A stretch of DNA of 64,000 bases from Longimicrobiales bacterium (GCA_965198065.1 CBDAON010000004.1:1344001-1408000), one strand, 5' to 3'. Shown: positions 1 to 64,000, counted from the first letter of the stretch. Notes: generated by a model not told the origin, from the letters alone. Numbers and translations: made by a program.

Positions 1-959
1 GGGCGAACGGCTGAAGCCGGAGCGTCGGCTCCGCCTCCCCGGGCGAGAGCTCCAGGTAGCGGCCCCCGAGGAACCGGGTCAGCCAGCGGTAGGAGCCGCC
101 CAGGTCCAGGATCAGGACGCGCGGGTCGTACCTGAGAGCTTCGACCAGCAGGAAGTTGAGCGTGAAGCTCTTCCCCGAGCCGGTCGCGCCGAGCATCAGC
201 GTGTGGCCTACGTCGCCGGCAAACAGGTCGTAGTGGTACGCCGTACGCCACGGGGTCTCCAAGACCGCGAGCGACTCGCGACCGAGATGCTTGCTCTTTG
301 CCGTGCCCCGGGGCGGCCCGAAGAGCGGCGCCAGGCTCGCCGCCACACCGGCCGACACGAACACCTTCCGCACCTGCCGCCCACGCGGCTGGGCCGGCAG
401 CCGCGCGAACCAGGCCGGCAGCTGGCCGTAGCCCTCACGGATCACCTTCGCGGCGTGCGCGGCGAACAGCCGACGCAGGTCGCCGTCCACGCGTTCGATG
501 CTTCCCAGCTCGCCGTGGAGGGCCACGGTCAGCGTGGCCTCGCCGTAGCTCACCCCGTCCGCTTCCAGCTCGACCAGCGCCTCGCCCAGCCGGTCGGACT
601 CGGTCGCCGCGGCCGAGTCGACCATGGCGGCCGCCGTGCCCTCGGTCTCCTGCACATGCGCCATCATCGAGTAGCGCCTGGCGAAGTAGTGGCGCTGCGC
701 GCCACGGATCCGGCGCCTCGCCGCCTCCATCGCCCACGGCCGCCACTCGAGCGAGACCGTCATCGCCGCGTCCAGGCAGTAGAGCTCCTGGAGCAGGTTG
801 GCCCGGGCCTGCCCAGGCGGGGACAGAAGCGAGTACAGGATCACCGGCTGGCCGTCGAGGCGCAGGTGCCCTCGCTCCGCCTCGAGTTCCGAGAGGGCGA
901 GCCGCCAGTTCATACCGCTCCCCGTCGCGCCGTCCCACACCGTGCCCGGACGGTTGATC
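1..959 (-). CDS. virB4: VirB4/TrbE-type T4SS ATPase, downstream part of an interrupted gene (runs off the window start)
   Basis: Manual minus-strand translation gives ...INRPGTVWDG...DVGHTLMLGATGSGKSFTLNFLL...RVLILDLGGSY (Walker A); in frame with 5251-5869 across the 11-bp repeat. Confidence 0.9.
949..959 (+). repeat. attL core GACGGTTGATC
   Basis: Identical to 5251-5261. Confidence 0.9.
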
Positions 960-1311
960 TACTGTCTATCCTGTTGCTATTTCGTCATAAGTATATGACT
1001 TATAGTTATTTATGGATGTAGTAGTTTTTGGTCCGACTCGTTTATATCGTATGTGATCCCGTATAATTGGCGTGCGATTACACGGGAACCTACGGTACGT
1101 TCGCGGACCCCGTGACGGGTTCGACCTTCGGCGTCGCGCGGGGCTGAGAAAGACCACGCAGATGACGATGCCCCCCTGAGCGGCGGCCAGATCCGCAATG
1201 GACCAGAGCCCGCCCGCCAGTAAGACCATGAGAATCGCGACGTCGATGGCAAAGAGGGGGCGATTGTATACCCCGTGCACGTCACCGGAAGGCCAGTTAG
1301 CATGAGGACCC

Positions 1312-1500
1312 ATGGAGCACCCCCCAGGAGACCGCCAAGCCGCCAGCTTCGGACGATTCAGAGCCAGCGTGGGCGATCTAGAGGTCCACGGACGGCCATA
1401 CCCGAGAATGCAAATGCTGACCGTTCAAGAGATCCTAGACGGGAGGCGGTTCGACACGCCTAGCGTCGTGGGCCGTGGATCGTCTCAGACCGTCTTCGGG
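1312..1500 (+). pseudogene. C-terminal fragment resembling a DNA methyltransferase/restriction-associated protein
   Basis: GDLEVHGRPYPRMQMLTVQEILDGRRFDTP resembles C-termini of RM-type methylase fusions; no N-terminal part present. Confidence 0.4.
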
Positions 1501-1987
1501 ATCGCAGACGGAAAGGCACAGCAAGTGCTCAAGATTGATGGACTAAGGCGGACCGGTCTCGCTATTGGGTCACGCAACCGGGAGACACCCACCCAGCGAA
1601 AGGCAGCGTGGCCGAGCTGATGCGGGCGCTTGCGAAGGAACTCGAGGTCCCCATCTACGTTGACGACACCAGGGAGACCCTCGCGCTGAGGCTCGCCCGG
1701 GCGAACCCCGAGCGCTGGAAGGAATTTATCACGGAGGAGCACCTAACCGAGTCTGGAGCTGCGGACTCGACACCCAGGAGTGGACCCCATGCTAAGCCCT
1801 GACTCCGGGCTGCAAAGCCCATAACTTGTTATCGCGAAGTTCTTCGCTAAGCTCCTCAATGTTGATGATGCGACGAGACCCAGCTACTTTTACCACACGG
1901 GCAGCTGCGGACCGGTGAGCCACGTCGCAGACAGTAGTTCCCGCACCCAGGTCTAGCGTCCTCCAACCTACGGAAGAAGGCTACACG

Positions 1988-2644
1988 ATGCGTCTCGCAC
2001 CTCATCTCCTCCAGCAGGTTTCTCCACTTTTCGCACTTGCGCTTTCCGTCAGCCTACTCGTCCCGGGAAGTGTCCAAGGGCAGACGAGCCTGTCACTCCA
2101 GGCCGGCGCCAGCCTCGCGACCCTCGGAGGGAGCGACGTAGACAGCGCTGATTCTCGAACCGGCATCAAAGTTCGGGCATCGGCTATCCTGCCACTTACG
2201 ACCAGCCTTGGTTTGCAGCTTGGGGCTGCCTATGCAGCAAAGGGCGCGACCGAGCAGGAAGATGGTGTGGATTTGGCGTTTGATCTCGACTACCTGGAGA
2301 TACCCCTGCTTCTGAGGCTCAGCCCTGCCGTCGCGGGCACCCTATCGCCGCACTTCACCATCGGCCCGACACTCTCCTTTCGGGTGGCCTGCAACGTGAG
2401 CGGAAAGGCAGAGGGCTTTGAGATTTCAGTTGACTGCGATGATGCAGAATTTGCGGACTTGAGCTTGAAGACGATTGACTTTGGGGCAGTGGCCGGTGCC
2501 GGTCTAGACATCGCAACGCCGGGTTCCCTGTCCGTGTCGTTGGATGTCCTCTACAACTTTGGTCTGGCGTCCATCTCCGAGTCGGACGATGTGAAGAATC
2601 GCGCGTTCTCGATCCTAGCGGGCATCACGTTCCCCATAGGATAG
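1988..2644 (+). CDS. Outer-membrane beta-barrel (porin family) protein
   Basis: Signal peptide, LDYLEIPLLL motif, amphipathic strands, aromatic residue near C-terminus (GITFPIG). Confidence 0.8.
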   Translation: MRLAPHLLQQVSPLFALALSVSLLVPGSVQGQTSLSLQAGASLATLGGSDVDSADSRTGIKVRASAILPLTTSLGLQLGAAYAAKGATEQEDGVDLAFDLDYLEIPLLLRLSPAVAGTLSPHFTIGPTLSFRVACNVSGKAEGFEISVDCDDAEFADLSLKTIDFGAVAGAGLDIATPGSLSVSLDVLYNFGLASISESDDVKNRAFSILAGITFPIG

Positions 2645-3559
2645 CAACCGAGTTCGAAACACAACCACGCCGTGTCGAACGGGCGAGCTGACGGTCGAGC
2701 TTACGAATGAGGCGCGACTAGGGCCACGACGATTGAGATGAGCCACTTCCGTCCCGTTTTCATTGAGCACTCCCCATTTGGCATTTGGGGCCTTGACACC
2801 CGGGACGTGGTAGTGCCGGGCCGTTTGTCGCCATGACCCGTTCTCCCGTCCGCATAACCCCCTTAACTGCCTCTTATGACTGCATAACTTGCGAGCCACT
2901 GAGCGCGTGTCAATATCGGAAACGGCTACTTATGGTAGTCGGTAAGTAACCGTTAACACCATCAAATTGTTGGACTTCGGTGGCTCCCTAACTCCGCTCC
3001 CCACGAGCGCGGGCCACCGCTATCCGGCGGCACCAACACACACGGCAGGAGAATGCAGGGATGCGGTGGACCCCGGCGTTGACAACACGAGTGTGTGGAG
3101 TGTCTATGGTAGGTTTGCTCGATGGCTGGCCGAGGGCTGATCGCCCGTGGCACGGCCTGGCAAACCGCACGACTCGCCCAGGTGCGCTTCCGATGAGAAG
3201 CCGACCCCTCACGCCACCACTGGGATGTGCAAGACACATCAGGGGTTGATGCACATATGGCCCCAGTCGTGATGTGCAGAAGCAGGGCTCGCTATCCTAT
3301 TGGGGCTGCGGCAGTTGCGCGCGGCGGCGCCCGCCCGGAGACCGCGAACGGGACAGCGCGCGGGTTAAGGGGAGCGACCCCCGGATTCGATGCCTCGATC
3401 GGCATCGCGGAGGGTTGGCATGTGCACACCCATGCCACCCTCCGCCGGGGGTCGCTCCCCTCCAGCAATCCCTAGCGGGAAGGCCATCAAGCGCCGCTGC
3501 GAGCGCGGCGTATCAACGAATCCGGCCGCCGGTCGCGGCTTTTCACCAGCTAGGTGGCT

Positions 3560-3840
3560 CGGCAAGTCGTCCCAGTGAGGTCGGCGTCGGCGCTCGACCA
3601 AGCCCGAAACTGCCCCGAGGTGGTTGAGGTTGCCGCCGATGCGCGCGACCTGCCGGCCGCGCTCGCACGCAAAGCGGCCGCCGGGGCAGTCCAGGTCCGC
3701 GTGCGCGCCATGGCCTGCCGGAGCGCGGGCGTCCAGGGGATCGAAGGGGGCGGAGCCACCCTCGCCAGCCCCTGCCGGGGACCCGCGAAGCGTGGCCACA
3801 AAGGGTAGGCTGGCTTAGGCACCGCTTAGGCACCGTAAGG
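3560..3840 (-). pseudogene. Degenerate MobC-like relaxosome gene with upstream oriT-like region
   Basis: RQVARIGGNLNHL resembles the MobC RIGxNLNQ motif; adjacent GC hairpin and tandem GCTTAGGCACC x2 (3813-3834). Confidence 0.4.
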
Positions 3841-3911
3841 TGTTCTCAGCCAGCTCTGCGGACGCCTCCGAAACGCCTCTCCGGGCACCGCCCGGAGCAG
3901 CGGGCCAAGGT

Positions 3912-5090
3912 CTATCTCTCGCCCGCGAGATAGGCCGCCCAATCGTCCATCAGCCGGCGCCTGCGCTCGAAGAGGTCCGAACGCGCATAGGCCGCTTCCA
4001 CCTTGTTGCGAACCGCATGGGCCAACGCGGCCTCGGCGACCTCACGCGGTGCGTTGGAACACTCGCCGCACCAGTCCCTGAAGCTCGAACGAAAGCCGTG
4101 CGGCACAGCCGCGATACCCAGGTCTCGAAGTAGCGTGGAGAGTCTGCTGCCGGGAAATGCGCGGCCCTCCGACGACGGGAAAACCAGACCGCTGCTGCCG
4201 CCGAGCGTCCGCGCCTCCTCGAGGATCTCCATGGCGCGCCCGGACAGCGGCACCCTGTGCGGGCGATGGGCTTTCGTGCGTTCGGCGGGAACCGTCCACT
4301 CCCGAGCCTCCAGGTCGATTTCATCCCACTGTGCCAAGCGAACCTCTCCCGAGCGGGCCGCCGTCAACACCAGGAACTCGAAGGCGAGTTTCGTGGCCGG
4401 GTAAGCGTGCGACTTCCGCACCATCTCCATCGCGCCCGCGACCTTCGAGTGAGGCAACGCGCGCATGTGCCGGATTACGGCTTGCTGTCGGCCAAGCGCT
4501 TGACCGAGCACATCGCTGGCGGGGTTGTCCGGCCGAAGCCCCATCGCCACCGCCCACTTCATCACCGCCCCGATGCGCTGGCGCACCCGCCGGGCCGTCA
4601 CCTGCTTGTCGTGCCAGATCGGTGTCAGAACCGCCAGAACGTCGGCTGTCGTTATCTCGCCGACCGGTCGATTGCCCAGCTGTGGGAATGCATAGACGCG
4701 CAGGCTCGAGACCCAGTCCTGCGCATGCCTGGGGCTGCGCCAGCCCGGCCGAAGCTGTTCCAGAACACGGGCGGCCGCCTCGGCGAACGTGGGCATGTCC
4801 CGGACCTTGTATCGCTCGGTACGCGGATCGCCGCCCGAGCGCGCGATCTTGCGGTTCATGAATGCCTTCTCGCGCGCCTCGGCCAGCGATACCAGCTGGT
4901 AGCCCCCGAGCCCCAGCGTGCGGTTTCGACCCTGGATCCGCAGACGCTGCTCCCATCGGCGCGCGCCGGATCGGTCCACGCGCAGATAGAGGCCGTTCCC
5001 ATCGCAGTAGTATCCGGGCTTGGCGCTGCGCACGAAGGCCGCGCTGAGTGCGTTGTGCGGCCGCCTGCCTCGGTGTTTGGGCAAATCCAA
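3912..5090 (-). CDS. P4-like tyrosine integrase (arm-binding N-domain)
   Basis: DGNGLYL N-domain, LTAARSGE (R), HGFRSSFRDW (HxxR), ALAH, AAY; start uncertain (TTG 5090/5084, ORF open to 5147). Confidence 0.95.
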   Translation of the reverse strand: MDLPKHRGRRPHNALSAAFVRSAKPGYYCDGNGLYLRVDRSGARRWEQRLRIQGRNRTLGLGGYQLVSLAEAREKAFMNRKIARSGGDPRTERYKVRDMPTFAEAAARVLEQLRPGWRSPRHAQDWVSSLRVYAFPQLGNRPVGEITTADVLAVLTPIWHDKQVTARRVRQRIGAVMKWAVAMGLRPDNPASDVLGQALGRQQAVIRHMRALPHSKVAGAMEMVRKSHAYPATKLAFEFLVLTAARSGEVRLAQWDEIDLEAREWTVPAERTKAHRPHRVPLSGRAMEILEEARTLGGSSGLVFPSSEGRAFPGSRLSTLLRDLGIAAVPHGFRSSFRDWCGECSNAPREVAEAALAHAVRNKVEAAYARSDLFERRRRLMDDWAAYLAGER

Positions 5091-5250
5091 TTCGGGAGTC
5101 CCCGTATAAAGTATCGTATGTTGTATACGGGAACATAGTGGACACACAGCGACACTGCAACCGGGAGTATCCTACATAACTCACTGTGGTAACTCTAGTT
5201 ATATGATATTACTAGACATGTATGGATCGTATTGGAATCTATGTGTAGCA

Positions 5251-5261
5251 GACGGTTGATC
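5251..5261 (+). repeat. attR core GACGGTTGATC
   Basis: Identical to 949-959. Confidence 0.9.
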
Positions 5262-5869
5262 AGCTCGGAGAGGAGACGGGAAGCTTCGGCGGGCTCGAGC
5301 ATCTCGATCGGCGTGTGCTCCTCCACGAGCGCCCGGCCCGCGTCCACCGTCGAGCGAAAGCGGGCAGCGGCGGCCTCGATCTCGGACCGCAGGTAGGTGG
5401 GCGCGCCCCCTCGGCGGCGCTTCCACCACTGCGTGAGCCGGGAGGCGCTACCCGATGTGGGCCCGTCTGCCACCGTCCGGAGACGGGGATCGTGCGACCA
5501 GACCAGGTAGGCCCCGAGCTGCTGCACCCGCCCGGCCAGAAACGCACTCCGCTTACGCTGCGAGACCGCTACGATGCCGGAACCCTCGTCGTCCGCGGCC
5601 TCGGGCGAGGCCGGGCGCCGGAGTAGATAGAAGTAGAGGCGCGTGTCGGCGTCCAACCCCGAAAGCAGACGCTGCCAGCGGCCCAGCACGCGGTCGATCT
5701 GCTCGGGCGAACGCCCATCGACCACCGCAGGCTCCAGCCGTCCGGCCGCGATCAACTCGCCGGACCGGGTCAGGCACGTGCGGCCGTCCTCGAGCCAACC
5801 CCAGTAGGGCAGCTCCTCGGCCAGCGAGCCGGCCGCCTCGTGGTCTCTGAGCTCAGCGGCGATCCTCAC
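5251..5869 (-). CDS. virB4: VirB4/TrbE-type ATPase, N-terminal part of the interrupted gene
   Basis: GTG start overlaps virB3 stop (GTGA); LAEELPYWGWLE..TCLTRSGEL typical VirB4 N-terminus; ends ...LSELINR at the att core. Confidence 0.85.
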
Positions 5870-6168
5870 CGCCCGCTCCGGATCACGAGATGCCACGGCT
5901 CTTCGGCCCACTTGCCCGGGTCGAAACGCGACGGGTAGCGCGTCCCGGCGCGGAGCACGCCAAGCATGTCCGGGTCCTTGCGGCCGGCCAGCCATCCGGC
6001 CCCAAAGCCGACCGCGAACACCACGCCGCCCGTCACGAGCGAAGCCGTCGCGTTCCACATCGCGAGCCCGAGCGTGGCGACGAGGAGAAACCCCCTACGC
6101 TCCACGCCCAGGATCGTGAGCGGACGGTTCAGCGCCGCATAACCGGCCCAGCGCCTCAGACCCCTCAT
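5866..6168 (-). CDS. virB3: VirB3/TrbD-like T4SS membrane protein
   Basis: ALNRPLTILGVER motif, two TM segments, KDPD; lies between pilin and virB4. Confidence 0.85.
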   Translation of the reverse strand: MRGLRRWAGYAALNRPLTILGVERRGFLLVATLGLAMWNATASLVTGGVVFAVGFGAGWLAGRKDPDMLGVLRAGTRYPSRFDPGKWAEEPWHLVIRSGR

Positions 6169-6461
6169 CAGAAGAGCCAGGCCAGGAAGTTCGCCGCGCC
6201 CATCGCCATCCCGAGACCGAAGATGATCCCGGCCAGCGTCCGCTTGCTCCCGCCCTCGCCGAACGCGAACATCAGCCCGCCCACCACGATCGCGATCAGA
6301 GATAGCCCGCGCGCGATCGGACCCGTGAACTGCGCCTGCAGCTCGTTCACCGCCTCCACCCACGGGCTCGTCCCCTGCGCCCACAGCACCCCGGGGGACA
6401 GCAACCACAGCGCTACCGTGGCCCAGGCCGCCGCTCGTACCGTCCTAATGAAAGGTTGCAT
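6168..6461 (-). CDS. virB2: VirB2/TrbC pilin
   Basis: Signal peptide, SPW...FTGPIARGLSLIAIVVGGLMFAFGE, two hydrophobic helices. Confidence 0.9.
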   Translation of the reverse strand: MQPFIRTVRAAAWATVALWLLSPGVLWAQGTSPWVEAVNELQAQFTGPIARGLSLIAIVVGGLMFAFGEGGSKRTLAGIIFGLGMAMGAANFLAWLF

Positions 6462-6496
6462 CGTCTGCTCCTTGGTCTCTCGCTGGGATGCGCCGA

Positions 6497-6988
6497 TCAC
6501 TCGGCTTTGCCGCGGCTCAACGCGATCTGCTTGCGGATCCACTCGTCCACCTCCTCCTCGATCCAGCCGACAGCGCGCGCGCCTAGCTGGACGGGTCTGG
6601 GGAAGGACCCCTCGGCCAGCCGCACGTAGATCGTGCTCCGCCCGAGCCCCGTGCGAGCTTGCACGGCCGGGAGCCGCACGATGCGGATCGGCACCTCCAT
6701 TTCCTGCACCATGGTTCTCGTCATCTCTCTGCCTCTCCGTTCTCTCTGGGATGAATCCCGGAGCCGGTCGCTCCGGGAGGAAACAGGGTCCACACCGGCC
6801 TCGTCGAAGCCTTCCATGAACGCCAGGAGCTGATCGACCGTCGCGAGCGTCGGGGAGCGGCCATGGCGTAGCTCACGCACCAGGTTCGGATCGCCAACCG
6901 CCTGGCGGCCAAGCGTCGCCGGCCCCACTCCCGTGCGCTCGAGGAACGCCTCCACTCGCGCCATGAAAAGCCCCTTCAGCGTCTCCAT
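6497..6988 (-). CDS. Cro-like HTH fused to AlpA-family excisionase/regulator
   Basis: N-terminal VEAFLERTG..TLGRQAVGDPNLV; C-terminal VRLPAVQARTGLGRSTIY...FPRPVQLGARAVGW. Confidence 0.85.
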   Translation of the reverse strand: METLKGLFMARVEAFLERTGVGPATLGRQAVGDPNLVRELRHGRSPTLATVDQLLAFMEGFDEAGVDPVSSRSDRLRDSSQRERRGREMTRTMVQEMEVPIRIVRLPAVQARTGLGRSTIYVRLAEGSFPRPVQLGARAVGWIEEEVDEWIRKQIALSRGKAE

Positions 6989-7394
6989 GCGAGGGACGAT
7001 GAAGGCACTTGCGCAACTACGTCAATCCGTAGGATTTAACCGACGTTCTTAGTGGATCTATTGGAATTGAAGTGGAACAGCGGCCTCTCCGACCGCTCCG
7101 CCAGCGGGGCGTCGAGCGGGTCGGGGAGAGGCGCTCCGAGGGTGGGGAAAAACGTCAATCGGGATCGGGCGAGACACGGCCGACCCGGGGGCGGTTCATT
7201 CTCCGGCAGTACACCCGGCATACTGCTCTGAAGGGTGCGTCTATACGAGCCAAGGGCCGGGCCGAGGGGCTCTAGAGCGCGATAATTGAAATCGAGTGCC
7301 TCATGGCGGGGCCGATTGGCGATGGAAGCATCGGACAGGCCGGATAGACGACAGCACTTGACCACCATGTGCCGAACCGTCGACGGGGGCACCT

Positions 7395-7690
7395 ATAGAC
7401 GCCAGCGCGGCCTCAAAGACCTCGCGTGGATGGTTCGTCTGCTCGGCCGCCCAGTCCATCAAGCTGGAACGCAAAACCGTGCGGCACGGCCGGCAGCTCT
7501 AAGTCCTCGAGCAGCCCCGACAGTGCCAGCCCCGTTCGACACGCTTTCCGCGCACACTCGGGAACACCAGCGGGTTCTCGTCGCCGAGCTTCGGTGCCGT
7601 GTCGAGGACGTGCCTAGTGCGGCGGCGCAGCGGAATCCGGTCGTCTTCGTCCACGTGGCCGGGATGGTCCACGGGCCGTTTAGCAAGTGG
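7395..7690 (-). pseudogene. Degenerate P4-like integrase C-terminal remnant
   Basis: Frameshifted WTIPA...LVFPS...AVPHGF/RSSLMDWAAEQTNHPREVFEAALA, homologous to the intact integrases here. Confidence 0.75.
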
Positions 7691-8027
7691 AGGCGGACAA
7701 GGCGGAGACCGTGTCAGGCTTGATCGGAGGGACGCCGGTGGGGATCCGGGGCGTCCCACCGCGGCGAATCCGACCAGAGGCGGTAGATGGGGCGGCGGCG
7801 TGGGTCCGCAAGGTTGTTCTGGATGTCATGGATCGTTCAGCCCGAGAACGATGTGTTCTTGCTGACCCTAGAGAGCGAGCCGGCCACGTTCGTCAGGGGA
7901 CGGCAGCCAAGCGATCTTGCTTTCAGCGGCCTGCTGCAGTGGCGGTTCGGCGGCGAGGCGTACTGCACGGGTTCCGTTCGAACCATAAGTCTCACCTGCA
8001 AGCTGACACCCCACGGGGGTAGGAACA

Positions 8028-8723
8028 ATGGTAACAAGCAACGTCATACAGCGTATCTTCAAGATTCGACGAGGTGAGTCATCAGGTACAGCCTTTACCA
8101 CGGACCGCGGCGGTCGGCAATACGTCGTCACTGCCCGTCACGTTGTCGAAGGCATCGTGCCGGGAGAGACGATTGATATATGGCACGACGAGAGATGGAA
8201 GGCTCTGGATGTCCACATCGTGGGAATTGGTGAAGGAGAATTGGATATCACCGTACTGACCGCCTCGATCCAGGTTTCACCTACGCATCCACTGGAAGCA
8301 AGCGCCGGAGGGGTGACCTACAGTCAGCCGGTGTATCTCCTTGGGTTTCCGTACGGCCGCGACGGTGGCGGTACGGAAATAAACCGTGGCTTACCCATTC
8401 CATTCGTGAAGTCGGGGATTGTCAGTGCCATGGAGTTCGGCGATGTCAACAGGATCTACATCGACACGCACGCAAACGAAGGGTTCAGCGGTGGCCCGGT
8501 CGTGTTCCATCCTCAAGACAAGCCGAAGGAGGCGAATGAGCTTCGAGTGGCAGGGGTCGTCACCGGGTACCTTCAACATGCCCGAACGGTTCATGACGAC
8601 AGCGGGAACCGGTTGGGTAGGGTAACGGAGAACGCTGGCATTGTTGTCGCGCTTGGGATGCGGCAGGTCGTTGATTTGATCGACGCAAACCCCATCGGCT
8701 TCAAGTTGCCTACAGTTGCGTGA
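8028..8723 (+). CDS. Trypsin-like serine protease, no signal peptide
   Basis: VVTARHVV (His), LDI (Asp), LGFP, NEGFSGGPV (Ser). Confidence 0.85.
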   Translation: MVTSNVIQRIFKIRRGESSGTAFTTDRGGRQYVVTARHVVEGIVPGETIDIWHDERWKALDVHIVGIGEGELDITVLTASIQVSPTHPLEASAGGVTYSQPVYLLGFPYGRDGGGTEINRGLPIPFVKSGIVSAMEFGDVNRIYIDTHANEGFSGGPVVFHPQDKPKEANELRVAGVVTGYLQHARTVHDDSGNRLGRVTENAGIVVALGMRQVVDLIDANPIGFKLPTVA

Positions 8724-9117
8724 TTTGGCGCGTGCGTTTCGTCACGATGTTTAGGATCTGCTTCCGTGTCGATGTCCGAAGAGCCGAAGTGATCATCTCG
8801 ATCGCGGCCCACTTGCGGAGGAGTGCCAACAGGCACGGTCTGCTCACAGCGATGTCACCGTGCGATCCGGCGTCGGAACGCGGCGAGGGGGGGCTCGGTG
8901 ACGATCGGGGGCGAGGTCAAGATCGCATCGTCCCGACCATCGATCCCTGCGGGAAGGCTGCGGCGCTAGGGCGCCGAATGACCACTAATTCGCGCACGCC
9001 TTTGGCGGATGAGAGCCTGGTGCAGGGGGCGTTCCGGCCTGCCAGGGTCGCTCTCTCTCCTGCAAGACGCCTATTAGGGGGATTTGGTATCCCGTTTCAT
9101 CGAGCAGCCCGGCTGGC

Positions 9118-9960
9118 TCACTGGCAGTACCCCTCGTTGACACGCAGGTAGTCGAGGATGAAGGCGTCTAGGTATGCGCTCACCAGCTCACGGACGGCCA
9201 CCCGTTGGCCCGGTTCGTCTGCAACGATTACGGATGATCTCCCGTCGAGTTCCCATGACATACGCTCCCACGTCTCAACGACCTTGAACTCACCCGACAA
9301 GGGGTCCCAAACCTCCTTCGGGAACCATGCCCGGCTCCCGTCCCAGGCAATTCCCAGTGCGAGGGGATCGCCGTTCTCCCAATCATCACCATTCCAAATT
9401 CCTGCGGACCGCAGGCGATTCTCGGCCATTCTCCGGTTCTCCCTGAGCAACTCCCCACTCGGATCGGTCGGGCCGATGTAGACGGCATTCAACTTCACCG
9501 GCGCGCATTCGGTGAAGAGCGCGAACCGTTCATCCGCGAGGGTGGCAAGCGAGTCGAGTTCGGCCGATGCAGCTTCCAGAGCGTATATCCTCGCTAACAT
9601 TGAGTCGGCTCGCGCGAGCGCCCCGCGCATCTGCTCCGATCCTGTAGCGACACGACGGGCAACTTCGTCTCGGAAAGCCCGAAAGTTGTCTAGATCGTCG
9701 ATCACGACGTCGGTATCAGCCTCCCGGAAACCCTCCCAGAAAGCCTCCCGTATGGAATCGTTGAACACCCGGCGGGAGTACAGGGAATCGTGCCGGACGA
9801 CGGCCTCTGCGTAGCTGCGTTCAGCCTGATCGCCTCGGATCTCCTCCGCTAGGTCCGGATTGCCCACTTCCGGTTGCTCTGCCTCAGGAGTTGCCGGCGC
9901 ACAGCTTCCGAGCGCGACGGTAAGGAAGATAAGCGCGACGGCCCGGTACGTGTGTGTCAT
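9118..9960 (-). CDS. Hypothetical lipoprotein
   Basis: Signal peptide with lipobox VALGSC. Confidence 0.65.
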   Translation of the reverse strand: MTHTYRAVALIFLTVALGSCAPATPEAEQPEVGNPDLAEEIRGDQAERSYAEAVVRHDSLYSRRVFNDSIREAFWEGFREADTDVVIDDLDNFRAFRDEVARRVATGSEQMRGALARADSMLARIYALEAASAELDSLATLADERFALFTECAPVKLNAVYIGPTDPSGELLRENRRMAENRLRSAGIWNGDDWENGDPLALGIAWDGSRAWFPKEVWDPLSGEFKVVETWERMSWELDGRSSVIVADEPGQRVAVRELVSAYLDAFILDYLRVNEGYCQ

Positions 9961-10110
9961 CCGGCCTCCTTGAGCCCCCCTAGGCGTGAATGTCTTGCTC
10001 CTGCTAGGCCCCATAAGGCTAGAAACCTAAGACCCGCCCGCCGTGGCCCGCGAGGAGGCTAGGGTAGGGAGGAGTCCGAAGTGTCGAGGGCCTCTTCTCC
10101 GGCCCTAAGT

Positions 10111-10137
10111 CGGTCCAGATAGTCCGCCCATTCTTGG
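10111..10137 (+). repeat. attL-like repeat CGGTCCAGATAGTCCGCCCATTCTTGG
   Basis: Matches 20127-20153 with 2 mismatches. Confidence 0.85.
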
Positions 10138-10216
10138 ATCAGCTGCGCCAATATCATTATAAACGATTGATTAAAATATACTTATCGTAAGCAAAACCGG
10201 AGGCTCACACACGGAG

Positions 10217-10777
10217 ATGGAACCGATGAAGAAGGCTCGCCGCAGTAAGAAGCTCCAGGAGGAACGAGCGCAACGAGCGGCCGGTATGGTTCTCATTGTA
10301 CTGTTCGGCTTGCTCGTAGTCCATGGCTGTACTCGCGGTGACGACCGCGAGATACAGGCCGCACTGGACCTCGAAGAGCAAGGAGATTTCGCCGAAGCCG
10401 CGCGCCTGTTTCGCGAGCTGGCCGATCAAGAGAATGCAGAGGCGCAGTACGCTCTCGGGTACAGGTATGATGCCGGTATCGGCGTCCTGGAAGACGACGC
10501 CGAGGCATTGCGCCTAATATCCTTGTCAGCTGCACAAGGGTTCGCCCCTGCTCAACGCTCCATCGCGCTTAGATACGCCACCGGGACAGGTGGCGTGGGT
10601 GAGAGGGACTTTGTACTCGCGCACATGTGGTTTAACCTGGCCTCGGTCAACGGAAGCGATTTTGCATTCGACGACAGGACCGACATCGAGCTGTCCCTGA
10701 CAGCCGACGAACTCGAACGCGCTCTGGAGCTTGCCCGTCGATGTCTGGACTCGGGCTATCAGGAATGCGGGCTGTAG
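10217..10777 (+). CDS. Sel1-repeat membrane-anchored protein
   Basis: AEAQYALGYRYDAGIGVLEDDAEA, AAQGFAPAQ, AHMWFNLAS repeats; N-terminal TM helix. Confidence 0.85.
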   Translation: MEPMKKARRSKKLQEERAQRAAGMVLIVLFGLLVVHGCTRGDDREIQAALDLEEQGDFAEAARLFRELADQENAEAQYALGYRYDAGIGVLEDDAEALRLISLSAAQGFAPAQRSIALRYATGTGGVGERDFVLAHMWFNLASVNGSDFAFDDRTDIELSLTADELERALELARRCLDSGYQECGL

Positions 10778-12104
10778 AAATAGCCGATGTCCGACCTCGG
10801 GTTGGCTGGCGCTCTCTCCGACCCTAGAAAAGAGCACAAACCCGAAGGGGACCGGTGTCCCCTCGGGGTCTGCGATCATCGAAGCCCTGGCATGGCCTGG
10901 CGTGGCTCGGCAGGGCAAGGCAGGGCAAGTAAGACGGGACGCGGCAGCGTTCGACACGCTTCCCCCGCCCTACGGGATCGCTAGTCGAACAGACTCGGTG
11001 GGGCCGCCGCTTGGAGCTCCCCTCGGGGCGTGTCCCGGAATCGGTGGGCTGCGCGAAGAGCTCTAGCTGACGTGGCCTAATAGCTCCTGCCTGACCGGCT
11101 AGCCGCGTCCCCGTGGCGGATCACAAGATCGGCGCACGACTCGCACACGAGTCACTCGGCCCAAGCCGCGCCGCTCGGCCGAGGCTGCGGGGACGTGGTG
11201 AGTGGCCTCCGGTCGCGTCGCGGTCCCCGGGCCAATCTTCCCGTCGTCACGTTATCTCGGCATCCGTTCATCCGTTCGCGGCTAGGGAGAGCCCAGGGAA
11301 TCCGTTTCGCTCCGGTGGAAATAATGGTGGGAACAGCGCCACTCCTAAATCCGTAAAGCCTTTATAGTAAATGGATTAGTAGTGCGCGGAGAAACAGACA
11401 AAACGGCCTACGGCAGATCACTGATCGTTCCGATCCGACAACGCAGCCGAAGCGTCTCTCTGAACCGACCCGCATCGTCCAACCCGAATCAGGTTGGAAG
11501 AGAGTCCATGTCAGCGGCAGGCGTGAGTCAGGCCATGGCTTTGCGTTCATGCTCGGCCAGGATTCGGGGAGTGCCTCGGTTACCGAACTGTCCCGGATCG
11601 AACGCACTTCGATCGACCGTGATCGAGGCTTTCCTCAGGCCCTCCGGGAGAAGCTCGATCGGGCGCTGGCGGAGCCCGATCCGGCTGTGGGACGTGGTTG
11701 ACCTCCTGGAATCTCCCCTCTCTTGCCGTGCTTGACACTGCACGGAACCGGCTCCTCAATGTAGCTGGTATGGACACCCTGACGGCCCTGCACCGGCTGC
11801 CTCGAATCACGATCCGCGCAGGCCGCCGCCTTCGCACCGGGCATACCTCCGATGTTCTGATCCCTGGGCCCGGGACAGGCCATGGGACGACAAGAGACCG
11901 GCATGCGTTACCGAGCCCTCACTGCCGCCCTGCCGCAGGGCCAGATGAACGCCTCCGTGGGCCGAGTACTCGCCTGTCAGGCCGTCGAGCAGGCGAACCG
12001 GATTTGCCGTGGTGGTCAACAATCCTGTGTGCCCAATCACATTTCGAACCGGCTTATATGAAACCGCATCTTTCCAGAGAGATTTATTCTTGCTCTTCGC
12101 ATCC

Positions 12105-12552
12105 TGGCCAAGGTCCCGCATCGCCTGCGCAAGCGTGTGGCGCGCGAGGTTGCCGCCGTCTTCCGGGCCCCCGGGCTCGCTAAGGCGAAGAAGCGCCTGG
12201 CCGAGATCACGGCGCGCTGGCACAACGAACTCCCCGAGGCAATGAGGGTGCTCGAGCGGGGCTTCACGGCCGCCATCCAGTTCTACGCGTTTCCCGAGCC
12301 CCACTGGGCCAGGCTACGCACCACGAACAGCCTCGAGCGCCTGCACACCGAGATCAAGCGTCGAATCCGGAGCGCCGGCGCCTTCCCTGACTGAGCCAGT
12401 GCACTCCGCCTCATCACCGCGGTTGCTCTGAGGACTACTGCGGTCTGGAGCGAGCGCCGTTACCTGGACCTCTCACTCCTCGAGCCCAAGGAGGTCGCCA
12501 AGGCAGCCTAACCGAAGCATCGAGGAGCTTCCTCTCACTTTTGGACTTGACC
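12105..12552 (+). mobile_element. IS256-family transposase 3' remnant with right end
   Basis: LRTTNSLERLHTEIKRR; near-identical to the reverse complement of 22471-22930; premature TGA at 12392. Confidence 0.9.
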
Positions 12553-12600
12553 CTCGAGGCTCGGTCCTTCGGCGGTTCTGCGACTCGACATCATGGTCCA

Positions 12601-13467
12601 TCAGACCGGTTGCAGGTTGACGAACTCCGTAAAGTCGTCCGTACCATCGGACTGGATCGCATACCGGAATCGGAGTTCATCTCTGTCGTCGCGACGCCTG
12701 GCATTCTTGATTGCGAGCACTTGAATGGCTGCGTAGAAGCCCCCCGTGTTGCGCAGTACGACGATTTGGCCGAGGGATGGTTTCCGAGAGCGAGACGTGT
12801 AGTCCAGCGACGCGGCACACTCCACCTGCGAGATCGACCTGCATCCGCAGGCCAGCCCGACGCCGTTGATGGACGGGGGATCGTTGTAAACATGAATCCT
12901 AGTGTCACTCGCACTAGACCACTTAGTTTCGAATTCCAGCACTCCAAAGCCGATGACGTAGCGCCCGTTGTAGCTGCTGTAGTCGAATACGACTTCGCCG
13001 GTCGGCGATGTCATTCTTGGCGGCGGTACCTGGGACGCTTTGCCGGCGAAGGGCTGGACGCCCAGTTTGTTGGCGATCATTGTCGCGAGTTGCGCGGGCG
13101 TGTGCTTCCGGGCGCATTCGTAGATGACGTCCGTCGGCAGACCGGGCACCCGCGTGTCATCGAAGCGAACGGGAAGGATGTACTCGTCCTTCTCCTCGAT
13201 CATGCGGCTAAGGGCCGACCGCCTTTCATGATTGGGCCAAGCCTTTGACACATAGGCTTCGGAAATGAACATTACGACGTAGGCGCTCTTTTCGGCGAAT
13301 GCTTCATGGAATGCTTCCGCGCCGCGCCGGCCCCAAAGACCGACCTTTTCGAAGCCGTCGTAGAAGACGTCGATGGATCGGCTCTGGAGATGCCGTGCGA
13401 CCTCTTCCACATAATCCCGCTGTTCCCCGGCAAAAGACAGCGCTACTTGATACTTCGGGCCGGTCAT
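12601..13467 (-). CDS. TIR-domain protein with uncharacterised C-terminal beta-rich domain
   Basis: YQVALSFAGEQR, VFYD, FISEAYVSKAWPNHE (putative catalytic Glu), ILPVRFDD. Confidence 0.9.
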   Translation of the reverse strand: MTGPKYQVALSFAGEQRDYVEEVARHLQSRSIDVFYDGFEKVGLWGRRGAEAFHEAFAEKSAYVVMFISEAYVSKAWPNHERRSALSRMIEEKDEYILPVRFDDTRVPGLPTDVIYECARKHTPAQLATMIANKLGVQPFAGKASQVPPPRMTSPTGEVVFDYSSYNGRYVIGFGVLEFETKWSSASDTRIHVYNDPPSINGVGLACGCRSISQVECAASLDYTSRSRKPSLGQIVVLRNTGGFYAAIQVLAIKNARRRDDRDELRFRYAIQSDGTDDFTEFVNLQPV

Positions 13468-13653
13468 CGGACTCCCTCTCTACCGACCATTCGTCTGCGG
13501 CCGGGTCTGTCGAAGGGCTTCGCCGCCATTGCCCCTGGTTGGAAGGTAGCACGGCGCGTAGCGCGGAGCGCCATATCGTGCCACTCCCGATCAGCCGGTG
13601 AGGATAGGTGATCACCCGACCTTGCAGCTCCGGAGACATCCAGGTTACGCACC

Positions 13654-13810
13654 TGGTGAGTTGACGGGGCCGATTTGAGTTGAGCGGCCTCCGCTCCGGA
13701 TCGACTCGCGATCCGGAGGCCAGGTGAGATGAAGCTGAGCAAGGAGCAGGTGAGGGTGGCGAAGGGGCTGGCAGAGCGGGGCAGATCGGTGCGGAGGCTT
13801 GCTGGGAGAT
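13654..13810 (+). mobile_element. IS21-like left end and transposase N-terminal stub
   Basis: TG-starting end with repeated GAGTTGA; MKLSKEQVRVAKGLAERGRSVRRLA HTH start. Confidence 0.5.
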
Positions 13811-13998
13811 CTTCTCCTGGAATATGGACGGGTTGATGATCCCTAGGAGAACAGTTGGAGAAGAGCGGGGGCCAAGCTACGCGTAACGAAAGGCTGGGTG
13901 AGCGGTCCGTCGAACGGGGTGCCGGTCTGGGAACTGTACGTGTCCCACGCTGTAGAGCTAGCGATGCAGTTCAGACATCCACCAGGGATGCTCAGCAA

Positions 13999-15375
13999 AT
14001 GTCGAACGATGTGAATTCCCGCCTCTCCGATCTACTGGCCAACCTCCGTGAGTCCCCTGAAGTAGAAGTCAAGGGCTGGCTCGACCTGGAGAACAACAAC
14101 CAGCACAAGGCACGTCTCGCGAAGGCAACTCTTGCGTTGGCGAATCATGGTGGTGGCTGGGTTGTGTTGGGATTCAAGGAGGTTGATGGGACCATGGTGG
14201 AGGCTGAAGACTATCCAGCCACGCTCAACCCATATAACCAGGATCTGATCAACGGAATCGTTCGACGGTATTGCGAGCCAGAGTTTCATTGCACGGTGCA
14301 CCTGGTTCCGCATGGAGGCAAGATTTTTCCGGTGGTGGAGGTACCGGGTGGGCATGACGTTCCTGTGCGTGCCCGACGGGCAGGGGCCGATGAGAAGATT
14401 CTTCAGATGAATGCCATCTATATTCGCAAGCCGGGCCCTCGTAGCGAGCCACCGCAAAGCGGACAGGAATGGGACCGTCTCCTAGCTCGGTGCCTGAGCA
14501 ACCGAAGTGATGAACTGCTTGGCCATATTCAACGCATAGTGAGCGGGGCCGCGTCGCAAGAACGGCTTGCATCCGACAACGAGCGCCTTGATGAGTGGAT
14601 TACCACATGCTTCGATCGTTGGTCTTCACTGATCGATCAGTTACCGCCAGAAGCCATAGGGCCTAGGTTTTCATACGGCTGTTACAACTTCGCGTATGAG
14701 ATCGTGGGCGATGCGCGGGAGACTACGCTTGCCCAGCTACCGCATGTCTTGCAACGAAGCGTTGTCCACCTTACAGGATGGCCACCGTTTTGGTTTCCAA
14801 CACGAAAGGGAATCGCACCATACCCTGCGGATGGTGCCGTGGAATGCTGGATAGGCGGAGACACCGATGCAGAGCCGGGGGCACATGCTCCGGATGATTC
14901 GGATTTTTGGAGGATCAGTCTGGATGGATATGCCTTTTTGTTAAGAGGCTATCGCGAGGATCAAGGTGATCTGCAGTTCGCAGGGCAAGGAACCGCGGAG
15001 CCCGGAACGGTTTTCAGTGTCACAAAGCCGGTATGGCGCGTTGGCGAGACACTCCTGCAGGCCCAACGCCTAGCAGAGAATCTGTTCGAAGGCCCTACAA
15101 CAATTCGATTCTCTGCTAAGTACACTGGGCTCAAGGGACGATCATTGGTGAGAATAAATGGAGGAAGGCATATAATGAGAGGATTGATCTCCCGTCAAGA
15201 AGCAATCACCCCAAAAACTGTGACTATAGACTCAACGACTATCAGTACCAGTCTGCCTCAAATAGTTCATAGAATTTTGTCGCCACTATACGAGTTATTC
15301 AGTTTCTTTCAGCTCCCAATGGACCTAGTCGTGGAAGAGCTAGACTGTATGCGTAAGAGAGGCATTACTAGCTGA
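13999..15375 (+). CDS. Schlafen/AlbA_2-domain protein
   Basis: RESPEVEVKGWLD, LAKATLALANHGGGWVVLG, IYIR motifs; long C-terminal domain of unknown function. Confidence 0.85.
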   Translation: MSNDVNSRLSDLLANLRESPEVEVKGWLDLENNNQHKARLAKATLALANHGGGWVVLGFKEVDGTMVEAEDYPATLNPYNQDLINGIVRRYCEPEFHCTVHLVPHGGKIFPVVEVPGGHDVPVRARRAGADEKILQMNAIYIRKPGPRSEPPQSGQEWDRLLARCLSNRSDELLGHIQRIVSGAASQERLASDNERLDEWITTCFDRWSSLIDQLPPEAIGPRFSYGCYNFAYEIVGDARETTLAQLPHVLQRSVVHLTGWPPFWFPTRKGIAPYPADGAVECWIGGDTDAEPGAHAPDDSDFWRISLDGYAFLLRGYREDQGDLQFAGQGTAEPGTVFSVTKPVWRVGETLLQAQRLAENLFEGPTTIRFSAKYTGLKGRSLVRINGGRHIMRGLISRQEAITPKTVTIDSTTISTSLPQIVHRILSPLYELFSFFQLPMDLVVEELDCMRKRGITS

Positions 15376-15424
15376 TGAGAATACAAAAGAGGTTGCAATC
15401 CAAAGCTGATCCTGAGCGGTGGCC

Positions 15425-16456
15425 CTAGAGCGAGCGGTTCTCCTGGTCGAAGAACGTATCGCCATCGTACGAGGAGAGCTTGAACACTTCGAATCCGGAC
15501 TGGAGTAGCCCAAGTAACTTGGTCTTGGCTTCGCCTTCGCTCATAGAGTAGTTGACTACATGCTCGAGCTTCTCCCGCTCGACAGGCAAGTGCTCGACAG
15601 AAAGGTCTCGGAAAGTGTGCCAAAGGACGGAGAGAGCCTTGAGCACTTCAGAGGTGTGCCAGTCGAAGAGGATCGCGGCCTGCTCCTTAAGGTAGTCTCG
15701 CTCGAAGTACTGCTTGAACTGGGGCAAGGCCAGGTTGAAGTCGAGTTGAAAGTAGCCGTCGAACGAGTAATTCTCTTCGTTGCGATCCCGAGTTAGATGG
15801 TCGCGAGGGATGCCCCACGGGCTGTCGTCGTCGAGAAGGGGCTCTGGGAATACGAAAAAGGTGAGTTCAAGGGACTTGGGTAGACTCCGGTAGTCCTCCC
15901 ACACGTCTCGGTGGGCCCTGACCGGCTTTCGATCGAATTGAAGCGTCGCGCATGCCCCCGGAAGGTCAAGATCGAGGCGCATTCGATACGACTGCGCATT
16001 TTCGTGGAGACGTCGAGCTAGCTCTTCATTGAAATGGGGACTTCGTTCATGGAGTTGGTATGACTGCTTTCCCAGTAGCGTCGTGACTGACCGAGCCAGG
16101 TAGAACTTCGCGTAATACGTCGTGATGTTGAGCCAATGAAGCAGGCCGCCTTCCATCAAGTTGCGGGCTGCTATGTAGTTGTAGAACCCCTTGTAGAAGT
16201 GGAACAGCGCCTCATGGAGGATGATCGGACGAACCGCGACGAGCTCATCCCCTTCGAGCGAAAGCTCGATCCGCCCGTTGCTCGATGGCGTGTCATCGAG
16301 GCGTAACGCATCTCGTGTCGCCCTCGCCAGGTTCAGTTCACTTGGGCGTCTCGGCAGCTTTTTTGCAGGCCAGTAGTCGGTGTTGGCGTAGAAGCTTTGG
16401 AGATCATCTTTACTTGTCATGCGAGCCCTTAATTCAGACCACAGGTAACGCGCCAC
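15425..16456 (-). CDS. Divergent HEPN-like protein (putative RNase)
   Basis: AARNLMEGG..W..ITTYYAKFYLARS and RDRNEENY resemble HEPN YYA.F..A and R(N)xxxY motifs; start could be ATG 16420. Confidence 0.6.
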   Translation of the reverse strand: MARYLWSELRARMTSKDDLQSFYANTDYWPAKKLPRRPSELNLARATRDALRLDDTPSSNGRIELSLEGDELVAVRPIILHEALFHFYKGFYNYIAARNLMEGGLLHWLNITTYYAKFYLARSVTTLLGKQSYQLHERSPHFNEELARRLHENAQSYRMRLDLDLPGACATLQFDRKPVRAHRDVWEDYRSLPKSLELTFFVFPEPLLDDDSPWGIPRDHLTRDRNEENYSFDGYFQLDFNLALPQFKQYFERDYLKEQAAILFDWHTSEVLKALSVLWHTFRDLSVEHLPVEREKLEHVVNYSMSEGEAKTKLLGLLQSGFEVFKLSSYDGDTFFDQENRSL

Positions 16457-16475
16457 TGTGCCGGCCAGGCATGTC

Positions 16476-16513
16476 CGCTAACGGATCTTGGCAGACGTGT
16501 CCGATTGTTGCAC
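16476..16513 (-). other. Internally deleted attC remnant
   Basis: GTGCAAC AATCGG ... GTTAGCG followed by GACATGCCT, the same 3' context as the attC at 17430. Confidence 0.5.
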
Positions 16514-16545
16514 TTCAAACTTGATCTCAAGAGTCCTGCCGGCGA

Positions 16546-17370
16546 CTACAGGATGCTATCCATGATCCCGCGAGCAATGTCGAGAGACGCCTGGTCCCTG
16601 TCAGGCCACTGTGTGATCGGGATACCATCCTCTGGTAGCCCTTGCAGCTCGCCGAAAGGCGTGACGTTCCAATCACAAGCGCGCAGGACCACAGGAATAA
16701 CTCGAGCCGTGCCATCCCTGTGTCGGCGAAGAGCGATCTCACCTTCGACTTCGTAGCAATATCGAGATGCCAGAAAGTCAGGACTCATGAAAAGTAGGAT
16801 AACGTGAGCCTGCTCGATCCTCTCGTCGACCTCGGTTCGCCATTCGTCGCCCGCAGGAATCATCCGGTCGTGCCATTTCACGATCTCACCAAGGCGTTCG
16901 CGCACTACGAGTTGCAGCCGGACCACGTCCATTAGCGCTTCATCTTCATGCGTGTAGGAGAAGAAGATCTCGATGGGGCGTGCCGCAATGGGCGGCTGAG
17001 GGGCACCGCGCTGAGGAGGAGACGCCGCCAGTTGGCGCTCCGACGGCGGCGGATCGAGCGCTAGCAATCGGGTCGCGATAGCCCTGCAGCGCTCGGCCCC
17101 AGTGTGCCCCGGCCTGTAGGACTCAGCGTACTCGACCAGTTCACGGAGGATCTCCCCCACTAGCTGATCTGGCGCACGATCCCAGAAGCTTCGCATCCGG
17201 TTGGCCTTCGAGCCGCTATGCCCCTCAAGATACGGAGCACCGTCGATGTCGACGTCGAAGTCCCGGAAAAAGTCAGCAAACGTCCGGTCACTGAAGTTCA
17301 AGACGTAGCCGCCACCCATCTCGAGAAACTCTTCGAGGACATTCTTTTCCCGAAACCTCAGCGATGCCAT
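16546..17370 (-). CDS. AbiJ-type N-terminal domain fused to TIR domain
   Basis: EKNVLEEFLEMGGGYVLNFSDRTF...SKANRMRSFW, Pro-rich linker, IFFSYTHED...WHDRMIPAGDEW...SPDFLASRYCYEVE. Confidence 0.85.
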   Translation of the reverse strand: MASLRFREKNVLEEFLEMGGGYVLNFSDRTFADFFRDFDVDIDGAPYLEGHSGSKANRMRSFWDRAPDQLVGEILRELVEYAESYRPGHTGAERCRAIATRLLALDPPPSERQLAASPPQRGAPQPPIAARPIEIFFSYTHEDEALMDVVRLQLVVRERLGEIVKWHDRMIPAGDEWRTEVDERIEQAHVILLFMSPDFLASRYCYEVEGEIALRRHRDGTARVIPVVLRACDWNVTPFGELQGLPEDGIPITQWPDRDQASLDIARGIMDSIL

Positions 17371-17429
17371 GCGGCTCCAACCGTCTTCATGGGACTCCTA
17401 ACTTAAGATTGTGCCGTTCAAGGCATGTC

Positions 17430-17518
17430 TTCTAACGTTCAGAGGTTGCCAGCGCGGCTCCGTCCGCGCTTCACCGGAGCGAACGTAGTGAGCGAAGGCG
17501 GCAACCGCATTGTTATCG
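17430..17518 (-). other. Integron attC recombination site
   Basis: Minus strand CGATAAC-AATGC-GGTTGCC...GGCAACC-TCTGAAC-GTTAGAA, 89 bp, internal hairpin; lies between two co-oriented ORFs. Confidence 0.75.
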
Positions 17519-17582
17519 GACGGCGCCACCTGATAGCCAACCGCACCGAAAAAGTGCGCGCTGATCCCACAGGGATTCTCGC

Positions 17583-18015
17583 TCACCTGCGGCTGGGCCA
17601 GAAACGTCTATCTGGGAACACGCTCTCCAGACGCTCGATCAGCGCGTCGGCGGCTCTGCTGGGACTGGGATACGATTCTCCGCCCATGGTGAAGCCAGCG
17701 TTTAGCCGCAGGTCCAATTGCTCGGTACCGACCAGTTCGGGGTCGGCACCAAGCGAGAAGACATCAACAACGGAGTCTCCGATCACCGATAAGCGGACTT
17801 CGGCGAGGCTAGGCGGGTTGCCATTCACCACGGGTCTTCGCGCCGCCTCGCGCGGGAGCAGAACTGCGATAGCCGTCACTGTCGGGTCCCGATCTGGCAC
17901 TATCACGGTTCGCCGAATCGGACTTACTTCGAAGCGAGAGGAACGCCCTCTCGCGAAGAGCTCCGATCTAAGTTCCTCAAGCGCTGCCGCATTTATCACC
18001 AAGTCGGATGGGTCT
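17583..18015 (-). pseudogene. 5'-truncated hypothetical cassette ORF
   Basis: Open frame begins at an IS256 end and is followed by attC. Confidence 0.55.
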
Positions 18016-18357
18016 CGAGCTAGGATCAAAGGGTGTGTAAAAAGAGAGGCGACGTACCTTTGCGCTGAGATTTAAAGCAGCGAGCCCGGGTGACAGCCCG
18101 GGGAAAGGAACGTCGCCTCATGAGAGAGGATATCGCGGGAGCCCAGGGTGCGTCCAGCAGGCCGATGTGGGAGACGCTCGAGGGGATGGTTCGGGAGAAG
18201 GCGCAGGAGTTCATCCAACAGATCATGGAGGAGGAAGTGACGGAGTTGTTAGGCCGGGAGAAGTCAGAGCGCAGGAGTACGGTGGACTCGGCCGAGGGCT
18301 ACCGCAACGGATATGGCAAGCCGAGGCGGTTGGCGATGAGCTCGGGCACGATCACGC
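18016..18357 (+). mobile_element. IS256-family left end and transposase N-terminal fragment
   Basis: GGTGTGTAAAAAG end motif; IMEEEVTELLGR..ER...GYRNGY. Confidence 0.85.
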
Positions 18358-18764
18358 CATGGACCGACAACGAATCCGAACACGAGACGAGAAAATCGCG
18401 GATCGATCCACGCACGAATCGACCTACTTTCGCCAGAGAGCATCCGGCGATGGGGAACCATGGCTGCGAGAGAGATGGTCTGCCATGCCGCCGATCAGCT
18501 AAGGGTCGCACTCGGCGATCTCAAGTTACATGCAGGACCGCTCCGGCTCAGATTCAGCGGTCGGGAAGTAAAGGTGACACCGGGGCTCCTCAGGTTCAGA
18601 TCCTTTCGACGGGGCCTGGGTCGGAAGGCTTCCCCGTCAAGCGGACCACGCATAGTTGGACTCCGGCGCTAGTGTTCGCGCGCGCTTTCTTCGCTCCACG
18701 GGGACGCTCGGGCGATTGATCTCTGCGGATATTAGTCGCGCCGTGTTGAGACAAAGACGGCAGA

Positions 18765-20000
18765 TCAACGGACCGGTTCGGCCTCCGGGTCGCGACTCTT
18801 GTCGGCCAGGTACGCAGCCCAATCGTCCATGAGCCGACGTCGGCGCTCGAACAGGTCAGTGCGCCGATAGGCCGCCTCGACCCTGTTCTGGACGACATGC
18901 GCCAAGGCTGCCTCGATGACCTCGCGCGGGTGGTCCGTCTCCTCGGCTGCCCAATCGCGGAAGCTGGAGCGAAACCCGTGCGGCACGGCCGCGATCCCGT
19001 GCTTCCCGAGCATCCGGCGCAGTTGCTTCTCCTCGAGCTGCTTGCCGAGCCGATTGGGAAACAGATACGGACTGGTTCCCTTCACCAGCGTCCGTGCCCC
19101 GTCCAGAATCTCCAGTGCACGACCACACAGCGGTACCCGGTGCTCGCGGTTCGCCTTCGTCCGCCTGGCCGGGACAGTCCACACACCCTCGTCCCGATCA
19201 ATCTCGGTCCATTCGGCCCACCGCACCTCACCCCATCGTGCCGCCGTCAGCACCAGGAACTCGAACGCCAGCCGGACGGCCAGCGGCACCGTTGATGCCC
19301 GCGCAGTCTGGATGGCCGCGGCCACCTCGCGATGCGGCAGCGCCCGCATGTGCTGCACGACGTCACGCTGTGGACCCAGGACCGGGTCGATCCGGTCACA
19401 GGGGTTGTCGATCCGGAACTCCATCGCCACCGCCCACTCCAACACCGCGCGGATGCGCTGCCGCAACCGCCGGGCGGTGTCCGCCTTCGTGTGCCAGATG
19501 GGAGCGAGGATCTCCAGCACGTCGGCGCTAGTGACCTCCGAGACCGGCATCTTCCCGATGCGCGGGAAGGCGTACCGCTCGAAGGTCAAGATCCACTCGC
19601 GGCCGTGCGCCCGATTTCGCCAGCCGGCTTGCTTCTGTTCTACCACACGCGCGGTGGCTTCGGCGAAGCTCGGCACACCCTCCGCACGACGCTTCTCGGC
19701 AAGCGGGTCGCCACCCTCGCGGGCCAGCTTACGGTTGGCCAGCGCCTTTTCCCGGGCCTCGGCGAGGGAGACCAGCGCGACGCTGCCGAGCCCGAGCTCG
19801 CGGCGCCGACCCCGGATGAGCAGGCGCTGAATCCAGCTTCGGGTTCCGCTCGGCTGGACGAAGAGGTACAACCCGTTGCCGTCCGCGTGTCTTCCAGGCG
19901 GGGCCGTGCGCACGAAGGCGGCCGACAGGGCCTTGTCTGGATGGCGGCCCTTGGGCTTGGTTTTCCGCGGCGGAGTGGCCTTGTTCGTTACAGTAACCAT
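18765..20000 (-). CDS. P4-like tyrosine integrase
   Basis: Paralog of 3912-5090; LTAARWGE, HGFRSSFRDW, ALAH, AAY intact. Confidence 0.95.
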   Translation of the reverse strand: MVTVTNKATPPRKTKPKGRHPDKALSAAFVRTAPPGRHADGNGLYLFVQPSGTRSWIQRLLIRGRRRELGLGSVALVSLAEAREKALANRKLAREGGDPLAEKRRAEGVPSFAEATARVVEQKQAGWRNRAHGREWILTFERYAFPRIGKMPVSEVTSADVLEILAPIWHTKADTARRLRQRIRAVLEWAVAMEFRIDNPCDRIDPVLGPQRDVVQHMRALPHREVAAAIQTARASTVPLAVRLAFEFLVLTAARWGEVRWAEWTEIDRDEGVWTVPARRTKANREHRVPLCGRALEILDGARTLVKGTSPYLFPNRLGKQLEEKQLRRMLGKHGIAAVPHGFRSSFRDWAAEETDHPREVIEAALAHVVQNRVEAAYRRTDLFERRRRLMDDWAAYLADKSRDPEAEPVR

Positions 20001-20126
20001 CCCCGCATAATATAGGGGATGCAAGCGGATATCAATGGATGCTAAGTCGGAAGAATCCGCTAGGCTAGGTCAGTAACTCGTTGTTATAGAAGCTAGTTAT
20101 GGACTTAACTGGACGATACTGCACAC

Positions 20127-20153
20127 CGGTCCAGATAGTCTGCCCATTCCTGG
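20127..20153 (+). repeat. attR-like repeat CGGTCCAGATAGTCTGCCCATTCCTGG
   Basis: Matches 10111-10137. Confidence 0.85.
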
Positions 20154-20607
20154 GTCGTGCGTGGCTGCCCGAGCACCCGGCACGCTCTCCTCTCCGACGC
20201 CCCGAGCTGCTGACGTACACGCACCACACAACGTCGTCGGCCCTCGGGGCTCAGAAGTTTCCCTTGGCCGCTTCCTCCACGATCAGCTTGTCCAGTGTCA
20301 AGTCCGCCACTGCTCGCTTCAGGCGCCCGTTCTCGCGCTCGAGCTCCTTCAGGCGCCGTGCCTGGCTCACCTTCATCCCGCCGTACTCCCGCCTCCACCG
20401 GTAGTACGTCTGCTCGGTGATGCCGAGCTCCCCCCTGATCAGCTTCACGGATTTGCCGCCGGCCAGACCGACCTCTGCCTCCCGCACTGCAGTGATGATC
20501 TGCTCCGGAGTGTGTCGCTTCCTTCCCATCCTGACCTCCTCGCTGAAAAGCTTCGGACCAGCTCGATCCTAACATTGCACCTGGTCTCGTTTCAGGGGCT
20601 CAGGTCA
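20154..20607 (-). mobile_element. IS3-family left portion (orfA 20251-20529, truncated orfB)
   Basis: TGACCTG left IR; MGRKRHTPEQII...EQTYYRWRREYGG; GGGAAAC frameshift site. Confidence 0.9.
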
Positions 20608-20756
20608 ATCACGTAGCCCGTCTTACGATCGACGAAGGTGAGGACGCAGTGCTTGTCGGAGCTTCCGATGAGGCCGGTGGTTCCTAGCGGTTGGGACGCG
20701 TTAGCTTCCGGGAGCATTCAGCCCCGGCGTCGTCTGGACCTTGAGAACCCGCTTCG

Positions 20757-22205
20757 ATGAACATTCCCTTCGACAACACCTACGCCCAGCTGCCAGAACG
20801 TTTTTTCGTCAAACAGGAACCCGCCCGTGTTCCGGAACCGAAGCTCATCCGCTTCAACCGCGAACTAGCGGCGAAGCTCTCGATCGACACCGACTGGCTG
20901 GAATCAGCCGACGGCGTCGCGACGCTCGCGGGCAATGCGATTCCCGAGGGTGCCGAGCCGATTGCACAAGCCTACGCTGGCCACCAGTTCGGTGGATTCT
21001 CGCCACAACTCGGCGACGGCCGCGCCATCCTTCTCGGCGAAGTCATCGACGCGGACGGCGCGCGTCACGATCTGCAGTTGAAGGGCTCAGGGCGCACGCC
21101 ATTCTCGCGCGGCGGCGATGGCAAATCTGCGCTCGGCCCGGTGATCCGCGAATACATCGTCAGCGAAGCCATGGCCGCGCTTGGGGTTCCCACAACCCGG
21201 GCGCTCGGCGCTGTTACCACCGGCGAAAGCGTCATACGCCCAGAAGGACCGCTCCTCGGCGCTGTGTTCACCCGCGTTGCCGCAAGTCACATTCGCGTCG
21301 GGACTTTCGAATATTTTCGCGCACGCAACGATATCGATGCCTTGCAACTGCTCGCCGATCATGCCATTGCCCGGCACTACTCGGAGGCCGCCGAAGCGAC
21401 AGATTCTTATGTGGCTTTGCTAGAGTCGGTCGCGGATGCCCAAGCGGATCTCATCGCCCAGTGGATGTCTCTCGGCTTCATCCACGGTGTGATGAACACG
21501 GACAATACCGCCATTTCCGGGGAGACGATCGACTACGGCCCGTGCGCGTTCATGGACGTCTTCCACGCACAGTGCGTCTTCAGCTCCATCGACTCCGGTG
21601 CGCGCTATTCCTGGGGCAACCAGCCCGACATCGGGCTCTGGAACCTCACCCGTTTCGCGGAAACCCTGCTGCCATTGTTGTCTGAGGATTTTGGTAAAGC
21701 GACGAAGATCGCCGAGGCCACTCTCTCCGGATATCCGAAGCGATTCGGCGGCCAATACCTCGCCTGCTTCCGCGCCAAACTCGGCCTCCCACCTGAGGCA
21801 CCAGTCGGGCTCATCAAGGAGTGTCTCGATCTACTGGGCGCCCAAGCGGTCGACTTCACACTCTTCTTCCGTCACCTCACACGTGTCGCCGGCGGAGAGG
21901 ACTCGAAAACGCTTGCGGCGATGTTTTCCAGCAGTGAGCCTTTTCAAAAATGGTTCGCCACATGGCGTAGCGAAGCCGACCCAGCCAAGCACCTCGCTCA
22001 CATGCGCGCTGCCAACCCCATCCTCATCCCGCGCAATCACCGCGTCGAGCAAGCCATCCAGAGCGCCTACGATGGTGACTTCGCGCCGTTCCACCGTCTC
22101 GTCGATGCGCTAGCAGCGCCCTACGCTGACCAGGTCGAATATGCTGATCTCGAAGCAGCACCGCGACCAGAAGAAGTCGTCCACGAAACTTTTTGTGGCA
22201 CGTAG
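20757..22205 (+). CDS. selO: Protein adenylyltransferase SelO (YdiU)
   Basis: YAGHQFG, QLGDGRA, QLKGSGRTPFSRGGDG, GFIHGVMNTDN, IDYGP, C-terminal TFCGT. Confidence 0.95.
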   Translation: MNIPFDNTYAQLPERFFVKQEPARVPEPKLIRFNRELAAKLSIDTDWLESADGVATLAGNAIPEGAEPIAQAYAGHQFGGFSPQLGDGRAILLGEVIDADGARHDLQLKGSGRTPFSRGGDGKSALGPVIREYIVSEAMAALGVPTTRALGAVTTGESVIRPEGPLLGAVFTRVAASHIRVGTFEYFRARNDIDALQLLADHAIARHYSEAAEATDSYVALLESVADAQADLIAQWMSLGFIHGVMNTDNTAISGETIDYGPCAFMDVFHAQCVFSSIDSGARYSWGNQPDIGLWNLTRFAETLLPLLSEDFGKATKIAEATLSGYPKRFGGQYLACFRAKLGLPPEAPVGLIKECLDLLGAQAVDFTLFFRHLTRVAGGEDSKTLAAMFSSSEPFQKWFATWRSEADPAKHLAHMRAANPILIPRNHRVEQAIQSAYDGDFAPFHRLVDALAAPYADQVEYADLEAAPRPEEVVHETFCGT

Positions 22206-22470
22206 CGCGCCAGCATCTCCACTGGTTCTGGAATCCAACGCGGGCCTCTCAGTCATCCTCATCCTCTCCCGGCAGGAGCTTCTCTGCCAACTGTTCAAAA
22301 GGGTAGTGCTCCCGTTTACGGCGTTGAGGCCGCCCATCGCCGCGGATCGAATTTGAGGCAAGATCAACTGTGGTCCGATCTCCAGTGCCACCTGGCCCGC
22401 ATCGATCCTGCGGTTGATCGCGTTCGCAGCAAGCGGGGCATCGATCCATGACCACACCCAGAACCCGAAC

Positions 22471-24001
22471 GGTCAAGTCCCGAGTTGTGTGTAAAAGTGA
22501 GGGGAAGCTCCTCGATGCTTCGGTTAGGCTGCGTTGGCGACCTCCTTCGGTTCGAGAAGCGTGAGATCGAGGTAGCGGCGTTCGCTCCAGACCGCAGTAG
22601 TCCTCAGAGCAACCGCGGTGATGAGGCGGAGCGCACTGGCTCGGTCGGGGAAGGCGCCGGCGCTCCGGATCCGACGCTTGATCTCGGTGTGCAGGCGCTC
22701 GAGGCTGTTCGTGGTGCGTAGCCTGGCCCAGTGGGGCTCGGGGAACGCGTAGAACTGGGTGGCGGCCGTGAAGCCCCGCTCGAGCACCTTCATTGCCTCG
22801 GGGAGCTCCTCTTGCCAGCGCGTCGTGATCTCGGCCAGGCGCTTCTTCGCCTCAGCGAGCCCGGGGGCCCGGAAGACGGCGGCAACCTCGCGCGCCACAC
22901 GCTTGCGCAGGCGATGCGGGACCTTGGCCAGCACGTTGCGTTGCAGGTGCACGGTGCAGCGCTGGCGGCGCACCTCAGGCAGGAAGCGGCGCAGCGCAGC
23001 TGCCAGGCCCGCGTGCTCGTCGGCGATCACCAGTTCGACGCCGCTGAGACCTCGCTCCAGGAGCTGCTCGAGGAGCTCGGACCAACTGTCCTCTGACTCC
23101 TCAGGGCCTAGCGTGATGGCCAGGAGCCGGCGGTGACCGTCCGGATCCACCGCGTAGGCCACGAGCGCGCTCACGTTCTCGACCTTCCTGGCCCAGCGCG
23201 CATCGAGGAACGTCGCGTCCAGATACAGATAGGGGTGAGGCCCCTCGATGGGTGCGCTCCGCAGCGCTTCTACAGCCCCATCGAGCCGCTTCGTGACACA
23301 CCGCTCACGTAGGCCTCCACCATCATCTCGTCCACTTCTTCACTCCTGCGCCGGTAGCGGCCCATCACGTCGGCGGGCGAGCCGCCTTCCCGGCTGCGCG
23401 GCACCATCACGTCGATCTGACCCAAGCTCGTGAGCAGGCGCCTGAGGTACGTGCCGTTCCTGTGGTCCTTCCGGCTGCCGACCCGCTCGAAACGACGCGC
23501 TCCGACCATCGCTTTCAACTCCTCCTCCAGCACCTCCTCAGACGCCGAATCGAGGACTTCGACAACGGAGCCCCCTCGCCCAGCAGGCCTCTCATCGCAA
23601 GCTCGAAGTTCCCTTCCGCCAGACCGTGCAGGTACAGCTCCGGGAGCAGCGCACCCACCTCTTTGGTCCTCCGCAAGAACAGCGGCAGCACCCGGCTCTC
23701 GAACCGCTCCTCGAGTCCCCGAACCCTCGGACGCCTCACCGTGATCGTCCCCGAGCTCATCGCCAGCCGCCGCGGCTTGCCGTATCCGTTCCGATAGCCA
23801 GCAACCGCGTCCACAGCCCGCCTACGCTCCGACTTCTCACGGCCCAGCAGGCTTCCGTAACCTCCTCCTCCAAGATGCCCTGAATGAACTCCTGGGCCCG
23901 CTCCCGTACCCAACCCTCCAGCTCCTCCCACGTCGGCCGGCTGGACTCACTCCCCACTCCCGCGATATCCTCTCTTTTTACACACCTTTTGATCCTACCT
24001 C
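22471..24001 (-). mobile_element. Chimeric, deleted IS256-family element (two subtypes fused near 23535)
   Basis: Two successive N-terminal RNG motifs (GYRNGY then DHRNGTY), YLYLDA, QRCTVH, TTNSLER; TGTGTAAAA end motifs at both sides. Confidence 0.85.
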
Positions 24002-24166
24002 CCTCGTTCAAGGACATGGTATGTTGCCAGATTTTCCAAACATCAAGAGGAAGGTTGGCAGCCTGTTGAGGAGCCACGTCAAAGAGGAAATATTCAGGCG
24101 ATCGCCCATCCTAAAGCAGATCCACCAAACAGTCCAGCACGAGGGCTACGGAGGCACTTACAAGGA

Positions 24167-25451
24167 TGATCTGACCCCCTAAAACGAGACCAAGTCCAGT
24201 TTTAGAATTCTGGACGGGTCGAGACGAGGGAAAGGAGGTCAGGATGGCAGCGCCAAAGAACCTGAGCGCGGGACAGATCATCAACCAGCTACGCAAGGCG
24301 GAGGTGGCCCTGGCGAACGGGAAGAGGGTCAAGCAAGTGTGCCGTGAGCTGGGGGTGAGCGAGCAGACGTACTACCGATGGCGTAAGGAGTACGGGGGAA
24401 TGAAGGTGGGCCAGGCGAAGCGTCTGAAGGAGCTCGAGAAGCAAAACCAACGCCTGAAGCAGGCGGTGGCGGATCTGACGGTCGACAACCTGATTTTGAA
24501 GGAAGCCTCCAAGGGAAACTACTGAGCCCCGAGTGGCGCAGGCGGTGCGTGGTGCACGTGCGGCAGCGGCTTGGGGTGAGCGAAAGGAAGGCGTGCCGGG
24601 TGTTGGGCCAGGCGCGCTCGACGCAGCGTCGGATCCCGAAGCGGAGGGAGGACGAGGAGGCGCTGAGACAGGACGTGGTGAAGGTGGCCCGACGGTTTGG
24701 ACGCTACGGGTACCGGATGGTGACGGGGATGCTGAGGACGGAGGGCTGGGCCGTGAACCACAAGCGGGTGGAGCGGATCTGGAGACAGGAGGGGCTCAAG
24801 GTGCCAAGTAAGCAGCCGAAACGAGGGAAGGCTGTGGCTGACCGACGGTTCTTGTATCCGACTGCGGCCCCTGTACCGACACCATGTATGGGCGTATGAC
24901 TTCGTGGCGGACCGGACGCATGATGGACGGCCGCTCAAGATGCTGACGGTGCTGGATGAGTACAGCCGGGAGTGCCTGGCGATCGTGGTGACTCGCAGGC
25001 TTCAGGCGGACGATGTTCTGCAGACGCTGAGCGAGCTGTTTGCCGAGCACGGTCCACCGGCGAATCTTCGCTCCGACAACGGTCCGGAGTTCACGGCCCG
25101 AGTGGTTCGGCAGTGGCTCGGTGAGCTAGGCGTGAAGACGCTGTTCATCGAGCCGGGCAGCCCGTGGGAGAACGGCTACAATGAGAGCTTTAACGGCACG
25201 CTCCGAAACGAGCTGCTAAAGCGCGAGATCTTCTGTTCGCTGCAGGAGGCGAAGGTGCTGATCGAGCAGTGGCGGCGCGAATACAACACCGTCCGACCCC
25301 ACAGCTCTCTGGGCTATCTACCGCCCGCTCCTGAAGCTATCCGACCCGACCCGAAGCTGCTCAACCTGCCCTTGCTACTCGGACCTCACCCCAGACAACA
25401 TGAGGCGGTTCGACTAACACTCTAGGTGGTACCACTTTGGGGGGCAGGTCA
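24167..25451 (+). mobile_element. Full-length IS3-family element (orfA 24244-24525; orfB to 25425 with an extra frameshift near 24830)
   Basis: TGATCTG...CAGGTCA IRs, GGGAAAC slip site, WAYDF, RSDNGPEF, PWENGYNESFN. Confidence 0.95.
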
Positions 25452-25560
25452 ATAGGGCAAGCCCCCTGCCGATCGGCTCGCGGATGACGTCCTCGCGACC
25501 TGACGGCGGGCGCGGTGGGGGCCGTAGCCGTAGCGACCTGATCCTACTAGCGTGCATAGC

Positions 25561-25870
25561 ATGATAAACACGCTGGCGCTGATCTCCCAGAAGGGCAGGA
25601 GCGGAAAGACGACCCTGGCGCTTGCCCTCGCGGCGGCGCATGAGCGGGCGGGCGGACAGGCGGCGGTGCTGAACGCCTGTCCCCCTCGCGGCTCGTGGAC
25701 GGCCGAGGCGGTGCGCGGCTTCGGCTTGGCGCTGTGCCCCGTCACCCTCGGGGGTGCGAGTGGCACACGCGAAGGCGTTCACCCTCGGGCGCACGGCCCA
25801 GGAAGCGGAGCAGGATTCCCCGGCGGCCCGTGAGATTGAGGCCCTTTACCGATTCTGCATGGAGGCGGTG
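25561..25870 (+). pseudogene. parA: ParA-family partition ATPase, internally deleted and frameshifted
   Basis: LALISQKGRSGKTTLA deviant Walker A; far too short. Confidence 0.8.
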
Positions 25871-25872
25871 AC

Positions 25873-26091
25873 ATGACGAAAACCCTTGCCGACGCCATGC
25901 AGGCGGCGGCCGAACCGAAACCGGCGGCGAAGGGAACGCCCTCGCGGCGCGGGAAACGCGCCTGGGTGGTCTACCTGGACCCGACCACGGCCCGGCGCCT
26001 GAAGGCGATCGCGGCGCTCAACGACCGGAGTCTCCAGTCCTTCGGGGAGGAAGCGGCGGACCTGCTGATCGAGCGGTACGGTACGCGCTAG
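25873..26091 (+). CDS. Ribbon-helix-helix partition adaptor (ParG-like)
   Basis: 72 aa directly after parA; VVYLDP..ARRLK..A..DRSLQ RHH pattern. Confidence 0.7.
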   Translation: MTKTLADAMQAAAEPKPAAKGTPSRRGKRAWVVYLDPTTARRLKAIAALNDRSLQSFGEEAADLLIERYGTR

Positions 26092-26207
26092 CGTTCATAG
26101 CATGCTTGACGGGGGCACGCGCCGTAGCCGGGCACGCGAGTCCGCCCCCTCGAGACACAAACGCAGGCAACCCAAGACGTTCAAGACGTTCAAATAGGAG
26201 ATCCATC

Positions 26208-27254
26208 ATGCGTACGGTGTGCAGTGCTCTGTTGGTGCTCGTGCTCGTCGCGACCCCATGGCATGCGACCGCCGCACAGGAGCGGGGGACCATCGAGCTC
26301 GGGGCGCTGGGCCACTTCAGTAACCTCGACAAAGATGTAGGGCTGGGAGACACCTCGTTCGGTGTCGGCGGGCGCGTTGGGTTCTTCCCTGTGCGGTGGC
26401 TCGCGCTCGAGGGCGAGTATAGCCCAGGCACGCTCGAGGACATGGGGCGCAATGCAGGGTCGTGGCACCCATTCCGCGCGCTGGCCGTCTTGAACCTCCC
26501 GGTGACGCGTCACGTGACACTCTTGGCTGGCGCCGGATACAAGGGGGAGATCTGGAAGGACGACGCGACCTACAACGAGTTCGAGGGAGGAGCAACCGTT
26601 CTCGGTGGGTTACGCGTTTGTTTCGGCCGCGGGTGGTCGATACGCCCTGAGGTCATTGTCGACCACAATCCGTATCCCAACTTCCAATCGGTCGGTGGGA
26701 ACTCGAATTACCTCGGTTTCCGAATCGGGGTGAGCCGCTTCTTCCGGCGGGGACTCGAGACGTGCTCGGGAGCGTCGTTTGCGCCCGCGCCGACCCAAGC
26801 CGCTGCCCCGGCTCCAGCCGCTGCCCCGGCTCCGGCCGCTGCACCACCACCTCAACCTGCCGCGCCGCCTCGGCCAGTCGCGGCTTCGCCTGCTCCCGCC
26901 CAGCCGCCCCGGGAGATGTTCCGGCTCAACGGTGTCCTCTTCGACTTCGACCGCGCGACGCTTCGACCTGAAGGGCGCGCCCTCCTCGATTCGGCGATGT
27001 CGCTGCTGAATGCCGAGGCCGGAATCCGGGTCGAGATCCAGGGTCACACGGACCCGATCGGCACGGACGCGTACAACGAAGGTCTCTCGCTCCGGAGGGC
27101 GAACGCCGTCCGGGACCATCTGATCTCGCGAGGCATCGCGGCGTCGCGCATGACCACGCGCGCCTTCGGGGAGTCACAGCCCGTTGCCGACAACGACACG
27201 GCGGCCGGGCGACAGCAGAATCGCCGTGTCGTGGTGATTGAGATCACGAACTAG
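26208..27254 (+). CDS. OmpA-family protein
   Basis: Signal peptide, beta-barrel, Pro/Ala linker, VLFDFD, IQGHTD, LSLRRANAV, NRRV. Confidence 0.92.
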   Translation: MRTVCSALLVLVLVATPWHATAAQERGTIELGALGHFSNLDKDVGLGDTSFGVGGRVGFFPVRWLALEGEYSPGTLEDMGRNAGSWHPFRALAVLNLPVTRHVTLLAGAGYKGEIWKDDATYNEFEGGATVLGGLRVCFGRGWSIRPEVIVDHNPYPNFQSVGGNSNYLGFRIGVSRFFRRGLETCSGASFAPAPTQAAAPAPAAAPAPAAAPPPQPAAPPRPVAASPAPAQPPREMFRLNGVLFDFDRATLRPEGRALLDSAMSLLNAEAGIRVEIQGHTDPIGTDAYNEGLSLRRANAVRDHLISRGIAASRMTTRAFGESQPVADNDTAAGRQQNRRVVVIEITN

Positions 27255-27671
27255 TCACGGCTACGTGCCCCGCGCGGAGAACCCCGCCGGGTTCTCTTTC
27301 TGATCTGTCACCGCCAAGGGAGGAGATGGAATTGGACAACGGGGGGGTGCAGCCTCGGAGGCTCCGGAGCCGTTAGGGGCCTCGCGCTGCTAGCTTCCGC
27401 ACGTCTTCCGGGGGCAGGTGGAGCGCATGGGGGCCAAGCTCCTGAATTCACCTGCCCGCAATACCGCGCCATGGGGCATTCCACCAACCCTGAACCCCGT
27501 TCCTTCCCGTCTTGAGCCGTTAGCTCGATCGCCCGAAAGGCATCCCGAATCCGGCGGTGAGCTCTCCAGTCGGACGGGCTGAACCTGGCCGGACATTCCT
27601 TCGGGTCCTTGGAACGTGTGCCCTTCGGGCGCGCCCCGTCTTTCGCAGCCCGGAGAATCGCCGCGCCGCGC

Positions 27672-27902
27672 ATGACAAGACGGGTCTTCATCAAGGTGTC
27701 TTCCGCTGCCGCGCGCTCGACGCAGCGTCGGATCCCGAAGCGGAGGGAGGACGAGGAGGCGCCCACCAACGCCCTCGAGCACGAGGCCGACATCGCACGC
27801 GTCCAGGATTGGCTCGGCCACGCCAACGTCAGCACCACCCGGATCTACGACCGGCGTGCGCGACGCCCCGAGGACAGCCCCACGTTCCGCGTCAGCTACT
27901 GA
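27672..27902 (+). pseudogene. Three-part chimera: Tat signal stub, IS3 fragment, XerC-like recombinase C-terminus
   Basis: MTRRVFIK; 27711-27762 identical to IS3 24612-24662; [17 protein letters not shown]. Confidence 0.75.
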
Positions 27903-28042
27903 CGAGGGGATTCGCTGTCAGTGATCCTCGAGGCCTAACGGGGCTAGAAGCACCCTTCCCTTTCCCTCCAAGAAATTTCTGTTGCTTCTGGAGCCTAGAT
28001 GTGACACACTTGCACGCGTACATGCTTGCAAGTGTGCACACC
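27765..28042 (+). repeat. 278-bp near-identical direct repeat, copy 1
   Basis: Matches 32368-32645. Confidence 0.9.
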
Positions 28043-28066
28043 TAAACATCGAAAGGGACCGAGCCC

Positions 28067-28327
28067 ATGACAGACTTCGCAAGCGCGCTTAAGAAACCGG
28101 CGACTCCGGAGTCCGATCCACCTCAGAAACGCACTGAAAGAGGCAAGGCACCGATGAATCCGTCGAGGCAAGGCACCAAGCACATCGGCGGCTACTTCTC
28201 GCCAGAAGTATCTAGGCAGCTACGCACGATCGCAGCAGTCGAAGACACGTCCAACCAGAAACTCTTGGCCGAAGCGCTCGACATGCTCTTTCAGAGTCGC
28301 AAGATGCCAATGATTGCAAACAGGTAA
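28067..28327 (+). CDS. Ribbon-helix-helix protein (plasmid partition/regulatory)
   Basis: PSRQGTKHIGGYFSPEVSRQLR...LLAEALDMLF; flanked by TGCAC/TGCA-rich repeats. Confidence 0.75.
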   Translation: MTDFASALKKPATPESDPPQKRTERGKAPMNPSRQGTKHIGGYFSPEVSRQLRTIAAVEDTSNQKLLAEALDMLFQSRKMPMIANR

Positions 28328-28361
28328 ACACCTGCAATTGTGCACATATGCACACTACGCC

Positions 28362-29025
28362 TTAGTGTCGCCGCGCGTAGCGGGCCTTGCAGAAGCCTAG
28401 GAAGGCTGCATCCGTACTCTTCAGGGTGGGGCATCCGGACTGACGCCAGAACTCCTTCCAGTCGCTTTCCCAGGTATAGACGGTCCTCACCCAACGTGTA
28501 GCGTTTCGCGCGCTCGTACGTGTCCAACGAGCGGAAGGGTGGGGGGTCGTCCTGACGGTGGCTCTCCCACCACGCACCGCGGTTGCGAAACACCACCTGG
28601 TCAGCTTCTTCGTCGAACTCGACCGTGTAGTCCGGCAAATGGTTGCTTTCTGCCAACTGCTTGGTGAAGAAGCGAAACTTCTTCAGCGGGCTCCGTGCGC
28701 CCATCTTTTTGCGGAGGAGCTCTAGGCCGATGCGCCAGTCGGCCTTTCGGCCGCAATGCTTCCGGGCAATCTCATAGGCACGGCGCTCGTACGGCTTTCC
28801 AAGACGGAAGTAGTCTCGGTTAAGGGTCAGAACCTCGCCCGCGCGAATCGCACGGAATACCCAATCAGATAGGGTGACCTCGACCCACAGCAAGCGGCCA
28901 TCCAGACCTTTTTCGCGACGTATTGAGGAAGCATCGATAAGCCCAAACGTATCGATTTGCTCCTCATCACCCGTGCGGATGTTCGTGCTGATGGTGGTTC
29001 CTCGCAGCCGCTCTAAAGCGGCGAT
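28362..29025 (-). pseudogene. repA: Plasmid replication initiator RepA, 5'-truncated and frameshifted
   Basis: ALERLRGTTISTNIRTG, VTLSDWVFRA, VLTLNRDYFRL, YEIARKHCG. Confidence 0.85.
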
Positions 29026-29948
29026 GAACGCAGCAGAGCATCTTCGGGCTGGTTCCTCAGAAGTCTTCGGGAGGGACTCCGAGTCGCTCGAGCGCCTTTG
29101 GGGAGAGCTGGGGGGACCCCAGGACGGTGCCGGCATCCATGCCTCCCTCGACCCAACCCCTCTCGGGGCCGCGCCAGGTCTCGACCCGGAGCTCGCCGGA
29201 ATCCACGTCCTCTACCCAGCGACCGACCACGCCGCCGTCGCGGGAGGGACCGCCTAGCACCTTAAGTTCGCCCATCACCAAGTCTCCCAAAGGGTGGGAG
29301 GTCGTTCAGCAGAGCAGTGACGTCGAGGCGCTCAAGAGAGCCGCCTCCGACCTTGTGCAACCCTACCGTGACATTCTACGCCAGGTGCAGCGAGACGTTC
29401 CGGGTGCCAAGCTGTTGGGTGCTAACCATAGAACGGCGTTCTCGTAAGTCGTGACAGGGCACCACAAGTTCCCGCCCCGCCCCCGACTCCGACAGGGGGA
29501 GGGAGGGAAGAGGGAGCACCGGTCGGCGCCGCTTCTGAGGAGCGCCGCCGCCACTCCCTCTCTCTGTCAACAGCAGTTCTTCCGCCCAGCTCCTGAACAG
29601 CGCTTCGGAGGTTGCGGAGACCAAACCACAGGAGGGAAAGAGATTGATCGAAACCCACACCGACCCCGACCTAAAGGGAGGGGGGGGTGGGGGGGCGGGT
29701 TGCCCCCCAGGGGGGTGCGCCCCCGCCCCTTTCGAGGCGTCCTCGGTCGTCGCCTTCGAGGGTGAGCATGCCCAGCTGTAAGCCGCTCCCCCTGGAGGCC
29801 TCCAGAGAACTCGTCAGCGCGGCGATCGCCGCCGCCCGTCCTGCAGGGCGGATCGCGAACGGCCGGGCTTCCGGCTTGACCTGCACAACCCGGGATAGCT
29901 AACCCGCAGCTGCGCCAGTGGACACCCCAGCCGCTGAAGGGCGCCAGA

Positions 29949-30224
29949 TCAATCGAACAAATCGGTATGGGTTCCAGTCCGAACCAGGATGAGAGCATCG
30001 TCCTCCTGGTCCCAGACCAACAGCCAGTCCGGCTCGATGTGACATTCCCAGCAAGGCGACCAGTCCCCGGTCAACCGATGCTTCCGATGTCGTGGGTCGA
30101 GAGGCTGATTCGACAGAAGTCGCTCCACGACACTCCAGAGCTTGTCGAGATCCTTGCCGCGCTTTCTGCCACGCTTGAGATCCTTCTCGAATCGCTTCGT
30201 GGTAAGCAGGCGCATTGGGATCAA
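29949..30224 (-). CDS. yafQ: YafQ-family (RelE superfamily) toxin
   Basis: FEKDLKR, HRLTGDW...ECHIEPDWLL, RTGTHTDLF. Confidence 0.92.
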   Translation of the reverse strand: MIPMRLLTTKRFEKDLKRGRKRGKDLDKLWSVVERLLSNQPLDPRHRKHRLTGDWSPCWECHIEPDWLLVWDQEDDALILVRTGTHTDLFD

Positions 30225-30478
30225 CCGTGCCGGGCTTTGAGATCCTCCAGGCTGGTGTATTCGGTGAGTCCCTCTCCGGTGCGGGCCTGCCGCAACGCTG
30301 CGATGGTCTCGGCATTGGGAACCTTCACAGCGAACGGCAAGCCGTGATGCAGCGTTACCTGTCGATAGAACAGCGTGATCGCCACGGTTGGCGACAAACC
30401 GAGCCCCGAGAAGATCTCTTCGGCCTGGCTCTTCAACTCCGGTTCAACGCGGGCCCGGATCATTTCGGTCTTGGCCAT
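30221..30478 (-). CDS. dinJ: DinJ/RelB-family antitoxin
   Basis: IRARVEPELK..AE.IF..LGLS...AI, LPF...PNAETIAA; overlaps toxin start. Confidence 0.92.
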   Translation of the reverse strand: MAKTEMIRARVEPELKSQAEEIFSGLGLSPTVAITLFYRQVTLHHGLPFAVKVPNAETIAALRQARTGEGLTEYTSLEDLKARHG

Positions 30479-31226
30479 TTTGGGAACCTCCCCCGTCTTG
30501 TTTGCTGATAATGTATCCCACACGGGGAACAGATCAATAACGTGACCTTTTCTCTCCACGATCCCAGCGTCGTCGCCCCCCTCGCCGGCCTCCGCCTCGA
30601 AGATGGCGGGTGCGGGTCTCCGCGAGCATCCGCATTGGGCACGGGCTTATAGAAGTGGCGCGGGAAATCGGCCGGACCCGTCCAGGCCGTGAGTTCTCAC
30701 CTGCCGTCAGCTCGGGCCGATCCCTTGATTTCGCGCCTTCGACCGGCCGGAGAGCCGGCCAGGAGGCCCTCAGCACAGACTTCTCGACGGCGGCTGACCC
30801 GTAGGACCTTTAGCAGGGCAGCGGCTCGGTAGGCGTCGCCGGCGCATTCGCCCAGACTGCCGCGTTCGCTCGACCTCCGCGATGCCGTCGTCAAAAGCGT
30901 CTACAAGAGTACGTACCAGTACCGTAGCAAGGAGATGGACATGGACGCAGGGGGGGATCGTGCGTGACCTCGTATCTCCAATGTGGAGGACGACTTGGGA
31001 CGCACACGGGATGGTCGGAAATACGGACGTGTCCACGGGCCGTGTGTACGGGTGTTCACCCCTCACTTTTGGGGCACAGATCCTGGGGGTTGTTAGTAGA
31101 TTCAAGAGGCTGGATCATATTCGGAGGCAGCGGAGAAGCTCTGGAGGAAGGCGAGAGCCAGAAGCGGGGACTAGACGGATCGGCTTCGGACGCCTTCCCC
31201 CACGTTCAGCGGTTCCTAGAAATAGT

Positions 31227-31330
31227 TCACGCAGCCGCCTGCTTGCGCCTCTCCTGCGCCAAGTCATAGGCCGCCTGAAGACGCATCCAGTGATACTGCG
31301 TTGCTCCAACCGATGCGCTCCAGTGCCAGC
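31227..31330 (-). pseudogene. HigA-like antitoxin C-terminal remnant
   Basis: WMRLQAAYDLAQ motif. Confidence 0.55.
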
Positions 31331-31471
31331 GAGGATGGCGGTACGCGTCTTGATGAAAGCCTGAATCTCGGCCGCCATAGATTCGTCTTCGGACCGGACA
31401 CCCGAAGGCCGGGATCAATTTGATTTGCGATCAAACAGAGTGTGGGCCGACTCCGAACACAGTCAACGAGC

Positions 31472-31900
31472 CTACCGTTCCCAGATCACCTCGACCCCTA
31501 ACTCGCAATCGGTGGGGATCCTGAGGCGACGGCCTTCGACGATGGCCTCATCGGTGCAGCTTCCGTCGCCCGGACTCAGGCGCAGCCTGTCGCCGGATGC
31601 TGTCCAAGTGCCGGAAACCGGGATCCGGCTAGGCACCCTGGTCTGGGCAGGGGTGACATCGAAGTAGCCGGACCAATTTTGGTCCTGGCGGATCTCTAGA
31701 CGGCCATCATGAACGGTGAGGAGGGTTATTCCGGTGGTCACGTCTATTAGCGTCATGGGAAGTGCAAGACCGATGACGCTGACCAGCCGGTAGGTTCCGA
31801 TAAAGCTAGGGGCCTGTGGGGCCGTGGGGCTGCCATCGCTTGTGTCACTGCCGCAACCAAAGGTGAAGAGCACTGCGAGTAGCACGGCGAACTTGCGCAC
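31472..31900 (-). CDS. Lipocalin-like lipoprotein
   Basis: GTG start, lipobox FTFGC, GTYRLVSV and SGTW strands. Confidence 0.7.
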   Translation of the reverse strand: MRKFAVLLAVLFTFGCGSDTSDGSPTAPQAPSFIGTYRLVSVIGLALPMTLIDVTTGITLLTVHDGRLEIRQDQNWSGYFDVTPAQTRVPSRIPVSGTWTASGDRLRLSPGDGSCTDEAIVEGRRLRIPTDCELGVEVIWER

Positions 31901-31945
31901 AGAGATGCCCCTGTAGGACTGTGGGCCTGATGAAGAGCCAAGATC

Positions 31946-32505
31946 GTGCCAGCGTACCAACTACCAGGGTCGTCGGACAATGGCGGGCGTAGAGACCGTG
32001 TGGCGATCAGGACGCGCTCCGCCGGGGGCCGGGACCTCCGGGGCTGGCTCTCACTACGAAAGGTGCACCAAGCCGCGCCAGCGGACGCCCTCGAAGCTGC
32101 TCTCGGAGCGCCGCTTGAAGCAACGGCCGAGGATTCTCAGCGCTCGCCCGCCCCGTAGACTCATCAGAGCCTCGGACCCTGGGCGATTACCTTGAGCTCG
32201 CCGGGCACCGTCGCGACCGGAACGCACCCCTGTTCCAGCCTACCCAGGCCCGCTGGGCCGGACAGCCGCTCACAGGCGACGGCATCTACAAACTCGTGCG
32301 GAAGTACGCCTCCCTCGCCGCCATCCCCATGGAGCGCATCGTCCACGCCCTCCGGGCCACGGCCGCTACCAACGCCCTCGAGCACGAGGCCGACATCGCA
32401 CGCGTCCAGGACTGGCTCGGCCACGCCAATGTGAGCACAACCCGGCTCTATGACCGCCGCGCGCGCCGGCCCGAGGACAGCCCCACGTTCCGGGTTAGCT
32501 ACTGA
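31946..32505 (+). pseudogene. XerC/D-like tyrosine recombinase, degenerate
   Basis: [14 protein letters not shown]...[13 protein letters not shown]; upstream part frameshifted. Confidence 0.8.
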
Positions 32506-32645
32506 CGAGGGGATTCGCTGTCAGTGATCCTCGAGGCCTAACGGGGCTAGAAGCACCCTTCCCTTTCCCTCCAAGAAATTTCTGTTGCTTCTGGAGCCTA
32601 GATGTGACACGCTTGCACGCGTACATGCTTGCAAGTGTGCACACC
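32368..32645 (+). repeat. 278-bp near-identical direct repeat, copy 2
   Basis: Matches 27765-28042. Confidence 0.9.
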
Positions 32646-32689
32646 CATCGAAGATGGCACCACGCTCCGAGGTGATATCGTGCGACTCG

Positions 32690-33440
32690 CGAGTCGATTC
32701 GGCCGCTACGGCTAGCGACGCGTCACGGACACGCTCCGCATCGAGGGCTGGGGGGTGAAGCACAAGCGGGTGGAGCGGATCTGGAGGCAGGAGGGGCTGA
32801 AGGTCCCGGAGCGGCAGCCGAAGCGAGGTCGGCTGTGGCTCAACGACGGATCGTGCATCCGGCTGAGGCCGCTGTATCGGGGCCACGTCTGGTCGTACGA
32901 CTTCGTGGCCTCGAGGACGCACGACGGGCGTGCGCTGAAGCTGCTGACAGTGCTGGACGAGCACACGAGGGAGTGCCTGGCGATCGTGGTGGCTCGCAAG
33001 ATCCGCTCGCACGACGTGCTCGAGGTGCTGGACGATCTGTTCGTCCGACACGGGCCTCCCGAGTATCTGAGGTCGGACAACGGACCGGAGTTCACCGCGA
33101 AGCCCGTGCGGCGGTGGTTGGGGCGCGTGGGCGTCGAGACGCTCTTTATCGAGCCGGGCAGCCCGTGGGAGAACGGCTACAACGAGAGCTTCAACGGCAA
33201 GCTCAGGGACGAGCTGTTGAACGGGGAGATCTTCTGCTCGTTGGCGGAGGCGGCCGTGCTGGTCGAGCAATGGAGGCGCGAGTACAATACCGTCCGACCC
33301 CACAGCGCCTGCGGCGGCTTTCCCCCGGCCCCTGAGGCGATTAAGCCGTCGCCCTGGTTCCTGAGGATGCCCGTCCTTCACCGCCCTCCACAGGTGCTGG
33401 GACTAACATAGGTTGTGGTACCGCTCTTCGGGGCAGGTCA
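32690..33440 (+). mobile_element. IS3-family right portion (orfB and right IR)
   Basis: WSYDF, RSDNGPEF, PWENGYNESFNG; ends GGGGCAGGTCA. Confidence 0.92.
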
Positions 33441-33499
33441 GGAGACGTACAACCGACCGTCCAAGATGGGATCCTACAGCCGAGGGGAGAGTCGTCTCC

Positions 33500-36121
33500 A
33501 TGCCTACTTCGTCAAGGGGCCTTTGCCTCATCGCTGCTGTCTGTGGCTGCTCCGCGCTGCTGTTACTGCTAGCCGCACCGCCGGCGACCGCCCAGTCGAC
33601 GGGAACCATCAGGGGCACGGTAGTGGACGTGTCCGGCAACGCCTTGCCCGATGTCTTGGTGACCGCAACCGGTTCCGGCGTGGGCGAGGAAGTCGTCACG
33701 GATGCTGAAGGCGCCTACGAATTCCCCGCTCTCGCCGCCGGCGACTATGTCGTAACCGCCACCCTGTTCGGCTATGCGCCCCGGGAGCTTCGGGTCACCG
33801 TCCGCGCGGGTGCAGTCGAAACGGTCCCGATCGTTCTGGAGCCCGCTTTCCAGCTCGATCCAATCAGCGTGGTGGCGGAGGAGCCCACGGTCTTCGCGCG
33901 CAATTTCGTCGCGGAGCCGATGATCAGGCAGCAGTCGAACATGACCTCTGTGACGTCGGTGATCGACAACCTTCCCGGCGTGTCCGTCCAGGAGGGGGAC
34001 GCGTATGCCTTTGACGACTGGTCGAGCAACGTCGCCATGCGCGGGTTCCAGTCGACCATCAACGACGTACAGATCGGCACCACCATCGACGGATTCCCCA
34101 ACGGCACGTCGGATTACTGGAGCGGCGCGAAGGCGAACCGGTTCGTCGACCCGATGAACCTCGGAGGCGTCGAGGTTTCGCAGGGGACCGCCGACATCGC
34201 CTCCCGGTCGGTCGAGGCGCTGGGCGGCACGTTCAATTTCCTGACGGCCGACCCGGCGGTCGAGCGGAGCCACACGGCGTCCGTCACGATCGGCGAGAAC
34301 GAGGGCCAGCGCTTCGCCGCGCGGGTCGAGACCGGATCGTTGTTCGGCGGCACGACGCGGGCCTGGGTAGCCGCGATCCGGCAGGAGGCGACCGACTGGA
34401 TGGAGGGCTCCGCAAGGAACGAGCGGGAGCACCTCGCCGCCAAGATCGTGTTTTCGCACGGACCTCTCGATCTCACCGGCTACATCTCGCACGACGACAT
34501 CCACGAGGATGTCTACCAAAGGCTCAACGGCGAGGCGGACTTCAGGGCCGACCCGCGCTGGGACCGGCTGATCGGCCACTGGCCCGGCGTGCCCTACCTG
34601 AACCAGTTCTACCGCCCCGGCTGGCAGACACGGCGCAAGAACACGCTCGCCTACATCAAGGCCGATTGGTCCCTCAGCGAGTTGATCTCCCTGAGCGCGG
34701 GCGCGTACCATCATGACAACCGGGGCCGTGGCGACTGGTTGCCCCCCTACATCGTGGACGTGGTGGACGACGGGAATCGGCCGGAGTCGGAGCTAGCGGG
34801 CCTCGCGCCGGTGCGGGGCGGCACGCAGCTCGGGGTAGTCCGCTTCGTGGACGGCAATGGCGTCGCCGTCGGACCGGTGCCGGGATGCACGTCGTCCTAC
34901 ATCTTCAACTACTACGGGTCGGGCGACCCGGAGGTCGACCCGGCGTGCCACCCCGGGGCGACCGCGGTTCAGTCGTACCGTCACAGCCATTACGGGAAGA
35001 ATCGCCTCGGCGCGAACATCGACGCAGAGTGGTCCGTTCCGTTCGGCGGGGGAGGGGGCAGCGCACTGCGCGCGGGCATCTGGTACGAGGACTCGCGGCG
35101 CGACCTCGGCCGGGACTGGCACCGGATGCTGGACCCTGCGCTCAACTTCAAGTGGGACGAGCAGGCCTATTGGCACCAGTACGAGTGGGACTTTCCGCAG
35201 GACGTCTTTAAGTGGTACGTGGAGGAGACGCTGTACTTCGGCCCGTTCGAATTGGCCGGCGGCGTCAAGCAGTACCTTGTCTCCGTGTCGCGCGAGGACC
35301 AGTTCGGCATTGATCGGGACCTTGGTGTCGATTCCGATTCGGAGCTGCTCTTCTCCGGCGGCGTCACCTACGAGACGCCGGTCGAGGGCCTCGACCTGTT
35401 CGCGGGCTACGCCGAGAACTTCAGGGCGATCAGCAGCACGTTGCTCGAGGCCCCGAGCCGCAGTTTGGACCTTCTCGAGCCCGAGACCGCGTCGAACATC
35501 GATGTCGGGGTTCAATACTCCGGCGAGCGGCTCACCTTGAGCGCCACCCTGTATTCCATCGATTTTGACAACCGGATCTTCTACCTTGGCCCGCAGACGT
35601 CCGCAGGACCCAACTACCTCATCCCCGGAGGAGGGGCCTACTTCAACGCGGGCGGCATCGAAACGAGTGGTGTCGAGTTGGCCGCCACGGTGGCGATGCC
35701 GGGTCGGACATCGCTCTACACCGCTCTCACGCTCAACGACTCTAAATACGTCGGGACCGACGATCCGCTCGTTGACGCCAGCCAGGGCATTGTCCCGGGT
35801 ACCGACGTTACGGGCGTGCCGCCTCGGCTGTGGGTGGTGTCCCTCGACCGCACCGGACCCCTGGGTGGCGGGCTGTCTGCGAAACACACGGCATCGCGCC
35901 GCGTCAGTCTGACGGCGGACTGGTACACCGACGCCTACTGGGTGGTAGACGCCTACGTCAGCTTCAGCGGCGAAGCGTTGAGCGATCTGTTCCGGGCGAC
36001 GGAGTTCTCGATCGTGGCGAACAACGTACTCGACAGCCCCTATCTGTCCGCGATCACCGAGAACGCGGCCTGGCTGGGCGCACCCCGGACGATATCCATG
36101 ACCGCGACCGTCTCCTTCTGA
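33500..36121 (+). CDS. TonB-dependent receptor with carboxypeptidase-regulatory-like N-domain
   Basis: Signal peptide, TGTIRGTVVD, plug LPGV..MRGF, PET, NNVLD..Y, C-terminal F. Confidence 0.92.
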   Translation: MPTSSRGLCLIAAVCGCSALLLLLAAPPATAQSTGTIRGTVVDVSGNALPDVLVTATGSGVGEEVVTDAEGAYEFPALAAGDYVVTATLFGYAPRELRVTVRAGAVETVPIVLEPAFQLDPISVVAEEPTVFARNFVAEPMIRQQSNMTSVTSVIDNLPGVSVQEGDAYAFDDWSSNVAMRGFQSTINDVQIGTTIDGFPNGTSDYWSGAKANRFVDPMNLGGVEVSQGTADIASRSVEALGGTFNFLTADPAVERSHTASVTIGENEGQRFAARVETGSLFGGTTRAWVAAIRQEATDWMEGSARNEREHLAAKIVFSHGPLDLTGYISHDDIHEDVYQRLNGEADFRADPRWDRLIGHWPGVPYLNQFYRPGWQTRRKNTLAYIKADWSLSELISLSAGAYHHDNRGRGDWLPPYIVDVVDDGNRPESELAGLAPVRGGTQLGVVRFVDGNGVAVGPVPGCTSSYIFNYYGSGDPEVDPACHPGATAVQSYRHSHYGKNRLGANIDAEWSVPFGGGGGSALRAGIWYEDSRRDLGRDWHRMLDPALNFKWDEQAYWHQYEWDFPQDVFKWYVEETLYFGPFELAGGVKQYLVSVSREDQFGIDRDLGVDSDSELLFSGGVTYETPVEGLDLFAGYAENFRAISSTLLEAPSRSLDLLEPETASNIDVGVQYSGERLTLSATLYSIDFDNRIFYLGPQTSAGPNYLIPGGGAYFNAGGIETSGVELAATVAMPGRTSLYTALTLNDSKYVGTDDPLVDASQGIVPGTDVTGVPPRLWVVSLDRTGPLGGGLSAKHTASRRVSLTADWYTDAYWVVDAYVSFSGEALSDLFRATEFSIVANNVLDSPYLSAITENAAWLGAPRTISMTATVSF

Positions 36122-36344
36122 CGGACCACAAGGACGCCCCCTTCCCGTGATGGTTTTCAGCCGTTGCCCGGCGTGGGCGCTGGCAGAGCGATGGCGGTGG
36201 GCACGCGCCAACGGATACGGTCTCCCGATTCGATCGCTCAACCAAGCCCTGCGCTGGAAGGGCGCGGGACCTGCCCTGCCGTGGAGTCTTGAGCGACTTG
36301 CATATGCTGGCGCCTACGAGGCGGCGGCCCGCTGACGAAACCCT

Positions 36345-37952
36345 GTGACCGAGATCGCGAAGACCGACTACAAGCTGGGTCAGGACAACGTCCAGGTTCT
36401 TGGCCTCGACATCCACAATCCGGTCTTCGTCGTCTCCAGCCTCGCCATCATCGCGTTCGTCGCTGGGGTACTGGCATTCCAGGCTGGGGCGACGACGGCA
36501 TTTGGAGCGCTGCGCGCGTGGCTCCTGCCGACGTTCGACTGGGTGTTCATGGGCGCGGGCAATTTATTCGTACTCTTCTGTCTGCTTCTGGTGGCGACGC
36601 CGCTTGGCCGCGTTCGCCTGGGCGGCGTGGATGCCCGGCCGGACTATTCTCGATCGACTTGGTTCGCGATGCTGTTCGCCGCCGGGGTGGGCATCGGCCT
36701 GATGTTCTTTGGGGTGTCGGAGCCGGTGGAGCATTTTCTGCAACCGCCGCTCGGGCTCGAGGCAGTCGACACGGTGGCAGCGCGCCTCGGCATGGCCAGC
36801 GCAATCTACCACTGGGGCATCCATGGGTGGGCCATCTACGCGGTGGCAGCGCTGTCAATCGCCTTCGCGTCGTACAACCTTGGGCTGCCGATGACGCTCC
36901 GGTCAGCGTTCTATCCGCTCCTGGGGGAGGCGGTGTGGGGCCGGTTCGGCCACGCCATCGACATTCTCGCCGTCTTCGCCACGCTCTTCGGGCTGGCCAC
37001 CTCGCTCGGCCTGGGCGCTCAACAATTGGCGGCGGGGCTGGCCCACCTGTGGGGCACGCCGACGACCGACATCGCCCAGGTCCTGCTGATCGCCGGCATC
37101 ACGTGCTTGGCGTTGACGTCGGTCATCAGCGGGATGGAGAAGGGGGTCAAGCGGCTGAGCCAAGCCAACCTGTGGATCGCCGTACTGCTGCTGGCGTTCG
37201 TGCTGACGGTCGGCCCGACGCTCGACATCGCCACTCGCACCGTGACCAGCCTCGGCCAATATCTCGCAGCAATCGGACCGCTCAGCAACTGGCTGGGCCG
37301 CGAGGACCTCCACTTTATGCACGGCTGGACGATCTTCTACTGGGCCTGGTGGATTTCGTGGTCCCCTTTCGTTGGCTTGTTCATCGCCCGAGTCTCGCGC
37401 GGCCGGACAGTGCGCGAGCTGATCGCCTGCATGCTGATCATCCCGACGCTGACTATCGCGATCTGGATGAACGCCTTCGGCGGGACTGCGGTATCGCAAT
37501 ACGTCGACCGCGGTCATCTCGACGTGATCGCGGCCGTGCAGGCGCAGCAACCGGAGATCGCCCTGTTCGCGCTGCTGGAGACGCTGCCGCTTGCGAACGT
37601 CACGTCGTTCATCGGCCTCGTGCTTATCGTGGTGTTCTTCGTCACCTCCTCCGACTCCGGATCGCTGGTTATCGACACTATCACGGCCGGCGGCAAGCTG
37701 GACGCGCCGGTCGCCCAGCGCGTGTTCTGGTGCGTCTTGGAGGGGCTGGTCACCGTCGCACTGCTGCTCGGCGGCGGCCTCGTGGCCGCACAGGCGGCCA
37801 TAACCGCCGCCGGATTGCCTTTCGCGCTGATGCTGATCGCCCTGTGCTACAGCACCTGGAAGGGGCTACGCGCGACACAAACAGGCCGGGCCAGTTCACC
37901 CGCCACAGGCAGCCACAACGATCGCGTGGGAAATGACCCCGGATTTTCTTAA
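36345..37952 (+). CDS. BCCT-family betaine/carnitine/choline transporter
   Basis: WFAMLFAAGVGIGLMFFGVSEP, HWG..GWAIY, WTIFYWAWWISWSPFVG.FIARVSRGRT, FFVTSSDSG. Confidence 0.95.
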   Translation: MTEIAKTDYKLGQDNVQVLGLDIHNPVFVVSSLAIIAFVAGVLAFQAGATTAFGALRAWLLPTFDWVFMGAGNLFVLFCLLLVATPLGRVRLGGVDARPDYSRSTWFAMLFAAGVGIGLMFFGVSEPVEHFLQPPLGLEAVDTVAARLGMASAIYHWGIHGWAIYAVAALSIAFASYNLGLPMTLRSAFYPLLGEAVWGRFGHAIDILAVFATLFGLATSLGLGAQQLAAGLAHLWGTPTTDIAQVLLIAGITCLALTSVISGMEKGVKRLSQANLWIAVLLLAFVLTVGPTLDIATRTVTSLGQYLAAIGPLSNWLGREDLHFMHGWTIFYWAWWISWSPFVGLFIARVSRGRTVRELIACMLIIPTLTIAIWMNAFGGTAVSQYVDRGHLDVIAAVQAQQPEIALFALLETLPLANVTSFIGLVLIVVFFVTSSDSGSLVIDTITAGGKLDAPVAQRVFWCVLEGLVTVALLLGGGLVAAQAAITAAGLPFALMLIALCYSTWKGLRATQTGRASSPATGSHNDRVGNDPGFS

Positions 37953-37969
37953 AGATTTCAGAAAGTCGC

Positions 37970-39271
37970 ATGAGGAACATACCGGATACGCATTGGAAGG
38001 AACTGCTGGCTGCAGACCGCGCGCAGGTCTGGCATCCCTACTCGGCGATGCCGGGGAAAACCCCTGTGTTTCCTATTGTTTCCGCCGAAGGCGTTCGGCT
38101 GCGCCTCGCCGACGGAAAAGAACTCATCGACGGCATGTCGTCCTGGTGGTGCGCCATCCATGGCTACAATCATCCTGTCCTGAATCGAGTCATCGAAGAC
38201 CAACTTGTCTACATGTCCCACGTCATGTTCGGCGGGCTCACACACGAACCCGGGATCCGGCTGGCCGAAAGACTCATCCAGATAACACCCCCAGGGCTCA
38301 ATGCCGTCTTCTTTTCGGATTCCGGTTCGGTGGCTGTCGAAGTTGCTATGAAAATGGCGATCCAGTATCAAGCCGCGCGTGGAAAACCTGGCAAACAGAA
38401 GATGGTAGCCCTACGCGGTGCGTATCACGGCGATACGCTGGGCGCCATGGCGGTGTGCGATCCCGTGACGAGCATGCACCAACTCTTCACCGGTGTCCTC
38501 ACGCCGCACTTCTTTGCTGAACGTCCGCGCGTTCGCTTCGGCGAAGAGTGGCAGTCCGATGACGTGACCCCGCTTGCGGAGGTATTGGAGAGCCATTCTG
38601 GCGAGATTGCCGCCGTGATACTGGAGCCTGTTGTCCAGGGGGCGGGTGGAATGTGGTTTTACCATCCCGAGTACCTACGCGCGGTACGTCGGCTTTGCGA
38701 CACACATGACGTACTGCTGATCGCGGATGAAATTGCCACTGGATTCGGCCGTAGCGGCAAGCTCTTCGCGTGTGAGCATGCCGGTATCAGTCCCGACATC
38801 CTCTGCCTTGGAAAGGCGTTGACGGGAGGATACATGACTCTGGCGGGGACTCTCGCCACGACGGCCTTGAGTGAAGCGATCTCCGAAGGCGACGGTGCGT
38901 TCATGCATGGCCCGACGTTCATGGCCAATCCGTTGGCCTGCGCCGTAGCGGGCGCGAGCATTGAGTTACTCTTGTCGTCGGACTGGGGATCCACCGTCGC
39001 CCGAATCGAGCAACAACTGGCCTCCGGACTCGAATCCTGCCGCGACTTCGAACAAGTCGCCGACGTTCGCGTGTTGGGTGCGATCGGCGTCGTCGAACTC
39101 GAAGAACCTGTGGACATGCAGGTCATGCTGCACGAGTTCGTCGGGCGCGGTGTCTGGGTCAGGCCGTTCAAGAATCTTGTCTACGTAATGCCGCCTTTTG
39201 TCATTAGTCCTGACGACCTGGCATGTGTCACAGAGGCGATCGTGGAGGTGGTAGCTGGACTGGCGGGGTAG
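37970..39271 (+). CDS. bioA: Adenosylmethionine-8-amino-7-oxononanoate aminotransferase
   Basis: VWHPY, DGMSSWWCAIHG, SGSVAVEVAMKMA, YHGDT, DEIATGFGR, GKALTGG, HGPTFMANP. Confidence 0.95.
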   Translation: MRNIPDTHWKELLAADRAQVWHPYSAMPGKTPVFPIVSAEGVRLRLADGKELIDGMSSWWCAIHGYNHPVLNRVIEDQLVYMSHVMFGGLTHEPGIRLAERLIQITPPGLNAVFFSDSGSVAVEVAMKMAIQYQAARGKPGKQKMVALRGAYHGDTLGAMAVCDPVTSMHQLFTGVLTPHFFAERPRVRFGEEWQSDDVTPLAEVLESHSGEIAAVILEPVVQGAGGMWFYHPEYLRAVRRLCDTHDVLLIADEIATGFGRSGKLFACEHAGISPDILCLGKALTGGYMTLAGTLATTALSEAISEGDGAFMHGPTFMANPLACAVAGASIELLLSSDWGSTVARIEQQLASGLESCRDFEQVADVRVLGAIGVVELEEPVDMQVMLHEFVGRGVWVRPFKNLVYVMPPFVISPDDLACVTEAIVEVVAGLAG

Positions 39272-39687
39272 AGCGAACCCGATGGTGTCGTGCGCTGGCC
39301 CCAAGATATCGTCATTTGACGATGTGGGTTAGTGCAGCTGATCCGGGAGTTAGTCAGTTTTTGCACCGCTCCAATGGAGATATTGTTGTCGACGCGATCG
39401 GGTTCGTGGTGCGGGCGACACTCAAGGAGCACACGGGGTCGCCGGTTGTCGAGACGTTGCGGTGTTCACCGGGGGCGTGGTACGCGGCCGCGAGACGGGC
39501 GCAAGGGGGTGTCGGGCACAATCAGGACCGCCGTGAAGCCGCCTCGAAAGGATCCGGTTTCGACTGTGCGGGCGGCGCGGCGTCTGCGGTCGGGCCGGAA
39601 GCCCTGCATGCCGTTGCGAAGATTCGAACACTGCCGGACGGCGCCGGTCGTCTGGCTCGTAGAAGGCTCGGAGAGGAGACCGCTCGC

Positions 39688-39993
39688 ATGAAAGCCATAA
39701 CATTGGACGCCTGTAACTATGGCCGGCGCGCCATCGCTGTCGTGCTGTTGTCGTTGTCGGTCGCAGTAACGACGACAGCCCAGACAACTGGCTCGATCGA
39801 CAGTGCCGTCGTCGACGCAAACGGCAACCCGCTGCCCGGTGTGGTGGTGACGGTGGCCGGCCCCGCCGTGCGGCAGGAGCACGTGACCGGTGTGGACGGC
39901 GCCTATACGGCCGCCGGGCTGGCGGCGGGCGACTATGTCATCACGGCTGGTTCTGCCGGATTTCGAGACCGCGGAAGCCCCGGTCTCCGTCCC
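39688..39993 (+). pseudogene. Truncated TonB-dependent receptor N-terminus
   Basis: Signal peptide, TTGSI..VVDANGNPLPGV..LAAGDYVIT similar to the 33500 gene; cut by an IS3 end. Confidence 0.75.
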
Positions 39994-40002
39994 TGACCTG
40001 CC

Positions 40003-40116
40003 TGACCTGCCCCCAAGAGCGGTACCATATCCTATGTTAGTCCCAGCTACCTGTGGAGGGCCGTGAAGGACGGGCATCCTCAGGAACCAGGGCGACGGCT
40101 TAATCGCCTCAGGGGC
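40003..40116 (-). mobile_element. IS3 right end, inverted copy of 33328-33440
   Basis: Near-identical reverse complement; TGACCTGC duplicated at 39994. Confidence 0.9.
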
Positions 40117-40159
40117 GCTGGACAGGTCCGATGCCCTGCTCGATGCGCCCCAGTTGATT

Positions 40160-40525
40160 GCACGATCGAGCATCCGGGAGCTGGCCCAAGGGTCGGCACT
40201 CTCGTTCCCGGAGCTGCTCCGGGACGGCCCATCGCTCGGGGGGCTGCTTCAGGACGAGGGCGTTCGTTCTGTACCGAGCCCCAGCGATCCCTCACCGGGC
40301 GCCACCGCATACTTCCGAGGTGGATACAACACGCGCGAGTACGGCTCCAGATCCAGCGGGGAAATCATCAGCGGGGTTCAGATCGAACACCATTCTCCGG
40401 GCCTCCGGGATACGAAGGCGAATCGACGCGCATACGCGGCAAAGCTGGCGCGGGTCATTCGCCGCTTCATGCGGACGCAATACGGATTCTTCGAGCCTGC
40501 CGGCTTCCAACGTCAGGGCCCATGA
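40160..40525 (+). pseudogene. C-terminal fragment of an N-formylglutamate amidohydrolase-like protein
   Basis: VPSP..PSPG...YFRGGYNT..YGS...GVQIE. Confidence 0.6.
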
Positions 40526-40978
40526 CGAAAGAGCCCTGACCGTCGGCATCCAGAACGGGGCCTCGACGACCTGGGAGATCGGCCATCCACGGATCGACCG
40601 CCGTCTCTTCCCGTCGTTCTGCAGGGTGAACGTCGTTTGGAAGCCGGGGGAGCCTCGGCCTCTGCGCTCTGCCCACGTCGTGAGGATCGACTCGCGGCGG
40701 CCCGAGCCCACGCCTTCGGTCAGCGCGCCAGCCGCACGCGAGATCGACTGGAGCACGCCCGTGCGATCGAACGTGGACCATCCTCGCGGCAGGGATAGGC
40801 TGTCGAGCCGGTTTGACGTGGCATTCGGTATTCTCCGAGAGTCCGTCAGATGCATACGGGGAGCACATCGTATCTGCCTGTCGTTTCGGGACTCCGGACC
40901 GCTGCAACGCGACTTGAAAGTCGGTGGACCATTTCACCGTCGGGCGAACAAGGAGGGTGGCACCAAGAGTGAGTCAGG

Positions 40979-41635
40979 TCACTCGTCTATACGCCCGAGC
41001 AGCAGCCAGCCCAGCTCGACGACCGCCTCCGGCAGACCACAGTCCCCGTCCTCGAGCACCCAGGCCAGTTGCCCGATCCGGGCCCTGCCCTGCGGAGCAA
41101 CCACGCCGTACTCGGCCAGGTGACCCCGAAGCGCATTGATGGTCTGCGTGCGCTGGCGCACCAGCAGGTCACGCGTGCGGAAGAGCATCCCCTGCGCCTG
41201 CTGCGCTTCGGTCTTGACCGCCACGAAGTGCATGGTCGGACGCTGCGCTGCTTCCGTGATCGCCTCCGCGTCCGCCGCGTCGTTCTTCTGCCTCTTGACG
41301 AAGGGCTTCACGTAGATCGGGGGAACCAGCTTCACCTCGTGACCGAGGGCCACGATCTCCCGGCCCCAGTAGTGGGCGCCGGCGCACGCCTCCATCGCCA
41401 CCGTGCAAGGCGGCTGCGCGGCGAGAAAACTCAGCAGCTTCCCGCGGCTCAGCTTCCTGCGGTACGCTACCGACCCGTTCGCCTTCTCCCCGTGTACCTG
41501 AAAGCTGCGCTTTGCCAGATCGATCCCGATGATGCTAACCTCCTCCATTGGATGCCCTCCTCCCTCAGATGGTCGATATCGCTCAGTACCATCTTGGCAC
41601 ATTGCGATGCCGCCGGGAGGGGGCGTCCACTCCAT
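40979..41635 (-). mobile_element. IS110-family (IS1111-like) left end and 3'-truncated transposase (start 41548)
   Basis: IGIDLAK, VAMEAC, VKRQKNDAADAEAI; C-terminal domain missing. Confidence 0.9.
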
Positions 41636-41705
41636 CGGGTATGACTGGCAGGCATCTCGAACCCGGATCAAGGACCAGTTGTTTGGGGTCAGCACCGGTC
41701 CATTC

Positions 41706-42539
41706 GGATGTGTTGCAACTTTCAAGAATCAGCAAGAGAGCGACTGGTTGGGTCGACCAGGCTCCGTCTTATGCAGCCACTTCGAACAGCTTGTTGATGA
41801 ACTGAATCTGTTGCCGAACATCCGAACCGCTCACCCACCTCGCCTGACCCTTCCGGATCATGTGAATTGCCTCATATCCTTGGATCGTTCGCCGTGCCGC
41901 GTGAAATTCACGAAAGCCCTGCTTGGCCTTCACGCGTCGTTTGATCGCTCGATGATCCTGCTCCAGGATGTTGTTCAAGTATTGGATCGGCCGGTGACGG
42001 CAACGGTGTCGCAGGATTCCTTCCTGCTTCACTCCTGAAATCGCCGTGCCATAGAGGCGTGCTTTGGTCCGTATTGATAACCCGGGGCTGCCGATGCGAC
42101 GGATTCGTCAGCGCCTTGCGGAACAGGCGTTTGGCCGTAGCGGCATCGCGCAACATCGAGAGCACGAAGTCGATCGTGGCGCCGGTGGAATCGATGGCTC
42201 GGTAGAGGTAGCACTAACGGCCCTTGACACGAACGTAGGTCTCATCGACGCGTCAGGACCTGTTGGTTGGCTTGAGATGACGGCGCAGCCGCGCCTCCAG
42301 TTCGGGACCGTAGAGAGCTGGACCCAGCGCCAGATTGTCGTGTGGTCCGCCTCCAGGCCGCGCTCGCTGAACAGCTCTTCGACATCGCGGAACGAGAGCG
42401 AGTACCGAAGGTACCAGCGCACGGCGCAAAGAATCAGCTCGGGCTCGGTTTGTCGCCACTTGAAGATCGCCGGTCGGATTGTCTTTTTCATGAACTCTTC
42501 AGGTTACCAGCCGCTGTCCGCCAAAGTTGCAACACAACC
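41706..42539 (-). mobile_element. IS6-family element with frameshifted transposase
   Basis: IRs GGATGTGTTGCAACTTT / AAAGTTGCAACACAACC; VRWYLRYSLSFRD, DETY, LNNILEQDHR. Confidence 0.92.
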
Positions 42540-42773
42540 CTTCGAAGTGCAGTTCCGACTCCGTCGTCTCGCTGCCCTCAACTAAATCCATCGCTTTCAA
42601 GCTTGTACCACAGATCGAAAGGAGTTAAGTGTCAGGTGAGGAATCCGTGGGAAAAGCCCGCATTAGAACCGAGCAGTGCAACGATCCGGACGACCGCCCT
42701 TGACATCGGTCAGCCGGTGGGTCATTCCCCGTAATCAAAATTGCGCGCTATGCGGCCTATCAGAAGAAGCACG

Positions 42774-43712
42774 ATGCAAGTCATCTTGGCACAACCGCGC
42801 GGTTTTTGCGCCGGTGTCGACCGCGCCATCGAAATCGTCGAAACGGCCCTGCATCAATACGGCCCCCCGGTTTACGTGCGCCACGAAATCGTCCATAACC
42901 GGCGCGTCGTGGAGGATCTGAAGGCGAAGGGCGTGCGTTTCGTCGACCGAGTCGAGCAGATTCCCAGCGGGGCCCTCACGATATTCAGTGCCCACGGCGT
43001 GTCGGCAAAGGTCGAGCAGGACGCATCGGTGCGCCGCTTGCGGACGCTGGATGCTACTTGCCCGCTGGTCTCCAAGGTACACATCGAGGGGCGCCGCTAC
43101 GCCGCCAAGGGCTACACCATCATTCTGATCGGTCATGAAAACCATCCGGAGGTCGAGGGCACCGTGGGTCAGATCCCGGGGCGGGTACTGCTGGTGGGCG
43201 ACGTGGCCGATGTGGAAATGCTCCAGGTCCGCGACCCCGACAGAGTTGCCTATATCACACAGACGACTCTGTCGGTCGACGACACCCGGGACGTGATCTC
43301 AGCCCTGCGCAATCGATTCCCCAAGATTGTCGGCCCGGGGGTCAAGGACATTTGCTACGCGACCCAGAACCGTCAGGCCGCCGTAAGAACGCTCGCCTCC
43401 TTCGTGGACCTGGTGTTCGTGGTCGGTGCCCAGAACAGCTCCAATTCAAACCGCTTGTGCGAGGTCAGTAACGACAGTGGCGTGCCGAGCTATCTGATCG
43501 AGGATCCGTCGGCGCTCGATCCGGTTTGGCTCCACGGCAAGAAGAGCGCCGGCATTACCGCCGGTGCCTCGACCCCCGAGGAACTGGTGCAGGACCTCAT
43601 CGCGAAGATGCGGGAATACGTTGACGTCGAACTCTCGACGATGGATGGCATCGTCGAGAACATTCGCTTCAGCCTACTTCCAAAACTGAGCCAAGCCGCC
43701 GTTACCCAATAG
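42774..43712 (+). CDS. ispH: 4-hydroxy-3-methylbut-2-enyl diphosphate reductase
   Basis: [51 protein letters not shown]. Confidence 0.97.
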
Positions 43713-44162
43713 CGGGAAGGTGTCACACCGATTGCCACGACACCCGCGGCCGAGATCTCGATACACTGGACCGCGACGGCAGGCGGTCAAAGAGTACCGG
43801 CCCACCGGCCTGGTAGCGCGTAGATGCTTGCGCACTTGAGCCGGAGCATGCGGATAGCGGCGCGGTCCCCGCCGAGACAGAAAGCGTTCGGCTTGACTAG
43901 GGACCCTCAACCAGTCCACATATATGCCCACTGGCCACACACACCGAGCCACCAGGGGCGGCGTGTGGGAGTCTTAACACTGACGGGCATGGTTTTGTTA
44001 CCATCCGCGGATGGAACTCGCCAAAGCTACCGCGCTTTCGCACCTGACCCGCGACGCTCTCCGCCGAATCTTCTTCGACAAGCTTGACGTGGTCTTCCTC
44101 GGATTCATCCTCTTCGCACTCATCCTCGGAGGCCGCCGTCATGCCAGGGCCTGTTACCGCTA

Positions 44163-44258
44163 ATGTGCTCCGATGGGATATCAGACAGCGATCTCGCCTA
44201 CCAGGCAGAACTCCTGCAGCGCGTATCCCGCACCTTCGCTCTCACGATTCCGCAGCTT
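44163..44258 (+). pseudogene. Squalene/phytoene synthase N-terminal stub
   Basis: Manual translation MCSDGISDSDLAYQAELLQRVSRTFALTIPQL (VSRTF motif), fused to IS6 sequence. Confidence 0.7.
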
Positions 44259-44945
44259 CAAACTGAGTTACCGGGACCTGGTCGCGATCTTAGGTGAGCG
44301 GGGTTTATCGATTTCGCACACCACGATCTTGCGTTGGGTCATTCGCTATGCCGAAATTTGCGAAAAGCGGTGGAGCCGATTCGAGCGGCCGGTGGGTGGA
44401 AGTTGGCGAGTTGATGAAACGTTCATCAAGGTGCGAGGCCAGGTGATGTACCTGTATCGAGCCGTGGATGGACAAGGCAACACCGTAGAGTTCTTTCTCA
44501 GTCGAACACGCGGCATTGCGGCGGCGAAGGCCTTCTTTCGCAAGGCACTGAAGCATCATCGGGAGCCACACAGCATCACCCTGGATGGCCACCAGCCGAG
44601 CCATAGCGCCCTGCGACGCATGGGGATGAACGGGGAGTTCAACTTCCGGGGCCCGAACCCGATGAGGATTCGTTGCTGTCAATACCTGAACAACCTTGTG
44701 GAGCAGGACCACCGCTGGGTGAAGGGGCGATTGCAACTGTTGGGATTCAAGACATTCTACAATGCGCGACGCGTCATTATCGGCATTGAGCTGGCGCAGA
44801 AGATTCACAAACGCCAGTTCGCAATTCCGATCCCATGGCAATCGAATCCCGCGGTGATCTGGCGTCACGTCATGGCAGCATAGGCCGCATCGCCGCGGTG
44901 CACTCCTGGTCTTATCGTCCCGATAATCCTATCTGCACCAGAACC
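44256..44945 (+). mobile_element. IS6-family element, 5'-truncated
   Basis: LSYRDL, WRVDETFIKVRG, YLYRAVD, LNNLVEQDHR; ends TGCACCAGAACC. Confidence 0.9.
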
Positions 44946-44952
44946 CTCTGGA

Positions 44953-45146
44953 GGGATGTGTTGCAACTTTCAAAAATCAGCAAGAGAGCGACTGGTTGGG
45001 TCGACCAGGCTCCGCCTTCCGCAGCCGGTTGATGACCTGTGCGGGACTCAGCCTCTTTCGTGCGGCCATTTGTGCCCTCCCTCTCCATGTCTCGACCCGT
45101 CCGGATCCTAAAACTGGACTCGGTCTCGTTTCTAGGGGGCAGTTCA
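44953..45146 (-). mobile_element. Fused IS6 end (copy of 41706-41765) and IS3 left-end stub
   Basis: About 60 bp near-identical to 41706; MAARKRLSPAQVINRLRKAE similar to orfA at 24244. Confidence 0.85.
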
Positions 45147-45765
45147 GTCTTCGCTCGCGATCGGGCGAGACCGAGCCTATATGTACCAGTTCGTCCACCG
45201 TGGCACGCCTCGCGTCCTCGCCGAGCACGACCGCGAAGCCTTGGCGGAGCATCTGCGCTGCAGACCCGAAGAGCTGAAACACGACGTAATTCCGCCTCGG
45301 GTGCCTTCACGGGGACGGAAGACCGCCGATGGGCCGCGCCGAAGGGCTTCGTCGCAGTGGCCGAGATCGACGCCCGTACGGCGGCGGGTCCGGGGGGCTG
45401 GAAGAAAGAGCCAGAGGAAACCAAGGAGCCGTGGCTTCTCCCCGATCCCCTCATTCGGCATGAGCTTCGGGCAAAGCCTGAAGATCTGCGGATGATCCAC
45501 CGTAGACGGGGACGCGATGGAGCCGCTCCTTTCGAGCGGCGATCGCGTCCTGATCGACGCGACCCAGCAGGTCCCGATCCCGCCGGGCACCTTCGTGGTC
45601 TGGGACGTGATGGGGCTGGTCGCCAGGCGGATCGAGCATGTGCGCCACTCCGAGCCGCCGAGGGTGATGATCATGTCGGTCAACCCGGAGTACGCCAGCC
45701 ACGAGCGCCTCGCCGAGGAGATCCGCGTCGTCGGCCGAGCCGTCTGGGCCGGACGCCGGCTGTGA
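45147..45765 (+). pseudogene. CI/LexA-like repressor with S24 peptidase domain, truncated and frameshifted
   Basis: SLAIGRDRAYMYQFVHRGTP HTH; VDGDAMEPLLSSGDRVLID, SVNPEY, VVGRAVW. Confidence 0.8.
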
Positions 45766-45850
45766 GACGCCTACGGTATAGGCGGGAAACCAATGCTTTC
45801 GCGGATAGTCGGGCACGTCATCGTCAGGATGCTGGCGGGCGCACCGGACC

Positions 45851-46325
45851 CTAAGCTCTGCCACGGCTTGCCTCGATCTCTTTCCGGATCCACGCATCCA
45901 CGTCCTCCTCGATCCATACGACAGCACGCACCGGCTCGGGGAAGCTTCCCTCGGCCACCTGCAGGTAGATCTTGCTCTGCGACAGCCCCGTGCGGGCCTC
46001 GACGCCCGGTAGGCCCAGGATGCGGGCGGGTATGTCCATTTCGCGTGGGATTGCTTCCGTCGTCCGTTCTCTTCTTTCTCTAATGGAAGCATCCGGTAAC
46101 GGATCGCTCCGGGATGGAACGCGATCCGCCTGGTCCCCGTCGTAGGTTTCGATGAACTCCAGGATCCGGTCAGCCGTCGCAGGCGTCGGTGAGCGGCCCA
46201 GGCGTAGCTGTCGGATCAAGGTTCGGATCGCCCGTCGCCCGCAGACCGAACGTTGACGGCTTCAGGCGCGTGCGCTCGAGAAACCCGGCCACTCGCGATT
46301 CGAAGTGCTTCGTTAGCGTCTCCAT
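45851..46325 (-). pseudogene. Second Cro-AlpA fusion, frameshifted
   Basis: METLTKHFESRVAGFLERT...GDPN; LPGVEARTGLSQSKIY; paralog of 6497-6988. Confidence 0.8.
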
Positions 46326-46619
46326 GGCAGTTAGGGTCTAGACCCGGCATATGAGGACCCGCTTATGCACTGCGGGGCGCGCGGCCGAGCACGACCGGAT
46401 GCCGCCTCGGAGGGTGCTTCTAAGTGAGGCGGAGGTCGGCCGACGGGTCGCGGCGACGGGCTATACCGCGGTGCATGACATCGATGTCGGCAGGGCGGCC
46501 AGTTCCGGGAGGACGGAACGAAAGACTGACGCCACAGAGGAACCAAGAGATGTTCGACCGTACGAGCGAATCAGACCCGCGTCCCACGCCAGCGGACCCG
46601 TGCTGCCGACGGCAATAGT

Positions 46620-47279
46620 TTACCGTTCATATGTCTTGATCACGTCAAGCATGGCCTGTTCCGCGTCGTCCCACGCGGTCTGAATCGTCCGCAGCGCCGC
46701 CGGGGCGTTCGGCACCTGGCTGGCGAGCGCGCGGTTCTGCGGCAGCAAGAGACCCTGTGCGGTCGCACGATCGAGGAAGGCGAACAGGTGGTCGTAGTAG
46801 CCGTCAATGTTGGCGAAGCAGCACGGCTTTTCGTGCAGCTCCAGCGGTCGTTGTGACCAGCACAGGACTTCGAAGATCTCCTCCAGCGTGCCGAACCCGC
46901 CGGGTAGAGCGATGCAGCCCTGCGCCAACCGCTGCATCAGGTGTTTGCGCTCGTGCATCGTGGCGACTTCGAGGAGACGGCTGAGTCCCTCGTGGGCGAG
47001 TTCCTGGTACGACAGCTGCCGGGGAACCACACCGGTCACGAAGCCGCCGCCCTCCAGCACAGCATTTGCCAGCACACCCATCAGTCCGACGCTACCGCCA
47101 CCGTAAACCAGCCCGATGCCCTCGGCCGCCATCAGTCGCCCTAGGGCCTCGGCCTCGTCGATGTAGCGCTGCTCGCGTCCTAGGTTGCCGCCCAGGTAGA
47201 CGCAGATGTTTTTTCCGCTGGGCGGCCCATCGGGTTCTGCGGGGTTCTCGCCCACCGCCGATGCTCTCGCGTTCGGCAT
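46620..47279 (-). CDS. LOG-family nucleotide 5'-monophosphate phosphoribohydrolase (TIGR00730-type)
   Basis: LVYGGGSVGLMG, MHERK, PGGFGTLEE. Confidence 0.93.
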   Translation of the reverse strand: MPNARASAVGENPAEPDGPPSGKNICVYLGGNLGREQRYIDEAEALGRLMAAEGIGLVYGGGSVGLMGVLANAVLEGGGFVTGVVPRQLSYQELAHEGLSRLLEVATMHERKHLMQRLAQGCIALPGGFGTLEEIFEVLCWSQRPLELHEKPCCFANIDGYYDHLFAFLDRATAQGLLLPQNRALASQVPNAPAALRTIQTAWDDAEQAMLDVIKTYER

Positions 47280-47569
47280 TCTGTAAGTTTTCCTAGTCGC
47301 GCTCCGGCATCAGTACGCTGCCAGACCATCGAGAAGGAACCCCTAGTGCTACCACGGATCGTGTGCCCTAGTGGGCCCCTTCAGGTAAAGCGGTGGTTTC
47401 ATTGTGCATTCTCTCGCGGACGGATAAAATCGGCACAGCCCCGGCCAAGCAAATTTCGAAATCCGGCGGTCGCGGGCGGCCATGTGGCGAGTTTAACCTA
47501 CAAGGAAGGCATAGTCACCTTCAGCCCGTCAAGCACGACAACTCATCGCCGTGTAGGTAACATTTCGTC

Positions 47570-48364
47570 ATGAAGAATCTTACCCAGACTGGTTCGCTCC
47601 GGGGCTGGCTTGTCGCTGTGGCGGTTCTTGCGGCTGCACCGGTCGGGACGGCCGCACAGACGGAGTTTCACTATCAGTACGGCAAGCTCACCAACCCCTT
47701 TGACGGAGCGCAGCACTACACGCACATCCTGACCTTCCAGCAGGCATCGAGCTGGTCGCTCGGCGACAGCTTCTTCTTCATCGACTTGCTCGACGACGGC
47801 GTCACGGACGGATTCAACGACATGGAGGTCTACGGCGAATGGTATCCCACCCTGAGCCTGGGTAGGCTCGCGGACCGGACGGTGGGCGCAGGACCGGTGA
47901 GGGATATCGCGCTGATCGGGGGCATTAACTTCGACAGCGACGCCGACGTCTTCAAGTGGTTGCCCGGTGCGCGACTCTCCTGGGACATCCCTGGCTTCAT
48001 CTTCTTCAACACCGACGTAACTGCCTTCATCGATGCCAGCAGCGGTGTGGACCAGGGAAGTGCGCCGAGGACGAATGACAGCTTCATGTTCGATGTAAGC
48101 TGGGGCGCCGCCTTCGATCTCGGTAGCCAGTCGTTCTGGTTCACTGGCCACGCGGAGTACATTGGTGGGACGACCAACGAACTCGGTGATGCCGTAGAGG
48201 GGTGGATCCTCGCGCAGCCGCAGCTTGGTTGGGATATTGGAAAGGCACTGACGGACAGTGCCAATCAGCTCTTTGTCGGCGTCGAGTACCAGTACTGGTG
48301 GAACAAGCTGGGTGAGAACAACGACGACAACGTCCCACAGTTGTGGGTGATGTGGCGTCTGTGA
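47570..48364 (+). CDS. Tsx/OmpK-like nucleoside-specific outer-membrane channel
   Basis: Signal peptide, LTFQQASSWSLGDSFFFID, YGEWYPTLSL, GVEYQYWWNKLG. Confidence 0.8.
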   Translation: MKNLTQTGSLRGWLVAVAVLAAAPVGTAAQTEFHYQYGKLTNPFDGAQHYTHILTFQQASSWSLGDSFFFIDLLDDGVTDGFNDMEVYGEWYPTLSLGRLADRTVGAGPVRDIALIGGINFDSDADVFKWLPGARLSWDIPGFIFFNTDVTAFIDASSGVDQGSAPRTNDSFMFDVSWGAAFDLGSQSFWFTGHAEYIGGTTNELGDAVEGWILAQPQLGWDIGKALTDSANQLFVGVEYQYWWNKLGENNDDNVPQLWVMWRL

Positions 48365-48394
48365 TGTCTGGGCGCTGCCGCACAGGAGAGTGAG

Positions 48395-50935
48395 GTGAAC
48401 CAGAACGCGACGGACGCACAGGACGCGCCGACCACAGAGATCCGGTCGACAAAGAGGGGACTGCGTCTTGCGGCGCGAGGCTTCCTCGCGCTTGCCGCGC
48501 TGCTCACCGTCACGATCACCGCGACCTCTGCCACCATGCTCTACAACTCCGCCACCGCGCTTCGTGACGGGGCGGAGGGGGCCGCCACGCACCTAGCGGA
48601 ACTTCTGGCGGCAAGCTTCGCCGACATGGGTGAGATCTCGCTGGCCAATGTTGCCCGTACGCTCGATGCAACGCTCGACGACCAGATGATCGCACAGGCC
48701 CGCATCGCGGCACACCTCGTGGCGGCGGCCGAGGAAGCAGGGCAAGATCCCGGGCGCATCATCGAGACCCTAGACGCGATCTTGGCGAGCACGGTGCTGG
48801 ACGAGTTCTGGATCACGGACAATGTGGGCTTTTCCTATCTCACTAACGTCCGCGATGAGAACGGGGAGCTCGTGCCCTTCCGATTCGAGGCTGATCCGGC
48901 GGTGCAGCCACAGGCGTCGAAGTTCTACGTGCTCCTCGAATCGGATATCGACGACGACGATTTCATCACACAGCCAGCGCAAGTCCGGGAGATCGATCAA
49001 GAAGTCTACAAGTACGTCGGAGTCGGCGGCGTCGATCAGGAGCGGATCGTGCAGATCGGCAATGCACTCGACTTTGGTGAGCAGGAGATTTTGACGAACG
49101 TCTACGCCACGGAGCGGGCGGACGTTTCCGCCGTGGTCGAGGGGATCATCGGTCAGCACATGCTGGCGCAGGCGACCATAGCGGGCCACTTCATCGTTGC
49201 GGCTGAGGAGGCCGGCTGGACGGCGGAGGAGATCAACAGCCGACTGCGACGTATCGCCGGAGCGACGGTCATCGGTGAAATCCGGGTCCTCGACCTGGAC
49301 GGCTCGGTTGCCTACTCCAGTCTGCTTCCGCCGCTAGAAGGCGGGGCAGACGTACCCGTACCTCGTGTGGAGGAGATCACGCCGCTCCTGGAGGGTTCCG
49401 AGGGCAGCGTGGAATTTGCGACGGCCCCGCGCGCCTCGGACGGCGAGGTCTACAAGTACGTGGCGGCTGCCAGTGCCGGCTCGCCGCGGGTCGTGCAAGT
49501 TGGCGTACCCATCGAGGGTAGCTCGGGCAACCTGCTCTATGCCGTGTACCAGCGGGAGGCGGACCTGCTCGTCCGATCGCGTAATTTGGAGGCGCTCTGG
49601 GTCGTCAATCTTGACCGCGACTTAGCTGCATCCGCGCCGCGGGCCGGACAGTCGGGCACCGAGACGGTGGGCGCAGCCAGCGTCTTCTCGCGCCGGGCTG
49701 AATCGGTCGTGGAGCAGGCCATGGACCAGGGTCAGGTGGTGAGCGAGGCTAGCCTGAGCCTGCTGGCGCCCGCCGCCCGCGGCATTTGGGTCGCCTCACC
49801 GATCATCAATACAGGAGGGATCCCGATCGGAGGTCTCGCGCTCGCGGTCAGCCTAGACGACATCGCCGACACGGTTCGGGGCGAAGCACGGAACACGACC
49901 CTGATCGCTTTCGTCCTCTTCGCTCTTACCGGCGCCGCTGCGCTCTGGGGAACGCGGTGGCTGACGCAGCCCATCGAGGCCATCGCCACGGCAGCCCGCC
50001 AGGTGGAAGCGGGCAGGCAGCCGGACGATGGCTTGATTGAGCCAGTGATGGAACGGACCGACGAGCTGGGGAGCCTAGCACGGGTGTTTGACGCCATGAC
50101 GATCCAGGTCTTCGACCGGGAGGAGCAGCTCGAGACGATGGTCTCGGCGCGGACCGAGGAGCTCCAGCAGAGCAACCGCAACCTGCGCCGTGCCCAGCGG
50201 GCACTGGAGCAGGACCTGGAGATGGCGAGGGTGGTGCAATCCGCACTAGTGCGTGAAGGCAACGTGGATTTGGCCGGCTTCGCGGCCTACGCGCGGATGA
50301 CCCCGGCGCAGCAGGTGGGCGGCGACTTCGTCGACGTGTTCGAGTCGTCCGAGGGCCAGCTGTTCTTCAGCGTTTGCGACGTCTCTGGCAAGGGGGTGGC
50401 AGCGGCCCTGTTCATGGCAGCGTCGCAGGGCACGATCAACGCTGCGGCCACCAAGAGCCAGAACGGCGGCGTCAGCGCAATCGCCACCGAAGCCAACCGT
50501 CTGCTCTGCAGCGAGAACCCGATGGGGCTCTTTGTGACCGGCATGCTCGCCGTCGTCGACCTCGAGCGGGCCGTCATGGAATACGTCTGCGCTGGGCATG
50601 AGCCTGCTTTCCTGGTGAGCACCGACGACTCCCGGCGAGTTCTCCCGATGACTCGCGGGCTGCCGATGGGCGTGTTGGACGACTTCGAGTACGAGAGCCG
50701 CCAGGAAGAGTTGCGCCCCGGTGACTCGCTCTTCCTCTACACGGACGGACTCACGGACGCGGTGAACATGAGCGGCGAGCTCTTCGGGAAGGAGCGGCTA
50801 GAGGAGACGCTCGACGGTGCATCCGCGCGCTCGCCCGAAGAGATCGTGGGCCACGTCTGGAGGGAGATCGGAGCCTATTCCGCGGGAGCTCCCGCCGCCG
50901 ACGACATGACCTGTCTAGTTCTGCGCCGCCGGTAA
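48395..50935 (+). CDS. Membrane sensor PP2C/SpoIIE phosphatase (RsbU-like) with HAMP domain
   Basis: Two TMs, large periplasmic region, HAMP (DELGSLARVF), VGGDF, DVSGKG, AGH, LYTDGL, DDMT. Confidence 0.92.
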   Translation: MNQNATDAQDAPTTEIRSTKRGLRLAARGFLALAALLTVTITATSATMLYNSATALRDGAEGAATHLAELLAASFADMGEISLANVARTLDATLDDQMIAQARIAAHLVAAAEEAGQDPGRIIETLDAILASTVLDEFWITDNVGFSYLTNVRDENGELVPFRFEADPAVQPQASKFYVLLESDIDDDDFITQPAQVREIDQEVYKYVGVGGVDQERIVQIGNALDFGEQEILTNVYATERADVSAVVEGIIGQHMLAQATIAGHFIVAAEEAGWTAEEINSRLRRIAGATVIGEIRVLDLDGSVAYSSLLPPLEGGADVPVPRVEEITPLLEGSEGSVEFATAPRASDGEVYKYVAAASAGSPRVVQVGVPIEGSSGNLLYAVYQREADLLVRSRNLEALWVVNLDRDLAASAPRAGQSGTETVGAASVFSRRAESVVEQAMDQGQVVSEASLSLLAPAARGIWVASPIINTGGIPIGGLALAVSLDDIADTVRGEARNTTLIAFVLFALTGAAALWGTRWLTQPIEAIATAARQVEAGRQPDDGLIEPVMERTDELGSLARVFDAMTIQVFDREEQLETMVSARTEELQQSNRNLRRAQRALEQDLEMARVVQSALVREGNVDLAGFAAYARMTPAQQVGGDFVDVFESSEGQLFFSVCDVSGKGVAAALFMAASQGTINAAATKSQNGGVSAIATEANRLLCSENPMGLFVTGMLAVVDLERAVMEYVCAGHEPAFLVSTDDSRRVLPMTRGLPMGVLDDFEYESRQEELRPGDSLFLYTDGLTDAVNMSGELFGKERLEETLDGASARSPEEIVGHVWREIGAYSAGAPAADDMTCLVLRRR

Positions 50936-50950
50936 CGCCGCCCCGCCCGA

Positions 50951-51245
50951 GTCGCACTTGAGGCTCTGATCACCCATGGGGTGAGCCACGGCCCCTGAGG
51001 GTGAAGCCGAACCGAGATCTAGATCACGATGCGGAGCGACTGCGGCACGCCGACCCTGATGAAGGAGGACACCGGTCAGCCGTTGGATCCGCCGCAGAGA
51101 CATGAATCCTGACACCACGTCATCGCTGGAGGGACGGTCCCTCAGTGGTTCGGGGTTGCACGTAGTGGAGGGCCTCGCGGAGCGCATTTCCTACGAGTTC
51201 ACCGTCAAGGGGCCGGGCCTTGTACCGCGACCAGGCAGTGACTAG
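50951..51245 (+). pseudogene. Degenerate duplicate of the RsbW-like gene
   Basis: Frameshifted ALEALITHGVSHG...EDTGQPLDP...SGSGLHVVEGLAERISYE aligns with the downstream gene. Confidence 0.7.
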
Positions 51246-51283
51246 AGTTGCGTGGTTGCCTGCACGGGAAGGGATCGTTCGCA

Positions 51284-51712
51284 ATGATGGATGAACTGCG
51301 CGTCTCGTTGGCACCCAGGCTGCCCGCGGTACGCGGCCTGGCGCGGATGGTAGAGGAATTCGGGGACGCCAACGATCTGCCGGATCAGAAGATCTACATG
51401 ATCAACCTGGCCCTCGACGAATTGATCACCAATACGGTGAGCTACGGCCTTCGAGGCGTGGCCCAACCAAAGATCGAGATCACCGTGCAGGTCAACGGTA
51501 CCGTCCTGGTGCTGACAGTGGCGGACAACGGCCAACAGTTTGATCCGACGCAAGACACGAGTCCCGACCTGTCATCGGCGGTGGACGATCGGCCGATCGG
51601 CGGCTTAGGGCTGTATCTGATCAAGACGTTTGCCGACCGCATGAAATACGAGTACGTGGAGGGCAAGAACCGGCTGACGCTGGAACACGATCTCGCGCCA
51701 CAGGCTGCGTGA
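51284..51712 (+). CDS. RsbW-like anti-sigma factor / Ser kinase
   Basis: LALDELITN, DNG..FDP, GGLGLYLI. Confidence 0.9.
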   Translation: MMDELRVSLAPRLPAVRGLARMVEEFGDANDLPDQKIYMINLALDELITNTVSYGLRGVAQPKIEITVQVNGTVLVLTVADNGQQFDPTQDTSPDLSSAVDDRPIGGLGLYLIKTFADRMKYEYVEGKNRLTLEHDLAPQAA

Positions 51713-51744
51713 CGAGGCCAGCGTAGCAACGAGGGGTGCATCGA

Positions 51745-52086
51745 ATGGATATCGAAGTCGGCGAGGAACGCAGTGGCGAGGTGTTGGTGCTGGTGCCCAT
51801 TGGACGACTGGACAGCGGAAACGCCAGCTCGTTCGAATCCGTCATCATGGATCGCGTCAAAAGCGGAGAGCGGCGCCTGATCGTCGACTTCAGTCGCCTC
51901 GACTTCATCAGCAGCTCGGGCTTGCGGGTGCTCCTCATCGCCGCCAAGGTGCTGAGGGTGGCGGACGGAACGCTCGTTCTCTGCTCCATGAAGGACCACA
52001 TCGAGGAAGTCTTCCAGATCAGCGGCTTCGGCCAGATCATTCCCATCAAGGAGTCTCGCAAAGCGGCCCTCTCCGGCGCGTCCTAA
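51745..52086 (+). CDS. STAS-domain anti-anti-sigma factor (RsbV-like)
   Basis: [21 protein letters not shown]. Confidence 0.92.
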
Positions 52087-52330
52087 CCGGCACCCACACC
52101 GCGCTCAACTCCCCGGCGCGGTGAAGACGCGCCAGACTCAGCGCGTCGCGCCGATCCGTCTTCATCCTATCCCCCCGGCTTGCTCGGGATCAGGCTCGGC
52201 GCCACCATCGCGCAGTGGTGCCCGGTCGTGATGATCTCCCGATACACCCCGTAGCCGCACGTGCTGGCTTCGTGGCAGAAGCTCAACACCTCCCCGTGTG
52301 GGCTCAGCTTGCCGATCAGACGAGACCGCC
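52087..52330 (-). mobile_element. IS110-family transposase fragment
   Basis: Manual translation FCHEASTCGYG...[26 protein letters not shown]. Confidence 0.75.
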
Positions 52331-52399
52331 CATAGCCAATCGCTTCAAAGGTGGCTCTGACCTCGAGTGTAACCCACGGTACTCGAGGCAGGGCAGGTC

Positions 52400-52650
52400 A
52401 ATCCATTATGTGTAGCCCATGAGCTGCATATGACGCAGCAGACGTCCTTGTACATGCGGCAACGTATTCGGGCGGCCACGGCCAGCAACGACGTGCACTT
52501 GCTCCAAGGAATCGTCAAGACGGATGAAACCTGCATCGGCGGGAACCCCCGCAAAGGAACCCGCCGTGACGACGACAAGCCCAGCCCGAGAGAGCGTGCA
52601 ACCCGGAAGATCCCGGCTATCGGTGCCGTAGAACGCGGAGGGGCGCCTCA
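52400..52650 (+). mobile_element. IS1595-family transposase fragment
   Basis: RIRAA...LQGIVKTDETCIGG...IGAVERGG. Confidence 0.75.
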
Positions 52651-52714
52651 GTATGGCAATAGTTGGTGAGGGAGTCAACCCGGGTGGAATAGAGTGCCAC
52701 CCACACGGCGTCGG

Positions 52715-52965
52715 TCAACACCGATCCCTCTCGGAGGGTGCAACGGCAATCACCGCGCGGTCGCGGTGGCGGAGTAGGTATTCTCCAGGGCCTGGAACGC
52801 GAGGAGTTGCGGATTGTCGTGCCTGAAGAGGACGAGGCAATCGCTCGTAACGACTATGAAGAGGGCGCCGGTCGTCACGGGCCGTCATGAGCGAGGCAGT
52901 GAACGCAGCAACCATCCAGTGGTGGCGCACGGTGGCGACGACGTAGCGGTCCAGCAGGGAAAGAG
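52715..52965 (-). pseudogene. Degenerate N-terminus of an MMPL paralog
   Basis: LDRYVVATVRHHW...DNPQLLAFQALENTYS...AVIAVAP matches the N-terminus of 56859-59177. Confidence 0.75.
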
Positions 52966-53012
52966 TCGTCGCTTCGACTATCTCGGATCGGGAGCGAGGA
53001 GCTAGTCGATCG

Positions 53013-54209
53013 TCACCACGGGTTTGATTGCGACGTGTGGACGTGGTCGGGCATCTTGTAGCTCAGCCCCTCACCGTCGAACACCGATATCTGGAGAAGC
53101 TGGGTGAAATTATCCGATCTGACCATCTTGTTGGTCCGCAACAATCGCAGAAAGCGCTGCTGCATCCGGTACTTGAACAGGGTCGCGAATTTGGGGTCCC
53201 GTGGAAAGTCGAAGCTGTCGGCGAGCTCGGTGCCGATGAGGCCGCGCGACAGACGGTAGGCCAAGCCCACCAATCTCTCCCGTTCAGCCGGGTCCTGTAT
53301 GCCCGCAACCTTTGGAATGGACTGGATCAACAAGTTGGCGACGGCTACGGAATCGGCATCCGCGGGCGGCTCGCACAGGTAGCCGATCTTGTACATCTTT
53401 TCCGCTTCCTCGGCGTTCGTATAGAGGATGGTTTCTGGTATCCCCATGAGGTAGCCGGCGTAGCGCCAGACGGCGAGAACGCTCTTCCTTTCATCCTTGC
53501 TGAATTTGGCGCCCAGCAACATCGAGTACTCCAGCAGCCGCTTCGAAAAGACGGAGATTGCGAAACCCAGGTGCGCCGCGCTCAACGGCGTCCCCCAGGC
53601 TTCGTGATTCCATTCATCCGACTTCGCCAGCAGGCCCCGTATACGGGTATGAACGAACCGAATGCGCGTGGACAGCTTCCACCCCTCGCTGCTTCTCTGC
53701 AGGCCGGCAGGAAAGAAGATCTCCAGCATGTGGCGGTTGTTCTGCTGGAGACGCCTTCTGGTGCTCGCCACTCGCCCGGTAATGCTGAAGGACTTGGCGA
53801 TGAGAGTTGAAAAGCCTTCCACCAGCACTCCCGTGACGAACGCGGCGAGCATCAGGTCCACGTTTTCGTGGAAGGCACGGACCCCGGGACGAAAACCTTC
53901 GTAGTAGAGCCACGGAGGCTCCCGGAAGTTCTTGAAGAAATCACGCACGGCACGCGGCGCGAGACGCAGAGCTTCCTCGTTCTGCTCTATGCCGGCCCCG
54001 ATGAACCGGTGCAGGTCGCCTGGAGACAACTCCGCCGAGAGCTCCTCCATGAGCGGGTCGAGCTCGGGGTCACCGATGGTGACGTGCTTGAGGTAGTTAT
54101 CGGCCAAGGCCTGATCGTAGAGACGGGCCTTTTCGTAGCCTTCGACGTACGCGGTGGGCATCTTTGGCGTGACGTTGCCGGTGACCGATGAGGAAACAAC
54201 AGGATTCAC
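53013..54209 (-). CDS. MpaB/DUF2236-family (Lcp-related) putative oxygenase
   Basis: GDPELD, PPW, RRL, RIRFVHTRIR, WGTPLS, WRYAGYLMGI pattern. Confidence 0.8.
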   Translation of the reverse strand: MNPVVSSSVTGNVTPKMPTAYVEGYEKARLYDQALADNYLKHVTIGDPELDPLMEELSAELSPGDLHRFIGAGIEQNEEALRLAPRAVRDFFKNFREPPWLYYEGFRPGVRAFHENVDLMLAAFVTGVLVEGFSTLIAKSFSITGRVASTRRRLQQNNRHMLEIFFPAGLQRSSEGWKLSTRIRFVHTRIRGLLAKSDEWNHEAWGTPLSAAHLGFAISVFSKRLLEYSMLLGAKFSKDERKSVLAVWRYAGYLMGIPETILYTNAEEAEKMYKIGYLCEPPADADSVAVANLLIQSIPKVAGIQDPAERERLVGLAYRLSRGLIGTELADSFDFPRDPKFATLFKYRMQQRFLRLLRTNKMVRSDNFTQLLQISVFDGEGLSYKMPDHVHTSQSNPW

Positions 54210-54331
54210 GAGGAACCCTCCTGTGGCAACCTAGTTGCGACGATGGACCCCACGCCTGAAGCCCAGATGCTAAAGGACGGGGGCACGGGCAACTGATGTC
54301 AAGGGGCTGCCCGCGGCAGACTAAAAATCAT

Positions 54332-54361
54332 AGGTTAGGCCAGTATGGTTCCCACTGTCAA
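54332..54361 (-). promoter_or_regulatory. Possible sigma70 promoter for the oxygenase
   Basis: TTGACA-18bp-TAACCT on the minus strand. Confidence 0.35.
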
Positions 54362-54598
54362 GCCTATAACCAGTCGTTGCGTAATCTCGTACAGCATATG
54401 AGCGGACACATCGCGGCTACGGACTCCGCGGCCAGACGCCAGCTGCGACGGCCAGCGGATCCAGAGGGTTCCGTAGCCCAGTATGGCACTAGCCCTCCTA
54501 ATCTTGACACAGGTGAGCCATCGGGGCATCCTCTGCCGTGAGGCTGGGGGCTAACTGCCGCCTGGGCCGAGTTGCCTAGTACTGTCAAGGAGGGAGCC

Positions 54599-55426
54599 AT
54601 GGCGCCCACATACATCGACGCACGACCGATGCTCCTGCTCTGCGGAATGTCTCTTGTCCTCGCAGTAGGGGTCGGCACGCCGGCTCCGGTCCGTGCCCAG
54701 AATCAGACACCTGAGGAAATCGGGCTGCAGATCGCGCAGGGCGCGCGCGTGCGCGAGGAAGGATTCGGCAACTTTGCGGCGCAGCAGGTGATGGTGTTGC
54801 GGAACAGGCAGGGGCAGGAGAGCCGGCGTCGGCTCCGGGTGCAGGTTCTTGAAGTGCCGGACGGGGGCAATAGGAGCCTCTTCGTATTCGATGAGCCGCG
54901 GGACGTACAGGGAACGGCGTTTCTGGTGCATGCCCAGCGTGAAGGCGCGGACGATCAGTGGCTCTACCTTCCCGCATTGAGGCGCGTCAAACGTATCAGC
55001 TCGGCGAACCAATCCGGCTCCTTCATGGGCAGCGAGTTTGCCTACGAAGACCTGACCCCGCAGGAAGTGGAGAGGTTCACGTACCGCCATCTGCGCGACG
55101 AGCCCTGCGGCGACCTGACCTGCACGGTCACGGAGCGCACACCTATGGACACCGGGTCAAGCTACCGACGCCAGGTGGTTTGGCGCGACACGGACGAGCT
55201 TCGCGTCTGGAAGATGGAATACTACGACCGCAAGGATGACCACCTGAAGACGCTCACCATGCGCGACTACACGCAGTACCTGGGTCGCTACTGGCGGGCC
55301 AGCGAAATGGAAATGGTGAATCACCTGACCGGCAAAAGCACACTATTGACCTGGACAGATTATGAGTTCCAGGCGGATCTCGACGACAGCGATTTCACAC
55401 AGACGGGACTGAGACGAGCGAGGTGA
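54599..55426 (+). CDS. Outer-membrane lipoprotein-sorting (LolA-like) protein
   Basis: FDEPRDVQGTAFL, DDQWLYLPALRRVKRIS, SFMGSEFAYED; good RBS. Confidence 0.9.
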   Translation: MAPTYIDARPMLLLCGMSLVLAVGVGTPAPVRAQNQTPEEIGLQIAQGARVREEGFGNFAAQQVMVLRNRQGQESRRRLRVQVLEVPDGGNRSLFVFDEPRDVQGTAFLVHAQREGADDQWLYLPALRRVKRISSANQSGSFMGSEFAYEDLTPQEVERFTYRHLRDEPCGDLTCTVTERTPMDTGSSYRRQVVWRDTDELRVWKMEYYDRKDDHLKTLTMRDYTQYLGRYWRASEMEMVNHLTGKSTLLTWTDYEFQADLDDSDFTQTGLRRAR

Positions 55427-56736
55427 CGCACGTCCAAGAGGCTCTCTCCGGGAGTCTCCCGGCCAGCGCCGCCTGGGCTCTGGCTTCCTTGTTCGCCGTG
55501 TTTGTCGTCCACGCCCATGCCGCCGCCGGCCTGCAGGCCCAAGAAGCCGATGCGCCGCCGATCGAGTACGAGATCTCGGGGCGCGTGAGCGCTGAAGGCC
55601 GTTGGTTCCCCCAGGAGGGGGCCTTCGATGGCCAGAAGTCACTCGCCGCGGGCTTTGTCACGGCGCTGAGGCTCGATTTAGAGAACGTCGTTGGCCAGAG
55701 TGTCGCGGTCGCCCCTTTCTTCCGCTACGACCACTCCGATCCACACCGAACGCACTTCGATCTGCACGAAGCGTATCTGCTGATGTTCGGCGACGTCGGT
55801 GCAAGCGGCTGGGAGCTGCGCATCGGTGCCGACCAGGTGTTCTGGGGCGTCACCGAATCGCAGCGTCTGGTCGACATCGTCAACCAAATCGACTTCGTCG
55901 AGCATCCGACCGGAGAAGCCAAGCTGGGGCAACCGATGGTGCACGCCACGTGGTTCGGCGACTGGGGCGCGTTCGAAGTATTCGGGATGCCATATCACCG
56001 CGCGCGGACGTTTCAAGGGCGTGAGGGCCGGCTGCGACTGCAGTTTGTCGTGGATGAGGAACGTATCGAGTACGAGAGAGGGGCCGGGCCGTGGCACCTG
56101 GATCTGGCCGCTCGCTACAGCCATAGCCTTGGGTTGCTCGATCTGGGTCTGAGCGTATTTGACGGCCTGAGTCGGGAGCCCTTTCTGGTGCCGGTGGGAA
56201 ATCCGGACGGAGTACTAGCCCTGCTCCAGCACTACGAGCAGATCCGCCAGTTCGGGCTCGACGCCCAGGTGACGTTTGGCTCCTGGATGCTGAAGCTGGA
56301 GGCAATTCAGCGTGCCGGTGCTCGAAATCTCTCCGGTGTACAGGAAGACTATTTCGCTGCCGTCGTGGGTGGCGAGTACGCGTTCTATTCGGTCTCCGGC
56401 TCCGCGGCCGATCTGAGCCTGCTCGGCGAATGGAACTACGACGGGCGGGGCCATAGCGCGACGCCGAGCCGTTCGCCCGACACGCTCGAAAACGATCTCT
56501 TCTTTGCCGCGCGCCTCGCACTCAACGATGTCCACAGCACCGCGATTACTGCCGGCTTTTTCACGGACGTGAGCCGGGCCACCCGTACGCTAGCGCTCGA
56601 ATTTGATCGGCGTCTTCTCGGCGAGTGGTCCCTGCGTGCGGAGGTCGTCACACTCCTTAGCGTCGACCCGGCGGATCTCCACTACCTGATGCGAAACGAC
56701 AGTTTCCTCGACCTTAGCCTTACCTACAACTTCTAG
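55423..56736 (+). CDS. Outer-membrane beta-barrel protein of MMPL/LolA-like clusters
   Basis: GTGA overlap with upstream gene, signal peptide, VFWGVTES..LVDIVNQ, C-terminal YNF. Confidence 0.75.
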   Translation: MTHVQEALSGSLPASAAWALASLFAVFVVHAHAAAGLQAQEADAPPIEYEISGRVSAEGRWFPQEGAFDGQKSLAAGFVTALRLDLENVVGQSVAVAPFFRYDHSDPHRTHFDLHEAYLLMFGDVGASGWELRIGADQVFWGVTESQRLVDIVNQIDFVEHPTGEAKLGQPMVHATWFGDWGAFEVFGMPYHRARTFQGREGRLRLQFVVDEERIEYERGAGPWHLDLAARYSHSLGLLDLGLSVFDGLSREPFLVPVGNPDGVLALLQHYEQIRQFGLDAQVTFGSWMLKLEAIQRAGARNLSGVQEDYFAAVVGGEYAFYSVSGSAADLSLLGEWNYDGRGHSATPSRSPDTLENDLFFAARLALNDVHSTAITAGFFTDVSRATRTLALEFDRRLLGEWSLRAEVVTLLSVDPADLHYLMRNDSFLDLSLTYNF

Positions 56737-56858
56737 AGAAGCCGGGGTGAAGGTCAAACAGGACGCCCGGGACGCTGCAATCGTGGCTGAAGCCTTGTAG
56801 GTCCCCGACCCCGGCAGGGTTGCCTACATCACCTAGACGACGGGAGCCAGGAAGTCCT

Positions 56859-59177
56859 TCATGGCTCCCGTCGATCGAAGGTGAGCAAGAGCGTAGGCAG
56901 CAGCAAGAAGTCGGTGGCTAGCGCCAGGATGATCGTCATTGCCACCAGAGTTCCGAGCGCCCAGCTCACCTCGAACCCAGACGAGGCGAACACCAAAAAA
57001 CCGGCCGAAATGACGGCGGTCGTCGTAAACAATGCATGCCCCACAGTTCGGAAGGCGAAGCGCACGGCCTCCGGCGGGGGAAGCCCTTCGCGCCGCCCCT
57101 TGGTGTACTTGCTCAAGAAATGGACGGTGTCGTCCACGACGATGCCGAAGACGACGGCGATGACCACCGAGGACGCAATACCCACATGGCCCACAAGATA
57201 ACCCCATAGCCCGAAACTCATGATGGCCGGTATGAAATTCGGAAGGAGGCTGATCAGGCCAGTCCAAACGCTTCTGAATATGAAGATCAGGATGAACGAA
57301 ATGAGCGCCATAGCGGCAATCGTGCCGCTGAGCATGCTGTTGATATTGCGCTGTGACAAGTGAGCGAACATGACGCTGATGCCCGAGGCCTCATTCGCTA
57401 ATTCCGGCGCGTTGGCTTGCAGCCAGTCCTGGGCGCGCGCGTCGAGCTCCCGTACCTCCCGAGACCATGCGTTGCCCATGGCGACGACCATACGCGTGGC
57501 CGACTTGCCGACATCGATGCGATCATTGAGATCACTTCCGAATGGCATGGACAGCTCATAGAGCAGCAGGTACTGCGCCGCCAGATCTCCGCTCTCGGGC
57601 AGGCGGTAGAATGCCGGATCGTCACCGTTCATGTTCCTGTTGAGGCGCTTCATGATGTCCGTGAACGACTGGACAAACGACACCTCAGGCTGTTCTCGGT
57701 ACCATTCCGCGAATGCATCGACCTGCCGAAGATACTCGGGATCCGTAATACCGCCTTCCTCTCCCGCGTCCAGCGAATATTCCAGCCTGTCGAGTCCTGT
57801 CAGATTTGCGGCGATGAAATCCGAATCGCGCCGAAACTGATACCGGTCGTCGAAGTACTGCGTCATGTTGTCGCTAAGTTCGATGCGCGCGACGCCGGTC
57901 GCCAGAACGACCACTGCCAGTGTTGTGGACCCAAGCAGAAGCGTGCGCCGGGCCACGACGATATCGGCTAAACGATCGAAGAAGCGTTCGAAGAGCACCG
58001 GCTCGCCGGCCGGAACGCGCGCGGAGCGCAGCGGCAGGCAAGCGAGCAACGCGGGCAGAAACGTCATCGTGTATGCAAGGGCGCAGAGCACCCCAAACGC
58101 CACGTAATTTCCTAGGACATGGAATGGCGGTGAGTCGGAGGCATTGAGGCTGAGGAATCCAATCGCGGTCGTAACGGAGGTAATGAAGATCGGGTAGGTA
58201 TTGATCTTGAACGACTCGATAATCGCAGTGAATTTGTCCAGTCCGCGCCGCATCCCCAGTAAGACAGTCGAGATGACGTGGATCGAATCCGCAACCGCTA
58301 TAACCATGACGATGATTGGCACGCCGACGTTGGTAGGGCTGAACACCACGCCCCGCCATCCGGCAAACCCCATGGTCGTGCTGACAACGAATAGGAGTAT
58401 GGCGACGACCGCCAACGTGGCGAACGCCGAGCGCAGCAGGAGAACCGTGGCGACGACGATGACGAGGAACACGATCGGCGTCAACGTCCGAATATCGTCG
58501 CGCGTAGCGTCCGAAAACGTTCGGTTCATCACGACGTCGCCGGTCGTGAAGTAGTCGATTTCGGGGTGGCTTGCGCGGGCTTCGTCCACGACCGCATTCA
58601 GATAGTCGGTGATTTCGGTCACCGCCTGATCGGGATTCTCGGGGAGGACGAAGTTGATCGCGACGCCTGCCACGCGCCCGTCGTAGGAGATCAGACGGCC
58701 GGCAATATCTATGGCGTTCCGCGCAATCGTCTCAATCCGAGCGAGGTCGGCATCACTCAGGCCGTCGGCATCTTCGACGAGCGGGGCGACGATAAGGTCG
58801 TCCTCACCGAAAGCCTCGCTGTGGCTGTAGTTGGTGAGCGAGTTGACACGGCTGGAGTACGGCGCCTGCCAAGCTGCGTCGGTTAGCTCCACGATCGCGC
58901 CGAGCGCCTCGCGCGTGAACACGGTGCCCTCCCTTGGTGCCACGGCGATCAGGGCGCGGTTGGAGACGGCGTAGGTGTTCTCTAGGGCGTCGAAAGCGAG
59001 AAGTTGCGGATTGTCCTCACTAAACAGAATCCGATAGTCATTCGTGATGGTAATGGAGGCAACACCGGCAGTCGCCGCCAACATGAGAGCCGTAGTAAGC
59101 GCCACAACCGGCCAGCGGTAGCAGAGCACGGCGGCGACATAGCGGTCCAGCCGCGAAGAGTTCATCGCCTCGGACAT
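56859..59177 (-). CDS. MMPL/RND-family lipid transporter
   Basis: Two-fold 12-TM organisation, VADSIH and GIVVDDTVH motifs. Confidence 0.92.
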   Translation of the reverse strand: MSEAMNSSRLDRYVAAVLCYRWPVVALTTALMLAATAGVASITITNDYRILFSEDNPQLLAFDALENTYAVSNRALIAVAPREGTVFTREALGAIVELTDAAWQAPYSSRVNSLTNYSHSEAFGEDDLIVAPLVEDADGLSDADLARIETIARNAIDIAGRLISYDGRVAGVAINFVLPENPDQAVTEITDYLNAVVDEARASHPEIDYFTTGDVVMNRTFSDATRDDIRTLTPIVFLVIVVATVLLLRSAFATLAVVAILLFVVSTTMGFAGWRGVVFSPTNVGVPIIVMVIAVADSIHVISTVLLGMRRGLDKFTAIIESFKINTYPIFITSVTTAIGFLSLNASDSPPFHVLGNYVAFGVLCALAYTMTFLPALLACLPLRSARVPAGEPVLFERFFDRLADIVVARRTLLLGSTTLAVVVLATGVARIELSDNMTQYFDDRYQFRRDSDFIAANLTGLDRLEYSLDAGEEGGITDPEYLRQVDAFAEWYREQPEVSFVQSFTDIMKRLNRNMNGDDPAFYRLPESGDLAAQYLLLYELSMPFGSDLNDRIDVGKSATRMVVAMGNAWSREVRELDARAQDWLQANAPELANEASGISVMFAHLSQRNINSMLSGTIAAMALISFILIFIFRSVWTGLISLLPNFIPAIMSFGLWGYLVGHVGIASSVVIAVVFGIVVDDTVHFLSKYTKGRREGLPPPEAVRFAFRTVGHALFTTTAVISAGFLVFASSGFEVSWALGTLVAMTIILALATDFLLLPTLLLTFDRREP

Positions 59178-59349
59178 ATTGGCATGGCCCAAGCATCAGT
59201 CGCGCGGAAGCCGATTGTCAAGGGCGACTCCTGACGATTCCACACATGGGTTGTTTCGCGCCTTTCTTTCGGATACTTCGCACAGCAGATTTGATCTCGG
59301 GCATGCACTTCTGCACGAGCTCTCTTTCGCCCCGCGGTATTTCGGGTCC

Positions 59350-59620
59350 TTATGTCGCATTCCTTCTGGGTGTCCGTTGATATGCCCCTGAACCAGGCTG
59401 CGGATGTTCTGGTAGTCGGGATTGGAGCTGTGGACTATCCTGATACCATGTCGCTAGTCCCTCCTCAAGATATGTGGCGTACTTCTCCATGATAGGATCT
59501 AGCAGATGGACGCACTCATGCGCGAGGTCCCATCCTGCTCGGCTATGGTCAGACCACTTGCTAACCCACACATCTACCTTACAGCCGTCCCTATCAAAAC
59601 CGTCAGGAGTCGTCCTGTTC
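59350..59620 (-). pseudogene. HExxH metallopeptidase fragment
   Basis: LAHECVHLLDP...LEEGLAT. Confidence 0.5.
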
Positions 59621-59918
59621 GGAGCGACGCTCGAAGCCCTTGATCCGTTGCCGCGGCAGGCACGGCACGCCGCTCGGCGACCGCCCCGCGCCCCGGCATG
59701 TGAAACCTGTCACTTCCGTGTGAGCGACGCCAAGTCGGCCGTGCCCGGGCCGACGTCCCGATCGAGCTCTAAGACCCTTGACGGGAACCTCTAGCGAGCG
59801 CTGTGCGGAGGGTGTCTGCCATGCCACTGGCGAAGCCATCCAGCCGCACGCTCTTGTTACTGGATATCTCTAGACACTACAATCATTTAGGAGATTTCCT
59901 ATGAGTTGACTTCCTTGC

Positions 59919-60835
59919 ATGCGGGTCTTCACCGTTGTGGCCATGGAGACGCGGAAGCAGCAGTTCAACTCGGCGGTGAGCGATGCGATCGTCCACCTCC
60001 AGGGACGCGAACAGGCGCTCGCGCCATTCGGCTGGACGGGAGAAAAGGCCGGGTGGATCGCGTTCGTCTGCCTCCACAGCGGCGCGTTCACCCACGCCCA
60101 GTGCGCGCGGTTCCTTGAAGCGCACCCCGAACAGGTGCGGCGCGTCGTCCACGCTCTGATTGCCCAGGGTCTGGCCGCCGAGGAGACCGTGCCCGGCATC
60201 CGAGGGATCGGCCGCGTGTGCCGCATCTTCTCCCGGCGGATCTACCGGGCGCTCGGAGCCGAGCACATCCGCCACCGCCGCGACGCCTCTCCAGAGGTGC
60301 TGATGCGGCGCCTGCTCTCGCTCGACTACGTGATCGAGCATCCCGGCTTGCAGTGGCTTGCCACCGAAGCCGAGAAGGTCGCCGCGCTCGAGGCCCTCGG
60401 CATCGAACGCGGGCTGCTGCCCGTCAGGCTGTACTGGGCAGCCGCCGGCACCACCCGGCGCTACTTCCCCGTCAATCTACCCATCGCGCTGGACGCCGAG
60501 CGCGCCGTCTTCGTCTACGTCGATCCGTCGAGGTTGTCGCGGTCGGTCGCACTTCGAGAGAGCTTGAGCGGGCGCGCCGAGTCATGCGCCACTGGGCCGA
60601 GCCCTCCGGCCCAGCCGAACTCGACCCCCAGGCTCGCAAGGAACTCGCCCGGATCGAGGAGGCCATTCTCTCGGGCGCGGTTCCGATCCTCGAGGAGTAC
60701 GGCGGTCTGCAGGCCGCCATGAAGCGCAGCGTGGCGCTGGAGAAGCAGGTCCGACGGCAGGCCGGTCGCGCGTCGATCCGCCGCGGTGCAGCACATGGCG
60801 GACCGCGCGCCTCGCCGGGGCTCGCTACCGATGAG
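59919..60835 (+). pseudogene. Mobile-element-associated hypothetical protein, frameshifted near 60530
   Basis: Coding-like ORF continuing in another frame (RELERARRVMRHW...). Confidence 0.5.
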
Positions 60836-61799
60836 CGGCGCGCGACTTACGGCCGCACTGGAGTGCGCAAACGACGCGGGGGTACGATTCACACTTTGGC
60901 CCTCCAGCTATTCACACGGAGCTTCCCGCGTATCCGCTGGCGCGGCAGTGTCTTACGCGTCCGGGGACCAGGCCGTCCGGCGCCGCGCGGGCGGCACCGG
61001 TCGTGGCGGTAGCCCCCCCAGTCCGAGGGCCTGGTACGGGCTCGGGGCGAGGTGTGGATTCACACCCCGCCCCCGCCCGCCAAGGGGTCGCTACCGGCCA
61101 ATTATCCCTGCGCGGGAAGGCGGTTTCAGCGCCGCTTCGAGGCGGCGGAGCACTTGGTCATCGACGGCCCGTCGGTCCGGCTGCTCGGCATCGCCGTGAA
61201 AGACCAAGACCCCGATGACCGTGGGCCGCAGCCGCGCCTGCAAGGATCGGGACGCGCCTGTCACGTCCCTCGCGGCCGCCTTCCTGCAAAGGACCGATGG
61301 ACCCGTAGCGACCCGCCGGGGAGGTCGGCATGGATGTCTCATGCCGAATCTACCCGGTGCCGCGCCAGGCATCGAAAGAGGTGGGTCGCTACGGTCACGG
61401 CCGCAAGCTCTGGCGCGCCACGGCTGCTCCGATGGCCATGGCGCAACCGAAACGCAGCCAGCGACATGCGGAATCGTGGGCGTGTCCACTGGAAGGGCGA
61501 TTCCGTGTCCCCCCACCCCCGATGTCGGATGGGCACCTCTGGCACGGCCCCGGACCCGGCCGAATCCGTGTTCAAGATCCGTTTCGGGGAGCCGCTCGCA
61601 ACGCCATGCTTGCCAATGCCATCGACGGTGACTCGGGGCGTGAGAACCGGAACGCTTTCCCCAACACGGGCGACCGCGAGGGATCAACAGATCGCCTGCA
61701 CGGACCTGCCATCGAAGGCACAAGCACCAGCCGAGGCCGCGACTGGTTCTCGCGCCACTCGATCTGGAACAGGCCGGGCGGAGAACCCCCGTCCGCGCG

Positions 61800-62880
61800 A
61801 ACTTTTCTTTCGCGCAGATCGTGCAGTCCATCACGGTCGCAGGCTCACAAGGTCGCTGAAGCACCGCGACTGGAGACGGGCGAAGCGGCAGGCGGACGAG
61901 TTCGCCGCTGGCTTCGCCGGGCCGGAGATCGAGGGCAAGGCGGAAGCCGAGTCCGAGCCGCTCACCCTGGAGACGCTTTTTGACATCTAGGTGAAGAGGT
62001 GACGCCGACCAAGGTGGAGCGGGTCCGGCACCGGGACAGGACCGCGACGAGGATGTTTCTCGACTTCCTCGGCCGGGACCGAAGACCGGAAACGCTCTCT
62101 CAGCGCGACTGGGACCGCTTCATCCGGGAGCGGCGGTCGGGCAGGGTCGGACCGAGCGGCAAGCCGGTGTCCAACCGGACCATCGAATGCGACTTGAAGT
62201 TCCTGCTCGCGGTCCTCAACTGGGCCGTCAAGTCCAAGGACGAGCAAGGCCGCCCGCTCTTGGCAGCGAATCCCTTGAGAGGCCTGAAGACACCCAAGGA
62301 GAAGAACCCAACCCGGGTCGTCCTTTCCGACGAGGAATACCGGGCACTACTCCAAGTGTCCCGACGAGTCGACTGGCGGTTCCAGGTCGCGCTTGTGCTC
62401 GCGCACGAGACGGGGCACCGCATCGGCGCCATCCGCCAGCTTCGGTGGTCCGACATCGACTTCGAAGAAAGAGTGGTGCTGTGGCGCGCCGAGCACGAGA
62501 AGACCGGGTTCGAACACCGGACGCCGGTGACCGCCGAGGCGGTCGCCGTGTTGGAAGAGGCACGGCAAATCAACCCCGGGAACGGGGACGCGCCGGTCCT
62601 GCCCGCGCCTTGGGATCCCTCGACGAGCTTCAGCCGCGCGCGGGCCTATGTCTGGTGGAACAGGGCCGAGCGGCTCGCGGGACTGAAGCGCATGCGAGGA
62701 AGAGGCTGGCACTCGCTCAGGCGGAAGTTTGCTTCCGATCTCATGGACCTGCCGCTTCAAGGTGCTCTGCGAACTCGGCGGCTGGAAGGAGGCCCAGACC
62801 GTGCTCCGGTGCTACCAGCAGGCCGACGAGGTACAACTCAGGAAGGCTCTGGAGAGCCGGCGCAAGGTTCGCGCGCCTGA
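61800..62880 (+). pseudogene. Tyrosine recombinase/integrase (non-P4 type) with two frameshifts
   Basis: ETGHRIGAI, EKT, WHSLRRKFA, LGGWK..T...CY; frameshifts near 61989 and 62757. Confidence 0.85.
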
Positions 62881-63178
62881 TCCAATCGGCGGGAGTCAAA
62901 CAGCGGGAATCCGCCCGCAGAATCCCGTAAGCTAAACGGTCACAATAAGATGTGAATCTGCGAGCGTCTGTTGCGTGGGCTGGCTTACGTACGTTACGTG
63001 CCTCCCGTGTACCGGACAAACTCGTCCACCGACGCTTGGAGCCGTGGGCCGTCAAGATCTCCATACCCGCACATTGAGGAGGCTGCTTTTTGCCGTGTCA
63101 ACAAGGGGAAATCAGCGGCCGATTCGCGTCGCCAGCCGCCTCATTCCGCCACGCCGAGTTGAGGGATGATCGACGAAA

Positions 63179-64000
63179 CTATGCGAGAAGCTCGCCATAG
63201 AGCGGGTAGAACCTGTGGATCTCGCGGTAATCCGCGAGCTCTTCTTTGGATAGCTCAAACGCTGTCGGGCGCCAACTTGGATTCCCCGGCATGTGTTGGT
63301 CGAGCAACAAACGCTCTCGACGTGTCAGCCGTGGTACTCGAATCCGATACGGGTCCTGTTGAACACCGCGTCGAAGGTACCACGCCTCCGACCAGTCGCA
63401 ATCGTCTATCCGCCGTTCCAGATCATGGTCTCCGATCATCCCGCCCAAGGTAACCATCTCGTGTCCGTCGGCATAAACAAACTTTGAACAGGGGGAGGAA
63501 TCTGGCACCGCGAGCCGCAAGCCCCCGTAGCGATTGCATTCGCAATGATCTCTAGGTTCGTTGCTGGGTACCGAGACCCAATACACCACTCTATACTGAA
63601 ATCAAACGGCAGAAACGCGCCCGCTTCCTCCCGCACATACTCCGCGCGCACCTCGGGGGTCTCCGCGCCACGTGGCGGCTCCACGTCCACCGTCACCAGC
63701 ATTAATGAACCCAGGCTCAGGTGATTGGCCGCAGCGCTGGCGTCGAGGAGCATATCATTTGTCAGTCGGTCGTCATAATCGAGCCAGAGGAGATGGCGAA
63801 AGATTCGAATCGAGATCAGGTATGACATCGCCGATCGGTCCCATCCGTATCTGGTACTCGACGCTAAGAAACCGCCGCAAACCGATAAGTTTGTACAGTA
63901 GGATAAAGTCGAAAAAAAAAATAAATGGATCCAAGCCCTGTGTACTGATAGTCGCGGATCGGTATTCCACCATCGATGACTGAGCCAGTAATACCAATCA
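63179..64000 (-). pseudogene. Putative O-methyltransferase-like gene, frameshifted, runs off the window end
   Basis: Y.GLGSIYF.DFIL, LWLDYD, FVYADGHEMVTLGG spread over several frames. Confidence 0.6.

Follow-up and report, generated by a model that had tools for sequence, protein, structure and literature searches.

A decayed row of three gene cassettes in a Longimicrobiales genome, likely an orphan of an integron-like system with an insertion-less recombinase

The closest described systems are integrons and the integron-like cassette arrays without an integrase, known as CALINs (excerpts of PMC8618304). According to excerpts of PMC5027507, the extrahelical base that defines an attC site lies inside L'', on the arm opposite the cleaved AAC, and IntI1 remains active on two of three tested sites after removal of the bulge. 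An additional domain is described as a defining and necessary feature of IntI, and the reverse-orientation integrons of Spirochaetota are treated as encoding IntI proteins (excerpts of PMC9668308). Integron cassettes that encode defence are likewise in print (excerpts of bioRxiv 10.1101/2024.07.02.601686 and 10.1101/2024.07.02.601719).

We analysed a window, by which we mean the whole stretch of 64,000 nucleotides (G000:C4:1344001-1408000), from a Longimicrobiales assembly of 3.05 Mb. It probably holds a decayed row of three cassettes that was assembled by an integron-like system with an insertion-less recombinase and then stranded in an island rich in insertion sequences (IS). The features of the locus are the following, in window coordinates:

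13999-15375, plus strand: Schlafen/AlbA_2-domain protein, a convergent neighbour (Pfam SLFN_AlbA_2, E 4.7e-08)
15425-16420, minus strand: 331-aa protein of an unnamed family, likely with a HEPN fold; no downstream cassette end of its own
16468-16482, minus strand: start of the HEPN-like cassette, the second of two copies of GTTAGnnGACATGCCT
16487-16501, minus strand: likely the decayed end of the TIR cassette (11/15 positions fit the expectation from its own start)
16505-16524, minus strand: IS30-like terminal sequence within the TIR cassette's 3' untranslated region (19/20 nt match to a Paraburkholderia plasmid)
16546-17370, minus strand: 274-aa protein with an N-terminal helical domain and a C-terminal TIR_2 domain (Pfam, PADLOC)
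17422-17436, minus strand: start of the TIR cassette, with GTT core and family motif; the same 15 nt open two cassettes of genome G463
17430-17518, minus strand: attC-like site of the bulge-less type, 89 nt, closing the ORF3 cassette (83.6 bits, E 6e-17 with the covariance model R1)
17583-18016, minus strand: ORF3, at least 143 aa, the sole open frame on this strand; the IS has removed its 5' end and its cassette start
18017-18357, plus strand: IS256-family fragment interrupting the array upstream (Pfam Transposase_mut, a weak match at E 0.0013)

The three ORFs are co-oriented, as the initial annotation had it, and its proposal of a cassette origin is supported for all of them. The sequence that it gave as the end of both its sites, GTTAGnnGACATGCCT, has exactly two copies in the assembly, both of them at this locus, and the start motif GTTRnnnGMMAT occurs eight times, two of them at this locus and each preceding an ORF. 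The truncation of the array by IS256 was also borne out: the fragment, which aligns from 18017 with three further copies in the assembly at 79-87% identity (BLAST), cuts ORF3. This ORF has no match in Pfam, PADLOC, NCBIfam or Atlas, and its cassette start was not found where expected, the best candidate agreeing at 9/15 positions.

All three cassettes are incomplete. That of ORF3 retains its site and has lost its start to IS256, that of the TIR gene retains its start and has lost its hairpin, and the HEPN-like one retains its start and has no end. We predict that none of them can still move as a cassette, and the locus is likely a decayed relic row that lacks a recombinase. No protein of the assembly exceeds the TIGR02249 cut-off for integron integrases, the sole trace of IntI being a C-terminal fragment of 59 residues 1.1 Mb from the locus. 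The initial classification as a CALIN holds as far as the missing nearby integrase is concerned, but the locus has a solo site in place of a cluster of attC sites: one is intact, the only significant one in the whole assembly, and the second reaches E 5.7.

Twenty runs hold part of the stretch, and five were compared (X1, X15, X17, X18 and X19; X15 is possibly the source sample); those sharing few sequence words with it were left aside. In X1 and X18 the contig with the AlbA_2 gene runs into different sequence past 15388, and the contigs lend no support to this gene as a member of the cassette row; the interval 15376-15424 bears a weak, non-significant resemblance to a site arm. X1 has no cover over ORF3, an observation that carries no weight.

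The site at 17430-17518 had been described as a well-formed attC. It is a real structured site, but not a canonical one of the IntI type. R1 derives from 13 sites found in three relatives and excludes the window's own copy, and this is its only match in the 3.05-Mb assembly. AAC and GTT boxes, a 7-bp L stem, 5/7-nt spacers with an unpaired central spacer and a length within 57-141 nt all agree with attC; the extrahelical base in L'' opposite the cleaved AAC is absent. Instead, the 5' arm is unbulged and the extra base sits on the 3' arm, at position 7 in a scan that allowed bulges on either arm. Base 17451 breaks an eighth stem pair in the window, and the X18 and X19 contigs have a pairing base there. 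The folding energy is no better than that of shuffles (z -0.30 and 0.04), and folding z-scores give no backing to the second proposed site either; the support for the site at 17430-17518 comes from homology and covariation. Across the 13 sites of relatives, 32 cells changed on both sides against 9.8 in shuffled alignments, and 92% of positions pair in the R1 alignment structure against 26-51% with the partners slid, both figures being inflated by related sequences. A DNA search across 40 relatives turned up similar stretches in G008, G011, G014, G024 and G038, several of them within arrays; a search of plasmids gave no match.

Between the TIR and HEPN-like genes, the initial annotation had placed a collapsed attC at 16476-16513, which as drawn is not an attC (R1 5.2 bits). 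Its right end is a genuine cassette start, and its proposed left box (16507-16513) falls within the 20-nt IS30-like end, whose counterpart on the Paraburkholderia plasmid directly precedes an IS30 transposase gene (NF033563, E 1.5e-92); the BLAST matches of 16505-16524 are by themselves non-significant (E 0.1-5). The putative TIR-cassette end at 16487-16501 has a shuffle p of 0.005, with the expectation fixed only after the family pattern had been seen. The hairpin body past it is missing, with 4 nt preceding the next GTT. Another contig of run X1, matching 16491-16524, carries an intact TAAC at the position of the decayed end, and the X18 and X19 contigs diverge from the window sequence at 16480, at GTT. 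Complementarity between a cassette's own ends extends over 11/15 positions in the decayed TIR cassette and 6/15 in the HEPN-like one (p about 1), and the start is missing for ORF3. From these alignments, the supposed collapsed site is likelier the genuine start of one cassette abutting the decayed end of another.

Directly upstream of such sites, on the same strand, genomes G038 and G028 encode a tyrosine recombinase with Phage_int_SAM_4 and Phage_integrase domains. On TIGR02249 it reaches about 201 bits, where the cut-off is 265; the insertions of IntI are absent from it, and its N-terminus is longer by about 100 residues. Three of seven full-length copies match HARP in this N-terminal module, all below the cut-off (E 0.0045-0.21). 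We found no published description of an insertion-less recombinase with such cassette arrays in a search that covered mainly the open literature.

We then surveyed 150 genomes of the order, accepting recombinase matches of 299 bits or more. Bulge-less sites occur in 28 of the 150, among the matches listed. The recombinase is present in 21 of these 28 genomes and in 10 of the 122 without sites, again among the site matches listed and with kin that are not independent; four rows of 250-279 bits (G004, G010, G031 and G472), none with sites, were dropped, and keeping them gives 14/122. In 12 of the 21 genomes the first site lies 0.4-2.1 kb downstream of the recombinase on the same contig and strand, and in 8 the two are on separate contigs. 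G024 has two weak sites upstream of the recombinase on the opposite strand, and G451 has a 291-bit copy with a site on the opposite strand. Seven of the 28 genomes with sites have no recombinase match, and ten have the recombinase without sites, among the site matches listed.

This survey bears on the possibility that the locus is an ordinary CALIN, a set of cassettes with canonical attC sites that IntI inserted and that stayed in place after the loss or relocation of intI. The boxes, spacer lengths and size of the window site all fit attC, 30 of 151 genomes in the order carry IntI, and the assembly itself contains, besides the IntI fragment, a solo site of the canonical bulged class (C4:241899-241960). 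IntI is not enriched with the bulge-less sites, however, being present in 6/28 genomes with them and 24/122 without (one of the 24 is the unpublished G470), among the site matches listed and with kin not independent, and 17 genomes combine such sites with the insertion-less recombinase and no IntI match, among the matches listed. R1 returned no match at E<=1 in 23 loci on the IntI side.

The sites themselves point the same way. Of 130 candidates at 17 recombinase-array loci, 125 have seven or more unbroken L pairs and two have a 5'-arm bulge at position 3-4; the same bulge appears in 28 of 39 raw candidates from the 23 IntI-side loci, a number that includes background and reverse-strand duplicates. 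The recombinase-side loci were chosen by R1, which favours bulge-less sites, so the purity of the class is partly built in, whereas the adjacency of the recombinase is not. The two site classes sort each with its own enzyme, in G326 and in G443 within one genome. Some attC sites are still recombinogenic without their bulge, and IntI could still use sites of the present type, but their extra base lies on the opposite arm, where lowered bottom-strand recombination was seen (excerpts of PMC5027507). Given also that a single intact site does not make a cluster, we regard an ordinary CALIN as unlikely.

The window locus carries both the bulge-less site and the GTTRnnnGMMAT starts of the insertion-less recombinase system, and the G463 array with the two cassette starts identical to that of the TIR cassette is headed by the recombinase. 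The position upstream of the array is taken by the IS256 fragment, and the best match for the recombinase in the assembly, which is 87.6% complete, scores 171 bits against the 299 or more required. Because the recombinase is not in the assembly, it is the site type alone that ties the window locus to it. The fetched recombinase arrays contain no relatives of the window ORFs. The locus is likely an orphan of this system, with no such enzyme in its assembly.

Arrays of the relatives show how their units would behave. In 79 of 99 units, the three variable bases that follow GTTA are the complement of those at the far end of the same unit (mean 19.7 and maximum 33 in 2,000 within-locus shuffles), and only 16 of 127 sites have two ends that match each other. 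Starts of the form GTTRnnnGMMAT are found in 64 of 127 sites of the family and in none of 20 IntI-type sites. Statistically, complementary own ends mark units that would circularise, which suggests that the arrays recombine as cassettes. Past the recombinase stop codon, the first unit starts at GTT with no hairpin before it (judged by eye), an arrangement that would fit an attI-like site with crossover at GTT. The inverted reading, with the hairpin moving together with the downstream gene, was rejected because this first cassette lacks a preceding hairpin.

The TIR protein supports both parts of its initial label, the TIR domain and the abortive-infection-like N-terminal domain. TIR_2 is matched above the Pfam cut-off (E 6e-16) and the ThsB-like model of PADLOC at E 2.8e-48; E207, which we take to be the catalytic glutamate of the TIR domain, and E209 are invariant across 19 sequences. 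Residues 1-107 have counterparts in 36 plasmid records (42-49% identity), and 24 of the 30 matches listed are annotated 'abortive infection family protein'; the same domain is shared with a cyclase-domain protein. The Pfam AbiJ N-terminal domain gave no match to the protein, and Foldseek returned nothing at E<=0.001 for its N-terminal domain. There is no ThsA among six neighbouring proteins scanned. We predict that the protein cleaves NAD, and by analogy it may combine a sensor with an NADase. It has 657 relatives, dozens of them full-length with 70-84% identity. Across 400 genomes of the phylum and 400 of the order a single full-length relative was found (G034), with no cassette start; there was none in viral contigs, none covering 80% in plasmids, and none in a cassette context in the phylum, order, viral and plasmid sets.

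The label HEPN-like is moderately supported. The protein has 18 relatives and no Pfam assignment. Its predicted model (pLDDT 82.6) has as its top structural match the HEPN domain 4nqf (Z 7.7, rmsd 3.9, 139 residues aligned), with 2hsb at Z 6.4; several HEPN entries are among the top 12, all with Z under 8, a level at which a common helical arrangement could also account for the matches. Foldseek gave no match to the model, and the nearest named Atlas cluster, HEPN_AbiV at 0.77, is a lead only. The catalytic motif of HEPN domains is Rx4-6H. Here H171, R214, N218 and Y219 are invariant (numbering of alignment A1), with a tyrosine where the motif has its histidine. We found no sensor domain on the protein, which is predicted to be an RNase or toxin. 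By eye, the loci of its 18 relatives neighbour restriction genes and others that look defence-related, and two of these loci have bulge-less sites: L046 (R1 19.6 bits, E 0.1) and L051, in a Saprospiraceae genome with an A5-like recombinase of 294 bits and no IntI above the cut-off. The other 16 have no clear site; L056, with the start motif alone, was left out of the count.

Whether the two genes form a pair is a separate matter. The initial annotation suggested that loss of the middle site had fixed them as one two-gene unit, which could be a selected defence system with, for example, a TIR signal activating a HEPN effector. The intervening hairpin is indeed gone, the genes are co-oriented and 125 nt apart, and contigs of X1 and X17 (studies P1 and P12) carry both side by side at about 99% identity (23 differences in ~2,060 nt). 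This adjacency shows shared descent in close strains only. Contigs of X18 and X19 (studies P13 and P14) contradict a fixed unit: they join 13847 to 16480 with 5 letters between, the short side of the joint having 30 and 116 letters, and keep TIR and ORF3 while HEPN and AlbA are gone. Both runs also contain low-depth HEPN pieces. A clean G|TT excision was rejected as the origin of this joint, as the break is at GTT but 5 letters intervene; it could derive from an IS end beside a CTAG. Loci in other genomes do not show the pair either: no TIR relative neighbours the HEPN relative at any of the 18 loci (several flanks being short), and in G034 the TIR gene is present without a HEPN relative. There is also no terminal site for the pair, nor a sensor domain on the HEPN-like protein. 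A two-gene system is highly doubtful, and the genes are likely independent single-gene defence cargo.

That the sites are structured intergenic repeats gathering near a recombinase gene, and not its substrates, is extremely improbable: some site clusters have no nearby recombinase match (the second array of G443, G473 C5 and G429 C16) and the folding energy of the window site is unremarkable, but a repeat copied whole would not give units whose ends match when those of one site mostly do not, and the arrays begin at GTT directly past the recombinase.

The preferred reading, a cassette row built by the insertion-less recombinase and since decayed, implies the following course. The recombinase of the parent system, with its extra and weakly HARP-like N-terminal module, would be encoded upstream of the array on the same strand, and cassettes would be inserted at the GTT just past its own stop codon, as the start of the first cassette suggests. 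Its substrates would be folded single strands, sites of 85-180 nt whose L stem is uninterrupted and whose 3' arm carries an additional base; this structure is shown by covariation, and folding in vivo and the choice of strand are presumed. Ends that are complementary within a cassette but not between neighbouring cassettes would allow the units to circularise. The row would finally have been left stranded in the IS-rich island, with ORF3 cut by IS256.

At the level of sequence comparison, the evidence for a distinct parent system is good. We lean towards the view that a second cassette-capture system exists beside classical integrons in this order, in which an insertion-less recombinase with its own bulge-less hairpin sites would move defence genes between distant phyla, the present TIR gene and the new HEPN-like family among them. 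If this is true, many arrays called integrase-less by IntI-based tools would be complete systems, and the choice of strand would be solved without the known bulge-pocket mechanism. The additional domain of IntI and the L'' bulge are taken as the lock and key that define integron recombination; here, in many genomes, both are missing together with the cassette architecture intact. Two enzymes and two site types would allow a direct cross test of folded-site recognition and of integron origins, and the arrays point to a pool of defence cassettes that escapes IntI-based searches. The window locus itself would be a relic; what it contributes is chiefly two candidate defence genes, one belonging to a HEPN-like family that has no name.

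Compared with known systems, the TIR protein resembles Thoeris ThsB and bacterial TIR defence in its TIR_2 domain, which matches the ThsB model, and differs from Thoeris in having no ThsA among the six proteins scanned. Set beside AbiJ-type abortive-infection proteins, it shares its N-terminal domain with 'abortive infection family' proteins but has no Pfam AbiJ_NTD match and carries TIR in place of the abortive-infection C-terminal part. The helical core of the HEPN-like protein aligns with members of the HEPN superfamily (4nqf, AF0298 2hsb, sacsin HEPN and Csm6) over 116-143 residues and has conserved H and R-N-x-x-N-Y motifs; unlike them, it is 331 aa long with an inserted beta hairpin and extensions, has a tyrosine for the motif histidine and has no Pfam assignment. 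As in the Spirochaetota reverse integrons, described in excerpts of PMC9668308, the recombinase gene of 12 relatives is not divergent from its array, whereas the enzymes described here do not reach the TIGR02249 cut-off and are without the insertions. With canonical integrons and CALINs, as portrayed in excerpts of PMC8618304 and PMC5027507, the locus and its relatives share single-gene units, AAC and GTT boxes, a hairpin with an L stem and unpaired spacer, a co-oriented array, a crossover read at GTT and defence-type cargo. In contrast to them, the sites here have no L'' bulge and bear their extra base on the other arm, the matching cassette ends are longer and a conserved motif follows GTT, and the partner recombinase, without the additional domain that excerpts of PMC9668308 ascribe to IntI, has an extra N-terminal module.

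Within the window, the decayed minus-strand cassettes (ORF3, TIR and HEPN-like) are flanked by genes for a second TIR_2 protein and a Schlafen/AlbA_2 protein, all of them lying between two integrases with arm-binding domains. The gene for a trypsin-like protease is part of the same apparent island.

3912-5147 and 18765-20024, two integrases with arm-binding domains
8028-8723, plus strand, trypsin-like protease of 231 aa, matching PADLOC protease-domain models
12601-13467, minus strand, second TIR_2 protein, 288 aa
13999-15375, plus strand, Schlafen/AlbA_2 protein

The stretch between the two integrases looks like a small defence island. The region has two IS-like boundaries, each opening with CTAG and then GATCA or GGATCA (window 13843-13846 and 18020-18023), possibly a common IS end or target. 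The IS30-like end and the cassette end beside it (window 16491-16524) were found again, in another cassette, in a sequencing run with contigs matching the locus (X1), and a 19-mer of this stretch has one further copy in the assembly, at G000:C4:478505-478523. These cassette ends may be favoured by IS30-type ends.

A Paenibacillus relative of the HEPN-like gene is preceded by the cassette-start motif and followed by an end that matches in part, with no scored site.

L056 7900-7995 and 9047-9200, cassette-start motif and partly matching end

In the arrays downstream of the insertion-less recombinase, position 11 of the cassette start is A in 121 of the 127 sites, while the matching far-end position is usually G, a mismatch that is conserved and would form a G-T pair on the bottom strand alone. 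By eye, an attI-like pattern of approximately TTCG, 11 nt and GTTA precedes the first cassette, just after the recombinase stop codon, and is common to loci L122, L124, L126, L129, L133 and L086.

The genome carrying the row also holds a classical integron relic, where ~600 nt separate a 62-nt canonical attC with the L'' bulge from a C-terminal fragment of IntI, 59 residues long.

G000:C4:241899-242732 (L001 844-1677), canonical attC and IntI C-terminal fragment

Two further genomes, G326 (C3, C10) and G443 (C1, C6), contain the two systems together, each enzyme adjoining its own site type, and are good material for an enzyme-by-site cross test.
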